A stretch of DNA of 32,221 nt from Octopus sinensis (taxonomy: Eukaryota), in the NCBI RefSeq assembly GCF_006345805.1, contig NW_021829604.1, forward strand, positions 1 through 32,221. The letters are read 5' to 3'. A program made the translations under genes and the position numbers. The notes under the pieces were generated by a model, which was not told the origin of the DNA, did no database searches, and saw nothing but the letters and a program-made list of their open reading frames with translations. Positions 1 through 32,221 of this stretch are shown here, one piece after another (positions within the stretch are counted from its first letter, which is position 1; each line of letters begins with the position of its first letter).

Positions 1-394
1 AGCAACTTAAAGAGATTGCAAACATAAACAAATGCACAGACACCTATGCGCACACATTATCATTCACTTCCAATATCACACATCCTTCATATCACCCATG
101 TCACTGTCACTTGTGTCCCTACTGCCATGCCCCTATCACCCCCACCTCTATCTTTCATCTCTCAATCACTCTTCTTTTTACTCTACTATCTTACTGCTGT
201 GACAAAGATTGGCAGTAAATCTCTTCTCTTCACCATTCTTCCAATGAAACTAGGGATGTTACTGGACCTACCTGAGTCTCTCCCCAACACTCAGCCACTC
301 CTTTTCATATATTTATTACCCTAGATCTCTCACACATCCCAAGATATATGTCAAACCCAGAGATTGAGGGGAAACTTTAGTTTCGACAAGGACA

Positions 395-575
395 TGGCGG
401 TCGTCTCTAGTGATGGTGCCATAAGATGCACCTAGTGCACATTGTGCAGTGGTTGGTGTCAGGAAGAGCATCCAGCTGTGGAAAGATAACCAGAAAATGT
501 AAATTCAGGCAAGATATTCTTGGAACCATCCAACCCATTCTAGCATGGAAAGTGGGGGTAAAATGATGATCATCA
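395..575 (+). mobile_element. Degraded 3' end of an RTE-type LINE/SINE-tail repeat
   Basis: GGAAGAGCATCCAGCTGTGGAAA...CCATCCAACCCATTCTAGCATGGAAAGTGG...ATGATGATC is a diverged copy of the younger element at 26863-27112, which ends in (GAT)n. Confidence 0.6.
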
Positions 576-1869
576 TACATACATACAGATGTATGGATGT
601 ATAAATATACATATGTGCATCCTTGTCTATATATTATACACATTCATTCATATATATGTATGCATGTGTATATAAATACATCTACAATTAGATTAAAGTC
701 TAATTATTATGAGGGGTTTTGTAGGTTTTTCTTCCCCAAAATAAACCAAGTAGAATGGCACAAATGAAATGTAAACATTAATTCCAATTTAATTTTACAA
801 TAGAAATATTTGCAATTATCTGCTTTTCTCTTTATAAACTTTGTTGTCAACAACAACAGCAATAACAACAATATTCTTATCCAGCTTTTCTCCAATATTT
901 TCTAATCCACCTCATTAAACCCCCAATACTTCATAATAAACTACACCAAGTTATAACTCCTCACCGCACACAAAACAAAACACGCTTCACCTGCCAAACC
1001 CCTTTTTCATACAAACACATCTTTCTCATTGCTACCCAAACATTGTCCCTTATATTAAAGATAATTAAGATGAACCTACCTTCCATTAATTGGGCTTATT
1101 CATTAACCAATCTTTATTAATCTCAATCAGCAACAAATAATAACGATCCTCTCAACATGCTGTCTATCAGTGTGATTATATGAAAGCCCATCTTTGGATA
1201 AGCTTTCCGAGTTAATCAATGTTGTGTATGATAATTGTGTGGATTATATTGAAATGTCGAGAGATTTACAGCATTTATCAGGTTAAGAACAGTTTCATCT
1301 CCAGCTTTATTGGTATCTGTTAATCCAGGTAAATATGATGGAAACCAAGCCAACCATGACTGTCCCATCATTAGTAATACTTGTATCTGACAAATGTCTA
1401 TGAAACATAATAAATCTATGTTTTGCTAATTGTTCCATGTTAACGAAGTTTGAATATGATTGCTGTGTGTTGGGACATAATATAGCATGTACACCAATTA
1501 AAGTTAATTTTCTCTACAGCTTAGAGTGTCTCGTATAGAGTGCTTTTAGAGCAGGGGAATCTCTTTGACTAATTATCGTTAAATAAATCTAAGCCACACA
1601 TGACTTTTCTTTGTGATGTTGAGAGCAAATATCATTTCCAGTGAAAATTATTTCTATAATATTTCGACTCCATGTAATTAATGAAACTTGTCAATACATC
1701 TTAGAATAGATTGTAATAAGTTGTTTAAATATTAATTAGACAAGATTAATTCACTGACAGAAATACATAAATGTTTTGTTTGTGTTTTTCAAATGATGAA
1801 GCAAACATCATCTCCCTGAAACTTTAATATTTTCACAAAGCTAAATGTTTTCCTTATATTTCTTTACAG

Positions 1870-4800
1870 ATTCACTATGGAAGACCAGACTGAAAATACT
1901 AGGGTTAGTTCAGAGAGAGAATCAGCAGTGAAGGCCATATCTGGAGACAAAGAAAGCACAAAAGAAACTGAAAAACAAATAGTTGCTAAAATACAGAGGA
2001 TTCGTCTTCAATATGATCGCTGCATGATGTTTATGGAGCATATAGTTAAGGAGAGCAAACATTATGAAAGTCTGGGGTTAAGTGCCAATTGTATTTTAGA
2101 AAAGGTCAAAGAGAGACTTGGAATTTTGCTGAAATATACTAAAGAACAGAATATTTCTATTGAGCAGGACCTCGAATGGTTTCAACAAAGACTCTTTGAC
2201 ATTTATGTCACCAGCAATCCATACAGATGGAAGACCATTCAGATACCAAAAATAACCAAAAATAAATTTCGGCCTCTTCAGCCTGTTGTGACTAGAGAAG
2301 CAAATATCAAGGAATCTGGAGAAGAATTTGAAGAAATCCCAATAATATCCAATATTGTCATCATAGAGGAGGGAGTGATGACATATTCCCACCATTGCAA
2401 GATAATAAGTTTAGTAACAAGAGACAGTGACAGAATTGATGTCCATTGTCCATCTTCTGTGACCAGTTTCACAAGAATCAGTGAAGACATGGTTCTGGCA
2501 ACCCTCCCCCTTCCAAGAAATGATTCTTATTATCAGCCCCAAAACCTTCAAGATCAAAAGGATAAAGTTTGGGTTATATATGGTGAGTTACTTGGAAGAT
2601 TCTACACTTATAGGTGTAGAAATGTTTGGTAAAACAGTTTACCAATTTGATTGGGAGGATAACACTATTAACTATCAATTTATTACCAAAGAAACCCCAA
2701 CAGATATTGCTGTAGGGGTCCAGAATATACTTGTAATTACATTCGCCAGCATCAACAGAGTAATCTGTTACAAACTGGATGGCCAACAATTATGGGAGGT
2801 AGAGACCCATTCTCTGCACCTCCCAAGTAAAATCTCTCTGTACCAAAATTATTTCTATGTCCTCCAGGGACAAATAATTTATAGGATTTCAGCTAAAGGT
2901 GGTGTAACAAGGAGGGACATAGGCAGGAAATGCCGCTCTATTTCTGTTGGTAAAGATACCATTTTGGTTACAGATTATTGCGGCAAACCACATGGTATTC
3001 AAATGAATAAAGACTTTTGGCCCAAACTCTCATACAACCACCAGCTACATACCCCCAGTTTAAAAGACTATATTGATATTGAGGATTGCTACAACATTAC
3101 AAATATTCTACCTATGTCTACATCTTCTATATTAATAATTTACAAAAACAAGAAAGCTAAATTATTCACTGATAATGGGGAAAATTAACCAAAATAATTC
3201 AGTTTCCTTGAGCTTCCTTCTTTCTGTTGTAGAATAAACGCAAACAGATTCCTGGTATTTTATTGTGAAATGAAAGGGTTTCAGTATATCACCTGTCCTG
3301 AACTAAGAAAAGGCCCTTTAATGAAAGTCCATACTGATTACATGAAAATATGTCATATTGTATCAAATAAGTGTCTGGCTGTGACCACCACTGAAAACAA
3401 AAGCGAGGTCCATATCCTCTTGATCAACAAAGATAAAGTTGACATTATAGAAAGAATTTCTCTGGGACATTATGATGTCAGCATTGCTGCAACTCCAATT
3501 AATTTTGTAGTCGTAGATGGAAACGAAAATAAAATGGTATTTTATTCCACATGTGGTGAAGAACTTTTTCAAAAATACCTTCCATTCTATGGCTACCCTC
3601 ATCACATCTACTCTGATAATGTTTATTTCTATGTCCTCTTCAGGAGACACTCTATTCTCAGATGTTACGATCTATATGGACAAATGAAATGGCAGTGGGA
3701 ACTGCCTTTCCCTGTTCACCCTCACATTGCTGTTTTCCAAGGAACTCTTTATGTCCCGGACACTCAACTCAACAGGGTTCTTCTTTACAAGTATCAAGAC
3801 CGTCTTCTGGCTGTTGTTTACCCACCAAAAATCCTTATATCAGAAATCTAAATCTACGACTCAAAGAAAAGGAGAATGACCAAAAACTTGTCATTGGTGA
3901 AATATGTAATCTGTCCAATGGACAGTTGGTGGTGTCTGACATCAAGCATGATTGCTTGTTGTACATTTCTGAGGAAGGAGACATTGTGTCCAGATTATCT
4001 CTGCCATCTACAGCCACAGATATATGTCGATGGGATTCTGATCATATAGGGGTCACATTACCCCTACAGAAACAATTAAGGGTCATCGGAAACCTATCAA
4101 AGACAGTGAGAAGTGTATCATTAAGGCAGCCTTATGTACGGATGTGTAAGATGGGTGAAGTGAAATTATTGTGATAAACCATCACATTTAGACATTTTAG
4201 CCATCAATTATTATAATCAAATTGAAGTAATTAAGACAATTAATATCCCTGTTTTTGTAAAATCATTATCAATAGACAAGAAAACAGAAAAGCTATTAAT
4301 TGTTACTAGGGGAAAACTTTTCAGTACAACACTAGAATAGGTGGTGGTGGTCATGGCGGTCGTCAGATGGTCCCCAGTGTTTTAATGTCTCAAGTGAAAC
4401 GTCCCCTCAGTCTCCAAGGTGGATCTATTGACCAAACGTCTGTTTATCTGATAGACAGAAACCGTATGTTTGCCATAAACGATCAGAATTTGTTGGTTAA
4501 TGATCTCGTTACTAATAATCAACTTAATTATTATATCGACCTGGTGGATGTATTTTCCAGACACATTTCTCTCAGTGAAATGTTGTCTTCCATTTTATAT
4601 CTTCAGGACCTGACAGTTTCTGATAAAGCCAGACATATTCCTCTTCCTGAACATTTGGGAGACAAAGAACCAGCGGAGATTAATCATTTGGTTCTTACAG
4701 AAAATAATCTGATTGCAGGATGTGACTGGGAGAATGGAAACATTAAGATATTCACATTGGATGGTCACCTATTGGATTCAATCAAAGTGAATGTTTATGG

Positions 4801-7162
4801 AGATATTAAAATGTGTCGATGGCAGTCAAACACATTGGTCATTACGATGAGGGATGCTGAAGATGAAAAATACCAACTGTTGACATTAAAAGTGGAATTT
4901 CCATTGTCGTTGGTAATTTACCAAACGAGAAATAAATATAATTGTGTGGCTTCTTTATCAAACAATCAACTGGTTTTTAGTGAACGGAGACATGTAAGAC
5001 ATTTGCATTTTGTTGATATTGATGAAATACATTCGAGTGTGAAGGAAATAAAAAAAATAGACATACCTGAACCATTAATATGGAGAACAGAAGATGGAAA
5101 TTATCCTGATACAATCCGGGATATTAAAGTTACTGATGAAGATGTCATCATTGTCTTCAACTGGAGATTCGTCATTTTCTTCAACAGTGGTGGTCAATAT
5201 TTACATTCAGTCAGACACTACATGGAGTATTATTTTAATGATGATGACAGGATGACAATTGATGACAGTTTTTTGTACATTTATGGTGAGTGGGAGAAAT
5301 GTTTACGTTCATCTGAATATCCAAACATTTTGTGTTTGACCCAGAATGGGGAATACAAGAGAATATTTTTAAATAAAAGAATTTACAAAGGTGGAGTATA
5401 TTTCTCCAGTATAGACTGTAAAGGACCAAGGTTTGTTGGAAGCCCAAATGGAGAAGAGAGAATGAATTGTATGTTGAAGGGTTGTTTATGGTGAATCGAG
5501 ACAGCTTCCCGGTTGCTCGTTTACAAACAGACGAATGTCCTGTTCAAGTAAAAGATTTTGATGTCTCTGAGGAAGGAAAGACAGTGGTGTGTGAAAAAGC
5601 CAATAATGGAAATGTTAAAATATTCGATGAAGACGGCCAGTTGCTATGTCACAGAAATGTTGCAAGTTTAGTTGGTGGGTGTGGTTTAACACAAGAATCA
5701 CACATAATGGCCACGGTTCCTAAAAGGAAAGAAATATTTCAACTGAATGGAGAAGATTTGCAGACATCTCAAATTTGGTCAGTCTCATCCCTTATGGTGT
5801 AATAGGGAAAAGTGGTGGGTATTTACTGGTGTGTACATAATGAATTGATTGAATGTCATTGCATAAAGATTGATGGGGACCAAGTGAACATTCTGGAATC
5901 TGTGTCGTTATTAAACCTTGATTCTGGTCTTCGTTTCCCTTCCATTACATCTGAAACAATAAGGAAATTTCAGTAATGAATTAATTAATAAATTGGAATA
6001 CAGAGGAGGAGATGGAGATGGAGGAGGAAGAGAAGAGGTAAATCAGGTGAAATATTGGCAAAGGTAGATTAAAGGTGAGATGTGGTAATTACATAGCGGA
6101 GATTAATAATTCAGGAATTGATGAAATATCAGTGAGGAGACTTCCATATAGGACAGCAATGGTCCCTTTTTCCATTCCTGCATTCGGGGAACTGTTGATT
6201 ATGATTTGAGGGACATTAGGGACCGGAACAGTAAACTAATTAAGTTAGATGAGAATGTGAGTGTGTTGATGTTTCGAGAAAGTGTCACATTAATCAGAAC
6301 AACAACAACAACAGTGGACATACTTCAACATAAACAACAACAACGACCACCACTGGACATATGTCGGTGGACAGAGGAATGTTCATTGTTGCCTTTGGGA
6401 GAGAAATGAGGGTCTTCAACAGGGATCTCCGTCGTTTAAAACCATCAGAACTGAGAAATACTACAACAGGATTATAAATACAACGACAATCAACTCGTGT
6501 GTGGTGGTCATTATATTAGAGACATAACTCAAGAAGAGAGAGACGAGAAATACGAAAGAAGAAGGTACAACAACAAGGATTACTATTATTGCAAAGACCC
6601 CGACATCTTTGACCCTTATTATGTGGATGTGGTTGATATCAAAGATGGGAAATGTAAAGATGAATTGTGTCGTGGGGAGATGAGGAGATGTGGAAGGTTG
6701 GAGGGACATGAAGGGGTGGAAGATGTGGGAGTCACATCTTTTGGTGATGTTGTTGTTTTGAGGAGGGAGGTGAAGAATAAGAAGGGGTCTGGATGGGATG
6801 TTTTGAGTTTTGTGGAATGGTTCAGGGAAAAGTCTTTGGTGAGGAGGATAGGAATAAAAGAAAGAAGGTTTTATGATCTGAGATATTATATTCTAAGACC
6901 TCGTCTGACCATAATTGGTGAATGTGTTTATATAACAGATTCAAGAAACAATATTTACGAAATACCTCGGCATATTGAAGAGGAAACATCTGAAGATGAT
7001 GAAATCCTGAGATTAAAAGTTAATCCAAAATATTTACTCCTCAGAGGGGATGATAATGAAGTCTTTGAAGTTCTTGGTTTGGATGTTTCAGACAATTCTT
7101 TGATGGTTTTTGGAATTATTCCTGGACGTCAATCTTTTGCTTTCTTTTATTTTGACAAATAA
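1870..7162 (+). CDS. Large single-exon protein (~1,760 aa once reframed): N-terminal helical/coiled-coil segment plus ~6 tandem NHL/YWTD-like beta-propeller domains (TRIM-NHL-like C-terminal module); interrupted by ~16 frameshifts in this assembly
   Basis: Splice acceptor TTTCCTTATATTTCTTTACAG ends at 1869 and the frame is open into the ATG at 1877. ORFs 1877-2632, 2481-3188, 3270-3851, 3662-4174, 4367-5494, 5467-5802, 6206-6409 and 6497-7162, plus unlisted bridging frames, join by +/-1 shifts into one continuous beta-strand-rich sequence. Recurrent blade motifs: TPTDIAVG, ATDICRWDSDHIGVTLP, KMCRWQSNTLVIT, LDICRWTEECFIVAF, NGNIKIFTLDG/NGNVKIFDEDG. Stop TAA at 7160-7162. Family assignment is by eye. 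Confidence 0.75.
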
Positions 7163-7163
7163 A
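7158..7163 (+). promoter_or_regulatory. Candidate polyadenylation signal AATAAA overlapping the stop codon
   Basis: AATAAA at 7158-7163; ATTAAA follows ~15 nt downstream, then U-rich sequence. AT-rich context makes chance occurrence possible. Confidence 0.35.
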
Positions 7164-7309
7164 TATTTCCAGAAATATTAAATTTCAATCTTCTTCTTCT
7201 TCTTCTTATTGTTGTTGTTGTTGTAAATGGCTTCACCCGGGAATCGAACCTGCATCGCATACATTGCATTCTATGCACTAACACTTATTGTTGTAACATT
7301 CCTCAACAC

Positions 7310-7422
7310 ACTTTCTTTGTGTGTGTGTGTATATTTATATACAGTATACGTACATGTGTTTATATATATTACACACATTTTAGGAATGTATGTATAGAAA
7401 TAAGGTTATAAGTATGTATGTT

Positions 7423-7483
<61 letters not shown>

Positions 7484-7485
7484 GC
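7310..7485. repeat. (TG)n/(TA)n microsatellite region
   Basis: Direct reading; long pure (TA)n at ~7433-7481. Confidence 0.9.
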
Positions 7486-7559
7486 ATAGGCATGTATGTA
7501 TAGGAATGTCTGGTCCGAAACCAGAGACTTTCATAATCATTGATTCTCCATTAAAAGGC

Positions 7560-7665
7560 AGACGACCACCGCCACCACCACCACCACCACCACCACCACC
7601 ACCGCCGCCGTCGCCTCCACCATCACCATCGTCATCATCCTCATCATCGTCATCGTCGTCATCAG
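7560..7665. repeat. (CCA)n/(TCA)n/(TCG)n compound trinucleotide repeat
   Basis: Direct reading. Confidence 0.9.
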
Positions 7666-7834
7666 CGTTGTGTGTGCGTGTGTGCAGTCTGCATCTGACA
7701 GTTTTTAACGTTTAATAAGAATAGATTGTTGTTGTTGTTGTTGCAGTGACATTCCAACTGCACACACGCACAAACATTGCCTTTCGTCCTCGTAGGGTTG
7801 TTGTTGTTGTTGTTGCTGTTGGGGGTTCATAAAA

Positions 7835-8200
7835 AAAGAGAAGGACACTTTAAGAAGCATTCAGTAAAAGCTTTCCCATAGCTGGTCATTTTTCATGCTA
7901 GAAATAGAAACCACTTTATTTTTCATATAAATTTTGAAGGACAGCTAAGATTCTTTTATAAATAAAATTGGCCAGTATAAGGTCTCATTTCATGCTAGAA
8001 AGAGCCACCTAAACCTTCACATTTCTATTTCATCACAAATAAAAATCGAAGGACAATTTTCAAAGCATCCATGTCAAATATTGTCCTATAGATGGCCTAA
8101 CATCATACTAGAAATTATAGCCAAATACTCTGAAATGTATATCGTTTTTCATCGAAAAAGTGAAGGACACTTTAAGAAGCAACTCTAAAGATATTGTCCT
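7835..8200. repeat. Degenerate ~100-110 bp tandem repeat (about 4 units)
   Basis: GAAGGACA at ~7840, 7937, 8049 and 8163, each but the last followed by CAT(G/A)CTAGAAA at ~7894, 7991 and 8104. Confidence 0.55.
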
Positions 8201-8339
8201 GTGGCGGTTTAAGTGTAAAATATTATAAAAGTATGCATCTATGAGTTTTATGTGTTTAAAAAACATAGCAAAGACATGTGTGTATATGTAGGTATATATA
8301 AATATACATGTGTATAAATGTTCCTTGATGATGTCTATG

Positions 8340-8935
8340 CTTCTTCCCTAATAACTTGCAGAGAAATGGATATTTTTCATGGAATTTCCTACAAATATGC
8401 TTCAGATGGTGTAGATTCCGATTCTGTGAGGATTTATTGGAAAAACTTATTTTCTTTCATAACAAAGGCGAATCTTGTGAATTTTCTAAAACTGCTTTTC
8501 TCACCCAGGGACAAACGGTTTTCACAATGAATTCCGATTTAATCGGAATCTAAACCATCTGAAGAATATTTGTAGAAAATTTCATTAAAAAATATTTAAT
8601 TTTGCGAAAGTTGTGAGGAAGCAAATTCGGCATAACTACAGATATATACCCCACCGACTTTGTTTCCTCATAACTTGCAGAAAAATGGATACTTTTTGAA
8701 TGAAACTTTCAATAAATAATCGCTTAGATCCTGTAGATTGAGTTTTTGTAAGGATTTGTTGGAAAAACATTTTTTGAAGGGTTGCGGAAAGGAGTTTTGC
8801 AAAATTCACACAACCAGACATTTTCCCTCCTCATAAATTTCAGGAAAATGGGTATTTTTGAATGAAATTTTATAGAAATAACTTTCAAACGATGTAGATT
8901 ACGATTAAAAAGAAATTTGTTGGCAAAATGTTTTA
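8340..8935. repeat. Degenerate direct and inverted ~100-bp repeats (foldback/MITE-like remnant)
   Basis: Unit CCTCATAACTTGCAGAAAAATGGATATTTTTGAATGAAA...GTAGATT at ~8347, 8666 and 8829; an inverted copy at ~8540-8622. Confidence 0.55.
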
Positions 8936-9769
8936 TAAGGGTTCGAGGGAAAATGTGTGTGATTTAAGGGAGATTTGGCTGTTGTTTCTAGCACACCACC
9001 ATCCTTGTCTTCTTTTTTTCTCATTCAATGTTTTGATGTTTTTCAATATTTTTCACTCAGAAACACATTTATGTTATAAAAAAATAAAAAGAATATTTTA
9101 AAAATCTCTGATTATTTTTAGCCCCACTTCCTGGTCCCCGAATCTTCCTCCAAACCTAATTCAGAAACGCGCGTCCATGGACGACCAGATATTGATTGAT
9201 TTTCGTTGCTTTACTCCCTGCTTGTGTGAATTGTCTTCAAGTATTTTGGTTTCTCTGGGAGACCCTTTTTAAAGTAGAAGAAATAATTAAGATTTTTGGC
9301 TGCTATTTCTAAACTTCGGTGTGTGGTGAAGCAAATCTTTGCTGAACCCTTTTATTAGTAAATACTGTATCCTTAGATGAACATTTCCGTAATGTAACAC
9401 TAAAATTTTCTAGTCTTATAAAATATCGACTGAGAATACGACACAGTTCAACATAACAGTATATTTAAGAAGCAGGTCTTGCGACTTTTTAATGACGTAA
9501 ATGTGTAAGTAAATTGTCTGTTAATTAAAATGATTGTAACAAAGATATTTACCAGAGTTGATAGACAAGGTTTCAATTACAGCCTGAAGTCTCTTTGTCT
9601 CAGGAATATCATGTGAGTTTGTTGAAGGTGCGGCAAAGAGCGTGACTTCTGCAACTGGTGATGTAAAGCTTATTCACAAAGCAGGACCTAGTTTCTACAT
9701 AAGTGGACGATACATTGTCAGATGTCCGTATGTGTGTGTGTGTGTGTAGCGGTGTTTAAATGTGTATAA

Positions 9770-10197
9770 GGCGGCGAGCTGGCAGAAACGTTAGCACGCC
9801 AGGCGAAATGCGTAGCCGTATTTCGTTTGCCGTTGCGTTCTGAGTTCAAATTCCGCCGAGGTCGACTTTGCCTTTCATCCTTTCGGGGTCGATAAATTAA
9901 GTACCAGTTACGCACTGGGGTCGATGTAATCGACTTAATCCGTTTGTCTGTCCTTGTTTGTCCCCTCTGTGTTTAGCCCCTTGTGGGTAGTAAAGAAATA
10001 GGTATTTCGTCTGCTGTTGCGTTCTGAGTTCAAATTCCGCAGAGGTCGACTTTGCCTTTCATCCTTTCGGGATCGATAAATTAAGTACCAGTTACGCACT
10101 GGGGTCGATGTAATCGACTTAATCCGTTTGTCTGCCCTTGTTTGTCCCCTCTGTGTTTGTCCCCTCTGTGTTTAGCCCCTTGTGGGTAATAAAGAAA
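9770..10197 (+). mobile_element. tRNA-derived SINE (family A), dimeric
   Basis: Head GGCGGCGAGCTGGCAGAAACGTTAG with A-box-like TGGCAGAAACG and B-box-like GAGTTCAAATTCC; second unit joined at AAAGAAATAG|GTATTTCGTC (10001/10002). Confidence 0.9.
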
Positions 10198-10977
10198 CGG
10201 ATTAGACAAGGAAAGCTTGCCAGGACAGAAGGATAACTAGTGAAGTAGTGAAGGTAATTGAACTTGAATCCGGTTATAAATAACCGAGAATACTTGGGGC
10301 AGATGGAATTAAACACAACGATAGGAAAGAAAAGACAAAGAAAGTGTACCTGCGGCGAGAGAGAAAAATATTGGCTTTTGTGTCAGAACCATAATTTCAA
10401 CAATAAACTCGCACGCAGTCGCAGTAGTTCGGTATGGCGCTGGGATCCTGAAGTGGACAGAGGAGGAGTTAAACGTGTTGGACAAAAAGACGAGAAAGCG
10501 CTTAATGATGCATGGAGTCCACCATCCATGTGCAGACACTGATTCCATATACATGAAGAGAGAAAATGGAGGAAAGGGACTGATAAGTGTGGAAGACTTG
10601 CGTGTGTATCGAACTCGATACCTATTCCAGTGTAAGGAACCCTTGCAAGTGTCCGTTAGGGATGAAGGAGTATTGAGGGCAGAGAAAAAAGGGGGAAAAA
10701 CAAGGGAATAAGTACAAAAAGAACATGAAGAAGCATTAGTCTAAAAGGGACTACATGATCAATTCCATGTAGCTACATGTTAAGTTGCTGGAAAACATGG
10801 GTGGGATTGGCTGGAGAAATTAACTCTAAAAAAGGAACTGGGAGCGCAAGACCAAGCTTTGGCCATGAATTGGAGGTTCAGGCTTAGAATTGGGCAAATG
10901 TCTGGGCCGCATCTGTAACAGAGGGGACGAAACCATTGCCCATATTGCAAACGAATGCCTTAGACTTGCTCAAAACC
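10198..10977 (+). mobile_element. R4/Dong-clade (RLE) non-LTR retrotransposon, RT thumb to CCHC region, degraded and 5'-truncated
   Basis: Translates to AVAVVRYGAGILKWTEEELNVLDKKTRKRLMMHGVHHPCADTDSIYMKRENGGKGLISVED...DETIAHIANECLRLAQN, typical of R4/Dong ORF; multiple frameshifts. Confidence 0.85.
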
Positions 10978-11575
10978 TATTTCTTTCCTACCCACAAGGG
11001 GCTAAACACAGAGGGGACAAATAAGGACAGACATAGGTATTAAGTCGATTACATCTACCCCAGTGCATAACTGGTACTTAATTTATCGACCCCGAAAGGA
11101 TGAAAGGCAAAGTCGACCTCGGCGGAATTTGAACTCAGAACGTAACGGCAGACGAAATACCTATTTCTTTATTACCCACAAGGGGCTAAACATAGAGGGG
11201 AAAAACAAGGACAGACAAAGGGATTAAGTCGATTATATCGACCCCAGTGCATAACTGGTACTTAATTTATCGACCCCGAAAGGATGAAAAGCAAAGTCGA
11301 CCTCGGTGGAATTTGAACTCAGAACGTAACGGCAGACGAAATACCTATTTCTTTATTACCCACATGAGGCTAAACATAGAGGGGAAAAACAAGGACAGAC
11401 ATAGGTATTAGTCGATTAGATCGACCCCAGTGCGTAACTGGTACTTAATTTATCGACCCCGAAAGGATGAAAGGCAAAGTCGACCTCGGTGGAATTTGAA
11501 CTCAGAACGTAACGGCAGACGAAATACTGCAAAGCATTTCGTCCAGCGTGCTAACGTTTCTGCCAGCTCGCCGCC
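10978..11575 (-). mobile_element. SINE family A trimer inserted into the R4/Dong element
   Basis: Three units on the minus strand, head at 11575; 18-bp TSD TTAGACTTGCTCAAAACC at 10960-10977 and 11576-11593. Confidence 0.9.
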
Positions 11576-11791
11576 TTAGACTTGCTCAAAACCACCACAT
11601 GTGACGACGCGGTGAGGTAGCGAAAGTGCTACACTGGAAACTGCGAAATGTGGGGTCTAGATACGGGGCAGACGTGGGATGAACTGAAACAGGAAAAAGT
11701 GGTGGAGCCAAACACTTTGCAAACTCCCCTGGCATTTCCGAATCCAAATAGATCAGGTGCATAACAGACTGGATGTAGTGATGGTGGATAA

Positions 11792-11912
11792 GCTTACGGT
11801 CATATCACGTTGAAAGCACCGGTTCTCGTCCGATCACCCAAGTTAGGCAACATCGAACCTAGCTAGTACTTAGATGGGGGACTGCTTGGGAAACCTAGGT
11901 GCTGTAAGCATT
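11792..11912 (+). rRNA. RNA5S: Full-length 5S rRNA retro-copy (probable pseudogene) fused to a SINE
   Basis: GCTTACGGTCATATCACGTTGAAAGCACCGGTTCTCGTCCGATCACCCAAGTTAGGCAACATCGAACCTAGCTAGTACTTAGATGGGGGACTGCTTGGGAAACCTAGGTGCTGTAAGCATT; ~120 nt, mollusc-type 5S sequence, 5' and 3' ends form helix I (GCUUACGGU/GCUGUAAGC). No T-run terminator follows. Confidence 0.92.
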
Positions 11913-11915
11913 GAA

Positions 11916-12130
11916 GGCGGCGAGCTGGCAGAAACGTTAGCACGCCGGGCGAAATGCGTAGACGTATGTCGTCTGCCGTTACGTTCTGTGTTCAAATTCC
12001 GCCGAGGTCGACTTTGCCTTTCATCCTTTCGAGGTCGATAAATTAAATACCAGTTACGCACTGGAGTCGATGTAATCGACTTAATCCCTTTGTCTGTCCT
12101 TGTTTAGCCCTTGTGGGTAATAGAGAAACA
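11916..12130 (+). mobile_element. SINE family A monomer (3' part of the 5S-SINE chimera)
   Basis: Full head at 11916; TSD GATGGTGGATAA at 11780-11791 and 12131-12142 encloses 5S plus SINE. Confidence 0.9.
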
Positions 12131-13487
12131 GATGGTGGATAAGATGCACCACATGTGCTGTAGAGTTGATGGTGTGGTGTCCCCATAAGCCATGAATAGT
12201 CAAGAAGGAAGCTAAAAAAGGAAAGATATATACAATCCTCTTAAGTACGAAATAGCCAGGCTTTGGAAAATGAAGAAGGGGAAGACAGTGCCAATAATTT
12301 TTGGTTCCTTGGGGACAGTATCAGAAGGCATCAAGGGGAATATAAAGGAAATTGGAATAAAGTGTCCAGTAGAACTGTAACAAAATAAATTAAGTACCAG
12401 TGAAATACTGGGGTCGATATAATCAAATTTGAAGCCTTGTGCCCCCAGTAGAAAGAATTATTATTTATTCCTTCACAGTTTTTTTTTTTTTTTTGTAGCT
12501 CTTGGCGTCCTGTATAGGGAGCAGGCTTCCTGCCTGCAGCCTACAGTACCATGCTACCCATTCTCTTCAGCTATCTGATCCTTCCCTGATTATTCTGGCC
12601 GTGCCAAGGGGGCAAACATTTTGTAACAGTTCTACTGGGCACTCTATTCCAATTTCCTTTATATTCCCCTTGATGCCTTCTGATACTGTCCCCAAGGAAC
12701 CAAAAATTATTGGCACTATCTTCCCCTTCTTCATTTTCCAAAGCCTGGCTATTTCGTACTTAAGAGGATTGTATATATCTTTCCTTTTTTAGCTTCCTTC
12801 TTGACTATTCATGGCTTATGGGGACACACACCATCAACTCTACAGCACATGTGGTGCATCTTATCCACCATCTGTTTCTCTATTACCCACAAGGGGCTAA
12901 ACAAGGACAGACAAACGGATTAAGTCGATTACATCGACTCCAGTGCGTAACTGGTATTTAATTTATCGACCTCGAAAGGATGAAAGGCAAAGTCGACCTC
13001 GGCGGAATTTGAACACAGAACGTAACGGCAGACGAAATACCTATTTCTTTATTACCCACATGAGGCTAAACATAGAGGGGAAAAACAAGGACAGACATAG
13101 GTATTAGTCGATTAGATCGACCCCAGTGCGTAACTGGTACTTAATTTATCGACCCCGAAAGGATGAAAGGCAAAGTCGACCTCGGTGGAATTTGAACTCA
13201 GAACGTAACGGCAGACGAAATACTGCAAAGCATTTCGTCCAGCGTGCTAACGTTTCTGCCAGCTCGCCGCCTTAGACTTGCTCAAAACCACCACATGTGA
13301 CGACGCGGTGAGGTAGCGAAAGTGCTACACTGGAAACTGCGAAATGTGGGGTCTAGATACGGGGCAGACGTGGGATGAACTGAAACAGGAAAAAGTGGTG
13401 GAGCCAAACACTTTGCAAACTCCCCTGGCATTTCCGAATCCAAATAGATCAGGTGCATAACAGACTGGATGTAGTGATGGTGGATAA

Positions 13488-13608
13488 GCTTACGGTCATA
13501 TCACGTTGAAAGCACCGGTTCTCGTCCGATCACCCAAGTTAGGCAACATCGAACCTAGCTAGTACTTAGATGGGGGACTGCTTGGGAAACCTAGGTGCTG
13601 TAAGCATT
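13488..13608 (+). rRNA. RNA5S: Second 5S rRNA retro-copy (part of the local duplication)
   Basis: Same sequence as 11792-11912, followed by the SINE (13612-13827), same TSD at 13476-13487 and 13828-13839. Confidence 0.92.
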
Positions 13609-13827
13609 GAAGGCGGCGAGCTGGCAGAAACGTTAGCACGCCGGGCGAAATGCGTAGACGTATGTCGTCTGCCGTTACGTTCTGTGTTCAAATTCCGCCG
13701 AGGTCGACTTTGCCTTTCATCCTTTCGAGGTCGATAAATTAAATACCAGTTACGCACTGGAGTCGATGTAATCGACTTAATCCGTTTGTCTGTCCTTGTT
13801 TAGCCCCTTGTGGGTAATAGAGAAACA

Positions 13828-14245
13828 GATGGTGGATAAGATGCACCACATGTGCTGTAGAGTTGATGGTGTGTGTCCCCATAAGCCATGAATAGTCAAG
13901 AAGGAAGCTAAAAAAAGGAAAGATATATACAATCCTCTTAAGTACGAAATAGCCAGGCTTTGGAAAATGAAGAAGGGGAAGACAGTGCCAATAATTTTTG
14001 GTTCCTTGGGGACAGTATCAGAAGGCATCAAGGGGAATATAAAGGAAATTGGAATAGAGTGCCCAGTAGAACTGTTACAAAATGTTTGCCCCCTTGGCAC
14101 GGCCAGAATAATCAGGGAAGGATCAGATAGCTGAAGAGAATGGGTAGCATGGTACTGTAGGCTGCAGGCAGGAAGCCTGCTCCCTATACAGGACGCCAAG
14201 AGCTACAAAAAAAAAAAAAAAACTGTGAAGGAATAAATAATAATT
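13828..14245 (+). mobile_element. R4/Dong element 3' end with ORF terminus, 3' UTR and A-rich/(AAT) tail
   Basis: ...IGIECPVELLQNVCPLGTARIIR..., then GGACGCCAAGAGCTAC(A)16CTGTGAAGGAATAAATAATAAT. Confidence 0.8.
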
Positions 14246-14574
14246 CTTTCTACTGGGGGCACAAGGCTTCAAATTTGATTATATCGACCCCAGTATTTCA
14301 CTGGTACTTAATTTATTTTGTTACAGTTCTACTGGACACTTTATTCCAATTTCCTTTATATTCCCCTTGATGCCTTCTGATACTGTCCCCAAGGAACCAA
14401 AAATTATTGGCACTGTCTTCCCCTTCTTCATTTTCCAAAGCCTGGCTATTTCGTACTTAAGAGGATTGTATATATCTTTCTTTTTTTAGCTTCCTTCTTG
14501 ACTATTCATGGCTTATGGGGACACACACCATCAACTCTACAGCACATGTGGTGCATCTTATCCACCATCTGTTT

Positions 14575-14790
14575 CTCTATTACCCACAAGGGGCTAAACA
14601 CAGAGGGGACAAACAAGGACAGACAAACGGATTAAGTCGATTATATCGACCCCAGTGCGTAACTGGTACTTAATTTATTGATCCCGAAAGAATGAAAGGC
14701 AAAGTGGACCTCGGCGGAATTTGAACTCAGAGCGCTGAGACGGATGAAATGTTGTTCAGCGTTTTGTCCGGTGTGGTAACGGTTCTGCCA
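14575..14790 (-). mobile_element. SINE family A monomer (older, diverged head)
   Basis: Reverse complement of the SINE; head GGCGGTGAGCTGGCAGAA ends at 14790. Confidence 0.85.
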
Positions 14791-15280
14791 GCTCACCGCC
14801 TTATGGCGACATAAATACGATGCTGGGAAGTTAAAGAATGTAAAACAGAATAATTGTTTCAGATCAGAAAGGAGGACATTTTGTCATTGATACCAAGAGG
14901 AAATGCTGCCATTGTTTGTGCCAAGCAAAACCACTTAGCAATCCCAGTTGAGCCCTTCACTCACGTTGATCGGATATACGAAACAGTTTCAAGCAATTGA
15001 CCGATAATTTAGGGTATCGGATGGAGGCATAAGTGGTTGAGCAGCTAAAAGATTATGCAAGAGATTAAATCCGAAGAGTTACTTGGAGCAGCCGTCAGAG
15101 AGGTAAGACGTGTTTTTGTTCGCTTCTTTTAAGTTGTCATAATGTTGATTTTGAAGACTGGAGCAAAAGACAAAGTCAGTATGGTATTGACTGGTAATCA
15201 AAGAGATCGATAATTAGTCATTTCAAATTGCAATTTGTGTTTATAGCATCGTTTCTGATTCTTCATTACTTCTTTAGTTT

Positions 15281-16041
15281 GTCCCCTCTATGTTTAGCCC
15301 CTTGTGGGTAGTAAAGAAATAGGTATTTCGTCTGCCGTTATGTTCTGAGTTCAAATTCCGCCGAGGTCGACTTTGCCTTTCATCCTTTCGAGGTCGATTA
15401 AATAAGTACCAGTAAAGCACTGGGGTCGATGTAATCGACTTAATCCGTTTGTCTGTCCTTGTTTGTCCCCTCTGTGTTTAGCCCCTTGTGGGTAGTAAAG
15501 AAACATGTATTTCGTCTGCTGTTATGTTCTGAGTTCAAATTCCGCCGAGGTCGACTTTGCCTTTCATCCCTTCGAGGTCGATTAAATAAGTACCAGTTAT
15601 GCATTGGGGTCGATGTAATCGACTTAATCCGTTTGTCTGTCCTTGTTTGTCCCCTCTGTATGTAGCCCCTTGTGGGTAGTAAAGAAATAGGTATTTTGTA
15701 TGCTGTTATGTTCTGAGTTCAAATTCCGCCGAGGTCGACTTTGCCTTTCATCCTTTCGAGGTCGATTAAATAAGTACCAGTTATGCACTGGGATCGATGT
15801 AATCGACTTAATCCGTTTGTCTGTCCTTGTTTGTCCCTTCTATGTGTAGCCCCTTGTGGGTAGTAAAGAAATAGGTATTTCATCTGTCTTCATGCTGAGT
15901 TCAAATACTGCCGAAGTCGGCTTTGCCTTTTATTCTTTCAGGGTCGATAAACCAAGTACCAGTTGCGTACGGGGGTCGATCTAATTGACAGGTCCCCTCC
16001 CCACAAAATCCAGGCCTTGTGCCTAGAGTAGAGAGGATTAT
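15281..16041 (+). mobile_element. Headless SINE tandem array (tail fragment + ~4 units; last unit has a different tail)
   Basis: Units of ~183 bp starting at ~15323, 15508, 15690 and 15873; last tail is GGCCTTGTGCCTAGAGTAGAGAGGATTA; 11-bp direct repeat TTCTTTAGTTT at 15270-15280 and 16042-16052. Confidence 0.85.
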
Positions 16042-16307
16042 TTCTTTAGTTTAATTGTAAGGCTTAGCACTTTTTTTTAGTTTAAATCTGTGTCGTTTAT
16101 TTTATTAAATAATTGTTTTATATATAAGTGCAAGCATTGCTATGTGATAATAAGGTTGCTTCTAAACTACATGGTTCTGGGTTCAGTGCAAGAACCGTTT
16201 AATATTTGCAATTTTAATAATGAAGTCTGCTTGGTAATGTGGTATATACAAGGTTAGAACAACATGAATCTTCTGTTTACAAACACTAAATTCAGTGAAA
16301 AGGAATA

Positions 16308-16701
16308 TCTTTATATATAAAAGTCAAGCTGTGTGTCTGTTTCCTACGATTTAGATTCCTAACTACTCCCACATTTTTCGGTGCAGTGTAACCAAAACCG
16401 GGTATCTTATAGTCGTCATTCATATCGAGCCCTTCTGGGTATTAACGCGCGTCTACGATGAGTCTACGATTTTAAAAAAATACCATCATTTTTTCCCATT
16501 TTTAATGCATTTTTTTTGCTATTATATAAGGGAAGTAACTCTTTAAAAATGTATTATTAAATCTCAGAACGTAAAAAGCTACAGTAACACCCCGCCTTTG
16601 TGGTTAGCCATATTGAGATGGCTATTATACTTTACATCTCTAAAAATGCTTATATAGTTATTTCCCTTACAAACCCGAGCAACGCCGGGCGATACTGCTA
16701 G
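16308..16701 (+). mobile_element. Non-autonomous Helitron
   Basis: A^TC 5' end (TCTTTATATATAAAAGT), 3' CTAG^T with a GC hairpin CCCGAGCAACGCCGGG ~10 nt upstream; no TSD; a related copy lies at 27489-27840. Confidence 0.8.
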
Positions 16702-16749
16702 TATTTTACAAAAGAGAAACCAAAAAATAACCAAAGAAAGGAGGAAGAA

Positions 16750-17130
16750 CATTACATCAATTCAACACCAAGTGCCTCAGTCAGTCGCACACCTCAAGGT
16801 TCAACAGAACCCACTGAAGCAAGCCAACTCGCTTGCATCATTACTGTGGGTGATGTTGAGGCTAAGGATAAGGTGGCCCAACCCACCTCCAAACATCTCA
16901 AACGCCACAGGCTGGAAAAGATAGTTCACTGTCAGGTCCTGATAGTTCAGGGTTTTGTTCTGATCGGGAACGGAAGCTGTGACCCTGTCATTTACCACAG
17001 CATCCAAGATGTAGGAGGGAGCAAAAGAGTCACTTACTGTGGAGACCCAGATGAGGCACTTACCTCTTACCCAGGGACAGAGAATAAGACCATCCAGTTT
17101 CTTCTCGTCATTTCTGGATAATCCCACTGA
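16750..17130 (-). mobile_element. CRE-clade (RLE) non-LTR retrotransposon endonuclease remnant
   Basis: GLSRNDEKKLDGLILCPWVRGKCLIWVSTVSDSFAPSY...YLFQPVAFEMFG resembles the CRE-type GL.R.DGKRPDG.TL.PW..GK.L.WD.T..DT.APS...Y.F.P.A.ETLG motif; catalytic residues are degenerate. Confidence 0.8.
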
Positions 17131-18374
17131 CCCCAGAACTGAGGGAAATATTAATTCGAGCCAGGACCCGCTTAATGATTAACTATAGCTCCATGTAACG
17201 AGCGAAGCGACCAACATTTAGGTGGCAAGAGAGACCGTGAAGGGCAGTGGTGTCGAGGGGCCAGCCACAGGCTATATCTTGATTTCAAATGAACTATGTT
17301 ATATTGATATAAAGGGTGCCCTTTTTAAGGGCTTAGGGTAACTTTTAACAAGAAATAAGGGTTTAGTAGGGAATAAATTAGAATGAGGGGAACGCATAGT
17401 TCTTTTAGGTTTGTGTGTTACCAATTTAAATTGTGGCGCCATTTAAATAGTGGCGCCAAATTTGTGGCAGCTGGTAATATGACGTAATGTCGTATTGCCA
17501 AGGAAATATGATAGTCGTTTTTCCATTGGTTGAAATAACTGCTCATATAAGAATTCTGAAAATTAGTAAAAGAATATTTTTATGCGATTTCACTTCTTTA
17601 AAGTCAAGTTGAGAAGTTATAAAAACCCTAGATTTTGGGGGAAACTTTAGTGTTTGTGGGATGTTACTCAACTCCACGACACTCACTCCTTGAGATATTG
17701 GCTATTTTTTTATGCTATGTCTATGATAAAAATCCAACAAGACTTATTTGAATTGTTGTGAACTCTAGGGGTTAGTACGAAGGATCAGCTTAGTGTGAAT
17801 TTTAAGTCGTAATTCTCTACGACAAAATGACTTTACTTTCAAATTGTACTATAAAATGCTACATGTACATAAACTAATGTAGTAATTATTTTCTCTTTCT
17901 TCATTTTCTTCAACTTGTTAATGAAATTTATTTCTGCAATTATGAAACCGTATTTTTTTTATAGCGATTAAAAGAAGACGAATTTACTTATTTTTACATA
18001 CATGCATGCATAAAATGTCTGTTAGCGTTTCAGAGTATATATTTCTCGCTATGGGTTTATGTAGCTGGAGTCAGGATTTATGTAAAACAAAATCCCTTAT
18101 AAGTAAGTTATAAGTGACGGGTTTATCAATATATATCCCTACTTCGAAAGTAAAATATATTTATTATCTATTTCAAATAGGAAACATATAAAAATAGTGT
18201 TACACAAAAAGCAACCAAAACCACGATACCAATAATATTTGAAAGAAGAATTCCTTGTTTGTTTTGTAATTGAATGAAAAATATAGTATTTTATTTGTTA
18301 TCATGAATAAATTCCCAGAATATGGGAAAGGAATTGAAATGAAGAACAACAAATGATATATATCCATGTACTCA

Positions 18375-18550
18375 GGTGGCGAGCTGTCGGAATCCTTCCT
18401 CTTTATGTTCTGAGTCCAACTTTCTTTGATGTCAACTTTACCTTTCGCCTTTTCTGGGTTGAGGAATTAAGTACCAGTAGAGCACATGGGTCAAGGCAAT
18501 CCATTTATCCTCGCTTCTAAAACTGCTGGCCTTGTACCAAAGTTTGAAAT
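18375..18550 (+). mobile_element. Degraded SINE (B-type tail ending in (ATT)n)
   Basis: GGTGGCGAGCTG head, TTCTGAGTCCAA, GAATTAAGTACCAG, GGCCTTGTACCAAAGTTTGAA tail. Confidence 0.7.
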
Positions 18551-18558
18551 TATTATTA

Positions 18559-18618
<60 letters not shown>

Positions 18619-18651
18619 CATTATTATTATTAATATTATTATTATTATTAG
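18550..18651. repeat. (ATT)n microsatellite
   Basis: Direct reading. Confidence 0.95.
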
Positions 18652-18936
18652 TCTATGTTTGACTTTTGCTTTATGTTTGTACAAGTTGGCTCCAAGTCTC
18701 ACCCAGAGACCTCAAGAGACAACAGGTTGGAAGTTCACGTTGTTGTTATGCCTAGTGTGCCATATATTTGGGGGTTTTTTTTGGTGTTGTACTAGTGAAT
18801 GTCTAATACATAGTTTAAAAAAAAAAGTTTGTTTTAAACCTTGGGATTACATAGAGAGTATTTTACGTAGGATATGAGCAATTCCCATGAGCACTATCTT
18901 TTGAATTTCTGCCATTTTGGGGTTTCCTGGTATCTG

Positions 18937-18937
<1 letters not shown>
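18652..18937 (-). mobile_element. 5'-truncated R4/Dong-like LINE 3' end
   Basis: Minus strand reads QIPGNPKMAEIQKIVLMGIAHILRKILSM*, the R4/Dong C-terminal motif, then a 3' UTR running into (AAT)n; flanked by (ATT)n on both sides. Confidence 0.8.
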
Positions 18938-18985
<48 letters not shown>

Positions 18986-19016
18986 CATCATCATCATTAT
19001 TACTATTATTATTATT

Positions 19017-19102
<86 letters not shown>
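18938..19102. repeat. (ATT)n/(ATC)n microsatellite
   Basis: Direct reading. Confidence 0.95.
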
Positions 19103-19104
<2 letters not shown>

Positions 19105-19317
19105 AGAGGCGAGCTGGCAGAATCGTTAGCACGATGGGCAAAATGCGTAGCGGCATTTCATCTGCCATTACGTTCTGAGTTCAAATACTGCTGGGGTCAG
19201 CTTTGCCTTTCATCCTTTCGGGGTTGATAAAATTAGTACCAGATACATACTGGGGTTGATGTAATCGACTTAATCTCCTCCTCCAAATTTGAGGCCTTGT
19301 ACTTCCAGTTGAAAGGA
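19105..19317 (+). mobile_element. SINE (family A head/body, B-type tail)
   Basis: GGCGAGCTGGCAGAATCGTTAGCAC...GAGTTCAAATAC...GGCCTTGTACTTCCAGTTGAAAGGA. Confidence 0.85.
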
Positions 19318-20428
19318 TCATCATCATCATCATCACCACCACCACCACTACCACCACCACCACCACCACCACCGCCACCACCGTCGTCATCATCATCATC
19401 ACCACCACCACAACCACCACCACCACCACTACCACCACCATCGTCATCATCATCATCACCACCACCTCAACAACCACCACTACCACCACCATCGTCATCA
19501 TCATCACCACCACCACAACCACCACCACCACCACTACCACCACCATCGTCATCATCATCATCACCACCACCTCAACAACCACCACTACCACCACCACCAC
19601 CATCGTCATCATCATCACCACCACCACAACCACCACCACCACCACTACCACCACCATCGTCATCATCATCATCACCACCACCTCAACAACCACCACTACC
19701 ACCACCATCGTCATCATCATCACCACCACCACAACCACCACCACCACCACTACCACCACCATCGTCATCATCATCATCACCACCACCTCAACAACCACCA
19801 CTACCACCACCATCGTCATCATCATCACCACCACCACACCCCACCACCACCACCACCACCACCACCACAACCACCACCATCGTCATCATCATCATCACCA
19901 CCACCACAACCACCACCACCACCACTACCACCACCATCGTCATCATCATCACCACCACCACAACCACCACCACCACCACTACCACCACCATCGTCATCAT
20001 CATCACCACCACCACAACCACCACCACCACCACTACCACCACCATCGTCATCATCATCACCACCACCACCACTACCACCACCATCGTCATCATCATCACA
20101 CCACCACCACAACAACCACCACCACCATCGTCATCATCATCACCACCACCACCACTACCACCACCATCGTCATCATCACCACCACCACCACCACACCACC
20201 ACCACCACACCACCACCATCGTCATCATCATCATCACCACCACCACAACCACCACCACCACCACGTTCGTCATCATCATCATCACCACCACCACAACCAC
20301 CACCACCACCACCACCACAACCACCACCATCGTCATCATCATCATTACCACCACCACAACCACCACCACCACCACTACCACCACGTTCGTCATCATCATC
20401 ACCACCACCACCACAACCACCACCATCG

Positions 20429-20460
<32 letters not shown>
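19318..20460. repeat. 1.15-kb compound (CCA)n/(TCA)n minisatellite with ~51-54 bp units
   Basis: Repeats of CCACCACCATCGTCATCATCATCA with CAA/CTA variants; source of the Pro/Ser/Thr/Val/Met ORFs on both strands. Confidence 0.95.
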
Positions 20461-20474
20461 TGTTATAAAAAACT

Positions 20475-21000
20475 TTCGGATGGTTCTTAATTACCGATTG
20501 TTCTTTACTTGAAATCAGACAATAACAAATCACCAAAGGTGTTAAGTGGTGCCTTTCTCCCGTGACTCAAAGAGACCAACACTCTCCTTAGAATGTGAGC
20601 TATACCCAACAATGCTGACTTCTGGATCACCTCGAGCCTGACAGTAGCCCCAATATTCTTAATATGTTTTTCAAAGCCCTTGAAAACTGCCCCTAATGCT
20701 CTAATTACCCCCTGTATCACCATTACTTTCCTTATGCCCCATAATTTTCCTATCTCATCTCCACAGTAGCTAGTATTTCTCACTCTTTTCTGTTTCCTTA
20801 CATTTCACCCTTTAATCGCCTGCTATTGCTACATCGATTATCTTTGCTTCTTTTTCATCTTTATGGATGAGCACAATATCTAGTCGTCTCGCCTCAATGA
20901 CTTGGTCGCAATGCATATTAAAATCCCAGAGTATTTTGTAATGTTCGTTTTCTATTACCCCCTCTAACTTGTGTTCATACCATTGTTCGGCTCTCTCGAG
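20475..21000 (-). mobile_element. R4/Dong-clade LINE RLE domain fragment
   Basis: WYEHKLEGVIENEHYKILWDFNMHCDQVIEARRLDIVLIHKDEKEAKIIDVAIAGD...DEIGKLWGIRKV...IQKSALLGIAHILRRVL. Confidence 0.88.
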
Positions 21001-21013
21001 GTTGTTGTTGTTG

Positions 21014-21078
<65 letters not shown>

Positions 21079-21632
21079 GAGTGAGAGAGCAGTGCATGCC
21101 ATCAAAGTGACACTGGGGTAAAATATACGAAGCCTAGTATACCCATCATGACTACCCGTCTGATAAGGGTACACCAGGCACATGCATCACAACCATATGT
21201 GCGCGACATGGTGATCCCATATCAAGATAAACAGCGCATGACCTTGCAGGTGGGGCCTAGTTAGAATTTTCTTTTGGTCGAATAATCCATCCCGCTCAAA
21301 AGGTCCCTGAATAAGGATTGTTTAAGGCTGTTGAACGAACCACCCATGTTTCCAAAAGTGAAATATCCAAACCTCTAAGAATTCCTTTCAACACATGGCT
21401 ATGATGCTCCCCCACTACTTCTGCTTGTGATCAGAGATGCACATATCGTCAGCCACTAAGGGACATGCTCAACTGGTTATGGTCAAACAACTGACAAGCA
21501 AATCTGTGGTATTGAGCAGAATATTTGCTGTAGCCCATCTTTTATACCAAGACAAAACAATGTACATGATAACACTTCCAATCAGTTAAGATCAGAAGCC
21601 ATGAGAGCCACTGCCTGGTACTGCATCAGGAC

Positions 21633-21637
<5 letters not shown>
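21079..21637. mobile_element. ~560-bp non-coding interspersed element embedded in (ATT)n
   Basis: Unique-looking sequence bracketed exactly by (TTA)n 21001-21078 and (ATT)n 21637-21757; no ORF. Resembles a high-copy octopus repeat from memory (unverified). Confidence 0.5.
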
Positions 21638-21685
<48 letters not shown>

Positions 21686-21687
21686 TA

Positions 21688-21741
<54 letters not shown>

Positions 21742-21756
21742 TATTATTATTATTAT

Positions 21757-22167
21757 TCAGTAGTTTTATTTTTATAGCGTGCTTTCACTTCACTACCGAG
21801 CGCAGCTCTGTGTGCCTTGGGTATGTGCTGTGATTTGTTGTGATGCTCTGATGGTTATTGTATGGAAAGTGTTCTGCGTAGGATGTGTGCAGTGCCTAGT
21901 AGTGCAATTTTCTGTATGTTATATGTGTTTGTAAGTCCTGGTGTTTTTGTTATGTATTTGTCTGAATATTTTTTTATCATGCCTAATGCACCTACTATGA
22001 TAGGAATTGTTTCTGTTTTCAGATTCCACATTCTGGTTACCTCTATTTCCAGGTCTTTGTATTTTGAGAGTTTCTCCATTTCTTTTAGAGACACGTTGTT
22101 ATCAGCCGGTATTGATACATCAATTAGAAAGCATTTATTTTTCTTCATGATCTCTGACAACTATATC

Positions 22168-22170
<3 letters not shown>
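21757..22170 (-). mobile_element. 5'-truncated R4/Dong LINE 3' end (little decayed)
   Basis: CFLIDVSIPADNNVSLKEMEKLSKYKDLEIEVTRMWNLKTETIPIIVGALGMIKK...IQKIALLGTAHILRRTLSIQ*; (ATT)n on both flanks. Confidence 0.9.
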
Positions 22171-22245
<75 letters not shown>

Positions 22246-23580
22246 GTTTTCGTTATTGCCCACATAGGCCTACATAGAACATACAGGGACGCAAATACAA
22301 ATGCACAAACGGACACAAACGGAAGGGTTTACCAAGCAAACATAAAAGAATAACAAAACAATTATCAATAAAATTAAACAAATACAATTCCCCAACAGGG
22401 GGGGGGGACTTCCAAAGGAAAACTGTGCAAACCCCACAGAAAATCACGGTTTCCCTGACCACTTAGGCAAGTACTTCCGCTCCCTTTTACTCCACTCAGG
22501 AGCGCATGCTCAGAGCTGGCCCCATCCCGTTCACACGAACCATGCTTGTCACTCTCGTTCCCCTTTCAATAAATTTGCTAGAAAGGAGCATCTCCCTCTC
22601 CACTCTGATCCGTCTCTTCAAGTGGAACCTCAAAAAGTTGATCAGAGATCTGCCAGAGAGGGAAGTGCTGGTCTTCGGTCCTTTCAGTCTTGCCCATCAC
22701 ACAGCCTCTTCCGTCGTGGCCACCCGGCAGATGAAAGCTGCCCGGCCTTCCTGACCAAAAGAAGAGGGCGGAGCAATCTTAACAGTAGTCTCGGTTGATA
22801 GTCGGATCCGTGCGACACGCGACAGTAAGTGCTCATCATAAATCCACACATCAGAAATTGTCGGACACTGGATGAGTGCGAGCAGAACGGCTTCATCGCT
22901 CCGCACACATCTCGGGCAATTCCGACTGACAGCACTTCCGTGCCTGTGGAGTTTATACTGAACTGACAACGCTCCCCGGTAGCAGGCCAAAGATTTTTGG
23001 AAGTTATCCAGAGGCCCCGGGCCAAAAGTCCTCCGGAAAAGATCGGTCAGTTGTTCCTCGTTGAAGTCCGGGGCCTCCTTAACGACGTCGTCACACCTAT
23101 CCTCCACTAAACTCCTACAGACCGTAAAGGTAGAATTTCTAGCCACTCGCCTCCCTCGGTCTCTCTGCTTGACCCAGGGTTGCATTTCCGTTAAGGAGAC
23201 GAATTGAGGAAAAGTGCGTCTAACTAAGGGCAACCACCCCTGCTAATTATCAAAGAAACGCTGGAGATGCTGCAGCCCCAGCGCCTGCCTGCGCATCAGC
23301 AACCATGGCATGCCTAGCCCTCCGTTCAGCAGCTGTTGACAAGTAGATAGACCGCCTGACAAGAGGAACGCGCCCCTTCCACAGAAAGCGAAAGAGTATA
23401 CACTCCAGCATCTTCAGGCGTGACTTGAGGCAAAGTACGACAGTCAGACGGCATTCAATGACGGATGCGACGTACATATTCGTCACATCCGCCCGACCTT
23501 TCAGGGACATTTTCATCTCAGTCCATTTCTGGGTGAGTTTGGCTACTTAGATCATTACCTTGTCCAAGTTCTTATCCACC
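22246..23580 (-). mobile_element. Tx1/L1-clade LINE ORF2 C-terminal part and 3' UTR, 5'-truncated, degraded
   Basis: SLKGRADVTNMYVASVI...FRFLWKGRVPLVRRSI and zinc-knuckle CPRCVRSDEAVLLALIQCP typical of L1/Tx1 ORF2; 3' UTR ends in (AAT)n at 22245. Confidence 0.85.
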
Positions 23581-24058
23581 TCAAAGACATTCATCATCTC
23601 GAAAGAGTCCAGAGGCTGGCTACCCGCATGGTTCTTGGTCTCAAGCATTTGTCTAATGAAGAAAGGCTGAAGACGCTCGACCGTTATCCTCTAGAAAAAC
23701 GACGACGTCGTAGTGATCTCATTCTTGCTCACAACATCATAAGCGGAAAGTGTAACTTCTCGAAAGAGCTGTTCTTCACTCCTGCTCCAGAGCGTCGGCT
23801 GCGGGGTCACTCCGAAAAGCTCTATCTGCAACGATTTCATCTCAATCGAAGGAGAGGGGCTTTCTCCGTCCGGGTTGCAGATCCGTGGAATAAGCTGCCG
23901 GACGAGATAGTGAAGATGCCGACGACCGCTCGGTTCAAAGTCTCCCTTGACCAGAAATGGCCTGAACTCTTTGCATGAACACCACTCTGTACATAACTCC
24001 ATGTCCCCCTATATGGCCTTGCTTTTTTGCTTTTTGAGCCCAAAAATTAACTTAACTT
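23581..24058 (+). mobile_element. CR1-clade LINE 3' end, 5'-truncated
   Basis: KDIHHLERVQRLATRMVLGLKHLSNEERLKTL...LEKRRRRSDLILAHNII...RLRGHSEKL...FSVRVADPWNKLP, the canonical CR1 ORF2 C-terminus; short 3' UTR ending in (AACTT)n. Confidence 0.92.
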
Positions 24059-24059
24059 A

Positions 24060-24325
24060 CTACATCGCTAAAGACATAATGACGAGATAATCTAAATTGG
24101 AGTTTCGTAATCATGGACATAAAAGCCAACATTTTGCCAGCTGCCATTTTCGTATCCTGCGTGTGAGATCGCAATGAGATCTTAAGGATATCACACGAGT
24201 ATCGTTGGTGGAATCGATCGAGACGTTGGATATGCTTGCAGTAAGCTGTCCAGGTTTTGCATCCGTACAACAGCACAGTTAAGGCACATGTTTGACAGAA
24301 CTCAAATTTCGTTGCCGCTTTGACG
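24060..24325 (-). mobile_element. RTE-clade LINE fragment
   Basis: VLLYGCKTWTAYCKHIQRLDRFHQRYSCDILKI resembles RTE LLYGCETW...HIK.LE.FHQRCLR.IL.I. Confidence 0.82.
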
Positions 24326-24334
24326 TCCGATCAC

Positions 24335-24735
24335 GAGTGGCTGTGTGGTAAGTAGCTTGTTTACCAACCACATGGTTTCGGGTTCAGCCCCACTGCGTGG
24401 CACCTTGGGCAAGTGTCTTCTATTATAGTCTCGGGCCAACCAAAGCCTTGTGAGTGGATTTGGTAGACAGAAACTGAAATAAGCCCGTCGTCTATATGTA
24501 TATATATACGTGTGTGCATGTATGTTTGTGTGTCTGTGTTTGTCCCCCTAGTATTGCTTGATAACCGATGCTGGTGTGTTTATGTCCCCGTCACTTAGCG
24601 GTTCGGCAAAAGAGACCGATAGAATAAGTACTGGGCTTACAAAGAATAAGTCCCGGGGTCGAGTTGCTCGACTAAAGGCGGTGCTCCAGCATGGCCGCAG
24701 TCAACTGACTGAAACAAGTAAAAGAGTAAAAGAGT
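24335..24735 (+). mobile_element. tRNA-derived SINE (family C), full length
   Basis: A-box TGGCTGTGTGGTAAG, B-box GGTTCAGCCC, CORE-like CACCTTGGGCAAGTG, central (TA/TG) linker, tail ending (GTAAAAGA)2. Partial copies at 26470-26615(-), 28683-28842(+), 30856-31080(-) and 31515-31672(-). Confidence 0.88.
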
Positions 24736-25107
24736 ATTATTGATGTTTCTATCCCCTGAAATAGGGGCCTGTCACTAATGGAGTGTCTATTTTGTCATTC
24801 CCTTTTCCTCAAAAAAAAAAATTCGGCCCTTCAAAGTCACTAACTGGCTTATACTGAGATCACGTGTTCGTGTGTCCATCATAATTCCTCACCTGTTAAC
24901 CATCCGTCGCTACGCTGCCGGGGACGACACAGGTAAGAGGAAATGCATCCTTCAGACGATTCCTACTGTAATGATCACGATGATAGAACCAGGGAGAACC
25001 TATTCTTTTTCTTGAAAGAAATTTTAATTCTATATCCACCCCCGCCCCGCAATCCAACACACACAAATACACACAGATACAAATACATACACACACACAC
25101 ACTTATG

Positions 25108-25143
<36 letters not shown>

Positions 25144-25232
25144 ATTTTTCTTTCAGCAACAACAACCTGTCACTATAGTGGAAGTTTTTTAAAGTTTGTG
25201 TTGATTTGTCTATGTATTGAGAAACATACATA

Positions 25233-25464
25233 TATTTCTTTACTACCCACAAGGGGCTAAACACAGAGGGGGACAAACAAGGACAGACAGAGGGATTAAG
25301 TCGATTAAATCGACCCCAGTGCATAACTGGTACTTAATTTATCGACCCCGAAAGGATGAAAGGCAAAGTCGACCTCGGCAGAATTTGAACTCAGAACGTA
25401 ACGACAGACGAAATACGGCTACACATTTCGCCCGGCGTGCTAACGGTTCTGCCAGCTCGCCGCC
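25233..25464 (-). mobile_element. SINE family A monomer
   Basis: 16-bp TSD TTGAGAAACATACATA at 25217-25232 and 25465-25480. Confidence 0.92.
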
Positions 25465-25480
25465 TTGAGAAACATACATA

Positions 25481-25590
25481 AGCACACACACACGCTCGCG
25501 CACACACACACGCTCGCGCACACACACACGCTCGCGCCACACACACACGCTCGCACACACACACACACGCTCGCGCACACACACAACAAT
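25481..25590. repeat. (GCTCGCGCACACACACAC)n minisatellite
   Basis: Direct reading, about 5 units of ~18 bp. Confidence 0.85.
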
Positions 25591-26168
25591 AAAATACCTA
25601 TATGTATCCATATAGTTACTTTTTGAAGTCTGTGTTGCGTTGTGTTGACAGACTTACACTTAAAGTTCCTGCGTTTTTAGCCAAACTTTTCAGTTACTAT
25701 AGTGAGAATACTACCCATCTACCTCTCTTTTACACACACACACACACACATACACACTCTATCTCTCACTGAGTTTCTCTTTTAACAACTGTTTCTGCCC
25801 TATTTTTTCCTCGATGCAAATATAAGTTGTGACAAGAGTTATTTCCCGTTCATTGTATTTTTTCTCTTAACAACAACTTTATCTTCTCCCTTTCTTCCCT
25901 CCATGTAAAAATACGTTGTGATAGGAGTTAACTCCCACTTTTCCTTCTCTTCTTACCAATCTCTACAAAGATGTTTTGACGCACAGACAGACGGAGATCA
26001 GCTTCTCTTGTCTAATATTGGCTCGAAGTGAACTCACTTCGGGTCAAGCTCGCCTCGAGCCAAGTTCCCTTCGAGCCAACATGTTTCAATGTAATTGGAC
26101 GTGATAACACCTTTTGTTGCAACAATAATCCCCGGGAGAAAATTTTCCCACCCGGTGTTATGTAAATA

Positions 26169-26405
26169 TCTATTTCTTTATTACCCACAAGGGGCTAAAC
26201 ACAGAGGGGGACAAACAAGGACAGACAAATGGATTAAGTCGATTATATCGACCCCAGTGCGTAACTGATACTTAATTTATCGACCCCGAAAGGATGAAAG
26301 GCAAAGTTGACCTCGGCGGAATTTGAACTCACAACGTAACGACAGACGAAATACGGCTACACATTTCACCCGTCGTGCTAACGTTTCTGCCAGCTCGCCG
26401 CCTTC
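26169..26405 (-). mobile_element. SINE family A monomer
   Basis: 14-bp TSD GTGTTATGTAAATA at 26155-26168 and 26406-26419. Confidence 0.92.
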
Positions 26406-26469
26406 GTGTTATGTAAATACCCTCTCTCTCTTTCGGAGAGGCACTGAGCACCTACACGCACACATACAC

Positions 26470-26615
26470 ACACGGCAGTAACTTCCGCCTGCCGAATTCA
26501 ATCACAAAGCTTCGGTCGGCTCGGGGGCCATAGTGGAAGGCACCTGCCCAAAGCGCCACGCAGTGGGACTGAACCCGAAACCATTTAACTAGGAAACAAG
26601 CTCCCTAACCACACA
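26470..26615 (-). mobile_element. SINE family C head fragment (diverged)
   Basis: Reverse complement contains GGTTCAGTCCCACTGCGTGGCGCTTTGGGCAGGTG, matching the 24335 element. Confidence 0.75.
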
Positions 26616-26862
26616 ATATTATTTTTGGCTGCCAGTGATGTCATTGACTTGTAGGACTTCCGCTTCATTGGGTCCATAGTAGATCCGCCATGTATGCTTG
26701 CTACGCGTAAGTGAAGTGTTGGGTTTGTCTATTTGCGTGTATGTTATTTTTATTCGACATTATCACTAATTAAAATTATAATCTTTAATTAGGTTCTTAA
26801 CATTGATTTTCGAGAACCAGTTTGTTCTAGCATAAAATATTAAATTGAAAATAGGTGAAAAT

Positions 26863-27112
26863 AGGTGGCACGTAAAAAGCACCATGCGATCGTGGCCGTT
26901 TGCCAGCCTCGTCTGGTACCTGTGCAGGTGGCACGTAAAAAGCACCCACTACACTCACGGAGTGGTTGGCGTTAGGAAGGGCATCCAACCTTAGAAACAC
27001 TGCCAGATCAGACTGGAGCCTGGCGCAGCCTCCTGGCTTCCCAGATCCCAGTTGAACCGTCCAACCCATGCTAGCATGGAAAGCGGACGCTAAACGATGA
27101 TGATGATGATGA
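26863..27112 (+). mobile_element. RTE-type LINE 3' end / RTE-tailed repeat
   Basis: Duplicated GGTGGCACGTAAAAAGCAC, then GGCGTTAGGAAGGGCATCCA...CCCATGCTAGCATGGAAAGCGGACGCTAAAC(GAT)n tail. Confidence 0.75.
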
Positions 27113-27220
27113 AATGAAAGATAAGTTCATCATGTGGAACAAGTGAACATGAAAGAAATAACAAGGATGTCTGATATTTTCTATTTTCTTCTTTTCCAGA
27201 TTTAATCTTCGCCTGAAAGT

Positions 27221-27411
27221 ATGTTCCGTCGCACAATGAAACTAATGCTGGCTTTTATGCTGACACTATACCTGAGATTATTTTCGGAGAGTCATGCCGT
27301 TCCAGATTTCTGCACTAAATGCAGGTGCAATGAGTTCCAGACTCAAATATCATGTGCATCTCTCAGACTGATTACGGTTCCACCAGCCATTCCCGTAAAT
27401 GTCGAATATTT
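27221..27411 (+). CDS. LRR protein, first coding exon: signal peptide + LRRNT cap
   Basis: Acceptor CTTTTCCAG ends at 27199; in-frame stop precedes the ATG; MFRRTMKLMLAFMLTLYLRLFSESHA (signal-like), then CTKCRC...ISCASLRLITVPPAIPVNVEYL (LRRNT C-x2-C-x-C-x8-C); phase-2 donor GTAAGT at 27412. Confidence 0.88.
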
Positions 27412-27488
27412 GTAAGTATTAAACAAATTTTACATCTTTTCCACAACAACCAATAATTTAAACTCTCATTGGTTCTTCTACCAACAAA

Positions 27489-27840
27489 TCTTTATATATA
27501 AAAGTGAAAAAAAAAATTTACCATCATTTTTTTCCATTTTAATGCATTTTTTCGCTATTATATAAGGGAAGTAACTCTCTAAAAATTTCTACGATGAGTC
27601 AACGATTTAAAAAAAAATTACCATCATTTTTTTCCATTTTAATGCATTGTTTTCGCTATTATATAAGGGAAGTAGCTCTCTAAAAATGTCTACGATGAGT
27701 CAACGATTTAAAAAAAAATTTACCATAATTTTTTTTCCATTTTTAATGCATTTTTTTGCTACTTTTTGGCTATAACTCTCTAAAAATGCTTTATAGTTAT
27801 TTCCCTTACAAACCCGAGCAACGCCGGGTGATACTGCTAG
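27489..27840 (+). mobile_element. Non-autonomous Helitron with internal ~92-bp tandem repeat (intronic)
   Basis: A^TCTTTATATATAAAAGT ... CCCGAGCAACGCCGGG hairpin, CTAG^T; about three internal copies of TTACCATCATTTTTTTCCATTTTAATGCA...GGGAAGTAACTCTCTAAAAA...CTACGATGAGTCAACGAT. Confidence 0.82.
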
Positions 27841-27859
27841 TACTTTATATTGTTGATCT

Positions 27860-28680
27860 CATCGTTTTAGACACCATGTCACCTGCCGCAAAACCTTCTT
27901 CGTCCGTAGCAAATCGACGACCTCATAAAGGATGTTTGAGCGGCCCCAGAGGTGAGATCTCTGTATACAAGGTGTTCTGGCAACTCGAAAGTCAATGGTT
28001 CCAACGATGTGGACGGCCATATGTGGGCATACGTTTGCGTGCAACAACAACACTCGTTTTGACAATGGACAGGCGGCGAGCTGGCAGAAACGTTAGCACG
28101 CCGGGCGAAATGCGTAGCCGTATTTCGTCTACCGTTACGTTCTGAGTTCAAATTCCGCCGAGGTCGACTTTGCCTTTCATCCTTTCGGGGGTCGATTAAA
28201 TAAGTACCAGTTACGCACTGGGATCGATGTAATCGACTTAATCCGTTTGTCTGTCCTTGTTTGTCTCCTCTGTGTTTAGCCCCTTGTGGGTAGAAAAGAA
28301 ATAGGTATTTCGTCTGCCGTTACGTTCTGAGTTCAAATTCCGCCGAGGTCGACTTTGCCTTTCATCTCCTTTCGGGGTCGATAAATTAAGTACCAGTTAC
28401 GCACTGGGGTCGATGTAATCGACTTAATCCGTTTGTCTGTCCTTGTTTGTCCACTCTATGTTTAGCCCCTTGTTGGTAGTAAAGAAGCAGTTTTGACAAT
28501 GGATTTCAGCATTTGATGCAAAGTGCTAATTTCCGTTTGCTGGCCAGCATTTCAATGAGGCCTACGCAGGTGACTATGAAGGCCTTTCCCAGGTAATGTT
28601 CCAGTATGGCCCTGCTGCGTTGCTTAAAAAACGGTCAACATAAACTTTTCTGTGGATTCTGAATTTCTTTTCTGTTGGCA
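27860..28680 (-). mobile_element. Degraded mariner transposase remnant, split by a SINE dimer
   Basis: Rejoined minus strand gives KFMLTVF...ILEHYLGK...SKRVLLLHANVCPHMAVHIVGT...TFELPEHLVY.RDL...GRRF, matching mariner KVMLTVFWD...LLHDNARPH...HPPYSPDL...GRRF, with stops and frameshifts. Confidence 0.75.
28072..28486 (+). mobile_element. SINE family A dimer
   Basis: 14-bp TSD GTTTTGACAATGGA at 28056-28069 and 28490-28503; internal junction AAAGAAATAG|GTATTTCGTC at ~28304. Confidence 0.92.
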
Positions 28681-28682
28681 CA

Positions 28683-28842
28683 GGCGAGGGCCGCATGGTA
28701 AAAAGCTTGCTTCCACACCACATGGGTCCGGGTTCAGTCTCACTGCCTGGTATATTGGGCAAGTGTCTTCTACTATTGCACTGGGCCGACCAAAGTCTTG
28801 TGATTGGATTTCATCGATGAAAACTGAAAGAAGCCTGTCGTA
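28683..28842 (+). mobile_element. SINE family C head fragment followed by (CA)n (28846-28903)
   Basis: GGTTCAGTCTCACTG...TTGGGCAAGTGTCTTCTACTA...GAAACTGAAAGAAGCCTGTCG. Confidence 0.78.
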
Positions 28843-28907
<65 letters not shown>

Positions 28908-28908
28908 G

Positions 28909-28945
28909 TGTTTAACGTTTCGAGCGGAGCTCTTCGTCGGAAACA
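28909..28945 (-). ncRNA. Minimal Penelope-type hammerhead ribozyme motif (U4C core variant)
   Basis: Minus strand TGTTT-CCGACGA-A-GAGC(TCC)GCTC-GAAA-CG-TT-AAACA: 5-bp stem I, 4-bp stem II, palindromic AACGTT stem III. Confidence 0.55.
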
Positions 28946-29272
28946 TAGGAAAAGGAAAGATCCAGAGAAGGGAAGACAGAGGAAAAAAATCGCCAACGGT
29001 ACACACGCGGTCACATTATATATATATATATGTATATATAAATTCGTATATATATATAGATAGAGATATATGTGTATATATATATACATGTATATGTATA
29101 TATACATATATATACATACATCAAATAAAATCAAAAACAGAACATGGAGGATATTTTATTTTATATATTCCCTCTCACCTCTGCCACTATCTGGAGTATA
29201 CAGGTGCTTACACTTATCAAGTATTCACCCTACATGCATATACACATACATGCATATACACACATACATATA

Positions 29273-29527
29273 TTGGATTGGTGCGTAATTATTGCGGCAT
29301 TTTTTCAACAAAGTTTTTATTCAACAGAAATAATAACGATATATTTAAGAAAAACATCTTTAAATGATGATCTGTCCGTCTGCCAAGCAAATGGGAAGCA
29401 GTAATTGAAGTAGATGGTGAATATGCTCCGGAATAATCATTTAAAGATGTTTTTGTTAAGTGTTGTTATTGTTTTTGTTGAGTAAAATTTGTTAAAAAAA
29501 AGCCGCAAAAATTATGCACCAACCCAA
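29273..29527 (+). mobile_element. Internally deleted mariner (MITE-like) with ~97-bp terminal inverted repeats
   Basis: TA-TTGGATTGGTGCGTAATTATTGCGGC ... GCCGCAAAAATTATGCACCAACCCAA-TA (Hsmar1-like TIR, TA TSD); core encodes LPSKWEAVIEVDGEYAPE*, a mariner transposase C-terminus. Confidence 0.85.
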
Positions 29528-29730
29528 TATATATATATATGTAAAGTACAGACAAGTATCGACCCATAGGAAATCCTATTAATATCAACCCTTATGAACA
29601 TTTCTTATTTTCTAGAAATATTATTGCATTCTATAATTTATATGAAACATAATTGCCTACCCTTGATATTAAATGTATTATCACAAAACTGCTGTGAACA
29701 ATATCGTATGAACTTAGTTTCATGTTACAG

Positions 29731-29802
29731 AAATCTGAAGAATAATAAAATCACAAATATTGGAGAACAAGTCTTCCAGAACCTTACCAATTTAAAGAAA
29801 CT
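29731..29802 (+). CDS. LRR protein, 72-nt phase-2 LRR exon
   Basis: TGTTACAG|A AAT CTG AAG AAT AAT AAA ATC...AAG AAA CT|GTAAGT; (L)NLKNNKITNIGEQVFQNLTNLKK(L) fits LxLxxNxLxxLxxxxFxxLxxL. Confidence 0.92.
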
Positions 29803-29934
29803 GTAAGTCCGATATAATATTAAATATTAACTGTCTCCCTTTCAATCCTTTCCGTTTTCTTTATCTGAGAATGTGTATGAGGGCATATATCTCTGAACAA
29901 AATTCAGTCTCCGTCCATCTACTTTTCACTTCCA

Positions 29935-30060
29935 TTCTTCTTCTTCTTCTTCTTCTTTCTTCTCTTCTTCTTCCTCTTCTTCTTCTTCTCTTCTTCTTCT
30001 TCTTCTTCTCTCTTCTTCTTCTTCTTCTTCTTCTTTCTTTTCTTCTTCTTCTTCTTATTA

Positions 30061-30095
<35 letters not shown>

Positions 30096-30384
30096 CATTG
30101 TTACTGTTATTTGTTATTATTATTAATAATATTATTATTATTATTAATAATAATATAATTATTATTATTATTATTAATTAATATTATTATTATTAATTAT
30201 TAATATTATTGTTACTATTATTTATTATTATTATTATTATTATTAATTATTATTATTATTATTATTGTTATAATTATTATTAGTCATTATTATTAATTAT
30301 TATTATTATTATTAATTATTATTATTATTATTAATTATCATTATTATTATTAATTATTATTATTATTAATTATCATTATTATTA

Positions 30385-30427
<43 letters not shown>

Positions 30428-30440
30428 TATTATTATTCAT
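29935..30440. repeat. (TTC)n followed by (ATT)n microsatellite tract
   Basis: Direct reading. Confidence 0.95.
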
Positions 30441-30738
30441 TTTTCTTTTTATTCTTTAACATGTATCCTTTTTATCCACCTCATCACCATTTTCTCCTCT
30501 TGCTCCAGCTCTTCCTCCACCACCTCCTCTTCCTCTCCCTCCTCCTCGACTGCCGAGACAAGCCATTCCTTTCATTTCGGAGTCAATAAATGAGTACCAG
30601 TTTCACACTGGACCCAATGTAGTGGATTTGCCCCTACCCCGGAATTGCTGTCCTTGTACTGAAATTTTAAACCGATATTTAATATTTTATCTCAAATCTG
30701 TTCTACCCCTTTTTTATAAACTCATCTTTATGTTAAAG

Positions 30739-30810
30739 AGAACTGAGGAATAACGAAATCCAGGAAATTGATGAACAAGCCTTCCATGACCTTACCAACT
30801 TAAAGGAATT
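30739..30810 (+). CDS. LRR protein, 72-nt phase-2 LRR exon
   Basis: TGTTAAAG|A GAA CTG AGG AAT AAC GAA ATC...AAG GAA TT|GTAAGT; (L)ELRNNEIQEIDEQAFHDLTNLKE(L). The gene continues beyond the window. Confidence 0.9.
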
Positions 30811-30855
30811 GTAAGTCGGATCACTCATGTTAACGCTATTTCATTGACGATATAC

Positions 30856-31079
30856 TCTTTACTCTTTACTCTTTTACTTGTTTCAGTCATTTGACTGCGG
30901 CTATGCTGGAGCACCACCTTTAATCGAGCAACTCGACCCCGGGACTTATTCTTTTTGTAAGCCCAGTACTTATTCTATCGGTCTCTTTTGCCGAACCGCT
31001 AAGTAACGGAGACATAAACACACCAGCATCGGTTGTCAAGCAATGCTGGGGGACAAAGACAGACCCACAAACACACATG

Positions 31080-31080
<1 letters not shown>
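30856..31080 (-). mobile_element. SINE family C 3' half, followed by (TA)n 31083-31153
   Basis: Reverse complement of 24540-24735. Confidence 0.85.
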
Positions 31081-31157
<77 letters not shown>

Positions 31158-31209
31158 TGTCTTGACACAGAGAGGTGGGGTTAGTTTTTCAGTTTGCATC
31201 TCGATGATC

Positions 31210-31286
31210 GAATGTACTGATGAAGTCACGGACATTTTAATTATTAAGTAATTCTTCTGTTAAGACCGAAACCGAGGTATGCATTT
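31210..31286 (+). ncRNA. Type I hammerhead ribozyme motif with long stem II (Penelope-like), intronic, sense to the LRR gene
   Basis: Stem I GAATGTA(31210-16)/TGCATTT(31280-86); CTGATGA 31217-23; stem II GTC...GAC; GAAA 31268-71; stem III ACC-GA-GGT; GUA triplet 31277-79. Confidence 0.6.
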
Positions 31287-31469
31287 AAGTCTGTTTTTTA
31301 TTTAAATTTTCATATGTCCTGCCCGCCAAATTTGGTTCTGGTGTTCGCTGAATTTTCCTCTAGAGAATTTCCCTGTAGTTTTGATCGTTGATTATCTTCT
31401 TCTAGCATTCGGCCGGCTACTTAGCAGGCCAGCCCTGCCTATATATACATATATATATATAATATATTA

Positions 31470-31512
<43 letters not shown>

Positions 31513-31514
31513 TA

Positions 31515-31672
31515 TGACGGCTTCTTTCAGTTTTCGTCTACCAAATCCACTCACAAGGCTTTGGTCAGCCCAAGGCTATACTAGAAGACACTTGCCCAAG
31601 GTGCCACGCAGCGGGACTGAACCCGGAACCATGTGGTTGGTTAGCAAGCTACTTACCACACAGCCACTCCTG
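31515..31672 (-). mobile_element. SINE family C head half
   Basis: Reverse complement reads GAGTGGCTGTGTGGTAAGTAGCTTGCTAACCAACCACATGGTTCCGGGTTCAGTCCCGCTGCGTGGCACCTTGGGCAAG. Confidence 0.88.
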
Positions 31673-31902
31673 CGCCTATATGTATTCACCTCCAAATATT
31701 AAAAGTCTTCCTTACCTTTTTCTCTCTCCCCTATTTGCTTCGTCCCCATATAAGTGTGTATGGTGGTGTATCTCTCTCTACTACATTCACTCCTTGTCCC
31801 TCATCTTCCTTCGTCCCACACGTTTATTGTCTCTCCCTTCTTTACATATTCTCCCTTGTATTTCCTCATCTTCGACATTTCTTTCTCTTCCTTCTTATAA
31901 TA

Positions 31903-32006
31903 TACTACTACTACTATTACTACTACTACTACTACTAGTTCTACTACTACTACTACAGTTCTACTACTACTACTACAAGTTCTACAACTACTACTAGTAG
32001 TAGTTT

Positions 32007-32042
<36 letters not shown>

Positions 32043-32112
32043 CTACAACTACTACTACTACTAGTTAGTACTAATACTACTACTACTACTACTACTATTA
32101 CTACTACTAGTT

Positions 32113-32166
<54 letters not shown>
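31903..32166. repeat. (CTA)n microsatellite
   Basis: Direct reading. Confidence 0.95.
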
Positions 32167-32221
32167 TCTTCACCTCTTCTGTTTACTTCGCAACACTACC
32201 TCCCCCCCATAAATTTCTTAC

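What the first reader, a model, noticed from the sequence alone, without database searches (positions are those of the whole stretch)
1870..7162. Hidden ~1,760-aa protein made of about six tandem NHL-like beta-propellers in one giant exon
Seen: eight listed ORFs plus unlisted bridging frames stitch into one reading frame behind a clean splice acceptor, with blade motifs recurring roughly every 260-300 aa (DICRW/MCRW three times; NGN(I/V)KIFxxDG twice). Known: molluscs have expanded TRIM/B-box-NHL-type proteins, usually with one C-terminal propeller. Inference: a helical N-terminus followed by a chain of ~6 divergent propellers is an unusual architecture and could be a lineage-specific multivalent recognition protein (innate immunity or RNA binding). 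The acceptor is phase 2 and open, so upstream exons outside or unrecognised in this window may add RING/B-box or death-fold domains.
Basis: partly seen in the sequence, partly recalled or inferred. Interest (0 to 1): 0.75.

Follow-up and report, generated by a model that had tools for sequence, protein, structure and literature searches.

The report
Frame-broken octopus six-propeller gene copy
This stretch is one copy, interrupted by 18 tiny frameshifts, of an octopus-only gene family whose ~1,780-residue proteins have a helical head and six NHL-like beta-propellers in a row; the family sits in databases as "uncharacterized protein" and I found no study of it.

Summary
Window 1877-7162 (+) is homologous end to end with a multi-copy Octopus gene family whose intact members are single uninterrupted ORFs of about 1,783 codons, for example O. 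bimaculoides LOC106868082. There is a helical N-terminus followed by six homologous units of about 220-320 aa. AlphaFold2 models fold these units as beta-propellers, and family profiles hit solved TRIM-NHL domains. First, the window copy is not one reading frame. It runs through 16 frame segments separated by 18 frameshifting indels: 17 small deletions and one insertion, 12 of them within about 1 kb. Second, no upstream RING or B-box exon exists. RefSeq models start at the ATG at 1877, seven bases after the conserved acceptor. The frame path contains no nonsense substitution, although 4-5 are expected under neutral decay. Together with the clustered 1-bp deletions, this makes uncorrected long-read consensus errors about as likely as true pseudogenisation. 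An exhaustive profile search found the family only in octopods (three Octopus species and Argonauta). The only outside matches are two weak ones, a bivalve RING/B-box/propeller protein and an unnamed fragment with a sub-threshold NHL match. Function is untested. I infer an intracellular multivalent binding scaffold that evolves by gene birth and death.

The parts
1851..1869 (+). Polypyrimidine tract and AG splice acceptor (ttccttatatttctttacag); the exon starts at 1870
   Evidence: Sequence read. The same tract precedes the ATG of the intact O. bimaculoides gene in L007. O. vulgaris gene models splice a few residues onto this acceptor.
1877..1879 (+). Start codon, homologous to the start of RefSeq models of intact family members
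   Evidence: MEDQTENT compared with MEDHTRNV and MEDQTENTL....
1973..2209 (+). N-terminal helical region, preceded by a basic hydrophilic tail; no signal peptide
   Evidence: The AF2 model of P0042 has helices at 78-160, pLDDT 50-69. Window coordinates were placed by peptide mapping.
1877..2506 (+). Frame segment 1 (frame 2, 210 codons), ended by a +1 insertion in a C run at 2506
2306..3077 (+). Propeller unit 1
   Evidence: AF2: 23 strands, pLDDT about 80. hhalign U1-U2 87%. Mapped.
3078..3856 (+). Propeller unit 2. Contains the -2 (3182) and -1 (3202) deletions with two stops between them, and the -1 at 3801
   Evidence: AF2: 24 strands. hhalign U2-U3 91%, U2-U4 94.5%. Indels.
3857..4651 (+). 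Propeller unit 3 (NGQLVVSD...DICRW), with a variable Gly/Ser-rich loop; -8 at 4165, -1 at 4316
   Evidence: This unit matches the bivalve RING/B-box/propeller protein P0079.
4652..5514 (+). Propeller unit 4 (NGNIKIFTLDG...MCRW); lies mostly in the longest open piece, 4317-5445; -1 at 5445
   Evidence: NHL blade alignment to TRIM71.
5515..6173 (+). Propeller unit 5 (NGNVKIFDEDG), carrying seven small deletions (5780, 5804, 5957, 5968, 6030, 6053, plus 6191 at its boundary)
   Evidence: hhalign U4-U5 89%. NHL blade alignment to TRIM71. The AF2 model of this unit is low confidence. Indels.
6174..7159 (+). Propeller unit 6 (DICRW ... VYITDSRNNIYEIP), with -1 deletions at 6381, 6437 and 6471; open in frame 2 from 6472 to the end
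   Evidence: AF2 of P0009 residues 310-651, pLDDT 80-95, all-beta. Foldseek returns beta-propellers. hhalign U4-U6 97%, U3-U6 95.5%.
7160..7162 (+). TAA stop, homologous to the stop of family members (...FAFFYFDK*)
110..1876 (+). Upstream non-coding part of the duplicated unit, 93-98% identical to paralogous loci
   Evidence: blastn against L001 and L002.
7163..8460 (+). Downstream non-coding part of the duplicated unit, including TA/TG and CAC microsatellites; similarity to L001 continues in patches to about 9150
   Evidence: No terminal direct or inverted repeats bound the unit.

Best explanation
Window 1870-7162 is the single coding exon of one member of an octopod-specific, multi-copy gene family.

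What the family encodes: intact members make an intracellular protein of about 1,780 aa. It has a basic tail, a helical region of about 80 aa, and then six homologous six-bladed beta-propeller units of the NHL type.

State of this copy: as written it cannot make that protein, because 18 tiny indels break the frame. The original frame has still been kept free of nonsense substitutions. So the copy was under selection until very recently or still is. I rate uncorrected long-read consensus deletions as slightly more likely than genuine decay for most of the breaks.

Mechanism (inferred, not shown): each propeller offers one NHL-like binding face. A chain of six, possibly oligomerised through the helical head, would act as a multivalent cytoplasmic binder or scaffold for a repeated or polymeric ligand, either protein or RNA. 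The family diversifies by gene birth and death.
For: Identity and architecture (shown):
- Colinear homology with 57 or more Octopus proteins, many of them 1,690-1,903 aa long.
- Intact single-ORF copies exist: L007 3001-8352 and L006 8902-14250.
- Six units are linked pairwise at 87-97% hhalign probability.
- AF2 shows helices, then 23-24-strand all-beta units, and a confident C-terminal propeller.
- Foldseek best hits are propeller arrays (LRP2, LRP4, DDB1, IFT-A) and the TRIM71 NHL domain.
- With the diverse whole-length profile, the top 12 PDB sequence hits are all TRIM-NHL domains, best E 0.0015. The stacked-unit profile hits TRIM2 at 7e-12, TRIM3 at 6e-9 and Brat at 1e-4.
- No signal peptide or transmembrane segment.

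Selection:
- dN/dS is 0.35-0.46 between intact copies.
- Single-copy subfamilies are 91-94% identical between O. vulgaris and O. bimaculoides.

Status of this copy:
- 18 frameshifts, 17 of them deletions, 12 of them within 5445-6472.
- Zero nonsense substitutions in 1,737 codons, against 4.0-5.4 expected (P 0.004-0.017). For window plus L001 plus L002 together, zero against 10.8 expected (P 0.0002).
- The O. vulgaris reference, which holds the closest paralogs, is an ONT R9.4.1 assembly polished with linked short reads (PMC10700109).
Against: - No Pfam model, NHL included, reaches its threshold on any window piece or family member. The best is 18.5 bits against a 20-bit cut-off.
- The stacked-unit profile also matches hyper-repetitive WD40 proteins, so the blade signal is partly generic.
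- AF2 confidence is only moderate (mean pLDDT 55-63), and unit 5 is not resolved.
- dN/dS within the window/L001/L002 subclade is 0.67-0.91, close to neutral.
- The 8-bp and 2-bp deletions are less typical of consensus errors. Only about half of the 1-bp deletions lie in short homopolymers.
- The source assembly of the window is unknown.
- There is no expression, localisation or ligand evidence of any kind.
Confidence: 0.6

Rival explanations
1. Genuine pseudogene. The copy was disabled in the genome, and the 18 indels are real mutations that accumulated under neutral decay.
For: - dN/dS of window against L001 and L002 is 0.67-0.84.
- Window-specific substitutions have a normal transition/transversion ratio and about twice the branch length of L001 or L002.
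- Small deletions also occur in the 3' flank, 3 in 1.1 kb.
- Many family gene models in three species are fragments.
- L003, L004 and L005 carry stops or shifts.
Against: - No nonsense substitution along the original frame, against 4-5 expected (P 0.004-0.017).
- There are 12 one-to-two-base deletions but only about 21 unique substitutions in about 1 kb. That indel:substitution ratio of about 0.5 is far above the 0.06 seen in the flanks.
- There are 17 deletions against 1 insertion.
Confidence: 0.4
2. The units are WD40-type or another propeller class rather than NHL-type. The NHL-like motifs are then generic blade features.
For: - The stacked-unit profile gives its best scores to WD40 repeat proteins 2ymu and the WRAP-T designs.
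- Many Foldseek hits are WD40 proteins such as EED, Fbw7 and DDB1.
- Weak Pfam hints point to ANAPC4_WD40 and CFAP43 WD40.
Against: - Those WD40 hits are sums over 7-14 near-identical repeats, each individually insignificant.
- All natural-protein sequence hits of the whole-length profile are TRIM-NHL.
- Units have about 24 strands in about 230-250 aa, which means six blades rather than seven.
- The only outside relatives are a bivalve RING/B-box/6-bladed-propeller protein and a fragment with a sub-threshold NHL match.
Confidence: 0.15
3. The 9-kb repeated unit is a mobile element or its cargo, and the long ORF is an element-encoded protein.
For: - Dozens of copies, with both flanks conserved and a common 5' boundary near window 110 in two paralogs.
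- Copies are spread over one 29-Mb chromosome, and some lie on other chromosomes.
Against: - No terminal inverted or direct repeats bound the unit.
- No transposase, reverse transcriptase or integrase similarity.
- Ancient single-copy subfamilies are conserved between species.
- dN/dS of 0.35-0.46 is typical of host genes.
Confidence: 0.04
4. The listed ORFs are several separate small genes rather than one gene.
For: Annotation pipelines have called 262-651-aa fragments at paralogous loci.
Against: Those fragments tile a single colinear 1,783-codon ORF that is uninterrupted in L007 and L006, and nearly so in L001 (one shift) and L003 (one TGA).
Confidence: 0.02

Closest known systems
Uncharacterized Octopus proteins LOC106868082 (O. 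bimaculoides, 1,783 aa), LOC118768466 and LOC115226288 (O. sinensis), and CAI97... 'Hypothetical predicted protein' (O. vulgaris)
   Same: Same family and the same architecture end to end. Identity is 80-91% to the closest members and about 60% to most. All have a single coding exon and the same start and stop.
   Different: Those members are open reading frames. The window copy is broken by 18 small indels.
TRIM-NHL proteins (TRIM71/LIN-41, TRIM2, TRIM3, Drosophila Brat and Thin)
   Same: They share the NHL-type blade signature (DG.hhV.D..N..h.hF...G.hh) and a six-bladed propeller of about 250-280 aa. They are the only natural solved structures hit by the family profiles.
   Different: TRIM-NHL proteins have one propeller behind RING, B-box and coiled-coil domains. 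This family has six propellers and no RING or B-box. The Pfam NHL model stays below threshold.
Expanded molluscan RING/B-box/propeller (TRIM-like) proteins, for example Potamilus streckersoni KAK3588083.1
   Same: This is the named protein among only two non-octopod matches in 1.84 billion representatives (E about 1e-4; the other is an unnamed 169-aa fragment). It aligns to unit 3 (NG.LV..D..N.CLLY...SLP...D.C). It belongs to a lineage-specific expanded family.
   Different: It has a single propeller and carries a B-box, with only a sub-threshold RING match. The similarity is weak.
LDL-receptor-family YWTD propeller arrays (LRP2/megalin, LRP4)
   Same: Chains of six-bladed propellers. These are the best Foldseek E-values for the four-unit model.
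   Different: They are extracellular, with EGF spacers, a signal peptide and a transmembrane anchor. No sequence relationship was shown. TM-scores are low because domain orientations differ.
Intracellular multi-propeller scaffolds (DDB1, IFT-A subunits, Bulli)
   Same: Several propellers in one cytoplasmic polypeptide that serve as interaction platforms.
   Different: They are seven-bladed WD40-type, with two or three propellers, and are ancient single-copy genes.

Membership tests
Octopod six-propeller family (LOC106868082-like) | Colinear homology over the whole ~1,780-aa length | tested here: met
   tblastn and stitched alignment cover L003 positions 90-1781. Identity is 80-91% to P0012, P0013, P0032 and P0033.
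Octopod six-propeller family (LOC106868082-like) | Single coding exon, with the ATG a few bases after a conserved acceptor and a conserved stop | tested here: met
Octopod six-propeller family (LOC106868082-like) | Uninterrupted open reading frame | tested here: not met
   18 frameshifting indels and 16 frame segments. Whether they are real or assembly errors could not be tested.
Octopod six-propeller family (LOC106868082-like) | Six homologous internal units of about 220-320 aa | tested here: met
   hhalign among unit profiles gives 87-97%. The motif period of 257-291 aa is seen in the window itself.
NHL-repeat beta-propeller (Pfam PF01436; TRIM-NHL type) | Match to the Pfam NHL model above its gathering score | tested here: not met
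   No hit for window pieces or for full-length members. The best is P0070 at 18.5 bits against a cut-off of 20.
NHL-repeat beta-propeller (Pfam PF01436; TRIM-NHL type) | Profile-level sequence similarity to solved NHL domains | tested here: met
   Profile A5: the top 12 hits are all TRIM71, Brat, TRIM2, TRIM3 or Thin, best E 0.0015. Profile A6: TRIM2 7e-12, TRIM3 6e-9, Brat 1e-4, although repetitive WD40 designs score higher.
NHL-repeat beta-propeller (Pfam PF01436; TRIM-NHL type) | Six four-stranded blades per domain | tested here: inconclusive
   Units 1 and 2 have 23-24 strands in the AF2 model. Units 3, 4 and 6 are propeller-like but incomplete or carry inserts. Unit 5 is low confidence.
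TRIM / RBCC proteins | N-terminal RING and B-box zinc fingers | tested here: not met
   RefSeq models start at the ATG of the big exon. There are no RING or B-box Pfam hits. The extended models P0015 and P0027 add C2H2 or DUF4371 domains, not RING or B-box.
TRIM / RBCC proteins | Coiled coil preceding the C-terminal domain | tested here: inconclusive
   Four helices are predicted at residues 78-160, with pLDDT only 50-69. No coiled-coil predictor was available.
WD40 repeat proteins | Pfam WD40 match and seven-bladed domains | tested here: not met
   Only sub-threshold ANAPC4_WD40 and CFAP43 hints. Unit size and strand count fit six blades.
Processed pseudogene (retrocopy) | Loss of introns and flanks relative to the parent gene, poly-A tail, random insertion | tested here: not met
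   The intronless CDS is the family norm. The 5' acceptor, about 1.7 kb upstream and at least 1.3 kb downstream are shared with paralogs.
Transposable element | Terminal repeats and element-type enzymes | tested here: not met
   No bounding repeats. No transposase or RT domains in the ORF.

The most novel reading that the evidence does not exclude
Octopods evolved, from the molluscan TRIM-NHL-type repertoire, a new class of cytoplasmic receptor or scaffold. The RING and B-box were lost and the NHL propeller was multiplied six-fold. Two ancient single-copy genes persist, while a third lineage exploded into dozens of fast-evolving copies concentrated on one small chromosome. Those copies are kept open against nonsense mutations despite dN/dS of about 0.8, which would be the signature of a diversifying recognition family (antiviral, anti-transposon or RNA-binding). 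Many 'fragment' and 'pseudogene' members in the ONT-based O. vulgaris reference, this one included, would then be intact genes hidden by assembly errors.
Probability: 0.2. Interest if true: 0.7.

Novelty: new variant of a known kind. Interest (0 to 1): 0.45.

Why it matters
Cephalopod genomes are known for a few lineage-specific expansions, such as protocadherins, C2H2 zinc fingers and GPCRs. My searches of the paper library found no description of this one: neither the twelve LOC identifiers tried nor keyword searches returned a paper on it. The family combines four features:
- an unusual architecture of six NHL-like propellers in one intronless 5.3-kb exon;
- restriction to octopods;
- two deeply conserved single-copy members;
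- one clade amplified to dozens of copies on a single small chromosome.

If the amplified copies are functional, they are candidates for an intracellular recognition system in an animal group whose innate immunity is poorly understood.

There is also a practical point. Frame breaks in this family in long-read octopus assemblies should not be read as pseudogenisation without checking the reads. Current annotations split single genes into several fragment models.

Tried and rejected
- Pfam on all window pieces and on full-length members gave nothing above threshold.
- A single-sequence PDB search found nothing.
- The first word-indexed protein search with the 375-aa ORF found only 11 fragment models and missed the full-length members. 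A profile of stitched paralogs was needed to find them.
- The last word-indexed search, with the propeller of the bivalve protein P0079, returned only P0079 itself. No outside NHL-type family could therefore be built for a profile-profile test.
- An exact look-up of the window's 375-aa ORF in public assemblies found nothing on record, so the source assembly stays unknown.
- Literature searches by twelve LOC identifiers and by keywords found no paper on the family.
- I checked whether the 29-Mb chromosome carrying most copies is the octopus Z chromosome. The Z is described as a large chromosome, so I dropped that idea.
- The C. elegans C45G9.5 structure, the best TM-score for the C-terminal unit, has no informative literature.
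- A transposable-element reading was rejected for lack of terminal repeats and element enzymes.
- The codon-array polarisation was contaminated by out-of-frame stretches and gave an odd transition/transversion ratio. I replaced it with the DNA-alignment counts.


Full report
**What is in the window.** Between 1877 and 7162 on the + strand, no single frame is open. The long open stretches alternate among all three frames. The sequence upstream reads ttccttatatttctttacag|attcactATG. That is a polypyrimidine tract and an AG at 1868-1869, followed seven bases later by the ATG at 1877. None of the nine translated pieces matches a Pfam family or a solved structure on its own. DICRW lies at 4019 and 6356, MCRW at 4811, and NGN(I/V)KIFxxDG at 4733 and 5605. 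They are spaced 257-291 codons apart and occur far more often than in shuffled sequence.

**It belongs to a multi-copy Octopus family.**
- A protein search with the longest ORF found only Octopus vulgaris and O. sinensis fragment models.
- I fetched five paralogous loci from O. vulgaris. The same about 5.3 kb is nearly open elsewhere.
  - L001 has a single 1-bp frameshift.
  - L003 has one frame of 1,782 codons with a single TGA.
  - L002, L004 and L005 have several breaks.
- At the DNA level the duplicated unit runs from about window 110 to 8460-9150, at 93-95% identity. It has no bounding terminal repeats.
- A profile built from stitched paralogs recovered 57 family proteins, all from O. vulgaris, O. 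sinensis or O. bimaculoides and all named 'uncharacterized' or 'hypothetical'. About fifteen of them are full length at 1,690-1,903 aa.
- In O. bimaculoides, LOC106868082 is one uninterrupted ORF of 5,352 nt. In O. vulgaris, P0018 has a 1,783-codon exon.
- RefSeq models start at the ATG homologous to 1877. The O. vulgaris models that extend further only splice a few residues onto the same acceptor. So the acceptor most likely joins a 5' UTR exon, and there is no RING or B-box exon.

**Distribution.** An exhaustive HMMER search of 1.84 billion representative proteins, using a profile of the N-terminal 930 positions, found 26 proteins. Most of those looked up by name, and all those already recovered in earlier searches, are Octopus proteins.
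- One is from Argonauta hians (1,913 aa, with a second 1,925-aa member in its cluster).
- There are two weak outsiders. One is a freshwater-mussel protein with a B-box, a sub-threshold RING match and a weak six-bladed-propeller match (E about 1e-4). The other is a short fragment with a sub-threshold NHL match.
- Within Octopus there are three deep subfamilies, only 29-42% identical to one another. Two are single-copy and 91-94% identical between O. vulgaris and O. bimaculoides. The third is the amplified clade that contains the window.
- At least 35 gene models of the amplified clade lie on one 29-Mb O. vulgaris chromosome, OX597841.1. The copies I fetched sit at 3.1, 6.0, 17.9 and 22.0 Mb.

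**Architecture.**
- Profile-profile comparison of alignment blocks shows six homologous units in register: U1-U2 87%, U2-U3 91%, U2-U4 94.5%, U3-U6 95.5%, U4-U6 97%, U4-U5 89%.
- AlphaFold2 on P0042 (units 1-4, 38-sequence alignment) gives a disordered basic tail and helices at 78-160. All-beta units follow at 200-428 (23 strands), 443-686 (24 strands), 720-930 and 985-1164+, with pLDDT mostly 65-85.
- AlphaFold2 on P0009 (units 5-6) gives a confident all-beta C-terminal domain (pLDDT 80-95) but a poor unit 5.
- Foldseek against the PDB returns propellers only. The four-unit model matches LRP2 and LRP4 YWTD arrays, DDB1 and IFT-A. The C-terminal unit matches IFT-A, Bulli, C. elegans C45G9.5 (best TM-score 0.58), Fbw7, EED and the TRIM71 NHL domain.

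**Propeller class.**
- A whole-length profile that includes the divergent subfamilies and Argonauta puts only TRIM-NHL domains (TRIM71, Brat, TRIM2, TRIM3, Thin) ahead of noise, with best E 0.0015. The alignments fall on the canonical NHL blade.
- A profile made by stacking all six units hits TRIM2 (7e-12), TRIM3 and Brat.
- That stacked profile scores hyper-repetitive WD40 designs even higher, by adding many individually weak repeats.
- The Pfam NHL model itself never reaches its cut-off.

My reading is that these are six-bladed propellers, most probably of the NHL lineage, but formal NHL membership is unproven. No signal peptide or transmembrane segment is present, so I infer an intracellular protein.

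**State of the window copy.**
- A three-way DNA alignment with L001 and L002 gives 18 window-specific frameshifting indels. Seventeen are deletions (fourteen of 1 bp, two of 2 bp, one of 8 bp) and one is a 1-bp insertion. Twelve lie between 5445 and 6472.
- Following the frame across these sites gives 16 segments and 1,737 codons with no stop codon.
- The window branch carries about 104-142 substitutions with a normal transition/transversion ratio. If these were neutral, 4.0-5.4 would be nonsense (P of none 0.004-0.017). For the window, L001 and L002 together, 10.8 are expected and none is seen (P 0.0002).
- dN/dS within this subclade is 0.67-0.91, against 0.35-0.46 between intact copies.
- In the 5445-6472 stretch the ratio of small deletions to substitutions is about 0.5, against about 0.06 in the flanks.
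- The O. vulgaris reference, which holds the nearest paralogs, was assembled from ONT R9.4.1 reads and polished with linked short reads (PMC10700109). Multi-copy regions are where such polishing fails.

I therefore cannot call this a pseudogene with confidence. Uncorrected consensus deletions explain the pattern at least as well. I could not identify the assembly the window comes from.

**Function.** Nothing is known experimentally, and my library searches found no paper on the family. From the anatomy I infer a cytoplasmic multivalent binder. It would present six NHL-like faces on one chain, with a helical head that may oligomerise like the coiled coil of TRIM proteins. It would evolve by gene birth and death, as recognition families do. 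This is inference. The shown facts are the fold class, the repeat number, the taxonomic restriction, the copy number and the selection pattern.

**Verdict.** The gene and its six-fold repeat are real, but the continuous frame is not. The architecture and lineage restriction hold, the upstream RING/B-box idea does not, and the function is untested. The family is already present in databases as uncharacterized proteins, so the window adds one frame-broken member. The architecture itself is an undescribed variant of NHL-type propeller proteins.

Noticed in passing
window 9818-10170, 10975-11527, 15277-15989, 28120-28486, plus single copies near 11.9, 13.0-13.8, 14.6, 25.2-25.5 and 26.2-26.4 kb: A 184-bp SINE-like element (…GTTCTGAGTTCAAATTCCGCCGAGGTCGACTTTGCC…) occurs both dispersed and as short head-to-tail arrays of 2-4 copies. 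The same element is inserted upstream of the paralogs, at L001 5096-5325 and L002 1143-1391.
   Followed up: partly
window 19328-20458: A 1.1-kb CAC/54-bp minisatellite produces the extreme GC skew (-0.6 to -0.7) seen at 19-21 kb. Long TAT/TTA/TAC microsatellites lie at 18938-19103, 21635-21757, 30055-30453 and 31903-32166.
   Followed up: no
window 22700-23233 (-) and 20815-21183 (-): These look like retrotransposon remnants. The first ORF has a weak zf-RVT match (E 6e-4, below the cut-off). The second has no Pfam hit; from my own recollection it resembles the C-terminal tail common to invertebrate non-LTR elements.
   Followed up: partly
window 898-1372: This upstream non-coding stretch is 97.7% identical to paralog L001, which is higher than the coding region at about 94%. 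It may be a conserved promoter or 5' UTR, or a tract of recent gene conversion.
   Followed up: no
L001 9767-9768; L003 10916-10918: Two O. vulgaris paralogs are one lesion away from a full 1,780-codon ORF: a 1-bp deletion in L001 and a TGA at a Trp/Glu position in L003. The annotation splits each into two genes. These may also be assembly errors in the ONT-based reference.
   Followed up: partly
O. vulgaris chromosome OX597841.1 (loci L001, L002, L003, L006): At least 35 gene models of the amplified clade sit on this one 29-Mb chromosome, spread from 3 to 22 Mb rather than in a tight tandem array.
   Followed up: partly
proteins P0015, P0027, P0074/P0087: Some gene models fuse the family ORF to C2H2 zinc fingers, to a DUF4371 transposase-like region, or to an 'E3 ligase MIB2-like' N-terminus. 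These are probably chimeric predictions, but the MIB2 case was not examined.
   Followed up: no
window 4317-4366; L002 about 11063-11173; L005 9731-10000: The loop inside unit 3 is a Gly/Ser-rich low-complexity insert whose length varies widely between paralogs, from a few residues in the window to about 50 serines in L005.
   Followed up: no
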